64,000 nucleotides of DNA, from NCBI GenBank assembly GCA_017654855.1, contig CM030332.1, positions 7,812,001-7,876,000 on the forward strand, in the 5' to 3' direction. Both the position numbers and the translations under genes were made by a program. The notes under the pieces were generated by a model. That model made no database searches. It had not been told where the DNA came from and saw only the letters and a list, made by a program, of their open reading frames with translations. Source of the DNA: Podospora anserina. Lineage: Eukaryota. Numbering within the stretch: the first letter of the stretch is position 1; every line of letters begins with the position of its first letter. This document shows, piece by piece, positions 1 through 64,000 of the stretch.

Positions 1-354
1 GTCGGGAGGCTTCTGAGGCCCCTTTGGCTCTTCCTTCGCTGGCGCAGCATTCTCTCCGACGCGACCAGCCGCCACCGCGGTACCACGGCCGGCCTTGATC
101 TCCTCTTTCCTCCATTCGTAGTAGGCGTTGTACGGGTCGTCATGCTTCATCAAAAAGCTAAACTTTGGGTTTTTGCCGTGGTTCTCGCGGATGCGCTGTT
201 CGAGGCCAAGGCCACCGCGCATGACATAGCCAGCCGTCTTCTCGATCGCTTCGCGGATTTCACCCGGTGGTGGGATGATAACTCCTGGCGGCGGCTTGAG
301 ATTCTCAAGCGCCGCGGCCGCCGATGCAGCCGAGTCTCCGTTTGCAACGGCCAT
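1..354 (-). CDS. prp21: Splicing factor 3A subunit 1 (Prp21/Sap114), N-terminal part; gene runs off the window edge
   Basis: Not in the ORF track. Manual reverse translation from ATG at 354 gives MAVANGDSAASAAAALENLKPPPGVIIPPPGEIREAIEKTAGYVMRGGLGLEQRIRENHGKNPKFSFLMKHDDPYNAYYEWRK..., a SURP/SWAP domain (IEKTAxYV...KFSFL...DPYxAYY). Confidence 0.9.
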   Translation of the reverse strand, partial: MAVANGDSAASAAAALENLKPPPGVIIPPPGEIREAIEKTAGYVMRGGLGLEQRIRENHGKNPKFSFLMKHDDPYNAYYEWRKEEIKAGRGTAVAAGRVGENAAPAKEEPKGPQKPPD

Positions 355-1259
355 TTTGATGCAGGTATTTGCAGAATCGATGCGGTGGTTGGAATGATGA
401 AGAGTAAGAGTTCGCCTATCGAAATTCCTGAACACTGCCAATTGCTATCGGCGCGCGGCAGAGCGCGGGTGGGTTGCGATCAAATGGTCCGTGCGCACAT
501 TTGGTACTGTACTTTTGACCATCTCAGGGATCATCACATCTTCACATGCAACCTTGACTTTTGATTCACTTCCTGCTTGAGACTTGAACATCTTGCCAGA
601 TAAGAGAAGGTCAATCCGTCAGGTTCCCCTCACATATCGATGCCAATTTTCTCCATTGCCTGCCCTGACATGTTCCCTTTCAATACGAATACACACGCAG
701 GGAGAGTGGCTGTGACGCGTCGAAAAATAACTAGTTGGTCCCCAGGGAACGGTGCTAGGCTCTTGCGAGGTTACTTGTGGCCCGTGTTCCGTGCTGTCTG
801 GGGAATGTCAGCCAATAACAACACGCTACGCCCGTTTTTAACCCAACAGGGGGTTGAGGCCACTTAAGCTACATTGAAATAATTATGGGATGCTTGTCGG
901 CACGCAGCTTCATCACTGGCGACTGCAACCCCCTTTCCATCTCTTCAGCCTTTTCCGAGGTCAAGTCAGCTACTGAAGACTGACCAAGTCTTTTCTTCTT
1001 CTTCTTCTCGTCCAACTTTTTCTTGCTCTGGACGTGGCCGAGTGCTCTTCACTCGACACTTTTTTTTTCTTGTTCGGAATTCAGCATCCAATGACAGCCT
1101 TGTAATGAAACCTTGACCTTCTCGACTCTCGTTAACTCCCAGTTCCCGGATTGACCAACAACGATCCTGGCGGCTGAATTATCACACCGTCAACAACACC
1201 CCCCGACCCCGATAAGAACTACGATTTCTAGCTAGACATCGTCCTCTCCACCATCGACA

Positions 1260-4200
1260 ATGGCTCGATCGGCAGCCGCAAAAGTGGCATCCGGCCGGGT
1301 ATCCCCTCCCCTGCCACCGAACCCAGCACCTACCCAACCCATCCCAGGCACCATCTCGACAAGCTCGAAGAACAAGAACAAGGGAGCTTCGAAGCGCCCC
1401 AACGACTACACGTCCGAGGGCGTGGCCGATAACGATGTTTTCCTGCTCCCAGGCTCCGATTACCAGCTCTTGCTTGGTATCACCTTCCTGGCCGCTGCGG
1501 TGCGCCTGTTCCGCATCTATCAGCCCACCAGCGTCGTCTTCGATGAGGTCCAGTACGTTTACCACCGATGCCTGCCCAAACTCTCAACATAGAGCTAACC
1601 ATGTGGTCGTTACAGCTTCGGCGGCTTCGCTTCCAAGTATATCAAGGGCAAGTTCTTCATGGACGTCCACCCTCCTCTGGCAAAATTGATGATCACCCTC
1701 TTCGGTTACCTCGCTGGCTTTGATGGAAACTTCGACTTCAAGGAGATTGGCAAGGACTACCTTGAGCCTGGTGTTCCTTATGTCGCCATGCGCTTGTTCC
1801 CTGCTATCTGCGGTATTCTTCTGGCTCCTACCATGTTCCTCACGCTCAAGGCTGCCGGTTGCCGCACCTTCATCGCCGCCATGGGTGCTTGCTTGATCAT
1901 TTTTGGTGGGTACCCTCCTCCTTGGATATGGATGTGGCTACGGACTGGCGGTGGACTGACACTGGGTTGTTACAGAGAACGGTCTGCTTACCCAGGCACG
2001 CCTTATCTTGCTTGACTCCCCCCTGATGATTGCTACGGCTTTCACCGCGCTTGCTTTCACCTCCTTCACCAACCAGCAGGAGCTCGGCCCCTCTAGAGCT
2101 TTCTCCCCAAGTTGGTGGTTCTGGCTTGTCATGACCGGTCTTGGTCTCGGCATGACTGTCAGCATCAAGTGGGTGGGCCTGTTCACGATTGCCTGGGTTG
2201 GCGGCTTGACCTTGGTCCAGCTCTGGGTTCTGTGGGGTGATCACAAAAACGTCACTATTAGCACCTTCTCCAAGCACTTCTTGGCCCGTGCTTTCTGCTT
2301 GATTGCCATTCCCGTGGCCTTTTACATGGCCATGTTCGGTATCCACTTCCTCTGCCTGGTGAACCCTGGCGAGGGTGATGGCTTCATGAGCTCCGAGTTC
2401 CAGTCTACCCTCAACTCCAAGGGCATGCAGGATGTCCCTGCCGATGTTCTTATGGGCAGCAAGGTCTCCATCAGGCACGTCAACACCCAGGGCGGCTATC
2501 TTCACTCGCACCCGCTCATGTATCCCACCGGATCCAAGCAGCAGCAGATCACTCTCTACCCTCACAAGGACGACAACAACCTTTGGTTCCTCGAGAACCA
2601 GACCCAGCCTCTTGGCGCTGACGGTCTGCCTATCAACGGTACCAACGCGTGGAACAACCTTGAGGAGACTCCCTACATCAAGAACGGTGCCATCATTCGT
2701 GTCTACCATGTTCCCACTCACCGCCGCCTTCACTCTCACGATGTTCGCCCCCCTGTTACCGAAGCTGAGTGGCAGAACGAGGTGTCTGCTTATGGTTATG
2801 AGGGATTCGATGGAGACGCCAATGACTTTTTCCGTGTCGAAATTGTCAAGAAGAAGTCCAAAGCCGGTGTTGCTCAGGAGCGCCTTCGCACCATTGACAC
2901 CAAGTTCAGACTTGTCCACGTCATGACCGGCTGCGTCCTGTTCTCGCACAAGGTCAAGCTCCCCGCGTGGGCCTCTGAACAGCAAGAGGTTACCTGCGCT
3001 CGTGGTGGCACTCTTCCTAACAGTCTCTGGTACATTGAGTCCAACGAGCACGCCAAGCTTGGTCCCGACGCCGAGAAGGTCAACTATGCCAATCCTGGCT
3101 TCTTGGGCAAGTTCTGGGAGCTCCAGAAGGTTATGTGGAAGACCAACGCTGGACTTGTCGAATCCCACGCGTGGGACTCCCGCCCAGACTCCTGGCCCAT
3201 CCTCCGCCGTGGTATCAACTTCTGGGGCAGAAACCACCGCCAGATCTACCTCATTGGCAACCCCATTGTTTGGTGGAGCGCCACAGCTGCCGTCGTTATC
3301 TACATCTTGTTCAAGGGAATCGCTGTTCTCCGCTGGCAGCGTAGCTTCAATGATTACGCCGACCCGGTTTTCAAGCGCTTTGATTACGAGATTGGCACGT
3401 CTGTGCTCGGCTGGGCTCTTCATTACTTCCCGTTCTATCTGATGCAGCGCCAGCTGTTCCTCCACCACTACTTCCCCGCTCTCTACTTCTCCGTCATTGC
3501 TTTCTGCCAGATCTTCGACTTTGTTGTTGCGCGGATTTCGGCTCTTGGCTTGAAGAAGAACCCTCTTATCGGCAAGGCCGGTGCTCTCCTTTTCCTGCTT
3601 ATCTCGGCCGCCGCCTTCACCTTGCTTTCTCCTCTTGCTTACGGCAACGCCTGGACCAAGGCCGAGTGCAAGCGTGTCAAGCTTTTCAACACCTGGGACT
3701 GGGATTGCAATACCTTCCTAGATAGCGTAAGTGCATCGATCCCCGAGGTGAAGTTGCCCGTCAGGGGGAAATGAAGGCTTTCTGTGGAAGGAACGAGCAA
3801 GTATTTGGGTTCGGTGGATATGGAGGCATGATTCATGAGCACATAGAAGAATGGCACATGCCAGATTGTTTTGTGACCGAGACGTGGTGCTAACATCTGT
3901 GTTGACGTAGTATGAGGCCTATGACCAGCTCGCCAACTCACCTGCGGCGGCTTCGCCCACTTCCACAAGCAAGCCGTCGGTGAAGGTCCAGGCCCCAGCC
4001 CCTGCTGAGAACCCGGTGGCTGCTGGCGAACAGGCCAAGGCCCCCGCCGTGGAGCAGCCAAAGGAGAAGGTTTCGGGAGCCCCGGCGGCTGGTGAACAGC
4101 GTGTTGTCCACACCGAGGAGCGTGTTGAGTACAGAGACCAGGATGGTAACTTGCTGGACATGGAGCAAGTTAAGGCCCTGGAGGGCAAGGTCGAGTTCAA

Positions 4201-4523
4201 GACCCGGTACGAGACTCGCACTCGCATCATTGATGCTGCCGGCAACGAAGTTTTCGTCGGCGCTCAGGAGGGCGCGCCGGTTCCTGTGGCGCCTCCACAC
4301 CCGGATGTTGAGGGTAGGTGGACCAATGCGCCATTTTCCCAAAGAGTGAACCACTAACATGCATGACTTCTCAGGTGTCGACCGTGAGACTCCCAAAAAC
4401 TTGGTTCCTGACGAATCCATCCCGGCTGCTGAGAAGAGCGTCGAGGGCGAGAAGGAGGCCGAGGGTAAGGTCCCCAAACCCGCTAGCGAGAGCAAGGAGA
4501 AGACCGCCAAGGAGGAGTTGTAA
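1260..4523 (+). CDS. pmt1: Dolichyl-phosphate-mannose:protein O-mannosyltransferase, PMT1 subfamily (GT39, MIR domains)
   Basis: Exons 1260-1552, 1616-1905, 1976-3726, 3911-4313, 4375-4523 with GT-AG introns. Splicing restores FDEVHFGGFASKY, DVHPPLAKL and ENGLLTQARLILLDS. MIR motifs LHSH are present, also RQLFLHHYFPAL. The protein ends KEEL*. Confidence 0.95.
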
Positions 4524-5235
4524 GAGAAGTGAGAATACGATGACGCATCCGATGATGCGTACGAGACGACCGCAAACCCAAACACACCTTGGCCCACCCA
4601 ACACCTACTTCACTTAATGTCTCGTTGTACCACCACCATACACACTAATGACAGAAGGGAGGGCATACACCAAGGACTTTTCACATTGGGACGGAACGGT
4701 TTGGGTGGAGTCTGGCGGGATAAAGAACGCAAAAAAAGCAGTCGTTTTTTTTTTTTGGGAAATTTATAGGGGGGTATGGGGAGGGGAAGGAAAGGAGGAG
4801 TTCTTCGTTACCATGTTGCTGTCATTGTTGTGATATGATGGCATTTATGGTTGTCATTTGTCAACATTGCGAAAAAGTCGAACGCGGTGAGGTATGCCAG
4901 AGCTACTACCTATCTGGTGAACTCACACCACACTCTCACACACACTCACTCACTCACTCATCAGAGGGGTACCTGTTTTCACTTTTTGTAGGGCCCACTA
5001 GAAGTTATTTCCTTGTGTTGAACCAAATCCGTTGTTATGTGCTTGAGATGTTCACACTGTCTTGTGGACCCTGCTGTTCCCGTCCTCAGGGCACTTTTGA
5101 GGTTCACCCAACCCAGCCGAGTCAACGCCACGCCCCCCTTTTTCCACCATACTAGAGGAGCCACAACCAGAGAACACAGCCAGACCACAACCAGACCACG
5201 GTTTTATCAATCAGCTTTCTCGAACGTGTTTCCGT

Positions 5236-5310
5236 GGTGCGGTAGTACAGCGGTTAGTGCATTCCCGAGTTTGAGCGAAGAACCCAGGTTCGACTCCTGG
5301 CCCCTCGCCA
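5236..5310 (+). tRNA. tRNA-like element or tRNA pseudogene (D and T arms resemble tRNA-His; anticodon undeterminable)
   Basis: A box TAGTACAGCGG (5243-5253), D arm GTAC/GTGC, perfect T arm CCAGG-TTCGACT-CCTGG with B box (5287-5297), and downstream T-runs. The anticodon stem has a C:C mismatch and an 8-nt loop. The acceptor 3' strand has extra bases. Confidence 0.6.
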
Positions 5311-5796
5311 CACAGCGTTTGTGATTTTCAGCGTTTTGCTTTCTTTTTGGCTTTTTTCTGCCTCCCTTTTTCTCTCAGGGCTGAACACCACGTCGAGCGA
5401 GGCAAAGGCAAAAATGAAGCTGGTTAAATTTTGGCATGCCTTGTGTCGGGCGGTAGGCTAAACTGGTAGAAACGAATGTGAGTAAGAAAGACAAGAAAGA
5501 GGCACCGACAAGGATAGCCAGAGAGACAGATGGTACGAAATTCCGGCTCTGGCTTGTCAGAATTCAACGAGAGTATGGCAAGTCCATGAGAAAAGGCAGA
5601 AGTGACGAAGAAGAAGATCTGAAAAGGGAATTAAACACAATTCCAAAAGGCTACCCACCCACCCGCCCATCGCCATTTCCAAAATCGGATCCCGATTTAT
5701 ATCCAAAAAAGAAAAAAAAAGAAAAAAAGAAAAAAAAGGAAAAAAAACCCCACCATATCCCACCACCCTTCAGCAACGCACACTTATCCCCTTTCA

Positions 5797-7067
5797 CTAG
5801 GAAACACTATCCTTGAAATACTCCTCCAACGCCGCCAAGCTGCCCGGGTGCACCCTCCCCACCTTCATCACCCTGAGGTGGTCCTCGACAGTGTATATCC
5901 TCCCGCAATCCAATCTCGCAACCGGGCTGATATACGTCTCCTGATCCTCGATTATCACCCCGATGGGCTTCCGGGTGATGTTCTCCTCTTCGTACGGCTT
6001 CGCAGGTACGACATTGCTGTTGTGCAAGACCACAAAATCTACATCCCGACCTCTGCATGTCTTGTTGGTGGCTGACTTGTTGGCTCCTGCGTATGTGGTG
6101 ATGGAGAAACAGAGTGAGTGGTGGAGGCGGCGCCGGACGACGACGAACCAGCGGTATTTGGCCAGCGGTTTCTCACCGTGGAATTCGGGGCATTTCGTAG
6201 AGTACTCGAGGTTCGGGGGGTTGGCTGAAGGGAAGGGGTCATTGGGGGAAGGGTCGGTGGAGCCGAGAGGTTCGAACCAGGGGACTTTGAAGATGCGGCC
6301 GACGGCGAAGAAGCGTTTGGGTTTGGTGACTACTTGGAAGCCTGGAGGGAAGCGTTAGATTGTTGGAAAACAAAAGGGGCGAGAGGTACGCACGAGGGTC
6401 TAAGGGCTGCTCCCATTTGTGTTTGGTTGCGGCTTCGGGTCCGGTCGAGTTCTGTCTACTTCCAGCTGGTGATCCGGGTTTTGTTGGACTGGGTGGTGAT
6501 GTAGCATCTGGGTCGGGGGGTTTCTGGAAGTTGGTGTAATGGAGTGTTTTGCCGTCTGTGATATTTTAGTGATCATTGCTTGGTGAAATGTGAGGAGAAG
6601 TCTCACTTTCATCGGTACGGATGTAATCTTGGTCCTTTTCGCTCCATGTCCACTGATCGCCGTAGTCCACACTATCTTCTTGACTCTGAGAGTCTACCGT
6701 GGCCCCGGCGTTCTTTTTGTCTTCCTCGGTCGCATCCTTCGACTTTGAACCAGTTGTTTTCACAGGCTTTGTCTCAGCCTTGGTCGCTTGACTGTTCGTA
6801 CTCTTGACTTCCTGAGCAGCCGAGACTTCGGTTTTGGTAGGACCGCTTCTACCCTTGGCTCCGTTGGAGCTGATCTCCGTGTGCCTTGCAACAATTTCAA
6901 CCGGCTTCGCAATGTCCACCGCAGGTATAACAATTGCCTCCGGGTTATTCACTAATGTTCAGAGATCAGTCTCAATGATCATGCAGACAGAGCAGTGTAT
7001 ACGTACCTAGATCCTCACCCAACGTAAAAAAACCAAACTCAGGAACATGTGGTGGTCTCTGCCCCAT
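5797..7067 (-). CDS. DUF6590-domain fungal protein (4 exons)
   Basis: ATG at 7067; introns at about 7006-6952, 6607-6556 and 6392-6342. The spliced C-terminus reads LDPRFQVVTKPKRFFAVGRIFKVPWFEP...KYRWFVVVRRRLHHSLCFSITTYAG...ARLDCGRIYTVEDHLRVMKVGRV, the typical DUF6590 pattern. Confidence 0.8.
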
Positions 7068-9473
7068 CGCTGCGACAGTCATTGTCTGGACGATATGGGC
7101 TCAAGATGTACATAAACCAGGACTACCTCCTCTTCTCGACGTTGTCAAGTATGTGCGGAGCTGTGATGTAAAATGTCGATATAATGTATGATGGGACTAA
7201 AGCCCTCGTGTAGGGCCAAACCTCCACATGGGGTGAAGCCTGAGCAGCTAGGAGAGGTTCATAGGACGGAATAGGGGGTTCTGATCGTGCTTTTCAGTCC
7301 GTCCAGCTTGGTGTTGTACAACAGCCCGATCTAGTATCTCAAGCAACCGTAATGAACCAAGGTCCAGTCGGGAGTACAGACGATCGTGGCAGGCTCCGAA
7401 AGGAAGAAAATAATGGTTCAAGAGAACCAGAAGGCAAGGCTGCGGGCCAAGTGCCGAAGTGGGCGGGAAAATGCAGGTTCGGGTGGAATGACAAGCCAAA
7501 TTTCCATGTGCTGTTTAGGGAGGCTGCAGCGTTAGCCGTTAACGGTTGGGGAGACAATTCCATATAAACCGGGCAATGTAGAAACTGAGCAGCAAACATG
7601 CAGAAGCGTGAGCATGCTTAGGGAGAGGCTCAGTATATTCCCCCACAGGTAGGTACTTTTTGTGCGACTTGCAGTCCTATCTGCCTAGAGCGAAGCCTGA
7701 GGCAGGTGCACCTCGGAGTTTTGTAGTTGGTGTCGCGACGGCAGCAGGTGGGGGGTGTCATTTGATATGAAAAAGCAACGAAGCTTACGCCGCCGTTGCG
7801 CAAGATGCTATGCTTTGACGCCGACCACTGATTGGAATTTGGAGCATTCAATTCAGCTGCGGCCATGGCCCCTTGTCGTCAACCTCGCCTCCCGTGTCCC
7901 CTTCTCTCGACACCCCCTACCTGAGGTCGCCAGCTCATGCAGCTTCAACACTTGGAAGGGGCGTTCTACGTATTGCTGCCCAAGCTTGTGTGCCCCACGA
8001 TCAACACCTGCTTGGTAACCTCGACGTTGCGCAGCCTCGTCGATGGATGTGGCACATATTCCAATTGCCTGTTTGGGACACCTCAAATCGGCCAAGGCCC
8101 CCTCACCATGGACCAGCCTGCTCCTTACCACCACCAACTTGCAAGAAGTTCGGCCGTTCATAGGACAAAAAAGAACTGCACATATGCTTCAGTTCAGACG
8201 TTTCCTTGGTCTTACCGCATATCAGTCATGGCAACATTTGACCTTCAGCCATACCTGGGCGGCGATTTCCATATCTGACTTCAATTACACAATTCCATTT
8301 TCAGGAGTGGTCTTGGCCAAACTTCCCGAGATAACTCCAGAATTTCCACATCGTGTTGGTAACATCATGATGTGGAAAACACGAACGATCTTTGCCAGCC
8401 GTCTCACCCTCATACCTGATACACTCATCTTGTAGGTCCCCGAGAGGCGCTGACTGGTGAAGCGTGGACCATACAACACGCAGGAGAGCGGTCCTTTATT
8501 CATCACAACCTGTCACCGTCTCAGATTACAACCTCGGTCAGCCTCGTCAAGCCCGTCATTTCTCTTATCGTACTGATTCATATAACCCCCCTGACGAATT
8601 CAAGACCCCGGATTCTCTTCTCCTCAACACCTCTGTTCATCTTTTGGAATTTTCAGCTACTTCAAATACATCCAGGTTCTCTATTAATTTCTACGCCTCA
8701 GATCCGAGGAACATTTCCTTCCCCACCGTAAGGCTCGAGGACCAGCACCCCTCTCGATAGCGGCCCAAGCCTTCATGAGGTAACAACGACCTGATGTCAA
8801 ATCCATTCTCTCCCGAAAGCCTGCCCATGATGCTACCCCAATGTGCATTTTCCATTGCAACCGTGCACATTACACTTCCCTCCTAAGCCACCCACCGCCA
8901 AGGTTCTCAACACTTTTCACGCCCGCCAAGAAGCCATATCCAGATTTCCAGACTTGGACTGCGATGATCTGCATCCGATCGGATACCAGCACGCCCCATT
9001 AACGGGCCGGGACCGGACGCCGGGCACACTGGCTGACCCCTAGGTTGGCGCCACTGCGGCCCGAGAGGATCAGGGGGTGATGCCACGCTTTTGATGAGGC
9101 CCGTACTTGACCGGTGAAAGATGCATGGGAGACGGATGGGGTGTCGTGTGACCTGCTACTCAGCTCAGCCAGCCCCTTACACCTAACCATACTGAGGGCT
9201 CACCGCCGTTTGATGTTCATGCTCGGACCTCGAGTTCATCAAAACCATGCCTATTGACCAAGGATTTTGTTATACAACTGGCTACCTGCCCAAACTCGGA
9301 ATATTTCCTTCCCACCTAACCCATCCAAAGCACTGGTGTCGGATGTACCCAGACAGATTTGCCTCCCATCCTTGTTATATGCCACCCTGCCTACATAGCC
9401 CGGTAAACCTATATGCCAATTCATTACCATTATATCCTCAGCTCCCCCCCTTTTTCTTCTAGACTCGCACATC

Positions 9474-11536
9474 TCACTGCTGCTGCTGCTGATTACTCTG
9501 CGGATAACTCCCCATAACCTCCTGAGGGGGATCGGCCTCCCTCTGCGCACTCATCTCCGCCGCGTTATGATACTGCTGGCCCTGCCACGGATTCTGTCCC
9601 TGCGGCTGGCCCTGCCATTGCTGGCCCCCTTGCTGCACGTACGGGGCACCATATTGCTGCTGCGGCGGGAACCCTCCCTGTGGTTGCTGGTTGTAATACT
9701 GCCCTTGATTCTGCTGATAACCACCACCGTAAAACTGATTCTGACCATGATGCTGTCCCTCATCTGCCTCGGCAATAGGCGCCGGGTACCCGCCTGGTCC
9801 AGCACCCACTCCCGGGGAAGGCGTGCTCTGAGGGTGGGTGTTGAATGGGTTTTGTCCACCGCTCAGAGATGACAGCTCGGATGCGTGGCCGTTGGTTGTG
9901 CTGGAAGCTCCGGTGTTTTGCGCCATGAGAGCGGAGGGGGAGGAGATGGATGTGTTGACGCTGTGGCGGGAGGGGTCTGTTCCCGGGGGTATGGCACCAG
10001 CGGCGAAGTATTGGTTGGGAGAGGGGTAGCCGTTTTGGAACTGGGCCGGCGGGGGGTATTGGCCTTGTGGTGGTGGTGGTTGTTGCTGACCTGGCATGGG
10101 CTGGAATTGGCCGTTAGGGAACTGTTGAGGTTGCCCGGGTTGGGGTTGGGTTTGTGCCATTTGCTGCTGGGGGACTGTTTGAGCTGCTGCCGCTGCTGCG
10201 GAATTGGGGTCGGCGGGCTGCCGGGCCTCGAGCTGCTTGTTCTTTTTGCGTTGACGCCAGAGGCAAAAGGCGAGACCACCGATGAGGATGGCAGCTACGC
10301 CTGCACCGGCACCGATGCCAGCTTTGGCTGCTACCGAGAGGCCGCCAGAGCTTTGTTCCACAACCGGATAACGCATAGACCAGACAATGTTGACGACCGC
10401 CGAGGTCTCCCGGTCGGTCTTGGTTTCCTTGCCCCTTTCCACCGTGAGGGTAGGGGGTCGGGTAGTTCCAGCTTTGATAGAAGACCAGCAGGGCGTCTGG
10501 CCACCCACCGCTGAGGTGAATGGTACGAAGCCGTTGGGGCAGCAGCCGCCATCCACAGAATAGTAATCCTCAGCGCATGTTTGGAGTCTGGCTTGCTTTG
10601 CGTCGACAGGAATGGGGTAGTCGAAGCCAAGCTTCTCCAGCTCTGCCGCGTTGGATCCGGACACCGCCGAGGCAACTGCTGCGGCGGCGGTCTCGACGGG
10701 CCAAGGACAGCAATCAGGGCGGTCTTTGATGCAGCCGAGGAAGCCAGCGTAATATGCGGTATTCCCAGCGTCTACGAGAGTGAAGCTGGCTTGACCACAT
10801 TCTTCCTTGAGGAGAGCACCTGTGCCTTGGAATTTGGGCTGTCCGTCATAGGCGGGAGTGTTGATACGAGTGCTGACAGTAACGACGTTGACGGTTCTGC
10901 GATTTCAAGTCAGTTTCTAACTTTGAAGTGGAACCTAGACCAAACACAATGCTTACTGTAACGCGAGAGACACAGAAGTCCTGAAGATCAAAGAGTTAGT
11001 CAACCTTGCTTTTCACACATGGCACCCCGTCCCACTCACGGTATGTTAGGTTGTTGCTGGCCCTGGGGGCCGCCAATGATGTTGCTGCATGTTGATCCGA
11101 GGGCTGAGGCGTATAGATCATTCCAGCCGTCATACAAACTGGAGCAGGTTCCAGTCGCGATTCTAGTATACCAGCAGTTCCAGTAGGCTTGTCCATGGGT
11201 GCAGACACATGACTGAACAGCGGAGTCGACGGCACTGTTGTAGGCAAGTCCATTCTCCGGCCCTCCTCCGGCTGTCACGAAGTCGAAGTCACTGTAGCAT
11301 TCTGACAGATGGGTCGTGCAGGAGTAAACGTTTGATCCGTAATTCTAGTATGACAGGGAGGTCAGTAAAGGACAGCCCAGCTTGTGCTGCTCGGTCTCGA
11401 CGGAGCGACATACATAGCAACCCCCATAGAAGTCGGTTTGGCGTGGTCGAAGCAAAGCAGCGCCAAAGACATCAAAGGTCGGAGTCGGAGTCACTGACGG
11501 CGTCGGCGACGCCAGTGATGCTGAAGGGACCAGCAT
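9474..11536 (-). CDS. Single-pass membrane protein with Cys-rich extracellular region and Q/P/G/Y-rich cytoplasmic tail
   Basis: Exons 11536-11414, 11344-11040, 10980-10957 (24-nt microexon) and 10896-9474 join in frame. Cys motifs GCIKDRPDCCPW and GGCCPNGF. TM segment AGIGAGAGVAAILIGGLAFCLW followed by RQRKK. Confidence 0.8.
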
Positions 11537-12785
11537 TGCGGCTCTTGATGATCAACCGGCTTGGCGTACAAACGATGGTTCCCTTCTTCAACACCGTCGA
11601 CGCGAAAGACGCGTGGAAAAGAAAAAACGAAGCTTGACAGAAAACGAGAGGGGCTTGAACGGTCCTGCGGCGGGAACCACAAACACATGTCCTTCATTTT
11701 CCTCTTGTTATCCGGGGTGTGTCGAGCTGGGCAAGGGTTGCGATCAGGGTCCATGGGATCATTGGGCGCTGAGCAAGGCTCAGACCCCAATAATTTGACT
11801 GAATCTAGACGGCGCTGTGCATAACACGGCGTCGCGAACAGCCTCTGATAGGTGTGATGGCTGCAGGCCAGCACTTATTGGGGTGCGGCTGAAGGTTACG
11901 CCGATGCCCCTGACAGGTGAGCTGGCCGAGATTATGGGGTTTCACAAGCTCCTGAGAATGAAGTTGCTCCGTCTTATCACGCCGTCTCTGGGGATCATGA
12001 TGGGGTTTTCAAAAGTCGATGTGGATAGCTTCATTGAAGAATTGGGCTGTGAGTTACAGCAGCCCTCCAGCCTTGGCGGGATCTGTCTTGAGGTCGATCG
12101 AAGGTGAACAAGAGAAGAGGTAAGAAACCGACACTTGCTTTCTTGGAAAACTTGGACCAAAATGAGTACTGGAGTTTGATAGCTATATGATTTCACTAGA
12201 CACATGATGAAAGCCGTAAGTATTACCTATTCTTGCTGTCGGCATGGTATAAGAAAAATAAAAAAATAAAAAAGGCTTTTGCTTGAATCGAGGTCGAAGT
12301 TGGGATTTGAAACTGGAGAAATTGACAAAGACAAAATGCGGAACGAGTGTGAAAATAGATGGCAGGGGTCGCCGCTCATTCCCGTCATACCCGCTTTTGG
12401 ACAACCACAACTCCTCAACACCATGTCCCCGTCTCGGTTCAGGGTGCGATGTTTCTTTATCCTGTTCAACCGTGAGCCATTTCGTGGCTCAGATTCGATA
12501 AAGTGGCGGTTGGAAGGTGGGATTGAGCACAACTATTCCTCTGCATCTGTCACTCGCTCAACAGCTCTCTCACTTCCTTAGATAAGTCCAAGAAACCCCA
12601 TGGTCAAAGCTGACATCATGGAAATCGAGTCTCTCACAGCCCGAACCTCCAGCCCCTCAAACCACCACCTCTGATCCTTCCAATAGCTCCTCTCTCACCT
12701 GAGTCTCTTGACTTTCAATATCACCCGGAGCTCACAGCACCCCGCCGATACCCGCCAAGCGTCTTGGTCGGGATGCAGCCCGCAC

Positions 12786-12802
12786 GGTTAAATGGGGATA
12801 AA
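12786..12802 (+). promoter_or_regulatory. Tandem GGNTAAA (XlnR/XLR-1-type) motifs upstream of the GH43 gene
   Basis: GGTTAAA at 12786 and GGATAAA at 12796, 10 bp apart, about 380 bp upstream of the ATG. TATA-like TATATAT near 12949. Confidence 0.45.
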
Positions 12803-13171
12803 TAGGGAATGGGACCAGGAACTCCTTCTTTCCGACATCCACGCGATCCATATGACCCAGCGCGGCGGAGAGCATTTGGAGAAGAACTGTGATGGCACGC
12901 CCACCCCGTGCTTCTACCCGGGCGGGCAAGTTGTGTGCTCCGGATGTGTATATATCTGAGGTAGTTCCTCCGTCACATCCTCCCTTCTGTTTGATTTCAT
13001 TATTTTTCATACCATCTTCACCCCCTCCCCGCCCCCCCCCATCTTCACCAAACAAAGTCAAGCCAACTTGCCCTCCCCCGCAAGATCTAACCCCCCCGCA
13101 AATTACCCCACTACTCCAACTTTACCCCACAAACCAAACCCTCCCCCCCCTTCCCTTATCAGTTTATCAAG

Positions 13172-14155
13172 ATGGCCCCCCTCATCACAAACATCTACAC
13201 GGCCGACCCTTCAGCCCACGTCTTCGAAGGCAAAATCTACATCTACCCCTCCCACGATCGGGAAACCGATATCCAGTTCAACGACAATGGCGACCAATAC
13301 GACATGGCCGACTACCACGTCTTCTCCACCGAGTCCCTCGACCCCGCCGCCCCTGTAGTCGACCACGGCGTCGTCCTCAAGACAGAAGACATCCCCTGGG
13401 TCTCCAAGCAGCTCTGGGCGCCTGACGCGGCCACCAAGAACGGGAAATACTACCTCTACTTCCCCGCCCGCGACAAGGAGGGCATCTTCCGCATCGGTGT
13501 CGCGGTCGGTGACCGGCCCGAGGGCCCCTTCACCCCCGACCCGGAGCCCATCAAGGGGTCCTACTCCATCGACCCTGCCACCTTTGTTGACGATGACGGG
13601 GAGGCGTATCTCTACTTTGGCGGCCTCTGGGGCGGGCAGCTGCAGTGCTACCAGAAGGGGCACGACGTCTTCGACGCCAGCTGGCAAGGGCCCAAGGAGC
13701 CGACGGGCGAGGGCGTCCCCTCCCTCGGTGCCCGCGTTGGCAAGCTGACAGAGGACATGCGCCAGTTCGCCGAGGAGGTCAGGGATGTGGTCATCCTCGC
13801 CCCCGAGACCGGCGAGCCCATCCTCGCCGACGACCACGACAGACGCTTCTTTGAGGCGGCGTGGATGCACAAGTACAACGGGAAGTACTACTTCTCTTAC
13901 TCCACCGGCGACACCCACTACCTCGCCTATGGTGTCGGCGACAGCCCCTACGGTCCCTTCACCTATGGCGGGAGAATTTTGGAGCCGGTGCTGGGCTGGA
14001 CCACCCATCACTCTATTGTCGAGTTCAAGGGGCGGTGGTGGCTGTTCCACCACGACTGCGAGCTCAGCAAGGGTGTTGACCACTTGCGGTCTGTCAAGGT
14101 CAAGGAGATCTTTTATGACAAGGATGGCAAGATTGTTACCGAGAAACCCGAGTAA
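13172..14155 (+). CDS. Glycoside hydrolase family 43 beta-xylosidase/alpha-L-arabinofuranosidase, intracellular
   Basis: Intronless, 327 aa. Motifs TADPSAHVF, WAPD, IDPATFVDDDG, FFEAAW and GWTTHHSI carry the GH43 catalytic Asp/Asp/Glu. No signal peptide. Confidence 0.95.
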   Translation: MAPLITNIYTADPSAHVFEGKIYIYPSHDRETDIQFNDNGDQYDMADYHVFSTESLDPAAPVVDHGVVLKTEDIPWVSKQLWAPDAATKNGKYYLYFPARDKEGIFRIGVAVGDRPEGPFTPDPEPIKGSYSIDPATFVDDDGEAYLYFGGLWGGQLQCYQKGHDVFDASWQGPKEPTGEGVPSLGARVGKLTEDMRQFAEEVRDVVILAPETGEPILADDHDRRFFEAAWMHKYNGKYYFSYSTGDTHYLAYGVGDSPYGPFTYGGRILEPVLGWTTHHSIVEFKGRWWLFHHDCELSKGVDHLRSVKVKEIFYDKDGKIVTEKPE

Positions 14156-14470
14156 AAAACGGTGTCTTCTGGATGGCAAAAGTGTAAAAACAGTGAAATA
14201 GGCGAAAAGACATCAAGTCAAATATATTGAAGGGTATAAACTTTTCTAATTGTGATATAGTGTTTTGCTCGTGATATATGCTAAGCTAAGGTAGTGGTGA
14301 GGTGACGTGAGGGGATAAGTTCGTGTCTGTGTATGTAGTAGTTGTATAGTTGTAGGGGGGGGGGGAGGAGCGGGGGGGATTGTAAAGCATCGCCATCGTC
14401 ATCCATCATATCCAACAACACCCAACAAAAGAAAACCAACGCTACGCCTACTCCGACTTCCTCTTTCCAA

Positions 14471-17400
14471 TCAGTGGTCCATCACACCAGACCTCAACTT
14501 GTTCAACGCATCCTCATACTTCCCAGGACTGTGATCAGTCAACATGCTCGTCCCAAACCTCACCTCCCTGAACCTTTTCTCCACATCCCTCACATACTTC
14601 AACACCACTCGGTGGGCTGGTCTCCCCAGATCCTCTCCGCCAATCTCCGGCACCAAAAAGGCATCTCGCCTCAACACCCGTGTGCTCTCCACAACGAACA
14701 CCTCTCCAGGCGGCAGCAACTTCTGGCTCATCATGCTCGCTCTGAGAACCTTGAGCGCAGCATAAGCCCACTGATCGTCATCCTCCCTCTTGCAAGACTC
14801 GCCACCGCTCCCGCTAGAGCCATACCACTTGTCTGCTATCCCTGACTGCAACGCGTCCCAGATTCGCTGTCTGACTTCCACCTTGGCCTCATTGTTGTCT
14901 GTCTTGAAGGCCAGCGACACTGCCTGAAAGTCGTGGAGGACTCCCAGTGAAAGATAGGGCACGAGGTCGTTGCCGTTGACAATGCTGGTGATCAGACCGC
15001 GAGTGGCTTTGCTCAGAGAAGCCGACATCGTCGAAGGCGGGCCATAGGCGAAAACGTGAACCGGGCGGCCAGCAGGGAGGCATATCTCTTGATGCCGGAA
15101 AGCAGTAGTTGTGGTGCCGTCGCCGAGGAGTCGAGTATGAGGGTTGGGTGAGGTGATGAAGGTGGAACTGCTTGGGTGTGGCTCCGAGAGCATAACTCCC
15201 AAGAGAGCGGTAACAGCACCGCCAAGGGAGTGGCCGGTGAGGACGAGACCGTAATCGGAGAATTCTTCCAGGGCTTGCTTGAGCGTGTTGAGGACCCTGC
15301 CGTCGCCGCCATAGAGCAGCCGCTTGGCCGAAGCGTGGACACCCTTGTGGACTTTGTAAGCCTTGCCACGCCAGACAAGGTCATCATAGTCACACGTCAT
15401 GTCTGCCAAGACATCTTCGAAGCCAAGTGTCCCACGGCAGGCAAGCACAACGGCTTTGGCCTTGTGGTCAAGAGAGATGTAATGAACGAGGGGTACGCCA
15501 GTGTTGGTGGAGCCCGTGCCGTCAGAGCCACCTTGGGGGTCGACAAAGGAGGAGAGCAGAATGCTGTTGGCATCGGATTCGGTGTGGTGAGCGAAGCAGC
15601 GGAGTTCGTGGTGGGTGTCATCGAGGGCGCGCAAGATGGGCATCTCTTTGGCAATGCCCAGGACTCTGAGGAAGTTTGACCCATAAGAAGCAGAAGCGAA
15701 TCTCATGTATCGAGTGATGTTGGTCAGAAAATGGTCGTTGGGAAAGATGGTGTCCAGTTTCCCAGCTTTTCGCAGAGTGCCCAACGCCTCGGTATCGCTG
15801 TAGGCACTCCTGGACTGGTAGTTTTGGTATGGAACAAGCGAACTTTGCGATTCATTGGCCCTGAGAGTGTAGATGCTGGGCGCATACATGTGAGATTTGA
15901 CCCGACGATGGTTAGTCCCTGGACCACCAAGCGGACCGCCAAGCTCTCTGTCCGACCTCGCCTTCCTAACAACAGGATTGGTTGACGAATTCTCCTGATA
16001 AGGTGAGACCGGCCGATAGTCATCCGCGGTTGTAATAGAGAATGTTTCGGTTTGGGAGATGGAAGAGTCCCGACGGCTGTGCACTGAAATATAACTAGCC
16101 CGCGACTCGCTCCTCGGAACACTTCGGCGTGAATCAGCAGTCCCTGGCCGCGATGTTTTTGTCGCTGTCGTCTTCTGTGGCGGCACAATTACAGGCTGTT
16201 TTGGAATCAGGGAGGACTGTTTGCTAGGAACTGCTAGATGTGATGGTGGCCTGGCGGGCTTCGCGGTTTCCTTCGTCTTCCCGGCGCTGCTCTCTGAGCC
16301 AGAATCCTCTCTATTAAAGAGCCGTCCTGGCTTGGTAAACGCGCTTCTGAAACCCCCTTTCTTGGCTGAGGAGCCTATACTAGGACCCGAATCTTCCTTC
16401 TGCTGCTTGTAGGAAGGCAGCAATCGGTTGAATGACTGTCTCCTGGAAGAGGAGCTCGGCCTGTCATTGTTTGATGAGGAATCGGTTGGGGGTATCCTTG
16501 GTCGCTTCTGATTTGCTGCGTTCTCCACCCCGTGTCTCGATGCAGAAGGTATACGGGATGGTTTGCTGATGGAAGACGGCGATATCGGCGAACCAGAGCC
16601 TTGGAAGTTGGGGCGTCGGATAGGTGGTCGTAATTGTTCTCTCGATGACTTAGGAGGGACCGATGGTGGTGGTGACGGGTCTTCTTCGTCCGTTTCCACG
16701 TCTGACGTTCCGGGAGACTCCGTGTCCATCCGTTCCACAAACCCGGGAACCTGGCTGACATCTCCGTGCTCCTTTTGAAACCAGCTTCGCCTCTCGTGAC
16801 TTCGTGAATGCCGGAACACAAACCGAGAATCAGAGATGCTGTTCTCCGGGCGGCCACGCAGTTGAGTCTGGGACAAGCTGTGGCGAACGGCCCGGGGCTC
16901 CTCAATCAGTTCCACGCCAGGAGGTGTGTCAACCCTGATATCCTCATCACCGCCGGTAACCTCCACTGTGATAATCTCGGTCGTGCGAATCTGCCGGGTG
17001 ATAGACACTCTAGCGTTATCGGGAAGAGACCTCATGATTTGTTGCTCTAGTTGGGCCACGGGAAGGCGACTTCGGTCATCGTCGTTGAGTTCGCCGTTAC
17101 TGTTGATGGCGATCACTGTTTCCTTCGACGAGGCCTCCTCGGCGGCGTACGATCCGCTGTGGACTCCATACAGACTCCCCTCATGCACATCAACCCGAAC
17201 ACCATCACTCAGCACTACCACGTCCCACACTACCTCCTCGACCCTCAAGGTACGACTCTCCTCTTCCAGCAGGCGCCGACACCATCTCTGCAGATATGCC
17301 ATCCCACACAGGCCCAGCATCAAGTCAATCACGCCGACCTTTTCTCCCTGTCTGCCCGTTGCGGGGTTCTGAAACTCGCGACGGATCAAAGTGATGATGC

Positions 17401-17953
17401 TTGCCATGGCCCGCGATGAATCTGTTGAGCCGAAAAACTGATCCAGGGTCGACAGGAGGAGCTGGGAAGTCTCAGAGATCATGGCGAGCGTTGTACCCGT
17501 CATGTGAAAACTGGTTGTGGTCCAAAAGACGATCTGGGTCATGGTCCTGTGCAAGTTTTCAAGGCTCCGTTCAAGTGTAGTTTCAGCATCTGCTCTTCCA
17601 AGATCTGTACCAGAACGCGAGATGACATCTTTTCCAGCTCTGCTGATGATGCCTCCGAGAATACTGCGACCAAGTTCCAGACTCGACAAGGTGGTGAGCT
17701 TTGCGGCATCGAAGCCATACCCGCCTATCACCGTGCTCATACGTAGAGCTAGACCTGTGGACCGGGTCGCGAAACTGACGACTTTGGCCACCGGGGTTGG
17801 CAGAAGGGTCTTCCCGGGATTCGAGGCTGAGACATCGCGAATCTGGGTTCCGATGTCCTCGTCAGGAATCACGGCAAGTCGGGCAGGACCTGCGTCCTCC
17901 GGATCCACGTCCATATCGACATCGTCTATGTCTCCATAGTTTCCAATAATCAT
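14471..17953 (-). CDS. Class 3 lipase (diacylglycerol lipase-like) with long disordered middle region
   Basis: 1160-aa ORF. C-terminal domain has VVLACRGT, VHKG, LTGHSLGG (GxSxG nucleophile), NGNDLVP and DH motifs. Confidence 0.9.
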   Translation of the reverse strand: MIIGNYGDIDDVDMDVDPEDAGPARLAVIPDEDIGTQIRDVSASNPGKTLLPTPVAKVVSFATRSTGLALRMSTVIGGYGFDAAKLTTLSSLELGRSILGGIISRAGKDVISRSGTDLGRADAETTLERSLENLHRTMTQIVFWTTTSFHMTGTTLAMISETSQLLLSTLDQFFGSTDSSRAMASIITLIRREFQNPATGRQGEKVGVIDLMLGLCGMAYLQRWCRRLLEEESRTLRVEEVVWDVVVLSDGVRVDVHEGSLYGVHSGSYAAEEASSKETVIAINSNGELNDDDRSRLPVAQLEQQIMRSLPDNARVSITRQIRTTEIITVEVTGGDEDIRVDTPPGVELIEEPRAVRHSLSQTQLRGRPENSISDSRFVFRHSRSHERRSWFQKEHGDVSQVPGFVERMDTESPGTSDVETDEEDPSPPPSVPPKSSREQLRPPIRRPNFQGSGSPISPSSISKPSRIPSASRHGVENAANQKRPRIPPTDSSSNNDRPSSSSRRQSFNRLLPSYKQQKEDSGPSIGSSAKKGGFRSAFTKPGRLFNREDSGSESSAGKTKETAKPARPPSHLAVPSKQSSLIPKQPVIVPPQKTTATKTSRPGTADSRRSVPRSESRASYISVHSRRDSSISQTETFSITTADDYRPVSPYQENSSTNPVVRKARSDRELGGPLGGPGTNHRRVKSHMYAPSIYTLRANESQSSLVPYQNYQSRSAYSDTEALGTLRKAGKLDTIFPNDHFLTNITRYMRFASASYGSNFLRVLGIAKEMPILRALDDTHHELRCFAHHTESDANSILLSSFVDPQGGSDGTGSTNTGVPLVHYISLDHKAKAVVLACRGTLGFEDVLADMTCDYDDLVWRGKAYKVHKGVHASAKRLLYGGDGRVLNTLKQALEEFSDYGLVLTGHSLGGAVTALLGVMLSEPHPSSSTFITSPNPHTRLLGDGTTTTAFRHQEICLPAGRPVHVFAYGPPSTMSASLSKATRGLITSIVNGNDLVPYLSLGVLHDFQAVSLAFKTDNNEAKVEVRQRIWDALQSGIADKWYGSSGSGGESCKREDDDQWAYAALKVLRASMMSQKLLPPGEVFVVESTRVLRRDAFLVPEIGGEDLGRPAHRVVLKYVRDVEKRFREVRFGTSMLTDHSPGKYEDALNKLRSGVMDH

Positions 17954-19020
17954 CGTTCAGCGCAAGGCAAGAACAGAGGGCGGTATGGGATAGGTGTCAA
18001 ATTAACAAAGGACGTGAGGGTGATTAGATCGCACAGGGCCTCGGCTGGTCATCCCGAGGTAGGCTGGTTCGACGCGCAAGGGATCAACGAAGGGAATTTC
18101 GCAATGTGTTGGGGGACGACAGGAGGGCCAGAGGAAAGGACCTTCATCATCATGGGCGACGGAGGGGGGGCGAGAGCAAGGAGAAACAGCTATTATTGCT
18201 GAACTCTAGGGGAGGAAGAAAAGAGCGGTGGGCGTGGCGAAACAGCTAGAACGGCTGGCCAGCCCTGAGATTGTCACAATTATGCGTTCCATGATAGTGC
18301 TGGAGGCATTCCACATCGTCACTGGGCTCTGCATTTCTGTGGCCCCCAAAGGCTAATTTGGCATGTGATGACGTGGGGACGGTCATTTGCCGGTCGTTAG
18401 GGGCGCCATAGCGGCATTAGCGAGCAGACTCCAACTGCCAAACAGGACCCAACCCAGCTAACCCCGCCTTTCGCACTCCACTATCTCCAGCAACGCGGGG
18501 CAGATGTGGCGGGTATCGATGCACAAATATTGGGCTGATGAGTTGGAGATTGGCTTTGACCGGCGCTGCGGTCCTCTCTACATCACTTCATCATCACAGC
18601 CAGAAACAGGCACTCAAAAGTCGGCAAGACTCCACGGCCATGGGAGGCCCTCTTTTCTCTCTGCGGGGCCATCAAGACGGATGCAAAAGCATCGGAGGAG
18701 GAGGAGGAGGAGGAGCGAGCACTCGCCCATCCAAGCTTTTACACATGAACGGTCAAGCCTCTGATGCGGTGCGCCTACCGTGTTCCTTCCCGACGGACTG
18801 GGTCAGGGCCATAGCACAAATCAACGACAAACTACTTTGGTTCGTGAGAGGTCAATTCCAGGTTGGACTGGGCGTTTTCTTATCGATCTGTTTTCCAAGT
18901 TTCGTGGTGGGAGCTGGGTAGCTGGTGGGTTTCCCAACAGCAAGCGATCCCGCTTTCTTATCGCTGTGCAACAGGGCTGGCCCGAACCGTTCCCGAGCCC
19001 TTGAATCGGAAGCGGGTACC

Positions 19021-19305
19021 TAGGGGCTGGTCCACGCCCTGGACAAAATAACCGGCACTGCAAAGGTAAGTCAATAGAGGAAAGTATTCTAAACCACACC
19101 TTAAAAATACAGTTAATAGATATTGAAAGATAGTTGATAGACATTGAGGAATAGTTAATACACCTAAAAGGATGCTAAATAAGCTTCAGAAATAATTAAA
19201 ATGGCCTATCTTCTCTTTCAAAAGGTTCAACTCAAAATGCTTATTATACGTTTGGCTGACTGGGAGTACCAGCTATTTTGTCCACAACGTGCTGTCGAAA
19301 CCCTG
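19021..19305. mobile_element. Degenerate non-autonomous TIR element (MITE-like)
   Basis: Inverted repeat: 19033-19059 cacgccctggacaaaataaccggcact versus reverse complement of 19265-19291 cacgttgtggacaaaatagctggtact, 21/27 identical with an 11-bp perfect core. Outer ends are TAGGG and CCCTG. The interior is strongly AT-rich. No target-site duplication seen. Confidence 0.5.
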
Positions 19306-19572
19306 GCCATTGACCATTGACCACATCGATTCAACATCCGCATTCCCTTTCGTGATCCATCTTGTTCTCATTGGGCCGACAACGTTCGCTTTCAGCATTT
19401 GCACCAACCGGTAAGAGAACCTCCCACACGGAGTTCCGTACGTCTTCTCCTCTCCTACGACTACCTTCCTCAATTCGACAAACTGTACCATCTTGTCGCC
19501 GTTTGGTCCGACATCGCTCGATCGATCCAGCCCAACGCACGTAGCCAGAACACGCAGACGATCACTTTCACA

Positions 19573-20169
19573 ATGAGCACCCAAGATCTTTTCTCGGCCG
19601 ACCTCCTTTCTCCCAGTGTCCAGGCTGAGCTCCCAGAGGGTTACAAGCTCCGCGCGCTTCGGTCAGAAGACTACGAGCATGGCTTTCTCGACTGTCTTCG
19701 AGTCCTGACAACCGTGGGGGATATCTCCCGGCAGGAGTTTGACGAACGCTACCAGTGGCTGGCCAAGCAAGACGGCACTTACTTTATTCTCGTGATTGAA
19801 GATACCAACTTCAACCCACCCAGGATCGTGGGTACCGGTGCGCTGATCGTGGAGCGCAAGTTGTGAGTAACCTATCACCCCGAAGCCGTCTCGCACCATC
19901 GTCCCAGCAGCAGGGATGGGCTAACGTGGTCGTCGCACTCCAGCATTCACGGCCTTGGGAAGGTCGGACACATCGAAGACATCGCTGTTGCGAAGGACCA
20001 ACAAGGGAAGAAACTGGGTCTTAGAATTATCCAGGCTCTCGATTTCATCGCCAAAGAGACGGGTTGCTACAAGACAATCTTGGACTGCAGCGAGCACAAT
20101 GAGGGCTTCTATGTCAAGTGTGGATTTAAGAGAGCGGGGCTCGAGATGGCCCATTATCACAACAAATAA
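19573..20169 (+). CDS. gna1: Glucosamine-6-phosphate N-acetyltransferase (GNAT)
   Basis: Exons 19573-19862 and 19944-20169. Protein reads LTTVGDI...ERKFIHGLGKVGHIEDIAVAKDQQGKKLG...GCYKTILDCSEHNEGFYVKCGF. Confidence 0.96.
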
Positions 20170-21642
20170 TGTTTGTTTCGCAAGATATCTTTTTTTTCTT
20201 TCTCGGAGAAGCTGCTGACTGGCGGGGGTCGGGATTGTTCAGCAGCTCAAATGTCAAGAACCCAACCTCTGACGTCGGCCCATTCCAAAATACTTGGGGG
20301 GCGGAGTACGGCTGGTGTTTGCAACCCCACGGAGCTTGGCACCGAGACTGCCACACTGTCCAGGAACGATCAACGATCTATCGGTAATGTCACGACGACA
20401 CGATATGTTGGACATACGCTACCATTTTGGCGCACAAAGGGCGGCACATTGATATCATATGTTCCTGTCAACACTTGCTGAAGTTAGCACAGTATCATGA
20501 AGCCAGCCTTGTTGTTTCATTCCGTTGTGATGTAACCAGAAAGTCTAGATTGGCGTGCTTGTGTTTCAGTGTTGACAATACGCAGTTCTTGTACAGCCAG
20601 ACTCAACGGATGCCGGTGTGCCCATTCAGGCAAGCGAGACATGTCGGCATGAGAAGATGTTTTCCGTAGCACGACTTTGTTTTGACGATTGGAGCCAGTC
20701 TCGTCAGAAGCAGAGACCAAGGACGCAGTCGAGATTGGTGCAACCCCGCGCGGAATCAAGGCCCCGTTGGCCCTGTTGGCGGCAGTTAGCGGGCTGCCAC
20801 AATGGCCCTACCGTTACAGTAACACCAGGGCCCCCTTTCTCACCCTTGGGACACATCCATCCATCGGCCCTGTGGCATGTGATTCTGGGCGGTCTCGAAG
20901 GGAAACAACACAACCCATCCACCAGCAGGCCAACTCGACACACACCACGTCCTGACTGGTTGGTCGGCCATTTTTCTGCTGCAGGCTCAGCAGTTCAAAC
21001 GCCGAACTCTGCTCTTCTGACACCCCACCGGACTTCCTTTAGTGGACTTTCCTATTCCCCAATTCCCCGTTATCCAATGGTGATCGACACAGGCGTCTGT
21101 TGTGCAGCCATGAAGGATGGTCCGCTGAGCACCGCGAATGCTTCTTGTCCTCGGAGATGGGCCAGGAATGGGCTGGCTCTACGCAGGTTCGGCCTTCGAC
21201 GGATTGATTCAGCTCCGCCAGGTGCATCCCGGCTTTTCCTGGTCTGGAAGGTTGGATGTCGGTTCCCCAGGTGAATGCGAAAAAGGTGACCATTGACGGG
21301 CCGGAAGCCATTCCATCTGACCACCTTCCAGTCACCTATGCGACCTTGCCTTGCCTTGCTCTTGTGCACCTTGCAATTTGGGTGATCTATATATGTTCAG
21401 GTGTTCCCCGTCTTCTGTTTATTGACGCTTTCTTTCGAAGTTATCAAGCAAGCTCACAGCAGTTTCAAGTCCTAGCTACCACAACAGCTTTTACGCATAT
21501 AAACATCACACACATAACCGTCTCACCAACTTCGCCTGTACCCGACTCATAGATACAACCCGTCAGCCTAGCCGCTTACCTACCGTTCGGACTACGGATA
21601 TTCCCCAAGACCAAACCCGACAGATCATTCATATTAACCAAA

Positions 21643-21897
21643 ATGGGTGTCATTGCTGAGGATCTCAACGCTACCGTCGCCCGTGTGCGCATTGCTCTGA
21701 TTCAGTCGCAGTCAGTGGTCCCTTCTATATATGTTGTGGCATGTCTCCTGTGCTGACACCTTGTTAAAAGAGTCCGTGATCAAGCAACCTCCCCCGTCAG
21801 GAGAGCCCGCAGAAGATCGACTACTACCGCTGTGTACGCTGGATCCAAGGACGGAGTGCCAGTTTTCTCCAAGCAGAAGGTTGTCAGAGTGATCTAA
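21643..21897 (+). CDS. Spliced 64-aa basic microprotein of unknown function, immediately upstream of ayg1
   Basis: Strong start context CAAAATGG. Exon 21643-21710, 60-nt intron 21711-21770 (GTCAGT..GCTGAC..AAG), exon 21771-21897. Product MGVIAEDLNATVARVRIALIQSQVRDQATSPVRRARRRSTTTAVYAGSKDGVPVFSKQKVVRVI*. TATA-like element near 21388. Confidence 0.7.
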
Positions 21898-22035
21898 CTC
21901 TTTTATTTGGTTTATTTTGTACTTTATTGCATTGCATTGCGGGCCGCTCTCTGGGGTCTTTTTTTTCTCTCTCATCATTTGTGTTGAACCTTGACAAAAA
22001 CTTTCGGATATCAAAATCAAGTCACATCAACAACC

Positions 22036-23446
22036 ATGTCTCCTCACTCTGTCCCGGCGAAGAAGAACATCGGGGGTATCTCGGGGGTGGATGGCACGGG
22101 GGAACAGCGAGAATGGCTGATGGGCCGGGAGGCGTTTGAGGCCACGATGCCGCATCATGAGGGGATCAAGGCGTTGTGGGAGACGAAGTGGAGGTTTCCC
22201 GTAAGTTCTTGTCTACCAGATAAACGACAATCACACCCACCACCAGGGCATGTTTTGACGAGTGGGGAAGTGCACCAAGTCCCTCTACCCCTTCCACGAC
22301 GGCCGATTCTCCGACTTTGAACCCATCTTCCAGTCTCTCATCGCGCGCAACGTCAACGATGGGACCTCAGCCGAGTACACCTCTTCTTTCATCCCCACGG
22401 CCGACAACCTCGAACGACAGGGCGATGAGCTTCTCGCCCAAGGCAACAAGACCAAGGCCTCGGAGCTGTACCTGAGGGCCTGTACCGTGTTGAGGATCGC
22501 CAGGTTCCCGTATATTGCCTCTTTTCCCGACGTGACGGACAAGACGAAGTGGGAGGCGTGGGAGAAGCAAAAGGCGACGTATGCCAAGGCGGGGAAGACG
22601 TGGGAGAGCCCGTTGGAGGAGGTGGTTGTGCCTCATGCCCAGGCCAAGGGGAGGGATAGGAAGGATATTCCTGTTTACGTTCGGGTTCCCGACGGGAAGA
22701 CGGGGCCGTTTCCTGCTGTTGTTCTCATGACTGGGTTGGATGGGTACCGGCCTGACAATACCGTTCGGTGTGAGGAGTTTTTGGCTCGGGGGTGGGCAGC
22801 TGTTGTTGTGGAGATCCCTGGGACGGCGGACTGCCCGGCTGATAGTGCCGATCCTGAGAGCCCGGATAGGCTGTGGAGTTCGTTGCTGGATTGGATGGCG
22901 AAAGAGGGGAGGTTTGATATGAAGAAGGTCATGGTTTGGGGATTGAGTAGCGGGGGCTATTATGCCGTGCGGGTGGCGCATACGCACAAGGAGAGGATCA
23001 TTGGGAGTGTTGCTCAGGGGGCGGGGGTTCATTACTTTTATGATAGGGAATGGCTGGAGCGGGCGGATAGGCATGAGTATCCCTTCAAGTTGACGCCGGC
23101 GATGGCGCATAAGCATGGGTTTGGGAGCGTGGACGAGTATAAGGAGAAGGCGCAGAAGAAGTTTTCGTTGTTGGAGACGGGGATTCTGAAGATGGAGAGC
23201 GCGAGGTTGTTGTTGATCAATGTGAGCTTTTACCTGCCTCTCCCCTCGAGCATGAAACTAACAAAAGAACAGGGCACGCTGGACGGTCTCATGCCCATCG
23301 AGGACTCGATGATGCTGTTTGAGCATGGCTCGCCCAAGGAGGCTAGGTTCTTCGCCAATGCTCTGCATATGGGCTACCCGATGGCCAACAGCTCGGTGTA
23401 CCCCTGGATGGAGTCTGTGATGAAGTCGGTTCAGGGATCAAAGTGA
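22036..23446 (+). CDS. ayg1: Ayg1-type alpha/beta hydrolase (polyketide-shortening enzyme of DHN-melanin synthesis)
   Basis: Exons 22036-22200, 22271-23221, 23273-23446. Motifs PHHEGIKALWETKWRFPC..YPFHDG, GLDGYRPD, EIPGTADCP, WGLSSGGYYA, and SPKEARFF..LHMGYP. Confidence 0.88.
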
Positions 23447-23525
23447 GGGAATCAGAGGTCCATTCGCTAGGGTTTTGGCTTGAGTCTGCTTCGTATTTCA
23501 TAATCACGAATAATAAAGTTGGTGA

Positions 23526-24405
23526 TTACCGACCCATCCATCCGCCGTCCACAACGAGGACATGACCGCTCACATATGCACTTGCTTTGCTGGCTAGATA
23601 TACGGCTGTCCCTTTGAAGTCTTCAGGGGTGCCCCACTGCATGATGGTCAGTTATTGCCCAGGTATTATGGTGGGTGTACTTACCCTTCCGGCCGGTATC
23701 CTCGCGCTGATACTCGCCAGCCTCTCCTTGTCGTTCAACAACGCAGTGTTCATTTCTGTCTCGATGTATCCAGGCGCAATGGCGTTCACCGTGATTCCCT
23801 TGGATGTCCACTCGTTGGCAAAGCTCTTGGTGAGCTGCCCAACAGCTCCCTTCGAAGCAGCATAAGCTGGCACGGTGAGTCCTCCCTGAAAGGTGAGCAG
23901 AGAAGCAAAGTTGATGATGGATCCCTTGCGGCCAGTGACTGGCGAGGGCTCAAGCGTCAACATGCGAGCACCAATATCCCGACAGAGGGTAAAGACGCTG
24001 TTGAGGTTGACCTGAATGACTTCGTTAAAGTCCTCATCTGGGAACTCCTCGCAGGGGTACCGCCGTTGGATGCCGGCGCAATTGACCAGTATGCGTATTT
24101 CCCGGCCCTCGTCCAGTAGCTCGGGAACGATCCTCTTCACCTCTGTAGGAGAACTGAGGTCTGCCGCAACGACTGTAACTCTGCGCCCCAGTTTCCGGAT
24201 GGCGGTTGCTGTCTCTTCGTCCTTTGCATTTCTCTGAGTGATACGTTAGTCCAAGCTCGAGACTGGGGGTTTCCGTCATGCTGAGGAGAGGTACCTGGAC
24301 CAAAATGACATCTGCCCCGGCTTCGGCGAGTGCAATGGCGACAGCTTGCCCGATACCCCGCGTTCCGCCGGTTACGAGGGCAGTGTGATCTTTGAGGGAA
24401 AACAT
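23526..24405 (-). CDS. Short-chain dehydrogenase/reductase, KduD/IdnO (2-deoxy-D-gluconate 3-dehydrogenase / gluconate 5-dehydrogenase)-like
   Basis: Exons 24405-24295, 24233-23685, 23636-23526. Motifs [32 protein letters not shown] (YxxxK), [10 protein letters not shown] and VDGGWMGR*. Confidence 0.9.
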
Positions 24406-25096
24406 GGCGTTAGGCTGTCCGTATCGCTCACAGACTTGACTAGGGAGATGTACAGGATGTGCAGTCAAACTTTCGGCCTGCTGCAAGGGGAGGGATGCCT
24501 CAAGGTAGAGCAATCTACAGAATATTGTACATCTCGGCCATTCCGTTGCTTTCACCTTGACCAGTTGGAGCTCATCCGAAGCCAGACTGTGACCCCTCCC
24601 CCACCTGCCTACTTTTACACCCGCAGCTCTTTCCCGTTCGACACCAGCCGTCATCGGATGGGAACCTCCCATTCTTCTCGCTCTGCCCCACGTCCCTGGT
24701 TCTCGGTATGTTTTGTGTCACTTTCTACGGATAGGCGCGTGGAAGGTCCAAGTAATCTGCAACACCTCATGATCGTGTTTGCTTTTTTTCTTTTCTTTTT
24801 TTGTCGATGATGACTGGTTGTGATCCTCCATCATGACCAATAGTCGATCGGATGGCCGCTCCCACTTGCTGCGAGTGGGCGGTACAAGTGGAGATGTTGG
24901 GCAGGGAGGTTTGATTCGCCGTTGGGCTGCCTGAGCTCGAGGGTCACTTTGATATTTATTTATCCTATCGTTTTCCTGGGCGATGTTGATCGTTCTCATC
25001 ATGCCTTGAAGATCTGGTCACATCTTTTACCATATACCTCGTGTCTCCTCAGCCATAGTTACCTACCGATTTGACTTGGACCTCAACACCAAAACC

Positions 25097-26311
25097 ATGT
25101 CCACTGAAGTCAAAACCTCGGTCCTCTATGGGGCTAAAGACCTCCGTCTTGTAAGTCTCCTTTTCCCCTCTATTCTTGCGAAGGCTTCTGCTGACATGGC
25201 AGGAAACCCGCCCGCTTCCACCCCTCACGCCAAACGACGTCCGCGTCACCGTCAAAGCCACCGGCCTCTGCGGCTCAGACCTTCACTATTACAACCACTT
25301 CCGCAATGGCGACATCCTTGTCCGCGAGCCTCTGACTCTAGGCCATGAGTCGGCCGGAATCGTCACCGCTGTCGGCTCAGCCGTCACCAATCTGTCCCCC
25401 GGAGACAAGGTGGCTCTTGAAGTTGGACAACCGTGTGAATCATGCAATCTTTGTCTTCGAGGGAGGTACAACATATGCCCCGAGATGAAGTTCCGCTCTT
25501 CCGCCAAGGCGTGGCCTCATGCCCAGGGGACGCTGCAGGAGGAGATTGTACACCCCCGGAAGTGGTGTCATAAACTACCCGAGGGAGTGAGCTTGGAGGA
25601 TGGAGCACTGGTTGAGCCGATGGCTGTTGCTCTTCACGCGCTGCAGAGGGCAAAGTTGGAGGAAGGGGCAAAGGTTTTGGTCTTTGGGGCTGGGACGGTG
25701 GGCTTGCTTTGTGCGGGCGTTGGTAAAGTTGTGAGTAAGGCCAGTGTGATTATTGCGGATATTCAGGAGGAGAGGGTCAAGTTTGCGACCGAGAATGGGT
25801 TTGCGGATGAGGGGGTGGTCGTGCCAATGAAGAGGCCGGAGACGATAGAGGAGAAGCTGGTGTTTGCGAGGGAGGTGGCGGAGATGGTAGGGGAGAAAAT
25901 GGGACAGGCGGATGGGACGTTTGAGTGTACGGGGGTGGAGAGCTGTCTGCAGGCTGCCATCTTTGTGAGTCCCGAAGTCTTGACCTCGTTGCGTTTGCTG
26001 ACATCAAGCAGGCCACGGCTCCAGGAGGCAAAGTCATGATCATCGGCATGGGCAACCCAATTCAGACTCTTCCCATCTCAGCAGCCTCGATCCGAGAGGT
26101 CGACCTCGTTGGAGTCTTCAGATATGCAAATGCTTACCAAAAAGCCATTGAGCTGCTCGCTAATGGTCTTCGATCAAAGTTGCCTGGGTTAAATCACCTG
26201 ATCACGCAACGCTTCACAGGTATTGAGAACATACCCAAAGCGTTTGGAATGGCGGGTCGAGTCAAAGACGACGAGGGAAGATTGGTGATCAAGGTGCTGG
26301 TCAATATGTGA
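25097..26311 (+). CDS. Zinc-dependent polyol dehydrogenase (sorbitol/xylitol/L-idonate dehydrogenase family, MDR)
   Basis: Exons 25097-25150, 25203-25964, 26012-26311. Motifs GLCGSDLHYY, GHESAG, structural Zn CESCNLC..RYNIC, GAGTVG..ADI (NAD-type Asp) and GVFRYAN. Confidence 0.92.
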
Positions 26312-26363
26312 TTATGAGATCTCTAGAAACGTCTGAATACCCATACCCTTTCCGCTCACCAGA

Positions 26364-27470
26364 TCACTGCTTGTCTGGGAAACCAAAGTTGACACCGAAT
26401 GGCGGGTACACAAACCGCTGCCACTTCTTCTCCGCAACCAGCTTGTCAGAGTACGCCTTCAGCTCAGCCTGGTCCTCCTCATCCAGGTCGATCAGAGACT
26501 CGATGTTCTCTTTGATGCGCTCGGGGGTGACGGACTTGGCGAGCACGGTGCTGCCTCTCGGGGCTGTTTCTCACTGTCAGCCTCTCACGTCTTCAAAAAC
26601 ACTGGGTGTGGGGACAAACCATGGTAACTCAGCAGGACCGAGCTCGGCTTCACGCCATGCTTCTCCGCAATCTTGACCACCGGCTCAGCGCTCAACAGCG
26701 GTCCACCAGTTGACCCCAGGGGGCTGTACGCCATGATGTGAATTCCCTTTTCCTTGCAAAGGTCGACGATCTCCTGCTGGGGAAGACCGGGGTGGTTCTC
26801 GATTTGGTTGACGGCTGGGATGACTGTGGCGTGGGGGAGGAGCTGTTCAAGGTAGAGCTTGGAGTACTGTTTTTTCTCTTTAGCAACGGGAACTCGGGAG
26901 AGGAGGGTAAGGGCGGGGGGGGTTTACGTTGGAAACACCGATGGCCTTTGTCTTGCCAGTCTTCAGCAGCGCCTCCATCTGTTTCCAGGTATCAACATGG
27001 TTGTACCCCTGGATGATGTCGCGGCTCCCGTCCGGTTTGGTGGGGAACCGGTCGTGGTTACCTATCTCCGATCAACATCAAACCCCTGATCTCACCTGCC
27101 CGGAGCCGTACTCACCCTCAGGATTCATCAGCAGCGGCCAGTGAACCAGGAACAGATCAACGTAATCCAACCCCAGACTCTTCAAGCTCTTGTCCAATCC
27201 TTCCTCGACGCGGGTGTTGTACGTAGTCCAGACTTTGCTCACGACAAAGATGTCCTCTCGTTTCACTTTGCCGGCGGATAAGACCTCTGCGAGCCCCTGG
27301 CCGACTTCATCTTCGTTGGCGTAGCAGTAGGCGCCGTCGATGAGCGTGTAGCCGTTTTGGAGGGCGTAGGAGACGGCGGAGGCTACCTGGCCTGGGGGCG
27401 ACTGCCAGGTTCCCAGGCCGATGGACGGGATTTTGGCGCCGGTGTTGAGGGTGAAGTGTTTGGGGGGCAT
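26364..27470 (-). CDS. Aldo-keto reductase (GCY/Ypr1-like, NADPH-dependent)
   Basis: Four exons from ATG 27470. Reads MPPKHFTLNTGAKIPSIGLGTWQS, IDGAYCY, VSKVW, LVHWP, AIGVSNYS, NQIENHP, AYSPLGS and LAKSVTPERIKEN. The D-Y-K-H tetrad is intact. Confidence 0.93.
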
Positions 27471-27615
27471 TTTGGGGTTTGTCCTGAGGTGAGATAAGTG
27501 ACGGACGAATAGGCGAGACAGTTTGATTCTGGGCAAAAAAAAAAAAAAAAAAAAAAGAGGAATTGAGAAACAGCTTTGGATTGGAAGTAAAATACAGATC
27601 AAGGAGTGTTCAACA

Positions 27616-27686
27616 CGGCTAAGTAGCAGCAGGTATCCAGCTTATACCATGGATCCCACGCGGAGAAAGAGAGCTATCCGGCTAAA
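27616..27686. promoter_or_regulatory. Two XlnR-type motifs upstream of the AKR gene
   Basis: CGGCTAAG at 27616 and CGGCTAAA at 27679-27686, 150-215 bp upstream of the AKR ATG. Confidence 0.45.
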
Positions 27687-28399
27687 TGAGAGGACGGAGC
27701 AAAAGCGCGTCGAGGGCAGATCATGGAGTATCACGACAGCGGGCAGGCGGAAGGCGACTGTTCTGCTCTCTCCGTATTGCTTGAAATACAGGGATCTCTC
27801 GTCTGGATAGGGACAAAGACGGCCAAGTCTGAGGTCTGCCTACAATCTCAACGTGAAGCTGCCCCTCATGATGGCATCAAAACCCCACAGTCACATCCGA
27901 CCCCCTCTCGTCAGGGGCACCCTCTCGTACCGCTGCGGTCTCCAACACCGTCTTTAGGCACTTTGATAGGTGGAAAATTGCTCCCGTTACCACTCGTCTC
28001 AGGAAATACAGGACAAGTTTCCCCGTGTCTTCAAATCTTTCAATCTGCAGGTCAGAGCTAGGCTTCTTCAAACTCTCAATGCTTTCCCATTCAAGACAAC
28101 CAGCGATAGTCTGGCACCCTTTGCCTCACTGCCTCCCTTTTCTGTACACAGCCATTCAGGCAGCCCCCTTCTTTGTCTTCCCAAGAAACAAGATACAAAA
28201 AAGACCACACGCCCACCCATCATTATTACCAAGGTTCTGTCTACCATGCTTGCAACGAAAGATTCTACCGAGAAAACGCCGGCGCGAACATCAAAAAAAA
28301 ATGAAGTACGCGGTAGTCCCCGTATGCGAGTAGCAGCAGTTAAAAAAGGAAGGACATAATTATACAAGAGAATCGTAATTTTGGGAACAACCCAAAAGA

Positions 28400-29580
28400 C
28401 TACCCGGCGATCAACACCCAGAGCAGGAAGAATATCATCTAGAAACATCATATCAGCGAGCTGCATAGACATGGCCTGAAGGGAAGGTAAACCCACAAGA
28501 ACGCCAAACATCTTGGCTAACAACCACCTGTTGCTGCTGACTCGTGACCAGTACTTGAGAAGCTCTTTCTGTGCGCCCTCAACATTGTCCACGACGTCCT
28601 CTCTGCATACGGATATTAGCTAATGGCATCACGTAATAGAGTGGTGGAAGAAGGGGCTCACGTGTTGGCATCGATTCTTTGAATCATCTCTGATTGTTCG
28701 CTGACCATGCCAGCTAGTTGACCGAAGCTGGAGAAATTGATCAGCTGTGGTCATCTTGATCTTCAGGTTCAGAGAAGAACTCACATGGACCCCAGTTCGT
28801 TGATGGTAGATTCAATGGCTTCGATGGCTTGCCCTCTTTGCTGAATGTAGTTGTTCTGGCCACCCTCCTCCATCATCTGGAGCTGCATCTGCTGGTCTAC
28901 CACTGGGTTCAGAGAAATCAAGTCATTCCCCGGTGATGGTGTCCCCCGGTTTGGCGTGCCGTATAGCGGGGAGGCAGATTGCTGCAAGGAAAGCTGCGCA
29001 TGTTGCCCGACGTTAGAGACAAATGCCTCGGTCCTTGACCTCGAGGCCTGGATGTTCTTGGTTCTGATCTCCAACACGTCCTGTCACGGCCATCAGTGCG
29101 CGTTCAGATATCCGACTGGGGTGTGTTTTGTCCTACCTTGAAGTTCGCGCTGACATCCCCCAACTTGCCCTGCAAGAGAAGCAAAATGTTCTTGTTGTTC
29201 TCACCCTCTTGGTCCGGTTTTGGGTGCAGCCGTCTGGAAAGGGCCTGGAGATTTCGGATATCCTCGTTGAGGCGGGACAGATCTTGCTTGATGATGAAGG
29301 TCAACTCGTTCACCTCGACCGGGTTGTCGTCAAAGAGGGATCGCTTCTTGGCCAGCTGAGCCAGCTTTTGCAGTTTGCCCATAGTAGCCGAGATTCCTCT
29401 GCCGATTTCTGCCGCACTCCGCGCAAACTCTGAGCGCTTGGGTTTGACATCGTCGTTGGCGGCGCTTTGTTGACTGCTGCCGAGGAGTCTCTGCGATCCA
29501 GGTTTTGCCACTTGCTTGCGCTTCGCGGCGCTGACAATGTGACGGAATTCCGCCGTGCGGTCGTTGATCGCGACGGCCAT
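28400..29580 (-). CDS. sed5: Syntaxin 5 (cis-Golgi Qa-SNARE)
   Basis: N-terminal NDRTAEF, LAKKRSLFDDNPVEVNELTFIIKQDL, SNARE motif AIEAIESTINELG...MIQRIDAN, and C-terminal TM ..KMFGVL|MIFFLLWVLIAG*. Four GT-AG introns. Confidence 0.95.
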
Positions 29581-31354
29581 TTTGAAAGCCGTTCGGTGAC
29601 GAAGACTGGGATATAGGTCGTGGCTGTCTCTGGTATTTGTTCTCGATGATGTGACCGAAGACGATTAGGGTACGATACGGGTTTTTTGCTGTCGCGATGC
29701 GCCCGTGTGGACTGAAGAAAGGCGAGCTGAGGAAAGGTGTCCAGATAGGGGAACGCGATGTTGATTAATTAAAAGTTGTGTACGTAAATGCGAAAGCCGG
29801 CAGCGAGGGTCTTTGTCGGAAGAATGGTCAGAATGGGGCGCCTATGACGGCTGGAAACGGTTGGCGATGTCCAAGATGTCGTCGTGATTGAAGGAAACGT
29901 GGTGTTGTTTCGACAAGGAACGCTTGGACCCCCCTTTGACTTGCGTTTAGGTGTGAGCACAGTGCAGACGATGCGGGAACTGTGGCTGGGACTGTGCGAA
30001 TAGCGCAGGGTCCTGATCTAGTCACTCTCTTAATCAGCAGCGCTGTAGCGACTTGTAGAGTTACAGGTGCTACTTAGAGTTGATACAGCAAGAGTGCACT
30101 TTATGAAAATAGGTGTATCTATTGTACGGCAGAGCTGCCAGAGAGCAATCAGCAAAGCCAGGCCTGGTTTGAAGCTCTATACGAATTACACTCGCCTCCT
30201 GGGCAATCCGATGACGCGCGGCGATGGGCATCCAGTGCCCGCAATCTAGCCAGAGTAGCATCAACACAGCCCCGCGCAAGGGACCGGGCCATCTGCTCGT
30301 GATAATTTGATAAGCTATGAGGTCTGCCGACAGTCGTATGGAGTTCTCGATCCACCAGTTCAGTAACTGCAGGAACACACAAAAAAGACCAGGGGCCGTG
30401 GCCTTGTCGTTTTGGCACCCACGATGCACAAGACTTCGTGAGATGCTGGGGCAGCTGCATCACCGTTAAGAGCGAGGGTCTGGAAGAACTGTAATGGATC
30501 TTCCTCATTGGCTATGATGAGAACTTGGTGGAAGCTCAACCACAGGGATTAACCCGCCTTCCAAAGCGTCATTCTTCAGCAAGCTGGCCTCGTGTCTTGG
30601 ATGTCCTCAATCTCAAACAATTTCAAAATGCATGTGCACAATTAATCCGATTGTCTTCGACCAGACAATGAATGCCTTTCTTTTTTTTTTTTTTGGCATC
30701 AGCACGACTTGGCCGGACCCCACAAAGTCAAATCCACCCCGAATCCGCGCGCCTCTAATCCTTGTCCCCAAATCGTGAACCCCAGCAGATCCGTAGTGGA
30801 ATTCGTTCATGATCGGGTGGAACGCTGGGAAACCCCGAATGACATCTGCCCATCTCCTCTCCTTCATAACTGTTCCACGTTCGCCCGACCAGCCGTGCTT
30901 CGTGAACCTGTCCCTCAAACCTTGGTTCTCAAACAACTCCTCGCGACCAACTTGAGCCGACAACTGATCCGGTTTGAACCACTGGACGAAACCCGTGCTA
31001 CACCCGCGGGCTCTGTTTTGCCGCATTCTGGCCGACAGAACCAACTTGCATTATTGGGGCGCTCTCCTACTTCCAAGCTCCCCTTCCGAACAGCCTCTTA
31101 ATTTGCGCCATTGGAGGAGCTGTTACTGCGCCTGCAGGCTCGAAGCTGCTGAAAAACCAACTGGACGGCACAATGGACGGCTCCTATGGGAATGTATTTC
31201 CTACAAACCGGTCCATGTAAGCAGATTGTGCCACCCCGCTGCGTTCCCGTTGCCCAACCTCGGTGCGCACAGCAGTGCGTCGATGATACTGCTGAACTAA
31301 CACCCCCTCTTCTCCAGGTCACCTGCTGTAGGGTCTCCGGCGCAAGCAAACAAC

Positions 31355-34300
31355 ATGTACAAGGTCAACGTTAGCAGACAAAAGACGAGAAAGTGGGCAA
31401 ACTTCAAACCTCAGAACTATGATGGCGATGACTGGGGCGACGAGTACGAAGACGACGAACCTGAGCCGAACCCACCGCCGCAGTCGAAACCGATGGGACC
31501 GCGCTCCCCGACGGAACCACAGCAATTTCAGCGTGCTGTAACCATGCCGGAGAGCACAGGGTCGCTCGCTACGCTTCCATCACAATCTCATCAGCAGCCA
31601 CGGAAGAGCAGCTTAGATGCCGCAACATCGCCCACAAGCCCGAGCTCGCTGGCTTCGCCGTCCAGATCCCCGTTCGTCCGACCGGCCGATATCTATCGCA
31701 AGTTGGAGGAAGAAAGAAAGCGTTCGTTAGAGTCTCCGAGGCCAGCTTTGAGCAGTGTTACGGGGCCACCTGTTGTCGACCGGCCACAATATGCCGCAGG
31801 AGCAGAAGCGGGAAGCAGGGAAGATGAGGAAAGAGCTGGTGTGAATCGAGATTCGAGACCTGGTTTGGCTACGGTTCCCGAGAGAAGGAGCGAATATGGG
31901 CTTGAAGGGCTTCTTGACAGCTACGGATCCGACGAGCCCAGCAATGAACCTGCGAGTTACACTCCTCATTATACAACCTCAGAGGCTCAACCTCCGGCGC
32001 ATGTTGAAGATTCCAAGGTTGATGTAGGCAAGCAACTCCGGCGATATTCAACAAGCCCCCAGCTACCGCTCGTGACCCGCATGTCGGGCTTTGGCGAAGA
32101 CCTATTTTCCCCATCAAGCTTTCTCGACAGCTCAAACCAACAACCTTCTGTCCCGGCCGTTGGTGTCCCAGCCGTTGGTGTCCCAACAACAAGCACTACT
32201 ACTGGCACCGCGCAGGTCTCAAATGATCCTTCACGGACACAGTCGCCAGCCCTTACACTTCGTCAACATCAGCCACAGCAATCACCCAGCACACCAGCAA
32301 CTCAGGGTATCAATTTGGCGTCGACCGCACCCGAAACCACAGCCGGGGAGACACCGTTGACGCACGATTCAAACCATCCGGTCAGCCCGGCTGCCATGAA
32401 GCACGGGGCCGAAACTTCTAGTTCCGCCATTGCGGTTCAACAGGACTCTGGTGCGCCGCCGAGTTCGAACATTCCTGCCCAACAGCAGCCAGCCGCAGAT
32501 CTGCCGCGGGAACCCGCAGCAAACAAACAGTCCAACGAAAAAGGGATTCTCAGACCGTCGTTACCGGGTGGCTGGGTTTCCGAAACCCCAGCAACGCCAG
32601 GTGAAGCTTTGCTGCCTTCTCAGATTGAGCCCGTCCCAGCAGCAGTTGAGAGGGCTGGCGGAGACGCAAACTCGGGCACGCCAGCCGAACACGCTGCTTT
32701 CAGTATGGATAGCTCCCACGCACCTAGCTACGGCGGGGCAAGTCCTGTCAAAGAAAGCGGGCTGCTTGAAACACAAAAAGCACCTCTTCCACGCCCTGCC
32801 TCTCCTCGCGCGCTGCCACCACTCAGAACCACAAGCCCTTCGCTTGGCACGACATCTGCGATGGTTCCCGGCTCCGAATCAAACGTGAGCTACGAAACGA
32901 CCGAGAAGGTGGAGAGCGACGCTCTTGCGGCTCCCGAACCAACCACTACGACAACGGAAACCTCGGAAATCACGCCCACGGCGCCACTGAATCCACGTCG
33001 CGACCCGCCAGAGATCACCACTGATGTACATCCTGTCTTATCTCCGCCATCCTACGGGGCTGGGTCCACGCTGGAGGCAGACACAAGCTCGCCTTTGAAG
33101 GAGAACGATGTTCTGAGCGAAGAGATTATGAAGTCACTCAGTCCTGTCCAGTCAACAGAAAGATTCGGAAATATTCACGCAGACACCACGGACGCTTATC
33201 AAGCAGCCGCGCGGTCCCCTGTTCGGGAAAGCAGCTATCTGGGTGATGTTTATGATGACTACTGGACTGCGAGCGAAGAAAAGGTAGAAGCCGAGTTGTT
33301 TGCCGCTGCCGCAACTGGTCAGCAGCCGGAAGCAGGGAGACCCTCCGATGCCCCTAGCGTTTCTGTCGCGGAACCCCCCCGAGAAGAGACAGCTCCGTCG
33401 CTGGATGTGAAAGCTGTCGCCCTTTCCGCAAGCTCACCAACTAGCCCCGCGAAACCCGCAGCGTCGGAGGGCGGAGTTGGCAACACACCCGTGATGGAAG
33501 ATACACGTAAGCGATTCTCATGGGAGGCTGGATTTAGCGATCCGGCGCCTGTGAGTATTCAGCCTGCGGTAAAAGAACCGGCCGCTGAGCCGAAGTCTCT
33601 GGCACTTCCTGCCATCACAACACTACCTGCCGAGCTGGATGCCGCTCGATCAAGTCCTGCTCCTGGCTTGAAAGCCGACGCTGTGCCTCTTGCGGACACC
33701 GTCTCGCAAGCAAGCAGTACCCTTGTCCCTAGATCAGCCAACGCGACACCCATTGAACCACCATCTCCTATCTCAGTCCTTTCAGACAGACCTAATGGCA
33801 AAAGCCTAGCATACGCAGATGAAAAGATTGCTGTTGAGCCGCCAACGGGTGAAGAGCGTACATCGCCAACCCCTGAAAATATTGCACCACAAGAACAACA
33901 ACAACAACAACTTGCTTCTCGGGCCGTGGCGCCGAGAAAAGGATCCATCAATATCCTTCCATTCCGGCAGGTTCTGGAGATGCCAATGCCGCCTGACAGG
34001 ATTCGAACCTTTAACGATTCCAGAGCCCAGTTCGCCGCAATCGATACCGGGCTTGATGAGTGGCTCACGATGATGACATCGCGGCACCCCGAGCATACAA
34101 ACGCATTTGTGGCAGGCTTTGGATCGCAGCAAGGATTGTCACCGACCGGAGCCCCATCTCAACAGTTTGGTGGCAACGGTGCTCATGGCCTTCCGGCGAA
34201 CATTCCTATGCCACCACCACATCAACACGGCGCAAGTGGATTTTCACATCTGCAACATAGTGCACAGGTACAGAAGAGCAAGGTGCTCTTGATGGCAGCA

Positions 34301-34381
34301 GGGAAAGCTGGAAAGGGATTGTTCAGCAAGGGCAGAAACAAGCTCCGGGAAACGGGTGACAAGGTGTTTTCAAGTTCATGA
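31355..34381 (+). CDS. 1008-aa largely disordered S/P/T/E-rich fungal protein of unknown function
   Basis: Long uninterrupted ORF with CAACATG context. Short motif-like islands: KTRKWANFKPQNYDGDDWG, FVRPADIYR, RFSWE, RIRTFNDSRAQFAAIDTGLDEWL and KGLFSKGRNKLR. Confidence 0.85.
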   Translation: MYKVNVSRQKTRKWANFKPQNYDGDDWGDEYEDDEPEPNPPPQSKPMGPRSPTEPQQFQRAVTMPESTGSLATLPSQSHQQPRKSSLDAATSPTSPSSLASPSRSPFVRPADIYRKLEEERKRSLESPRPALSSVTGPPVVDRPQYAAGAEAGSREDEERAGVNRDSRPGLATVPERRSEYGLEGLLDSYGSDEPSNEPASYTPHYTTSEAQPPAHVEDSKVDVGKQLRRYSTSPQLPLVTRMSGFGEDLFSPSSFLDSSNQQPSVPAVGVPAVGVPTTSTTTGTAQVSNDPSRTQSPALTLRQHQPQQSPSTPATQGINLASTAPETTAGETPLTHDSNHPVSPAAMKHGAETSSSAIAVQQDSGAPPSSNIPAQQQPAADLPREPAANKQSNEKGILRPSLPGGWVSETPATPGEALLPSQIEPVPAAVERAGGDANSGTPAEHAAFSMDSSHAPSYGGASPVKESGLLETQKAPLPRPASPRALPPLRTTSPSLGTTSAMVPGSESNVSYETTEKVESDALAAPEPTTTTTETSEITPTAPLNPRRDPPEITTDVHPVLSPPSYGAGSTLEADTSSPLKENDVLSEEIMKSLSPVQSTERFGNIHADTTDAYQAAARSPVRESSYLGDVYDDYWTASEEKVEAELFAAAATGQQPEAGRPSDAPSVSVAEPPREETAPSLDVKAVALSASSPTSPAKPAASEGGVGNTPVMEDTRKRFSWEAGFSDPAPVSIQPAVKEPAAEPKSLALPAITTLPAELDAARSSPAPGLKADAVPLADTVSQASSTLVPRSANATPIEPPSPISVLSDRPNGKSLAYADEKIAVEPPTGEERTSPTPENIAPQEQQQQQLASRAVAPRKGSINILPFRQVLEMPMPPDRIRTFNDSRAQFAAIDTGLDEWLTMMTSRHPEHTNAFVAGFGSQQGLSPTGAPSQQFGGNGAHGLPANIPMPPPHQHGASGFSHLQHSAQVQKSKVLLMAAGKAGKGLFSKGRNKLRETGDKVFSSS

Positions 34382-37107
34382 TATGTGTCTTCTTTCTCTG
34401 TTTTTGGTCACGAACTTGCCCAGCTGGGGTTGGGTTGTATATTGTGTTAATACGGTTGGAAATTACATTATTTTTTTCCAGGTACAAGCATCAGCCACGT
34501 GAAGTCAGGTTCAGGTTTGGGCAGGTGGGTAGGTGGTTTGTTTTGGTTAGGAGGAGGGTTTTCTTTTCATATAGGGAGGTGGCATCAGGGTATGGCATAC
34601 AAACGTTGAAGATCACGGGAATTACACACAGACTGTTGAACAGATGAAAGCTATCATCGCCCATGGAACCTCTTGAAGGAGCATGACCTGTCTTTCACAC
34701 ATCAGACCAATACCTCCAAATGTCATTCTGCGGCAACCGAAACACATCTGCGGAAACCGGTGCAGATGATGGGTGTTTTTTGGGGCCGGTTCTACCTGTG
34801 TTTGATACCGTTTTTTTTTTTTTAAAAAAAAAATCATTTCCCTGGGGGGGACATCGATTAGCTGGGCGGTACAATTCTTTTGTTCAAGTCTCTTCGGGAA
34901 GCTGTTAGGAAGCTGGAGTTGATGATTGCCGAGAAATGTGGTGTGGCGAGTTCACTGTCAGAGGATGAGAAGGGAGTGCTGTTGTGGAGTTGGGAGAGGC
35001 TTGGGCTTGCAAGCAGCTGATAGAAGATTATAACATACTCTTGATGGTGGAAATCGATCGAAGAGGAGGACGAAATCGAAGTATTGGGGCGTAGGTTTTG
35101 AACCTCAGGGGGACTGTTAGATTAGGATATGGATGAGGAGGTTTTGGTAAGCAGCATGGCATGAGAATAGAGGGCGGGCGCCTTTACAGGAAGAGCAGTG
35201 GAATTCAATACGGATATGCCTGAAGCAATCATCAGTTCTGTGCTTGACTGACAACCATTACCGTAGTAGCATTATTGATCAAAGAGATGGGGTTCAAAGA
35301 CCACTTGTATGGGGGTCGGTAAAGACTCTACACGCGAGTGATATAACACTTGAAAGAACAATGATGCCGAATTTCATGTGCTACAGTGTACAGTGACCAA
35401 GGTAGGTAGGTAGGTCGGTACCTACCACGGAAGGACTATACACACACACAGCCTTTTCTTATGCTCCTTCTCGCTGCCACGCGCCGTAGTTTAGCTTCTC
35501 TCATCACATCATCCACCGCGATATCGGGGGTCTTGTTTGGGGCACTGCTGATCACAGCAAAGAAAGGAAGTTGGGACAAGGCCGGGGGCCGCAAAAAGGC
35601 GATGAAACAAATTGAAGGATCTTGCTACGCAGTATCGATTTCCTCTCCATGGCCAAATCCACAACACCTCCTCGGAGTCGAATCCGATCTGCCCTGCAGT
35701 GTTCCCAATGCCCAGCCGGCTACTGCTGAGAGGTCCAAAGACGCAACCAGCGTACCAAAATATTTCTTCTGTTCCACGGCTTCTCTGGCTTCCAACGCAA
35801 CACAAAACCCGGGCATTGCACCACAAGACTCTCAAGGTGAGGATGATCACCAGGAGCCAAGAGGCAGCGAACTCAGCACATGCTACCCTACGGCACAGCC
35901 CGCCTGGAGAACTGATAGTGCCAGCCATTCTCCACGTTCGCAGTAACTCTAGCAAGGATCTGTGGGCACCCACTCATCGTGTCCCGGAGCCCGTTGTTTC
36001 CCACGCAAAAATAGCATGGTCGCGAAATGTTTACTCTACGGTTCTCAGCCCAGCGAGGCAGCATGATCTCAGCATCAAACGGCAATAAACAAAAGGGGAA
36101 GAGTGGTGATAGAAGAACACGAGCCAGTGTAAAGCAGACCGGTAGTAACAGAAACTTTACTGTAAGTCCCCATCACCGGTCCACAGGGCATCAGGCTGCC
36201 ATCTCAGCCCATAAGCAGCAACAAAACTCAGGCAGGGTTCAATGAACACCTCGAACGGGCCTTGGAGAAGCTGACCCCCTGTCTGCGGGGGCTGAACCTC
36301 GCATCCAAGACAAGGGTCCTCTTCTGCCAGCAATTTCGACCTCTCAAAAACAGGAAACTGCTGTCGCGGCTTACTCTGCATCGTGTTTCTTTTCTTTTGC
36401 ACTCTTTGCTACCGTCGTCATTGTTTCCAGCTCAACCGTGGGAACGACAACGGCTCGGTCCCAGCTATCGCGAACAAACGTGGGCGTCCTGGACCCTGAT
36501 GCGACCAGCCCCCACCTCCACATGGGACGATCGACAAGCTTGAGCTTGAGCTTTTGCTTTTCCCCTCTTCGTCTCAGCTCCAACACTGACGGCGGCGACG
36601 TTATATATACGGTGCCCGAGTCACCTCCGGTCGGGCGGCGGTTCAACACAATCCGTCCTCCGACACAACGGAGGCCCTACCTAGGTGATCGAATTGTACC
36701 GGATTGTCGGGTCTTGCAATCGGAGCTCGACCAAACGCCCTCCTCCAACACAGACACACCCAGAAAACCGGTGGTGTCCTCGGCGCTGCGCAACACCGGC
36801 ACACGCGGCGCTTGGGCTCAACCTGCAACAGACCAGCAATTGGTGAGAGATACGAACCAAGAAAAAGTCAGTGGACAATTCAACTCGCAGTCGCCGCGCC
36901 GGCGACCTAGCGACAAGATCGGGAATTAGTTTGAAGCAACACAAGGAGGACGGCAGTCACTTGCAACCTGGCCGTACAGTCGGTTCACAAACCACGCACA
37001 ACTAAATCCGAGCTCCCACTTGCGTCCGCGCTGGCTTTCCCACCGTTACTTTCGCGACACATCGTCGACGTCACCAAGTACTCGCTTTACGCTATCACGA
37101 ACTTACA

Positions 37108-37411
37108 ATGGCATCCTACAATCCGGCTTACAAGCCACTACCTCCTCCGGGAAACTTCCAGCAGGGGTATCTCAGCGCCCAGCAGCAACATCAACATCAA
37201 CAGCTTCAACATCAGCAGCATCAGCAGCTCCAACATCATCACCAACAGCATCAACAATACCTACAACAACAACAACAACAACAGCAGCAGCAGCAACAGC
37301 ATCAGCAGCATTCTGGCCAAAATGGGATAGAGCGGCCTCCGTCTTTTGTTGGTCTACCGCCCATTCGCCGTGGCTCATCGCTTGGCTTGAACGCTGAAAG
37401 ATTCTCTGGTG

Positions 37412-37450
<39 letters not shown>

Positions 37451-40400
37451 GTCCGGGTAATAGTAACGGTCATCAGCAGCAACAGCAGCAGCTCCAACAG
37501 TATGGACAGCAACATCAACAGCACTCCGGCACGGCGCAACAAAACCCCAACACCGGTCATCAGGGACAGCAACATCCACAACAGCAATCGATTGTTCAGT
37601 CTGTTTACCGGCCAACCCAAGGTGCGTCTGGTCCGCAAACCCAGGCCCCTACTCAAGGGCAACAAACATGGCAGCTACAAGGTCAAGGTCAACAAGGACC
37701 ATCCCCGGGCCTGTCCCGCGGGTTTGCGGGAGCTGCCGTCAATGCTCCACACGGAGTGAACGGAGTGCCCCCGCAGGGCCCACAGCAATATACAGATGGT
37801 TCCGGTCGACAGGGACCGATGCTTCCTCATATGCTACCGGGCAACCTTTCCCAGAGGTTTCAGCCTCAGAGTTGGGTACCGCAGGAGTCACATCTAGCAG
37901 AACCTCTACATCCCTCGAGCCGCCATCGTTCCTCACCAAGCAATGCCTCATCACAGCACCAGCAGCAACAGCAACAAGCACAGCAGCAGCAGCAGCAGCA
38001 GCAGCCCCATCAGCAGCCATCACCCCCGCAGCAACAGCAGCAACCATACTACGGATTTGACAAGGAGACCGGCGGCCCTGTTTCTGGAGGGCACTCCTCG
38101 CAAAGACCAAAACCACAGGCTTCCCAGCCATCTCAGCAAACACATCCGGCTTTTAGGGATCAGCAGCACTACAACGGGTTACCAAGCCAAAGAGCTCACC
38201 CAACGCAACCTCTTCCTGCTCTCCCGACTATTCATCAAAGCCCTGTCATCCCGCAGGGATCCGACCAGGAGAACCAGCAGCAAAAGAATAATGTATCACC
38301 GCCAGGCTCCGGCGCTCCTGGGATCACGGTTACTGAAGATGGGCGTATCAAGCGCAACTCGGGCGTGTACTCAGGACTCAAAGACAGATTAGCCACGGGC
38401 GGTCCAGTCGAGCGCCGGGACGGTGACGGTACTCCACGATATCAGGGGGTTGGCAACGACGTCGTCTCTGACTCAAGCGATGACGAGGGCGACTTACCAA
38501 ACCCAATCGGTCCATTTGGGGGAAGGGCGGCCGACAACGATAGTATGATTGCGCATGGCCCGGGCACGCCCATGGGTGAACGTGTCCCGCCTCCGCCATC
38601 GCAGTTTGCGCCACCGGGCCGGAAGCTGACTACTTTCTTCGGCATCGGTGCCACACAACCATCCGGACCTCAGCAGCCGAACTCGATGAGGCCTGACGTG
38701 TCGAGAACTTCCACGTCGACCAATGCCACGGAAAACCAGCCAGCTGGAAGCATCGGTGGACCGCCGAAGAAGCGCTTCTCTGCTCTTAAGAATGTCTTCC
38801 ATCGATCAGAGGGGCATAAGCATTCGCCGTCATTCACTATCAAGACATCACCCTCTCAGGCACAGGCCCAGTTTCAGGGCATGAACCAGGGGCCACCTCA
38901 GGCGTCGTTCCTCCAGGGGCCACCTCCCGGTCCATTGCCAGGCATCCCTCAAGGGGAGGTTCCAAGGACACCTCAGGGGCCGGTTCAGGGGCAGTTCCAG
39001 GGACAGTCACCGGGTCAGATTCAGGGACAGACCCAAGGACAAGGTCAGCACCCTCAGGGTCCCACCCCTCCGGCGGGAGCTGGCCCGCAGCCCGGTTCTT
39101 TCAATCTGTACTCTGGACCTGAGCGAACTGTCACCGGTTTACGGCAGCCAGGTCATGCGCTGCCACCTCCGGGCGCCCAGAATCAGCAGTCACCACAACA
39201 GCAACAGGGGCAACCACAGCAACAAGCCCAGCAACAACAGCAGGGCAGCTTTGCGCAATACGACCAGACCCGGAAGCCCAGTGGTGGCATGTTTGGATTC
39301 CTACGCAACCGAGCTGACTCCAAGCCCAAGGATGGTCCTCCTGCTGTCTCGCTGCCAATCCCCCCGGGGCAACCAATTCCCTTTTCGCCGGGGCGGGGAG
39401 GACAACAGCAATATGGCATGAGCCCAGCATTGGGTCCAGATGGACGCCCTTCCACCGCGGCTAACCAGCAACTATTCCAGTCCCAATTCGGGAGAGGAGG
39501 TCCGGGATCGCCAGGCCAAACGCTACCTGTCTCTCAGCCCTCTGATAACGGTCAGCTAGATGATGAGTTTATTGCACATCGACCGCCGCCGCTTCCTCAA
39601 CAAAGTCAGAGTCAGCTGTCGTTTCAGCATGGTCAGGCAGAGAATCTATCTACCGTCAGCCGCCAACAAGAGCAAGAAACTACGCCTTACTTGCAGAATG
39701 CTCAGTTACACCAGCCAACCAAATTGCTCGACCCAACCCCTGCTGGCTCCGCCTTTGAGTCTCCCGTCTCGAGCAAATCGCAACCTGTTTCTCAGGCTGC
39801 CGTTGAGCAAGGACGGCATCTGAACGATTCGCCTGCTAGTTTCACTGTTCAGCAAGCTGTTGCAGTTCGCCAGCCTCCAGCTCAGAGCTACGGACAGGGC
39901 TCTCGGTTCAGTCCAACCCAAAACCCCACGCGCAAGCCTCTGAACGTCTCGGAGGGGTTGAATAACGATCAATCTGCTCCTCCCGGAAGTCCTCCTGCCG
40001 GTTATCAAGGACAGGGCCCGACACAGTTCGGGGTGTCGGGACCTAGCTTCCAACAAGAAACGCGAGGTGCTGGACCATCCCAGTTCCACCCTTCTGCCGG
40101 AGTTCAGCTGCCGGATCAAGAGAGTAGAGCCCCGTCAAGACAGTCGATCTCTGCTGTTTCGCCAACCGTTGAGACGCCCTCTATCCACATGCATCCTCAG
40201 GGACTGAGTCAGGGACCAGGAGCTGGGCCTCGCCCCCCGAGCGGACACTCTTACCAGTCTAGCCTTCAGTCCTCTCAAGTTCAACAAGGTCAGGCACCTC
40301 TCCAAGGGATTAGCACTCAGCCCACTTGGGGATCGGCCCAAAGTGGTCCTCAGCCCAACCGCGCACCGTTCGGTCCGGGTCCTCGTCCGAATGGCAACCC

Positions 40401-42615
40401 TATGATTTCTCAGTTTCACCAGAAGGAAAAGGAACAAAGCACAATTTCGAAACTTTTCAAGGGCAGCAAGGCAACCGGGCCGTCGGCACCGAAGCCAGAA
40501 AAGGGCGAGAAGGAGAAGGGTGGCAATCTCTCGGGGTTCCTTGGTGCTTTCAAAAAGGGGACGAAGCAGATGGAGATTCATTCACCCAACGCTCTGCCGC
40601 CCATGGGTGGCCAACCGTTCTTGGCCGGGCAATCTTCTCAAGGCCAGAAATCCCAGCCTTTCGCGCCTCATCAGGTGGGAGTTCAAGCCCAGCCGCAGCC
40701 ACAACAACAACCTCCAGCTGGTGCGTCCACTCAGGAACAAAGGCCCCAGCAAACTGGTCCTGCTGGTCAGTATCCATACCAAAATCAGCCTCAATTCCAG
40801 AGACAGCAAGGGACTGCGCCAACAGTCCAACCATCGCCGCCATCCCAGCAGCAAGCTCCTCACCCTGGTCCGCCTCCCACCGAGCCAAAGTACGAGAGGG
40901 TCCCTATTCCTGCCTCGTATGGGTATGTTCATGGCGAGGGACGTGTTGCTCCTGGGCCTGTTGGGTTCTATGTTGGCCCTACACCTGTCGGGTTGTATGG
41001 TATGCCTCAAGGGCAGATGATTCCAGCGGGCTATCCCCAGCAATGGGTACAGCCAGGAGGGATGCCAACTCAAGTCCCGCCTGGAGCCGTCCCTGGTCAA
41101 GTGAATTCTCAGCAGGTCAATGGAGCTCAAGGTGCTTCACCCCAGCCCTCGAATTCTTCGGTTCCCGTCAACGCTCGTGATCCTTCTCCCGCGTCTCAGG
41201 GTCACGTTCATGTCCAAGCACCTTCACCAGTTCCGGTTCAACCTCCAGCACCCCCACCTGCCAGTGCTGTCCCTGCTCTACAGCAGCCTCCAGTATTCAA
41301 CAGTCAACCGTCTCTGCGTGAGCGGGTTCCTTCTCCGGAGGCCCAACCCACGCAACAGACTCAGCCCCCGCAAACTGCTCAGCCAGCTCAGCCACCTCCT
41401 CCAGTGCAGCAACCAGCGCAGTCACACCCGGCAAGTACTTTGACCGCTGTTCCCCGCCAAATAGAGGTGTCACCTCAATCCTCTGTGCGGACAGCTGCGC
41501 CTCAGGCACCGTCGCCTAACGTCTCGCCTCCTGAGAGACAAGTGCAACCTCGGCCAGAACCAGCTCGTTTCGACAGCCGGGACAGCGACACTTTGCCCTC
41601 TGCGCAGCCAAGTCCCCTCAAGCGGAATGTCAGCCCGCCGCAAAACGGCAGCGCCACTCACCAGCGCCAGTTCTCCGCCGGCAACGGACTTGCTTCTCTC
41701 CCCTCGCAGCAGCGGTACATGCAGTCTAAGCAGTCGCCCTCCCCTCCTAACGGCAGCCAGTTCCTACCGCCAAGGAGCCCGGATCGACAGGCACCAAGCA
41801 CGGTTGTTCCGATTCACATTGCAGGCGCCAGCATCGTTTCTCAGGGGTCAAGAACTGTCAGTCCGCCTCAGGATTCGAGAACCGTCAGCCCAGAACCAAT
41901 CATACAAGGCCCTTCTGCTCCGGTTCAGCACCTGCAGTCACAGAGTCGTGTGCCAGATGACAATATTTACGATGCTACTCCGCGCAACTCGCAGTTTGCT
42001 CCCCAAGAGCAGCCGAAACAACAACCTGAGTCTCAGCAGCAACAGCAGCAGCGAGCCTCACCTCCACCTCAGCCACAGACACCGCAAACACAAGAGGAAC
42101 AGCAACGCCAGTCGCCTGTTCAGACTCGCTCTTCCCCTATGGAGGCCGAAAACACCATAATCATCTCCGAGCCCACCGAAACCAAGTCTGCCGGCCCATC
42201 CCACGACACCACTCGTCCCAAACTCGAGCTCAAGCCCCCGGCTGAACCACGGCCCCGTTCCAACTCTCCCCCGGCCGTCGATCACGACTCCGATGACGAC
42301 CTGTCCGATGTTGAATCGCCCATCATCGCCTCTGCTACTGTCGCGACACTCAAGCCTGCTTCGCCAAGCAACAAGACAACACAAACCGGGGCGGTCGCAA
42401 GAGAAAACATTGCTATTTTTGAACGGGCAAAGAAGAAGGCCGAGGAGGAGAGGATCGCGCAGGAGAGGATGGTGATGGAGGAGAAGATTCCGGTGTTTGA
42501 TGATGAGATGATGAATGCTGGGAAGAAGAAGGAGGATGAGAAGGTGCAGATGAGCGCGACGAGTTATCCGGGGCAGGAGTGGAATCCTTATGGGGAGTTC
42601 CAGGAGTGGGAGTGA
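37108..42615 (+). CDS. 1835-aa Q/P/G/S-rich intrinsically disordered protein
   Basis: Long uninterrupted ORF with polyQ and N12 tracts. Motif islands SFVGLPPIRR, EPKYERVPIPASYGYVHGEG, DNIYDATPR and C-terminal MSATSYPGQEWNPY. Confidence 0.88.
37414..37449 (+). repeat. (AAC)12 coding microsatellite (poly-Asn)
   Basis: Directly visible; flanked by CAA/CAG polyQ tracts. Confidence 0.95.
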
Positions 42616-43238
42616 GTGAGTGAGTGATGTGGTGTCGTTGTAATGTCTGGAATGGTACATATACATGTGTGGATATGTTTATTCATTTGTTTGGGGTAGT
42701 TTTTTTTGGTGATGACGATATCAGCAGACGATCTATTTCTTTTTCTCTTTGTTGATGAGCGTTCTTGTTTATTCTTTGGGTAAAAAAGCTACCAAGTCAA
42801 TATCTAATCTGCTCTTCTTTTTTGTTTCTTGACAGTATTTACTTTGATCACTGCTGTGTGTCTACGTCTTGTTTCCCTGGTTTAGTCTATGGGAATAGCC
42901 TCACCGCTTAGCAAGCCAGTAACCAACGTGAAATGGTCCAATTTGTTACTTATTTTGACACGCTGTGGACACAATCCTCGTCTTGAAATGGAGAACCGAG
43001 AGGTGAGAAGGCAATAAATATACAAAGTCAGAATGTTGACAACTGCTGAAAGAGTGGCAAATACAGCACTTAAGCCGCCAACCCCACATTTCCAAACCGC
43101 TAATTTTCCTGCTCTCCAGCGCTCTGATTTAGTTCTCACCATCGTCATCATCACTTACAACTCAATAGCCATTGTTGTCGCACGCAATCGCGCCCCTCCC
43201 CCAAAACTCAACACCACTTTACTACAAGAACAGACATC

Positions 43239-43979
43239 ATGGCCCCAATATTACCACCATCAAGCAACCCCACTCAGAACAATACCCAAGATGAAATGGG
43301 ACTAGAAGATGTCCACTCCCGACCCCGGCCCCGACCCCGACCCCAAAGATCCCCATCCGAGCTCACCCGCCTCAGAGTCCAAAACCGCCGGCGGGAGTAC
43401 CTGAGCAGAAACCCGTCCTATTTCGACCGGCCAGACCACGAGCTCTCGGACCCCCTCCTCCACGATCACCTGATCCGCCGCTTCCTCACCCCCCGGGAGC
43501 GGGAGGCAGACTCCAAGTCCAAAGGGTACGCCCGCGTCCTCGAGGGGTCCCTCCTTCGGGGCGAGGAACGGTTGGCAAAGCTCTCCTCGGAGAGACCGGC
43601 GGGGGATGAAAATGGTGAGAACGGGGCGGCGGCGGGTGTGTCGCAGGCTGGGAGAGGGAGGGGGGGCAAGGTAGAAGCCGCGGGGACGAGCTTCACCTCC
43701 TTCAGCGCCGAGTTGTCACCCCCGCCGGAGACAAAAGAGGAGGGGGAGGAGAGGTGGAGGGGGTTTCTAAGGGATCGGTTTGTAAGGGGTGAGGATGAGG
43801 ATTTTGAGTATGACGAGGTCGATGACAGGGACGAGCTTGACGAGTTGGAGCGGAGGGAGAGGGAGGAGGAGTGGATCGAGGGGGGGGAACCGGGGTGGGC
43901 TGACAGTGAGGGTGAAGGAGAAGGAGGGGGGAGGGTGGGGAGGGTGCTGACGGGGGAGACGGGGGTGCAGGACTTTTAA
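43239..43979 (+). CDS. CCDC97-like (DUF2052) protein
   Basis: Reads RVQNRRREYL..PSYF, DPLLHDHLIRRF and RFVRGEDEDFEYDEVDD..EEEW, the CCD97-like C-terminal pattern. Confidence 0.8.
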   Translation: MAPILPPSSNPTQNNTQDEMGLEDVHSRPRPRPRPQRSPSELTRLRVQNRRREYLSRNPSYFDRPDHELSDPLLHDHLIRRFLTPREREADSKSKGYARVLEGSLLRGEERLAKLSSERPAGDENGENGAAAGVSQAGRGRGGKVEAAGTSFTSFSAELSPPPETKEEGEERWRGFLRDRFVRGEDEDFEYDEVDDRDELDELERREREEEWIEGGEPGWADSEGEGEGGGRVGRVLTGETGVQDF

Positions 43980-44146
43980 GAGGTTTGGGCAGCGCCGCTT
44001 GCCGGGCTGGGTAGAAGCTGTTGAGAGGTGCGCAAACAAAAAGCCTGATATTTAAACGCCAACAAAAAGCCTGGCAGCTTTGTTTCTGTGGGTGGCATCA
44101 CATCTATCAGGTACCTGTCCCAAAACCCAAGTCTACCCACCCGGAA

Positions 44147-45672
44147 TCAGCTCCTCCCCTCCCTCATGTACCACCTCATAGCCCTCTTCCTCTCCTCAAA
44201 CAACGGCCCCTGCCTCCCGTTCTTCTTCATCGCCTCCCACACGTCCAACGCAATCTCCTCCTCTTCGCTCAACCCGCCATTATCGCCCCCCATTATCGTC
44301 ACCCCCCCCAGCCCATTATCATACCTCCTCACCTTCCTCCTCGTCAACGCCACCTCCCCCTTTTGCTGCCCCGTTCCTGCTTGTCCGTCACCAGCCCGCT
44401 CTTGTTGCCGCTCCAGCAACCCCACGAAAAACAAATCCCCCCTCTCCTCGATAAATCTCACCGCGTGCGTCCTCCTCCAGTGGCGGCGCCAGCAGTCGGG
44501 TCGGCTGCTGTTGTTTTGTTGCTCAATACTCACCCCTTGTCGACAAGGGGACAAGAGAGAAAAAACTTACTACGTCTGTGAGGGCTTGCAGTCGTGGCAG
44601 GTGGTGCGCGTGGACTTGATGTGGAGCGTGTCGATGTGGCGGTCTAGTTCCCAGTGGCGGGGGAACTCGGCGCTGCAGACCTGGCCGGAGGGGAGGAGGT
44701 GGGCGCACTGGTAGCGTTCCTCCGCGTTGGGGGGGGTAGTTCGGCGGGCGTGGGCTATAGGGGGGCTCGGTACGGGGTGTTGGGGGGCGTTGTTGTCGAG
44801 AGAGATGGGGACTGGGGCTGGGAGGAGGTCGGAGAGAAAGGGGTCTGTGGTGACGGTGGTGGTGGTGGGAGAGTTGAACGGGGTGGCGGTTGGGTAGTGG
44901 GGGTCTGGGTGAGGGTTGATATCGATGCTGGCCAAACTGTCATATTGGGGTGTAACTACCTGCTGCATGTCTGCAATGGTGTGAGGTTGGTAGTGCTGCT
45001 GAGCCGGGTTGTGTCGCGTTGGCTGGAAGGCTTGGTGGCTGTAGTCAGGAGCCGATGGCTGGAAGAAAGCTGCTGCGGGCAGTGCTTGAACCTCTGGAGG
45101 TGGGTGCTGTTGCGGACGGGGCAGCTGGGAGACTATTCCACCGGTATTGTTCTGAACAGCTGGAGAGGAGTATGTTGTCTCGGGAAACGGGGCGTGGATG
45201 ATTGAAAAGGCATCCGGCTGAGAAGCGAAGAACGACGGGTGAAGCATCTCCATGAGCGGTGCCATAGTGCCCTGGGGAAGCTGTTGGGTGCCTTCGGGTT
45301 GTTGACCATGACTTCCGAGTGAATTGCGCCGGCATTCGTAGCAGTCATGCTCCCTCGCGACCCAGTCATACCAGGACGTGGGAGAGTTGGGATGGCCGGG
45401 AGGCCAGATGATGTACGAACCAGCGTAGTCGGAAGTTCCGGCGGTGAGAACGCTAAGATCAGCCGGAAGATTCAAGGGACGGGGGAAATCCACGACATTC
45501 CTAGAGTCTAGAGACTCATCATGAGGCCGTGTTTCCTATTCCAAGTCAGCAAGACAACTATCAGGGCAAGAACCCCAATGTGAAAGGGGATAGCCCAATG
45601 AAAACTTACCAACCAGTATCCGTGGGTGTCCCCGGCGAGTGGAGGGACGGGATATGCACTCGTGTCGACCAT
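44147..45672 (-). CDS. C2H2 zinc-finger protein (two fingers), putative transcription factor
   Basis: ATG 45672; introns at about 45608-45501 and 44570-44508. Fingers are YQCAHLLPSGQVCSAEFPRHWELDRHIDTLH and, after splicing, CHDCKPSQTYSRPDCWRRHWRRTH. Confidence 0.75.
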
Positions 45673-46392
45673 TGTTCTCGAGTCAAAGCCTAAAAGGTAT
45701 GTTTGTAGAGATCAGGATGCAGATGAAAGCTCGACAGGACGACCGAAGACTGGGCAGCATCAGAGAAAAGCTCCCATCTTTATACCTGTAACAGGTACAG
45801 GAAGATCCATCTCGGCCTGCTGAATTGCAGCCAGCTGTCGCCCATCTGCACTGTCAACCAACGAAATGTCAGAGAGACCGAGTCCATGCCTGAGTACTCG
45901 ACTTGTAGCCCCTCGGCCCAGCGTCCACCAACTTTGAAGTAATTCCCTGCAAGAGGTCGATCGTGATCCCAGGAAGGCCCTTCCGGGACATTTGCTCCCT
46001 TCACACCCTCAAAACTAGGACTAGCTCCACGTGGGGGACAGTCTCTGAGGCATCCCCAATCGGGTCTCTCGCAGCCATACAAAACTGTTTTGTCGGTGTT
46101 GGAATATCTGCTCGGAAAAAGGACCAAAGCTTCCCGAAGCAGCTCTGGACACCGCCAGCACTGTGTGAAAAAGGACGGCGACCTCCCATCCCATGTTTTT
46201 CAGCCCGTTTCAGATGAAGTTCGGCGAGACCCATTTGCAAACTTCCATATTTTTGAGGTTGAGGCGAGATAAAACTTCATTTTGTTAGTAATGGCGTATT
46301 CCTATCTCTTCCAGATGCCGTATAGAAGCCTCCATCGCAGCATAAAGTGCCTTCCGTTACACCCAACGGCGCGCTCAAATGGCAGCGGGAGA

Positions 46393-46446
46393 CGGGTGGT
46401 ACGGGTGGTATGGGTGGTATGGGTGGTACGGGTGGTACGGGTGGTA
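46393..46446. repeat. Six tandem copies of the 9-bp unit (C/T)GGGTGGTA
   Basis: Directly visible minisatellite. Confidence 0.95.
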
Positions 46447-47964
46447 CGGATGTATCTTCCATGCTGTGTAATGCTGGACTTCGTCGTCGGGAGCCTCTTC
46501 GCACGGCTTATTTCCCCGGCGTTGTGAGCAAATGCCGAGCGGCAGGCAAGAAGCAGGAAGGACTCGAACTTCATGGTTGGGGGGGGGAGTGGGGGGATGA
46601 TACCCGATGCCTTGCAGGAGTGCGCCAAGTCCGTTGATATGCGCCGCATTTCCTCGTCGAGGGGCGTCAGATCTGATCGAATCTCATTCGTAGGATTGCA
46701 AGTAAGAATCGAGCCAGTGAAATGGCGATAAAATGGGTGGAAAACCTGGCTCGAAATCGTTCCAACGTCCTGGAAGCTGTCACGTCGATAGTGACAGTGA
46801 GTGTTTATTCCCCGGATTCTGCAGATCTAGCGGGAACTAAGCCTTCCCGTAAATTTTGACAGGGCTCCAACAATGCGGCTAACCGCAGAGATCCATGGGT
46901 CCCAGCAGTTCGTGCACCTGTTTCGAGGGGGGCCAGGCTCCAGGCTTGCTTGCGTTATTTCTGGGAGCTGCAGTCTCCCAACATTGCCCCCCACCCCTCG
47001 AACACCACCCCATGCCAGAAGCAGTTGGAAAAGGGACGCAGAAATCTAAGAACTTGGGTGGTCCCCTCTCCCGAGCCCAAGACAGATCAGATCCCACCCG
47101 TTTCTTAGCGCAAATTATTGGTCATCACGGGCGTCTGTCGGTCGACGATCTGCTTCCTCATATGGTGTGCGCATGCGAGCCTCCTGTCCTTCTTGTTGGC
47201 TCGTCAATGCTGGGGTATGCGGGCATGCCAACTAGTATCAATGGTGACTAAGGGGTGATCGATTCAAGCCAACCAGAAGAGGTCGATGTTTGAGGGCTGG
47301 CAGCCTTTCCTGTCCCGTCCTGCAGGCGGTTCAAGGGATGTGCTGTGAGAAGAAGCTGATATAGCTATCACCAGTTCCCGTTGGAGGTGGTGTTCAGTTG
47401 ACCGCTCTTTGAGACTGCACAGTATAAGTTTCTGCCAGAGATTGTCGATATCAAGCCTGGAGTTCTCACACAGTGTGTCGTCTTGCCAGACCAGGTGTGT
47501 TTCAAACCAAAGCAGATTGTTGGGGCTCCGAGGAAAACGTTCACTCGGAGACCTTGGTCGACTTGCGCATCTTCCAACGGCTTAATGTTGTTGAGTCCTT
47601 GTAACTCCTCCGCGAGGTAAATTCAAACACCGTAGATGAGGCAAACTTTCAACATGACCAAAAAGCACCACATGCTGAGAGACTTTGTAGCCCGTATTGA
47701 CCCATCACTGATCACAAAGCCAACAATCATAACCTGGGACAGAAATCTTGGGATATGTGACAGTGGGAAAGTGACAGCAGGTTGCAGTTCCCGTCCCATC
47801 CCATGCCGTGCAACTCGCACTAATGTCGCTTGACAGGGTGAGTGGCAATGTTTGGCCAAGGTGGCTCCAAGTGTTTGTCCGTTGTGCCATATTCCCCAGC
47901 TGCTATGCAAGCCACTGTTTCAGTCAGCGTGGAGGTCAACTTGGCAGTGATGCTCTGGAAGAAC

Positions 47965-48024
47965 GAATGAATGAATGACTGAATGACTGAATGACTGAAT
48001 GAATGAATGAATGAATGAATGAAT
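47965..48024. repeat. (GAAT/GACT)15 tetranucleotide microsatellite
   Basis: Directly visible. Confidence 0.95.
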
Positions 48025-50218
48025 GAAAGAGTGTGGCATCAACGATGAGATAGGTAGTGCAGAGATAGCCGAAGCAGACGGGTGTTGGCGAAAATGTCAA
48101 CTTGTCAACAGGAGTATTGAGCAATAGAGACCACGTCTGTGTATGTATAGTATACTCAGTATGTATCTGTAAGAGGTGAAAATGAAGATATCGGGATGGC
48201 AACAAACGACCTTCGCGTCCAAGACAACACCAACCTGGAACAGTATCCTTGGGCTGAGCAAGATGCGTCAAGCAGGCACTTGCCGCTTGGCCCAATCCCA
48301 TACACATCACAGATATGCATGGCAGGCAAGACAGACGCCAGAAATACGAGGCCTTGAGGTCTTAGAATGAGATATGATAGTGTGCAGCTGTCTCGATGGC
48401 TCTCAGGCAATCACAGAACGCACAGCAAGCACAGATGTGCCTGCTGATCGGAACCCCTGTTCGGGTCCGGCTGGCTCTTGCTTCCCCGATTGTTGAGATG
48501 TTGTAGTTTTGGCACCTTCGGTCTGATTCCTCTCCGCCTTGGGGGGCTTAAGGTGCAGGAGGGGTTGGGAGGGGGAAGTCGCATAGTCTTGCCTGATTCA
48601 ATCATCTTTGGACGAAAAGTTCCGTCTTGGGTGTTATGCCCGTAAGCATCTTGGGGCTTTGAAACCATCAGGTAAACGCTGCTGCAACTTCTCCGCACTT
48701 GGTGATAGTTCTTGTGGTTTATAATTCGAGACTCGAGATACGGGTGCGCAAACCCAGCTTACCAGATCACATGTTGCATCCAACATCTTTTCGCTAGCGG
48801 GAGGATTTTGCGATTCACCTGATCGTCAGACGGCATTTGCACATCCACCAAGCGTTGTCCGGATGAGCCCTGGGTTTTGTTTGGTGTTGCCTTCATCGTG
48901 CCTCTCTGTCAGTCCACAAACAGTGTGACAGAGCCTGCCTTTCAAACCGCAGAAATTGTCCATTCTACCGTCTCCTGTCCATCAAAACAAAACTCTGAAC
49001 CTGATACTCACACGGACCCGGATGCTGCCCCGAGGACCCGAGTCGGCAAAAAGACCAAAGCTTGTCGTCCACGGACCATGTGTCAAAGCTCCCGACCCGG
49101 AGATGGAATCCAGACCCCAACCCGCCTGTCCGCTCCATCAGCAAACGCTTTGACCAGCTGAGCCGCATAGCAGGGGCCTTTAAGAAATGCCATTCCAAAC
49201 AAGAATCCCGGTTTTGGCTTGATCGATGACGTTTGCTCAAATCTGCCAGTGAAAAACTCGGCCAACTTTTCTGCTTTGCTGATTGATCCTCGTAGGGAAG
49301 CCACAATTTGCTGAGCTGTTTGCCGCTCGCCATAGCGTATCATCAGTCAGCAACCGAAAAGGCTCTTCCGGCCGGGTCAACGTTGGGGCTAGCCCGTCCG
49401 GCCGCAGGAGTCGGGGCCAGCTATTGTTGAGCCATCCCGGGCATCCAGAGTCAAATTGAATCAAAGCCCAAGATAGGCAGGATGGAGACTCCGACCCTCC
49501 ATCCATTACCAAAACTGAGCGATATCATCGGACTCACCCATCCAATCTCCAAAATCCACAAGCGCTTTTGCGCCTTCTTCGCACGTCTGGACTCCGCTCC
49601 AAGCAGTCGGGGACTGGGCAGGGTCCAATGGGAGCCGAGCTGACCCCTGTCTAGAGGCTGTAAAATCTGGGTCTTGTGTCCTGCCGTTTGCTGCTCTGCA
49701 CATCTTTGATGCTGCAGGTTATCACCTTCTCTGCCCGCCCGCATCCGCTTTCGCTGCCCGGAGAACTGCTCCTCCTGCTGCATCTCTAGATTCCTCATCG
49801 TCTTGTTTTGGACAGCTTGCCTCCCACCATCGACTAACTGCGTGTTGTCCTGTTCCATTTTGAGCGCGCTGCTTAGGATACTCAATTTTTTTTCCTTTTT
49901 TTTTCTTTTTTTTCTTTTTTTCTTTTCTTCTTCTTCTCTGCTTATCGACGCATGCCTCGGCTGACGGTGGCCGTGACCGTCCGACATAACACCTCAGACA
50001 TTCATCTCGCTGTCTCACCCGCCGGTAGCAGACGCGATTTCCTTGTGCGGCCACAAGGTCGAGTAACGGAGGAAGCAGCGGCCTTCTTTTGGTGATTCAA
50101 GGACCCGCCAGCTTCTGGTGTGGTCCTTCGCAAATCTCCCAAGCTGGATTACAAGTATGTGCACGACAGGGAACGCGCTTCGCTCGATAATCCCCCAACG
50201 CTCCTTGCAAGGCGTCAC

Positions 50219-52426
50219 ATGGCCGTTACTAACAAGCTGTGGCAAAGCTTCGTTACGGTGGCCGGCTGGTCCTCGCATCAGCCTGTCCAGTCCGTCGGTC
50301 GCCCCAAGGTGGCCCACAACAGATCGCTCTCTAGTATCTTGAGAGCTGCCTCGCCGAAGCCTTCGCCGGGCCACGCTAGGGCCAATTCTATTGCCGAATC
50401 GTCCATGACCGCCGACATTGCCCGTCCTGTTCCCTCTACGCCCCAGCCGCAGCGACTCTTCTCACCCCAGGAACATGATGACGAGAACGACTTGAGCACC
50501 ATCCCCGACCCTAGGAGCAGGGCGATGAGCCCTGCAGACCCCGAAACCATGGCCGCCCCCCACCATCCCGATCTCGACCAGGAGGTCGCAACTTTGAGCA
50601 CCAAGCTCATCAACGCCATCAACCACCAGACGACTTTGGACGATAATCTCTCTGCGACGAGGTTGGAATTGGAAAAGGCCCGCGAGCAGGTTCGGCAGTT
50701 GGAAGTCCAGGTGGCCGAGCAGAGGGAGATGCTGGCAGGGGACGTTTGGGTTCGAAGGAAAACCGTCGAGGCCGAAAAGAGCCATCTTCTGGCGCGTGTG
50801 GCGGAGGAGAAGCGGGCGCGTGCCGACGTGGAACAGCAGAAAAAGAAGATTGAGCAGGAACTGGAGAACTTGACGGCTGCTCTCTTTGAAGAGGCTAACA
50901 AGATGGTTATCTCGGCCAAAGAGGAGGCTCGAAGAGAACAGGAAGTCCTTCAGCGCAAGAATGATCAGCTGAAATCCCAGCTTGCCGACACGGAAGCCAT
51001 TCTTAGGTCGCAACAGGAACAGCTGGTCCAGCTGAAGAACGTTATGGAGCAGATGACGGCAGCGAATGAGGAGCAGGCTCCCCCTACCTGCCCATCGTCA
51101 CCGACCTTCAGCAAATTCGAGGACTGCGATGGTCCCTCCGTTACCATGAACCACCCGCACCACACCCATAGTCAGAGTCTCCCGGCTGCGCTTTCGCCGT
51201 CATACCCAACCAGCTTCACGCAGCTGCTACACCCGGTCCTTCGCACAGACTTGGCGGCATTCCGGGATTTCAAGGATCTTGTCCAAACATCGAAGCGGCT
51301 CTCGTCCCAGCGCACTCCTTCGAATGCTTCAAACTCTGGATTGGTCTCACTTGGGCTCGGTCTCGGGTCTGTGGCGTCCCATGTCACGGCGGGCAACCTG
51401 TCCAGTACATCTCTTGCGACCAATGCCACCGCCGGCTCGCCGGCGACCTCGCCGCAGACGCCAAATACCCCCGCTTCCACCGTGAGCACAACCTCTTCTG
51501 CCGCCGCGCCTGTCCTGCCCCATTTGAAGGAGACCAAGTTCTACAAGAGGGTCTTGACGGAGGATATCGAGCCGACCCTTCGATTGGACAGTGCGCCTGG
51601 CCTTTCTTGGCTCGCTCGCCGGAGCGTATTGACTGCCATGACGGAAGGTACATTGGTTGTTGAGCCCGCGCCGTCCACGACCACTGGCAGATTTGGCAGA
51701 ATCATGAGACCTGAATTGATCCCATGCTCTCTATGCGGCGAGCAGAGGACTGAAGAGCAGTATCTTCGGACACATCGTTTCCGCACCAGCGAGTCCGACT
51801 CGGCACAAAACGCATATCCCCTTTGCAAATACTGTCTTGGTCGGGTTCGGTCTACTTGCGATTTCCTCGGGTTTTTGCGTATTGTGAAGGACGGCCATTG
51901 GCGTGCCGAGGACGAGGATGCTGAACGGGCCGCTTGGGAGGAGAGCGTTCGGTTGAGAGATCAGATGTTCTGGAGCCGCATCGGAGGTGGCGTCGTGCCT
52001 GGAGGGCATGTTCATCGAGGAGTCTCCAGTGTTGCGCCTAGCATCCGCGGCGAGCGAAGCCCCAGGCCGAGCCACGAAATCTCGGAGAAGTTTGCAGATG
52101 TACCCGAGGTTCCCGAACCTGTCGACGCGGCCAAAGAGCTGCCCAAAACGCCTGAGCAGCGCCCCGCAGACGAGACGCTGCCTGTTCCTCAAGCGCCACC
52201 TGCGCTTGACAAAGTGGAGGAGGTTGACGACGACAAGACACCACCTGCCGTGGTCGAGGACGACTCCAAAACACCCCCGGCGGCGATCAAGGACGAAAAA
52301 CCACCACCCGCAGTGGAAGAGTCTCAGATCCCGCCACCAGCCCTTGATGAGCCTGTCCAGTCCCTCAAGCCGCAACCATCTGTCCAACAAGTCGAGGTTA
52401 AGCCTCTGTCTTTGACGATACCCTGA
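50219..52426 (+). CDS. sec2: Rab GDP/GTP exchange factor Sec2 (start codon uncertain)
   Basis: Coiled coil KKKIEQELENLTAALFEEANKMV (Sec2p domain), LKETKFYKRVLTEDIEPTLRLD.APGLSWLARR, CSLCGE..CKYC..RVRSTCDF..FLR and LRDQMFWSRIG. First in-frame ATGs are at 50219 and 50405. Confidence 0.93.
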   Translation: MAVTNKLWQSFVTVAGWSSHQPVQSVGRPKVAHNRSLSSILRAASPKPSPGHARANSIAESSMTADIARPVPSTPQPQRLFSPQEHDDENDLSTIPDPRSRAMSPADPETMAAPHHPDLDQEVATLSTKLINAINHQTTLDDNLSATRLELEKAREQVRQLEVQVAEQREMLAGDVWVRRKTVEAEKSHLLARVAEEKRARADVEQQKKKIEQELENLTAALFEEANKMVISAKEEARREQEVLQRKNDQLKSQLADTEAILRSQQEQLVQLKNVMEQMTAANEEQAPPTCPSSPTFSKFEDCDGPSVTMNHPHHTHSQSLPAALSPSYPTSFTQLLHPVLRTDLAAFRDFKDLVQTSKRLSSQRTPSNASNSGLVSLGLGLGSVASHVTAGNLSSTSLATNATAGSPATSPQTPNTPASTVSTTSSAAAPVLPHLKETKFYKRVLTEDIEPTLRLDSAPGLSWLARRSVLTAMTEGTLVVEPAPSTTTGRFGRIMRPELIPCSLCGEQRTEEQYLRTHRFRTSESDSAQNAYPLCKYCLGRVRSTCDFLGFLRIVKDGHWRAEDEDAERAAWEESVRLRDQMFWSRIGGGVVPGGHVHRGVSSVAPSIRGERSPRPSHEISEKFADVPEVPEPVDAAKELPKTPEQRPADETLPVPQAPPALDKVEEVDDDKTPPAVVEDDSKTPPAAIKDEKPPPAVEESQIPPPALDEPVQSLKPQPSVQQVEVKPLSLTIP

Positions 52427-53633
52427 TTGGCTGTTCATCTTTGCGAGCAATGCCAATCCAGTACATAATTCCCAACCTTGTCGACACAAGTTCCAGCTTC
52501 GACAATGGACGACACATAGGCACATAGCCCAAAAGCCTGGATTATAGGACATTTAATAATGTATTAATACCGGCTCACGACCTGCTGTTTTTGTTTGGTT
52601 TTCCTCTTGGGGACAAACGGCATAGTCATAGATGAGCAGAAGCACATTTGGCGTTTCGGTCATACCATTCATTCGTTTTGTTTTTTCCTGTTTTATCTCT
52701 ATCCGGTCTGGGCTTGGTACTGAGATTTCTTTTGGGGGAAAAGCGACCATTACCATTCCTGGCGTTTTTGGGTCTTTTTGTTTCATCTGGGATTTCCTTG
52801 TGTCGCTGTTTCAATTTTTTTCGCTCTCGTTTTTTTTGTTGTTTTTTTTTTGGCAAAGCAGAATGCAAATCATGGATGGATGGTTGTGGTTGTGGTTGTG
52901 GGTGGGTAAAGGGGGATAAGAGGGGGGGGGGGAAGGGGAGAAGAACCCCTGGATTGTAAGGATACCTAACGAATGGATTGTGGTTTTCTTTTCTTTTTTC
53001 TTTTTCTGTTGTTCACCTTTATGCTGTTCCTGATTTTCCATACATAGTATTAGTATTATCTGTCTACCTTACCATGAGGATAAGGGGCTGAAGAAAGGGG
53101 GGTTATCAAGTTTGGATGAAGATATGGTTAGATTCCCATTGAAGATGTTTTTTCTGCTTCCCTTTTGTGACTGTGTAATTAATGTGTTGTGTTATTTGTT
53201 TTGGTTTCAAACTCTCTCCCTCAGCAAACCCCAACTCGGGCCAAACCATAGACCTTGACTCTTCCCAATCTCGGGATTAGTACTACTGTCCCTCGAACCA
53301 GGAACATGCGCTTCCAGAAGGAGCCCTTAGTATGGAAAAAGAAAAAAAAACCACTCGACCATGGAATCAAGCACTGGACATCAGATGTCACTGCGAAAGG
53401 AATTTTTTCGCATCCACATTGCGGTATCGGTATGGAGAGTGAAAAATAAAATAAAAACATCTGATAGATGACTTTGTTCGGTGTATGGCTGGTGGACGGT
53501 GGAGTGAGATTGGTAAATGGGGGAGGGAAGGGTACGGGATGTGGTGGAATGCCGGAGGGAGGTGGAGAAGGGGGGTTGGAGAGGCAGAGGTATGCGGCAA
53601 GTTTTGTCTTTGCTGTGTTGGCCTGTTGTGTTG

Positions 53634-53677
53634 GAAGAAGAAGAAGAAGAAGAAGAAGGAGAAGAAGAAGAAGAAGA
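53634..53677. repeat. (GAA)n microsatellite
   Basis: About 14 units with one GGA interruption; intergenic. Confidence 0.95.
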
Positions 53678-54850
53678 GGGAAGCTCACACCTTGGGGGGG
53701 TTGGGTTTTAGATAAGGGGGGAGTATAATGAGGCAAAAAGCGCCAAGGTTTTGTTCGAGGTCCCGGGGAAAAAAAGCTGGTGAAAAAATGGTCGGGGCTG
53801 AGTTGATGGAGGAGGTGATGTCTGGTCGTTGGTTGTTTATGGATTTTATGGGTCATACCTTGGCAATAAGGGAACGAAGGGTACGGGGGGGACAGGGGAG
53901 GGGGGACATATCGACGACGGTCATACCAGCGAGAAAGACTCGAGTTTAAATCTAGGAACTATTGAGCAACTCGTAAAACTCTTCAGACAGGGCGAGATCC
54001 CAATTCTACCTCACGACATGGTGTCATCCCAGCATGTTCAAGTTGGGTGATAGGAGGCGAGGCTGTGCCACCAACTTTGTAAAAGCCAACAGAGTGGAAG
54101 GAGTGATGTCCAGGATGGGTGTAGATATGATGTGCTGTGAGATGTAGATATGGTGCTGTTGTGAATGGAAGAGTGGTAATAATGTGTTATTGTGGTAAGG
54201 GGGTAATGTGCTTAGTAATGTGTAAAAAGGGGGGAATGTGTTAGAGTGTTAATGGCAGAACTGTGCAGCTAGAACATGGTCAAGCAGGCAACAAAAGGAA
54301 GGAACGTGTGGTGGTGATGAAGCGGTAACCTGGTTAGGGGCAAAAGAGGGAGGCAATGTCTAAGTAAATCTCAGCATTTGTAGACCTTTGACAATGGTCT
54401 CGAACCTCACCGGGAAAGTAAAGAAACCCAAATGTTTATTTTCGACAGCCGCTATCACATCTATCGAGACTCTCCCTAAATAACACCGTAGGTGTTACTT
54501 TTACCCCTGCTTGACCTAACGCCCAGAGCCAGAAAGTGGTCTCTCGGCAGACATCTTCCTTTGTCGCTTTGAATCATACTTACTCCCGCTCCGAAGCAGA
54601 CATGGAATAACAACAACTAGTTCAACATGCTTATGCCTTTACATCCACCACCCAAACAGTTTGCTGCTATATATATATATATATACATATATGCCCAGTC
54701 ATCCACCCATAACATCCCTCCATTATCCTTTCAAACCAGCAAAACACAAATAACAAAGCTTATTCCCGAGAAGAAACGTCAAGAAATGCCCCCCTCTGAT
54801 ACCTTTCCCCCAGCCATAACCCCGGTTCCATCTGTCCGTTTCCCTAACCC

Positions 54851-56344
54851 TCAAGCAGGCCGGCAATAATTCGCCGGAAAGCTCCCCCTAACCCCCCTCA
54901 ACTCCCCCACCCACCAATCCTGGTCCGTCCGCGTCTTGGTCACCACCTTGATCCGCTCCCCTTCATCAAAACTCAGATCTCCCTGCCCCTGCCCAGCAAA
55001 CGGGTACAGCGCGACAACCCACTGCTCCTGCACCAACGCGGGCTTCTTCGGCGGCGGTGGAGGAGGAGGCCGTTTCTTCACCACCAACCCCCCGTTGACC
55101 ATAATACTTCCCACCGCTGGATTTGGCGAAACAGACCGCTCACGGGCCGGCTTTGAACGATCGATATTCGCTCCGCCGAGGTGAGACGCCGTGGTGAATT
55201 CTGTCGGGTTGGCCCATTCCGGTCGGCGGGAGCTGAAAGACGAAGGGGGTGTTGTTGCCGGGGATCGGGAGGGAGAGGGTGGTTTGAGGGCGTGAGATGA
55301 TGGGATCCGCATGGGGCGGGGTTGGAGGCTGTTGCTGCTGCTGTTGGTGCTGGGGATGAGGCCAGAAGGCGTGCGCCTGTAGCCGTTGGAAGGTGGAGGT
55401 TGGGTGTAGCCGCCTTTGTGGCGGATGAAACTGATGTGTTCGATTTGGGATTGGACGGGGCTGCAGGCGGCGTTCCAGACTGCAATCACGTCTTCCATTG
55501 GGGGTGCCGGCGAGGGGAAGTTGGAGTCCTCGCAGTAGTTGTGGAGGGTGGTGTAATAGAGGCCCAGAAGCCTGTTCTGGATGAGGACCAGAGCAGCGAG
55601 GAGGGGAGGGACGATGCTGAAGGTCGCCTCGACAATAGGGGGCAGCGTTTGGCGGAGGTGCTCATCTGCTATGTTGAACTCCTAGATGGGAATTAGTCAT
55701 GAGAGATCCGAGAGCAACACTTGGCTCTGGGGCTGGCTCACATCAGCCACACGAGATAACTCATCCTGACACTTTGCAAGAGATGCATCTTCCTTGGCGT
55801 TGCGTCCGGGTTTTCGTTGGAGCTTCAGCGTCTTGTCCTGGACCTTTTCGTAGTCCAGTCTTTTGTTCTCGCGCTTCTTGATCGTCTTGCGAATGGGGGT
55901 GATGTAGGACCGAGCATCCGTTGCCGGCCTCAGAATCCGTTCCTCAATGGCCACAATCTCTTGCAACAGTTCTGTCTTGAGGTCGCCATACGTTTCCTTC
56001 AAACGGAGAGTGCGTTCTAGCTGTAACTGAGGGGTCGGTGCTGCCTCACGGCCATGGCCATCCGTGGCTCCCACAATGGGATCATACAGGCCCTCGAACT
56101 CAACCACCATGTTGTGTTGCGAGTTGATCAGGGAATCCCACGAGTCTCTCCATGCACGAGCATTCTCAATCAGCTACTTCTAATATCAGTCATGATTGCA
56201 CTGCCACCATCGCGGATTCGATCAACTTACCGTAGCAAGAACCTTGTCTGCATCCTCATAATCCTTCAGGAGAACAGACACTTTGGCATTGTCTCCGGGG
56301 CCCTTGTTCAAGAGCTTGCCAAACTGTCTTTGCATTGACTGCAT
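54851..56344 (-). CDS. N-BAR plus C-terminal SH3 domain protein (amphiphysin/Rvs167-like family)
   Basis: Exons 56344-56231, 56173-55742, 55681-54851. Amphipathic start MQSMQRQFGKLLNK, BAR segment RKTIKKRENKRLDYE, proline-rich linker, and SH3 VALYPFAGQGQGDLSFDEGE..DWWVGE..GSFPANYC. Confidence 0.9.
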
Positions 56345-57300
56345 GATGGCGTTTCGACTTCACCACGGTGTGGATGCCTGGTGAGAATCCGAAAAAGGGG
56401 GAAACCAGGTTTTTGTTCGGCCGAGGGGCGTTCGTTTGGGTTGGGGGGAGGGGTCTTCCTGTGCAACACGTAACTTACGCCACATATGCAGCAGCCATGT
56501 GTTTGTGGAAGGGGACAGGTTCAGATCCGGACACAGGAGGTTATCATGAGCCGTCGCCAGGCAGGATGAAAAGAGAAGTATACAGAGAAAACCAGCAAAG
56601 GGGTCAAGGTAATTAATGTAATTTGAGCTGGCCTGTTTGTCGGCTGTAGGGTCTCACAAGCCGCAGAAACGATGGGCAATGGCGCGAAGGCTCATGTTCG
56701 TCCCAACACCACTTTTCGAGGCGCAGCTGTTGCGGAACGGGGTCTGGCAACTGTTAAAAACAGGGTGAAGAGAACAAAAAACCGGCCCAAAAAGGTCAGT
56801 GATATGCGTTGATGAACATTTTAGAAAAAGAGAAGGAGGGGGTGCCAGCCAACGGAGTGTTTGCCCAGCACGCCCAGGTAACGAGCGGGAGGCTCCTGCA
56901 CTGCCCGGCACCATTTCCGAGTGCCACGAGAAGTGGACTGCAGTGGGCGAACCCCCCCAAGCAAAGGTCCGATCCACTGGCGAGCCTTTCTTGAAACAGG
57001 GCCAACTGGCAACGTCAACTTGTGTGAAGTCTTACTTTTGCCCGCTGGCCAACCAATCATGGCTAGGAAAAGCCTAAATAGCGGATATCTGCACAGGCCT
57101 TGTGTGAGTTTGGATGGGTGGTCAAAGGTGGGTTGGGGTCACGTGAAGGCGCGCAGCAACGCGACCCCAATCTCCCCGCGCGCGTCAATCGATTCGGAGT
57201 CCAAATGTGCTGCCTACCTGGCAATTTACCGGAATCACCCTATCAATCACCAGTCAAAGGCCATGTGGTAGTATCGACCATCTCGACATGCTTTTCGACA

Positions 57301-58629
57301 ATGCCCGCCATCACTTCGTCGGGAGCCAGGCCAGAGCTCGCCGGCGGTGGGAGCAGCGCCCCGGTGTTGGAATTTCTCTGTCTCTTCACCCACGACTTGC
57401 AAAGGAAACAAAAACGATGGCAAGATGGACGCCTCAAGTATCATACCTTCAACAAGCGGGTTATGGTGTACGATGACCGGGGAAACTCTGTGGGCGACAT
57501 GCACTGGCAGCGAGACTGGGACTTTGACGAGGGCGAGGAAATCAAGCTGGATCGGGGAGGGGTCATTGTGCAGGTTCAGGAGTGTGTTGGACGTCAAGAC
57601 CAGGATTTGACTGATCTGTTGGACAAAAGAGCAAAGGAAAAGGAGGAACGTCAAAGCCGTACGGCGACGAGGGTGGCTCCTGCGGCCTTTGGACTACGCA
57701 CGCCAGCAATTCCATCAAGGGTATATCCAGCTCAAATTGCCGGTCCCCGATCGCATCACAGGCGTCTTGACCAGGTCCTAACTCCGACGGGCCACCATGG
57801 ACGAGCTCTCGTGCCGACTGAATCACCTTTTGAGCAGCGTCAGCGAGACCAGGAGACTCCTGATGCCAACAAGGAGACTCCCTTGGCGAAAAGGAGGAAA
57901 CACGACGATACGCCCCCGAGCAAGCTAGGCTACGCCCAGAGTTTGTTTGGTGCTCCTCTCACTCTCTCGGCGGTACCCATGAGCTCAGCCCCTGTCCGGC
58001 GGCCTGCGGCATCAGCGACGCGGATGCATTCTGGCCCTGCGTCCTCCCAAGAAAATGATTCACCGGCGGGAGAGCCCGAAGAGCGGGAATCCCACCCGTC
58101 AAAGAGGAGAAAGCGTGATGACACGCCGCCTAGTAAGATGGGGTATTCCCAGAGTCTGTTTGGCGCCACCCTCAACTTATCAGCTGTCCCTATGAGTTCT
58201 GCCCCGGCTCTCCGACGAACTACATCGGTGGCACGAGGGCATACAGAACCACCCTCCTCTCAAGAACATGGGCCACAGCCACAAGAACCGACCAGTGGGG
58301 TCCAGGAGATTCCAGTTAACCCTTCTGTACGAGCTGGTCTTTCACGGTCTACTGTAACAGCGCCTCTCTTGAAGACTCGTTTACCGCCCTTGGGAAGCGC
58401 CTCGAAACCTGCAGCAAAAAACGAGGCTGATAAGGCCCGCGCAAGACAGAGAGATGTTGCGGTTGAGTTTCCGGCGGAGGATACTCGCATGAATTCTGAC
58501 CGCGGGGACAGTGATTTATCTGCGACGAGGAACCGAAACGCAGCGAAATATATCGACAGAGGTCAGATCCGTGGCCAGAAAGTTGCACCAAAGCCGAAAA
58601 AGCCACCTCCGGTGGTAATTCTTGATCAC

Positions 58630-58661
<32 letters not shown>

Positions 58662-61050
58662 CGATGTGGAGGGCGGAGAGGATGACACGAATCTCAACGA
58701 CAAGAACCAGGCGCCTATACAGGACAAAGATATTGGAGAGAGTCGCACGCTTCCCAGGAACATGCCCAAACAACGTTCCAAGAAGCCCACGACCAAGACG
58801 CCCTTCACAAATGCAGCCCCTGCCACGAAACAAGCGAAATCATCGAAGAGCACAAGGAACAGCAAAACAAAAAAGGCCCAGGACACTGGCTCTAAACTCC
58901 CAGTCGAAGATGAAAGAGCACCCGAGGGTCTTGGACTTAATATGCCACCTGAAGGGCCAAGGGCACAGTTGCGTATCCAACCACACCAGAAGCGTGGCCT
59001 GCTTGTGTCTAATGAGAAAGGAAACAAGTCCAAAAAGCCCAAAGTACGCCATGCTCAATCCCATGCCGAGTTGGAATACGATGGAGAGCCTTTTGTTCCA
59101 AATCCAGCGCCTATGACCATGTCAGAGGAGGACGGTCCGTTTGCGTCCTTTGTCGATGCTCCACAAGAGGCACAGACAGTCCCCAAGCCCAAAACACCGT
59201 CTCTCCTGCAAGATGTACATAGCTTGGGAGCCAGACACGAGAGCCTGGCAAATTCTCAGGCCAGTAATGAGGATCAGCCATCAAACATTCGGGCCAATGA
59301 TGACCCATCTCTGGACTCTAACAAGACTTTCTCCGTTCCTCCCCCTGCCGCTTCAAAAACCAATATGATGGGGGCCAATGACGAAGGCACTGCAGGCCTT
59401 TACGGCGCTGAGCGCTCAAGAAAGAGATCACCAGGTCAGCAAAGGACGGTCGATTTGGTCAAAGATACCACCCAGGATCGAGGGAGCACCGTTCAACCTC
59501 TGGAGTTGCCGCGAGCCCCGACAGGACCGATCGCTGAACCGCAAACCAGCCCCAGGTATCTGCAAGGCAAAATGACAGATGAAGAGGACGCCAGCGAGAG
59601 GCCTCGAGCTCGTCTACCCAGGAAAAAGGTGACATTGGCACTGGATGAAAGTGACAATGACAGCCTGCCAACTCGCAAAACCAAGAAGCGAATGACAATG
59701 GCATTAGACGAAAGCGATGATGAAAGGCCAGCAAGCTGCCAGAGCACCAGCCGAGATATATCGGTATCAGAAGAGAGTGCGGGTGAGAAGAGGCCAATGC
59801 GCCGCAGTAACAGACGCACAGCGAAAGCATTTGTTGGAAGCGATGATGAACGCCCGCCTACACGTCAGACCAGGAGCAACACAACAGTAGCAGTTTCGGA
59901 AGAAAGCGACAGCGAGGAGCTTCCCCAAGTCCCTGTGGCTCCAAGGCTAGCCAGACTCAGGAAGAGTGTCAAAAGCAGGGAAATCATTGGCTTCATACCG
60001 TCGAGTTCCCCCGTCATGGAGGTGGCTACCGTAGCAGAGCCTCGGCCAGCCCCTATTCCGACTTCTTTGCCAGCTCCTACCCCAGCTCCTCTGCCCTCTT
60101 CTTTGCCACCTCTTTCCCTAATTCCCGGTTTGATGGACACACCCCCAGGTCTAGAGGCCAACGACATGAGCTCTCCGGGCTATTCCAATGGCCCGAAGGC
60201 TCCCGCGCCAGGAACAGGCATCCCCAAACCAGAGCCCGTGACTGTGCCAGTCGTACAAAGTCTACAAACCAGCAGGGTGTTGCCCCCTTTGCCCGCCTTC
60301 GAGTCAACAACAGACGTACCTTCGGCTGTTCGGCGGGACAACTTACAACCTACCATCACAAGCCGGGAAACACCGGTCAAGGAGTCTGCCCAAGCTCCCA
60401 CGCCAGCCCACCTCGAACAATCTATCTGCGATTTCCTGAGTGGCGAGCCCCCGCACCACCACCTCGCTTCTGCTCCGGGGGCAGATAAGGCTGGGCAGTC
60501 TGCAGTTGCTCATCAGCTGACCATGCCATCGCTCGACACGAGCTCGACTTCTGTATCGATGCGACCAGTTTCTGCCAAGGGACCGAATTTGATTGCAGAA
60601 GAAGCGGAGGGTGTCTCAAGGTCACACGAAGCCGTCAGTCATCAAGAGGTGCATGAGAACCCAATTGCCGTCCCGCGGGATGTTGGGGTTTCTCTGGTTG
60701 CATCAAATAACCCCAACGGTCAAGCACCGCAGGTTCCACCTGCTGCTCCTACTAGACCGAAAATCGCGAACCCGGCCACTCGCGGCCGTAAGGCTGCCCT
60801 CAAATCACACGCTGCTGGTCAAGTTCCCCAATCTATTCTACCGTTGGAACCCGCCCCTGTACGGCTGACTGTGCGGCCACCTGAGACAGCACGGCCCGGA
60901 GCAGCCGCTGGCGGGCGCCCTAGATATAAGATGCAGCTACCGGGCTTTACCTCGGCGAAGGAGACAGCAAAGGACTCTGGGGTGGATGTCGGGCCTTGGA
61001 GCAGGGAGGCCCATGACCTCTTCGGGAGTGGCCGACCTTCTGAGGCTTAG
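57301..61050 (+). CDS. DUF2439 (ZGRF1/Mte1/Dbl2 N-terminal-like) protein with long disordered C-terminus; probable DNA-repair factor
   Basis: EFLCLFTHDLQRKQKRWQDGRLKYHTFNKRVMVYDDRGNSVGD is the DUF2439 signature. ATG at 57301 is preferred over the TTG start at 57100. Confidence 0.85.
58630..58659 (+). repeat. (GAT)10 coding microsatellite (poly-Asp)
   Basis: Directly visible. Confidence 0.95.
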
Positions 61051-62376
61051 GTTGCTGGTTTGCATACTAGGTCTATATTGAGGCTCATGGAGTGTGCAGT
61101 GTATGGTTCTTAGAGTAAGCAGGCCGGCCGGTTGATGTTGAATGGATTCAGGGACGCCAAACCCTGCGGGCGGATGGAGGCCATATTAAGAGTCAAGTCG
61201 TTGTACTGTTTGCTCTGGGTACATGCTCACCGTGGCGCCGCTGCGTTCAATTTGCTGGTCTGATTCGGAGCTTTAGTACTACGTACGAACTTATGTCGAG
61301 ATGAAGTATTTATCAACAAAGCATGGGCGCATCTTTGCACCACACTGAGCTCAAATGCTGTACACAAACCACCACTGTATCCTGCCGCTGGGATATGCAC
61401 TTCACCTCCTACCCGTTGGAGCCGGCAGACAGACACGAGAAAATATACATCCGGTTACCAAATCTTGGGTAGGTAGTTGTACACAAGGTGAATCATCGCA
61501 CCACGCTCGGGTAATAACTGCCACTACCAGGCACCACGCAAGGGGACCAGTCAACCAGACGGGCGGTAATGCGCATCCCGGTTGCCTAGGGCCTGCTGTA
61601 CAACACTGTAGTCCATCGAGTCAAAAGTCATCACGGTACATCTTTCAGCTCGCAGAGGCAAGGCTATTTTGGATGCTTCATGATCCATCCAATCAGAGCG
61701 GCAGCTCCCCAAACCAGCAGTTCATGTTTTTCGGCTACGATTCCCTCATCCGGGCCTTTCGACCGGACTAGCTGGGCCGACAAAGGCATGGATACCAGGT
61801 AAGGAGGCTATGGTGAGAGGAGGACGGCCGAAGCAGTATATTTGCCATCTACATCCATCTGCATGGGAAAGGCCCGTATGCCCTCCGACCTAGTCAAAAC
61901 ATACCTTTTCCATTGGATCAGATATATGGGGACTTTCTCGACACGCCGGCAGGAATCCCCACCCAACAATGTCACACAAGGGCCTCAGAGATCGGTTCCT
62001 CACTTTCTTTCCTACCCACTCAGTCCCCGGCAGTGCCTCGTGGTCACTCTTTGTGGGAATTTGCTCGGACTAACCAATGGACCACCCGGGCCTGTAACTC
62101 CTCCAAAACAGAACCCCGAGAGTTCTCCCCAACCGGATGCCGTCCCGTCTAGTTTCCATATTGCCATCCACATGACTCAGCCGCATGTGGCATCGAACGC
62201 ACAATACGACGCGGATGAGGTGGGAGAGGGGGCTGTTCAGCAAACCCTTTCTGCCCCTTGCCAAGGAAGAGAGACAAGAGAAAGACACGAACAGTATGGC
62301 ATCTTTGCACTTGTGCCACGCCCTCACTGTCACCAGCTTGTCTCGTTGTAAAAGGTCGAGTGACCATGATTCCACA

Positions 62377-62408
62377 CACCACCACCACCACCACCACCAC
62401 CACCACCA
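62377..62408. repeat. (CAC)n microsatellite
   Basis: About 10 units; intergenic. Confidence 0.9.
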
Positions 62409-64000
62409 AGCATCACAACCGGCGGCAGCTCACTTACAGACACGTTGCTGGCCGTTTTCTAGACCGGATCCACTCGCCCAAGGCACGTCTTGGAGGGAGA
62501 ATAGAACCTGGGAGACTACTACGACAATGTACAACGGTATACGTATATACCTAGACACGTATACTTTACACGACCGCAAGGCCCAACCCAACTACGGTAC
62601 TCGCCTATTCTCATACACCTTTTCCTTGGGTATGATAGGTAGCTGATCACCCATCAGCCGCACCTCAACAATTGGAGAAGGAAAGACATACGATCTAACC
62701 AGTTTCCAGTTTTTGGTAGGCGTTCTCTTGGGCCTTCCTTCCTCCCCCCCCCCCAACACACACGCACACCCACAACTGGACGATGGCCACCTGCGAGCCA
62801 AGACAAAGCTCGTACAAAAATACAACATCAAAAGTTCAATTGGAGATTCTCATTGGGGCACGCAAAAAAAAAAAAAAAAAAGACCCGGATGGGAGGGCCG
62901 GACGGGGGCTGGGGGCCCAATGAGAAATTGGAAACAACGAGGGAGAGCTTATGAAAGATTTCCATATTTTATTACAACCCGGAAAAATAAGGCCGAGCGA
63001 ATGAGGTTGTAAAATGGGCAAGGTGGTACAAGGCACAGACAGAGGGGTGGGGGTTTAGACAAAACAAAAACGGCCGAAAAGATATCTTTTCTTATGCATG
63101 CTGGGGAATTGCGGATGGGATGGGGGTAGGGGGGAGGATAGGCAACGCGTGGTGGTTTGGTAGCAGATGCGAGGGGATGACGAAGCAAAGTGACGGGAGA
63201 GATGGGTGTGAGAGATGGGATGAACCAGACAGAACCAAGAACTTGTTTGACGCACGTCGGGATCAAAATCTCTCTCTCAAACTACCTTGTAGGGCTGAAT
63301 AGAAAGATGAGACCTGGTGAGTGGAGTGGTTCCACAGAATGGAAGTGTGGAACAGGGAAGAGGGAAAGCATCAGCGCTAAGCCGTGTGGGGATTAGAAGA
63401 TGGTTGATGACTTCGTAGAAGGGCAGTTGGATCACAAGATGTTTGGGGATGGGAGTCGATTCGATCGGGCGAGAGGAACGGGGGGATGTGATGGGATTAC
63501 AAAGACTTACGATCGTGGGCTATTACTAGAGTATCAGAAAATGGATGCGGTCATCGTAGCATTCATTCTGAGAGGGAAAAACGTCGGGGAGCGAGCTGTG
63601 CGATGGTTGAACGAGAGAGTTGGAAGTTGAATGGAAATTCCATTTGAGTTTAGCGTTCCCGAACGCCACTTGGTTGTCGGCCGCCAGTGGACACAATGGA
63701 CAGCAGCCTCGCCTTAGTGCAAAAACATGGCTGTCTACGCCTCTCCTAATTGCATTAGCCCAGTAGCACACTTACACAGCACGAACAAAGTGCGGGGGCA
63801 TCTCCCCCCATCTCCAGCTCCTCCTCACCACTCGTCAATTCCCGTCATTTTGCCCGGCTCTTCGTGGTGCGCGAACTACTCCCCACACAGAGCAGCCCGA
63901 AACACTCGTCCGCAACACCCAAAGAAGCACTTTCCATTGCGGCCCTGTCTGGCGGTGAGGAAGAAAGCCGTCGTACGCTCTCACGGCTCCCTCCTCCACG

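What the first reader, a model, noticed from the sequence alone, without database searches (positions are those of the whole stretch)
21388..22036. Hidden spliced 64-aa microprotein apparently sharing a transcript with the melanin-pathway hydrolase gene ayg1
Seen: an intron-split ORF absent from the ORF track, with a good start context, canonical intron signals and a TATA-like box plus about 200 nt of leader. It stops at 21897, only 138 nt before the ayg1 ATG. The gap is T-rich, has no ATG and no TATA, and I found no splice that fuses the two frames. The peptide has an amphipathic-looking N-terminal helix (DLNATVARVRIALIQ), a basic RRARRRST patch (NLS or PKA-like RRxS/T site) and a beta-like tail. 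Established: Ayg1 shortens polyketides in DHN-melanin synthesis. Inference: this is a bicistronic unit or a large spliced uORF that couples a small protein to Ayg1 expression or activity, an arrangement I do not know to be described.
Basis: partly seen in the sequence, partly recalled or inferred. Interest (0 to 1): 0.72.

Follow-up and report, generated by a model that had tools for sequence, protein, structure and literature searches.

The report
Conserved microprotein gene glued to ayg1
A real, spliced 64-amino-acid gene of unknown function sits directly in front of a melanin-pathway enzyme gene across many related moulds, sometimes only 12 to 24 bases away, which suggests the two are often read from one messenger RNA, although that is not yet proven.

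Summary
The ORF is real but not hidden. The spliced peptide equals the annotated hypothetical protein Pa_1_21040; junction 21710/21771 is spliced in 3 of 3 presumed-RNA runs and absent from the presumed-DNA run. Homologues of 62-71 aa span Sordariomycetes, keep a phase-2 intron at the same codon and show dN/dS 0.12-0.42. No Pfam family or fold. It is tied to ayg1: consecutive accessions in 19 of 19 genomes checked; directly upstream in 13 of 14 Sordariomycete-like metagenome loci, 0 of 43 others. Stop-to-ATG gaps are 12-182 nt, all ATG-free. A shared transcript is inferred (about 0.7), not shown: contigs bridge the gap but also merge other genes, and one published Podospora model ends 15 nt before the ayg1 ATG. 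Best reading (0.5): a conserved two-ORF unit; the microprotein acts as a protein, and Ayg1 is made by ribosomes that skip its AUG. Unexpected: most Podospora RNA contigs retain ayg1 intron 1, which truncates the enzyme. Not found in print in my searches. New variant of a known kind.

The parts
21388..21395 (+).
   Evidence: RNA contig X1 begins upstream, about 21286
21643..21710 (+). microprotein exon 1 (conserved helix), strong start context
21711..21770 (+). 60-nt phase-2 intron, GTCAGT / GCTGAC / AAG; holds the only two ATGs and an in-frame TGA
   Evidence: spliced in 3 of 3 presumed-RNA runs, not in the DNA run; same phase and codon in 9 of the 10 loci examined
21771..21897 (+). microprotein exon 2 (variable linker, RRxS motif, predicted beta-hairpin), stop TAA
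21898..22035 (+). 138-nt T-rich, ATG-free spacer; in frame with ayg1 but blocked by a second stop; no stable fold (z -0.15)
   Evidence: covered by RNA contigs; a published transcript model ends at about 22020
22036..22200 (+). ayg1 exon 1 (Pa_1_21050 orthologue)
22201..22270 (+). ayg1 intron 1, weak branch (TTTGAC) and AAG acceptor; retained in the dominant RNA contigs, giving a stop at 22320
22271..23221 (+). ayg1 exon 2 with the GXSXG serine motif
23222..23272 (+). ayg1 intron 2 (51 nt), absent from the Logan form P0158
23273..23446 (+). ayg1 exon 3 with the Asp and His motifs and stop; spliced product 429 aa

Best explanation
A Sordariomycete-wide two-ORF unit. A promoter upstream of the small gene makes an RNA that, after removal of the small intron, carries the 64-aa ORF and then ayg1 (inferred). 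The microprotein is translated and works as a protein in its own right (coding constraint shown, translation inferred): a helix and a basic beta-hairpin joined by a variable linker, most likely a small accessory or regulator made together with Ayg1, with a possible PKA-type RRxS site (inferred). Ayg1 is made by ribosomes that miss the first AUG, through a very short leader or a start just past it, and scan 200-370 nt of AUG-poor RNA (inferred). In Podospora the coupling is loosened: the leader is long, some RNAs probably end in the spacer, and most RNA over ayg1 keeps intron 1, so the microprotein is probably the main product in mycelium.
For: Spliced in RNA. dN/dS 0.12-0.42 in 7 of 7 pairs. 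Both ends conserved, linker free. Consecutive accessions with Ayg1 in 19 of 19 genomes where both were shown. Same strand, directly upstream in 13 of 14 Sordariomycete-like loci plus partial L009; 0 of 43 others. Single copy in G000 and absent beside the distant Ayg1 paralogue. Gaps 12, 16, 24, 69, 69, 72, 93, 103, 138, 172, 182 nt. ATGs in gaps 0 against 9.5 expected; out-of-frame ATGs in the spliced ORF 3 against 9.0 expected, Poisson p 0.02. TATAA 23-48 nt before the small ATG in 4 of 10 loci (0.27 expected; 0 of 39 before ayg1 ATGs lacking the ORF). Contigs unbroken across the gap in 3 of 3 runs. No ayg1-only transcript in a 37-library annotation that keeps only one-CDS models. Both genes up in the same comparison while the upstream neighbour is blank and the downstream one down.
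Against: No long read or ribosome profile seen. Contigs also join ayg1 to neighbours further away, so continuity is no proof. One StringTie model of Pa_1_21040 ends 15 nt before the ayg1 ATG. SuperSAGE assigns separate tags to both genes, r = 0.56, p = 0.19 over 7 ages. The small ORF has a purine at -3 in 10 of 10 loci, the opposite of algal leaky-scanning bicistrons. The window lacks the close TATAA. About 30% of genes lack a model in that annotation anyway. 5' leaders are ATG-poor whatever the model, and loci are not independent. No peptide evidence found. One Sordariomycete-like locus (L030) lacks a detectable ORF.
Confidence: 0.5

Rival explanations
1. Two separate but overlapping mRNAs. 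The small gene ends in the spacer or inside ayg1; ayg1 has its own start in the spacer or inside the small gene. They stay adjacent because their control regions interlock, possibly as a long repressive and a short productive isoform.
For: Published model ending at about 22020; separate SAGE tags although the spliced small mRNA has no CATG between 21109 and 22035; T-rich spacers in 7 of 11 loci; strong start context of the small ORF.
Against: Gaps of 12-24 nt in three lineages force the small gene's mRNA to run into ayg1; ATG depletion inside the small coding region; no ayg1-only model published.
Confidence: 0.22
2. A cis-acting conserved-peptide uORF: the nascent peptide stalls its own ribosome, perhaps sensing a polyketide or another signal, and so gates Ayg1 translation.
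For: Never seen apart from ayg1; strong start context; conserved basic block of about 30 residues next to the stop, with the stop within 2 residues in Sordariales.
Against: In distant members the N-terminal helix is best kept while the C-terminus and stop position drift; both modules fold confidently on their own; the ATG-poor path to ayg1 fits bypass rather than a block.
Confidence: 0.2
3. The small ORF is an alternative N-terminus of Ayg1, joined by minor splicing or stop-codon readthrough, and serves as a targeting or assembly tag.
For: Three public gene models fuse the two (P0148, P0082, P0062); in-frame GT..AG pairs exist in the window; 7 of 11 gaps are in frame (p 0.04); an unspecified alternative 3' splice site is listed for Pa_1_21040.
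Against: The three fusions have three different junctions, and a GNA1-Ayg1 chimera shows that predictors err here; only 4 of 11 gaps are open in frame and the window's is blocked; no contig shows such a joint (contigs drop rare forms).
Confidence: 0.06

Closest known systems
Green-algal bicistronic loci translated by leaky scanning (PMC11892635, abstract and outline read)
   Same: Two conserved ORFs in tandem with AUG depletion before the second start.
   Different: There ORF1 has a weak start context and long reads prove the shared mRNA; here the context is strong in 10 of 10 loci and the shared mRNA is inferred.
Conserved-peptide uORFs, e.g. the arginine attenuator peptide of Neurospora arg-2 (recalled) and plant CPuORFs (PMC2075485, search listing only)
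   Same: Upstream ORF with conserved amino-acid sequence that stays with one downstream gene.
   Different: 64-71 aa with two predicted folded modules and a free linker; C-terminus less conserved than N-terminus in distant members; stalling untested.
Human polycistronic uORF microproteins such as STREMI (PMC13303939) and yeast bicistronic transcripts (PMC8573964, PMC11952965); all search listing only
   Same: Small conserved protein encoded ahead of a larger one on one transcript.
   Different: No sequence relation tested or expected; this case is fungal secondary metabolism.
Ayg1/Yg1 polyketide-shortening hydrolases (Afyg1p PDB 8QD1, Wdyg1p 8QD7; PMC11165489 passages; N. crassa pkh-1 in PMC8662359 passages)
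   Same: Downstream protein matches 8QD1 at E 1.8e-148 and keeps the Ser, Asp and His motifs.
   Different: No partner protein appears in the passages read; Ayg1 loci outside the Sordariomycete-like clade lack the small ORF. Orthology to pkh-1 (NCU01903) is recalled from gene order, not tested.

Membership tests
Protein-coding gene | Transcribed and spliced | tested here: met
   junction in 3 of 3 presumed-RNA runs, 0 of 1 DNA run
Protein-coding gene | Purifying selection on the peptide | tested here: met
   dN/dS 0.12-0.42 in 7 of 7 pairs, one pair nearly identical
Protein-coding gene | Peptide detected | tested here: inconclusive
   no hit in two Sordaria supplement sets; 1 of 10 and 7 of 19 files were not searched
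Eukaryotic bicistronic unit | Single mRNA molecules carry both ORFs | tested here: inconclusive
   contigs bridge the gap but cannot show one molecule; one published model ends in the gap
Eukaryotic bicistronic unit | Conserved tandem order and short spacer | tested here: met
   19 of 19 accession pairs; gaps 12-182 nt
Eukaryotic bicistronic unit | Both ORFs translated from that mRNA | not testable with these tools
   needs ribosome profiling or reporters
Leaky-scanning bicistron, algal type | AUG depletion before ORF2 | tested here: met
   0 against 9.5 in gaps, 3 against 9.0 in the ORF
Leaky-scanning bicistron, algal type | Weak start context at ORF1 | tested here: not met
   purine at -3 in 10 of 10 loci
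Conserved-peptide uORF (arrest peptide) | Peptide conserved and tied to one downstream gene | tested here: met
Conserved-peptide uORF (arrest peptide) | C-terminal residues and stop position conserved | tested here: inconclusive
   kept in Sordariales, drifting in distant loci
Conserved-peptide uORF (arrest peptide) | Sequence-dependent repression in cis | not testable with these tools
   needs reporter assays
Ayg1 hydrolase (downstream gene) | Sequence match and Ser-Asp-His motifs | tested here: met
Ayg1 hydrolase (downstream gene) | Polyketide-shortening activity in this fungus | not testable with these tools
   N. crassa pkh-1 mutants are listed with black perithecia, so the role may be auxiliary

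The most novel reading that the evidence does not exclude
An ancient fungal two-gene operon in melanin synthesis: one RNA encodes an unrecognised 7-kDa, kinase-regulated partner or inhibitor of Ayg1 and the enzyme itself, and the balance between them is switched by leader length and by retention of ayg1 intron 1. Earlier ayg1 deletions and expression counts in Sordariomycetes would then have hit two proteins.
Probability: 0.3. Interest if true: 0.78.

Novelty: new variant of a known kind. Interest (0 to 1): 0.58.

Why it matters
DHN-melanin genetics is mature, yet a conserved small gene beside one of its enzymes has no Pfam family and, in my searches, no paper. If the two share an mRNA it is a rare, naturally conserved fungal bicistron that can be dissected in two laboratory moulds, with a natural series of spacers from 12 to about 180 nt. 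It also flags an annotation problem: public models fuse, truncate or omit this gene, which may confound ayg1 knockouts and expression counts.

Tried and rejected
Pfam: 0 families for 3 of 3 homologues. PDB profile search: 1 hit at E 1.3. Foldseek: none at E <= 0.001. VIA wide: best Z 3.5, generic helices. ESM Atlas: unnamed, mostly bacterial clusters, no usable lead. Complex prediction of Ayg1 with the microprotein: no verdict (runs 0.00, 0.73, 0.00; alignments not used), not counted either way. Run search: no RNA holder on record, types are guesses. Spacer structure: no better than shuffles; the bacterial promoter/terminator scan found nothing and does not apply to a fungus. Stop-codon readthrough as a general mechanism: rejected. 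L061 as a distant homologue: similar layout by eye but scores within controls. L062/L063 gene model doubtful (phase 1, short C-terminus). Papers: 'Pa_1_21040' 0 hits in full text; ayg1 with bicistronic, polycistronic or uORF terms listed no ayg1 paper among the top 20 of 4,776; further searches showed nothing on this gene in their listings; PMC8763234 passages had no ayg1. Subscription journals are mostly missing and bioRxiv supplements were closed, so fungal long-read tables could already list this pair. Earlier scan findings: none.

Full report
1. Observation. The sequence shows the ORF as described: ATG 21643, a 60-nt intron 21711-21770, stop at 21897, 64 residues, and a 138-nt ATG-free gap to the ayg1 ATG at 22036. 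Laying four public runs on 21300-22800 gave the 21710/21771 skip in 3 of 3 presumed-RNA runs from three studies and not in the presumed-DNA run. The spliced translation is identical to P0145, annotated as PODANS_1_21040. So the gene is real and already annotated as hypothetical; it was hidden only from an unspliced ORF track.

2. Family. Exon 2 alone found 4 of 4 candidates; a profile found 19 of 169 candidates, 62-71 aa, from Sordariales and Thozetella; cluster look-ups added Neurospora and others. The alignment of 27 shows a conserved N-terminal block, a free linker and a conserved basic C-terminal block; RRx[ST] is present in 27 of 27, and in 8 of 11 DNA loci. AlphaFold2 gives a helix (2-27) and a hairpin (37-49, 52-63), pLDDT 81, pTM 0.34, that is two modules with no fixed packing. 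It is 7 kDa, pI about 11.7. No Pfam, PDB or fold match. Codon comparison gives dN/dS 0.12-0.42 in 7 of 7 pairs. It is single-copy in G000.

3. Linkage. In 19 of 19 genomes for which both accessions were displayed, the small protein and Ayg1 have consecutive numbers; this gives neither strand nor distance, and Neurospora, Sordaria and several others were not paired. For DNA I fetched 80 metagenome loci with an Ayg1 alignment. I dropped 15 without the first ayg1 exon and 8 with under 250 nt upstream (one of these, L009, still shows exon 2), leaving 57. Thirteen carry the small gene on the same strand directly upstream (27-117 bits; best control 11). In an Ayg1 tree these fall with named Sordariomycetes (weak support, 0.55, at the base of that group): 13 of 14 such loci have it, L030 does not, and 0 of 43 outside do. 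A fused model extends the family to Verticillium. The distant Ayg1 paralogue in G000 has none. The intron is phase 2 at the same codon in 9 of 10 loci; the tenth (L062) is a doubtful model.

4. One transcript or two. For: gaps of 12, 16, 24, 69, 69, 72, 93, 103, 138, 172 and 182 nt, the shortest too small for a 3' end and a promoter; no ATG in any gap (9.5 expected) and 3 out-of-frame ATGs in the spliced ORFs (9.0 expected, p 0.02); RNA contigs unbroken over the gap. Lelandais et al. (PMC9801653; abstract, passages, section 15 and supplement rows read) keep only models over one CDS and list none for ayg1 while listing its neighbours, but about 30% of genes have none. Lamacchia et al. (PMC4835503; supplement rows) show both genes up (3.1 and 2.1) in one unlabelled column, probably the incompatibility comparison. 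Against: the same contigs run on into other genes; the one published model of the small gene has a 123-nt 3' UTR ending at about 22020; SuperSAGE (PMC3869774; passages and supplement rows) gives the small gene its own 18-39 tags per million although its spliced mRNA has no CATG near its end, which fits some RNAs ending in the gap, though I could not see the tags. I put a substantial two-ORF isoform at about 0.7 across the family; in Podospora both forms probably exist.

5. How Ayg1 would be made. The small ORF's start is strong in 10 of 10 loci, unlike ORF1 of algal bicistrons (PMC11892635, abstract). However TATAA lies 23-48 nt before the small ATG in 4 of 10 loci (0.27 expected; 0 of 39 for ayg1 genes without the ORF). 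A review gives TATA-to-start distances of 35-46 bp in several filamentous fungi and basidiomycetes (PMC9604717, passages), which would leave a leader of about 0-15 nt or a start at the AUG itself. That very short leaders let ribosomes skip the first AUG is my own knowledge. This is inference, and the window lacks that close TATAA. Readthrough is not general: 7 of 11 gaps are in frame but only 4 are open, and the window's is blocked. Three fused public models have three different junctions and look like prediction chimeras.

6. Unexpected result. All three RNA contigs run through ayg1 intron 1 (22201-22270) unspliced. Among Logan records, the form with intron 1 retained and intron 2 removed stands on 20 contigs; the fully spliced form on 1, plus two entries that list Logan among their sources. 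The word share of 15 presumed-RNA runs, 0.88-0.89, is nearest the 0.90 expected for that form, against 0.85 if all introns were removed. The intron has a weak branch and an AAG acceptor; most relatives have a CTRAC-like branch. Retention stops the frame at 22320. Contigs drop rare forms, so this speaks to the majority only. Why such RNA is abundant despite a long tail behind the first stop is unexplained.

7. Comparison. The downstream gene is a clear Ayg1 family member (PMC11165489 passages). In N. crassa pkh-1 is listed among melanin genes with black mutant perithecia (PMC8662359 passages); in V. dahliae ayg1 rises 165-fold in microsclerotia (PMC3852263 passages). The unit works like a eukaryotic bicistron or a conserved-peptide uORF, but the defining tests of either (single molecules, translation, action in cis) could not be run, and one algal feature is not met. 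What the protein does is not shown; an accessory or regulator of Ayg1 or of melanin-pathway placement is my best guess from the strict linkage.

8. Verdict. Real gene, already annotated, uncharacterised family, conserved attachment to ayg1 not found in print in ten searches of an open-access library. New variant of a known kind; interest 0.58; 0.78 if the two-gene operon with a regulatory partner is confirmed.

Noticed in passing
window 22201-22270: ayg1 intron 1 is retained in the dominant RNA contigs (3 of 3 laid runs; 20 Logan contigs against 1-3 fully spliced); weak branch TTTGAC and AAG acceptor.
   Followed up: partly
P0165 (two Podospora genomes): Ayg1 is annotated as a 222-aa protein starting at the first Met of exon 2, as expected if annotation followed intron-1-retaining RNA.
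   Followed up: partly
P0148, P0082, P0062, P0172: Public chimeric models: three small-ORF/Ayg1 fusions with different junctions and one GNA1/Ayg1 fusion; whether the commonly used V. dahliae ayg1 model includes the small ORF was not checked.
   Followed up: partly
L061, about 290 nt upstream of its Ayg1 ATG: A helix-like first exon with a phase-2 GTAAGT donor at codon 20, an RVVRV end and a 35-nt gap, outside the Sordariomycete-like clade; looks like a very distant relative but scores within controls.
   Followed up: partly
window 21967 and Ayg1 residue 322: The window differs from all four laid runs at 21967 (C against T) and from the reference Ayg1 at residue 322 (R against G).
   Followed up: no
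L009 (ayg1) and L013 (intron 1): L009 lacks ayg1 intron 1 although the small gene's intron is present; L013 has a GC-AG intron 1.
   Followed up: no
G000:C6:2589247-2590020: Distant Ayg1 paralogue (37% identity) with no small ORF upstream.
   Followed up: yes
window 13091-30000: Neighbours: GH43 hydrolase, lipase-like gene, GNA1, then ayg1, 2-deoxy-D-gluconate 3-dehydrogenase (opposite strand), polyol dehydrogenase, aldo-keto reductase and Sed5-like syntaxin; names other than GNA1 and the dehydrogenase are from recall of the translations.
   Followed up: no
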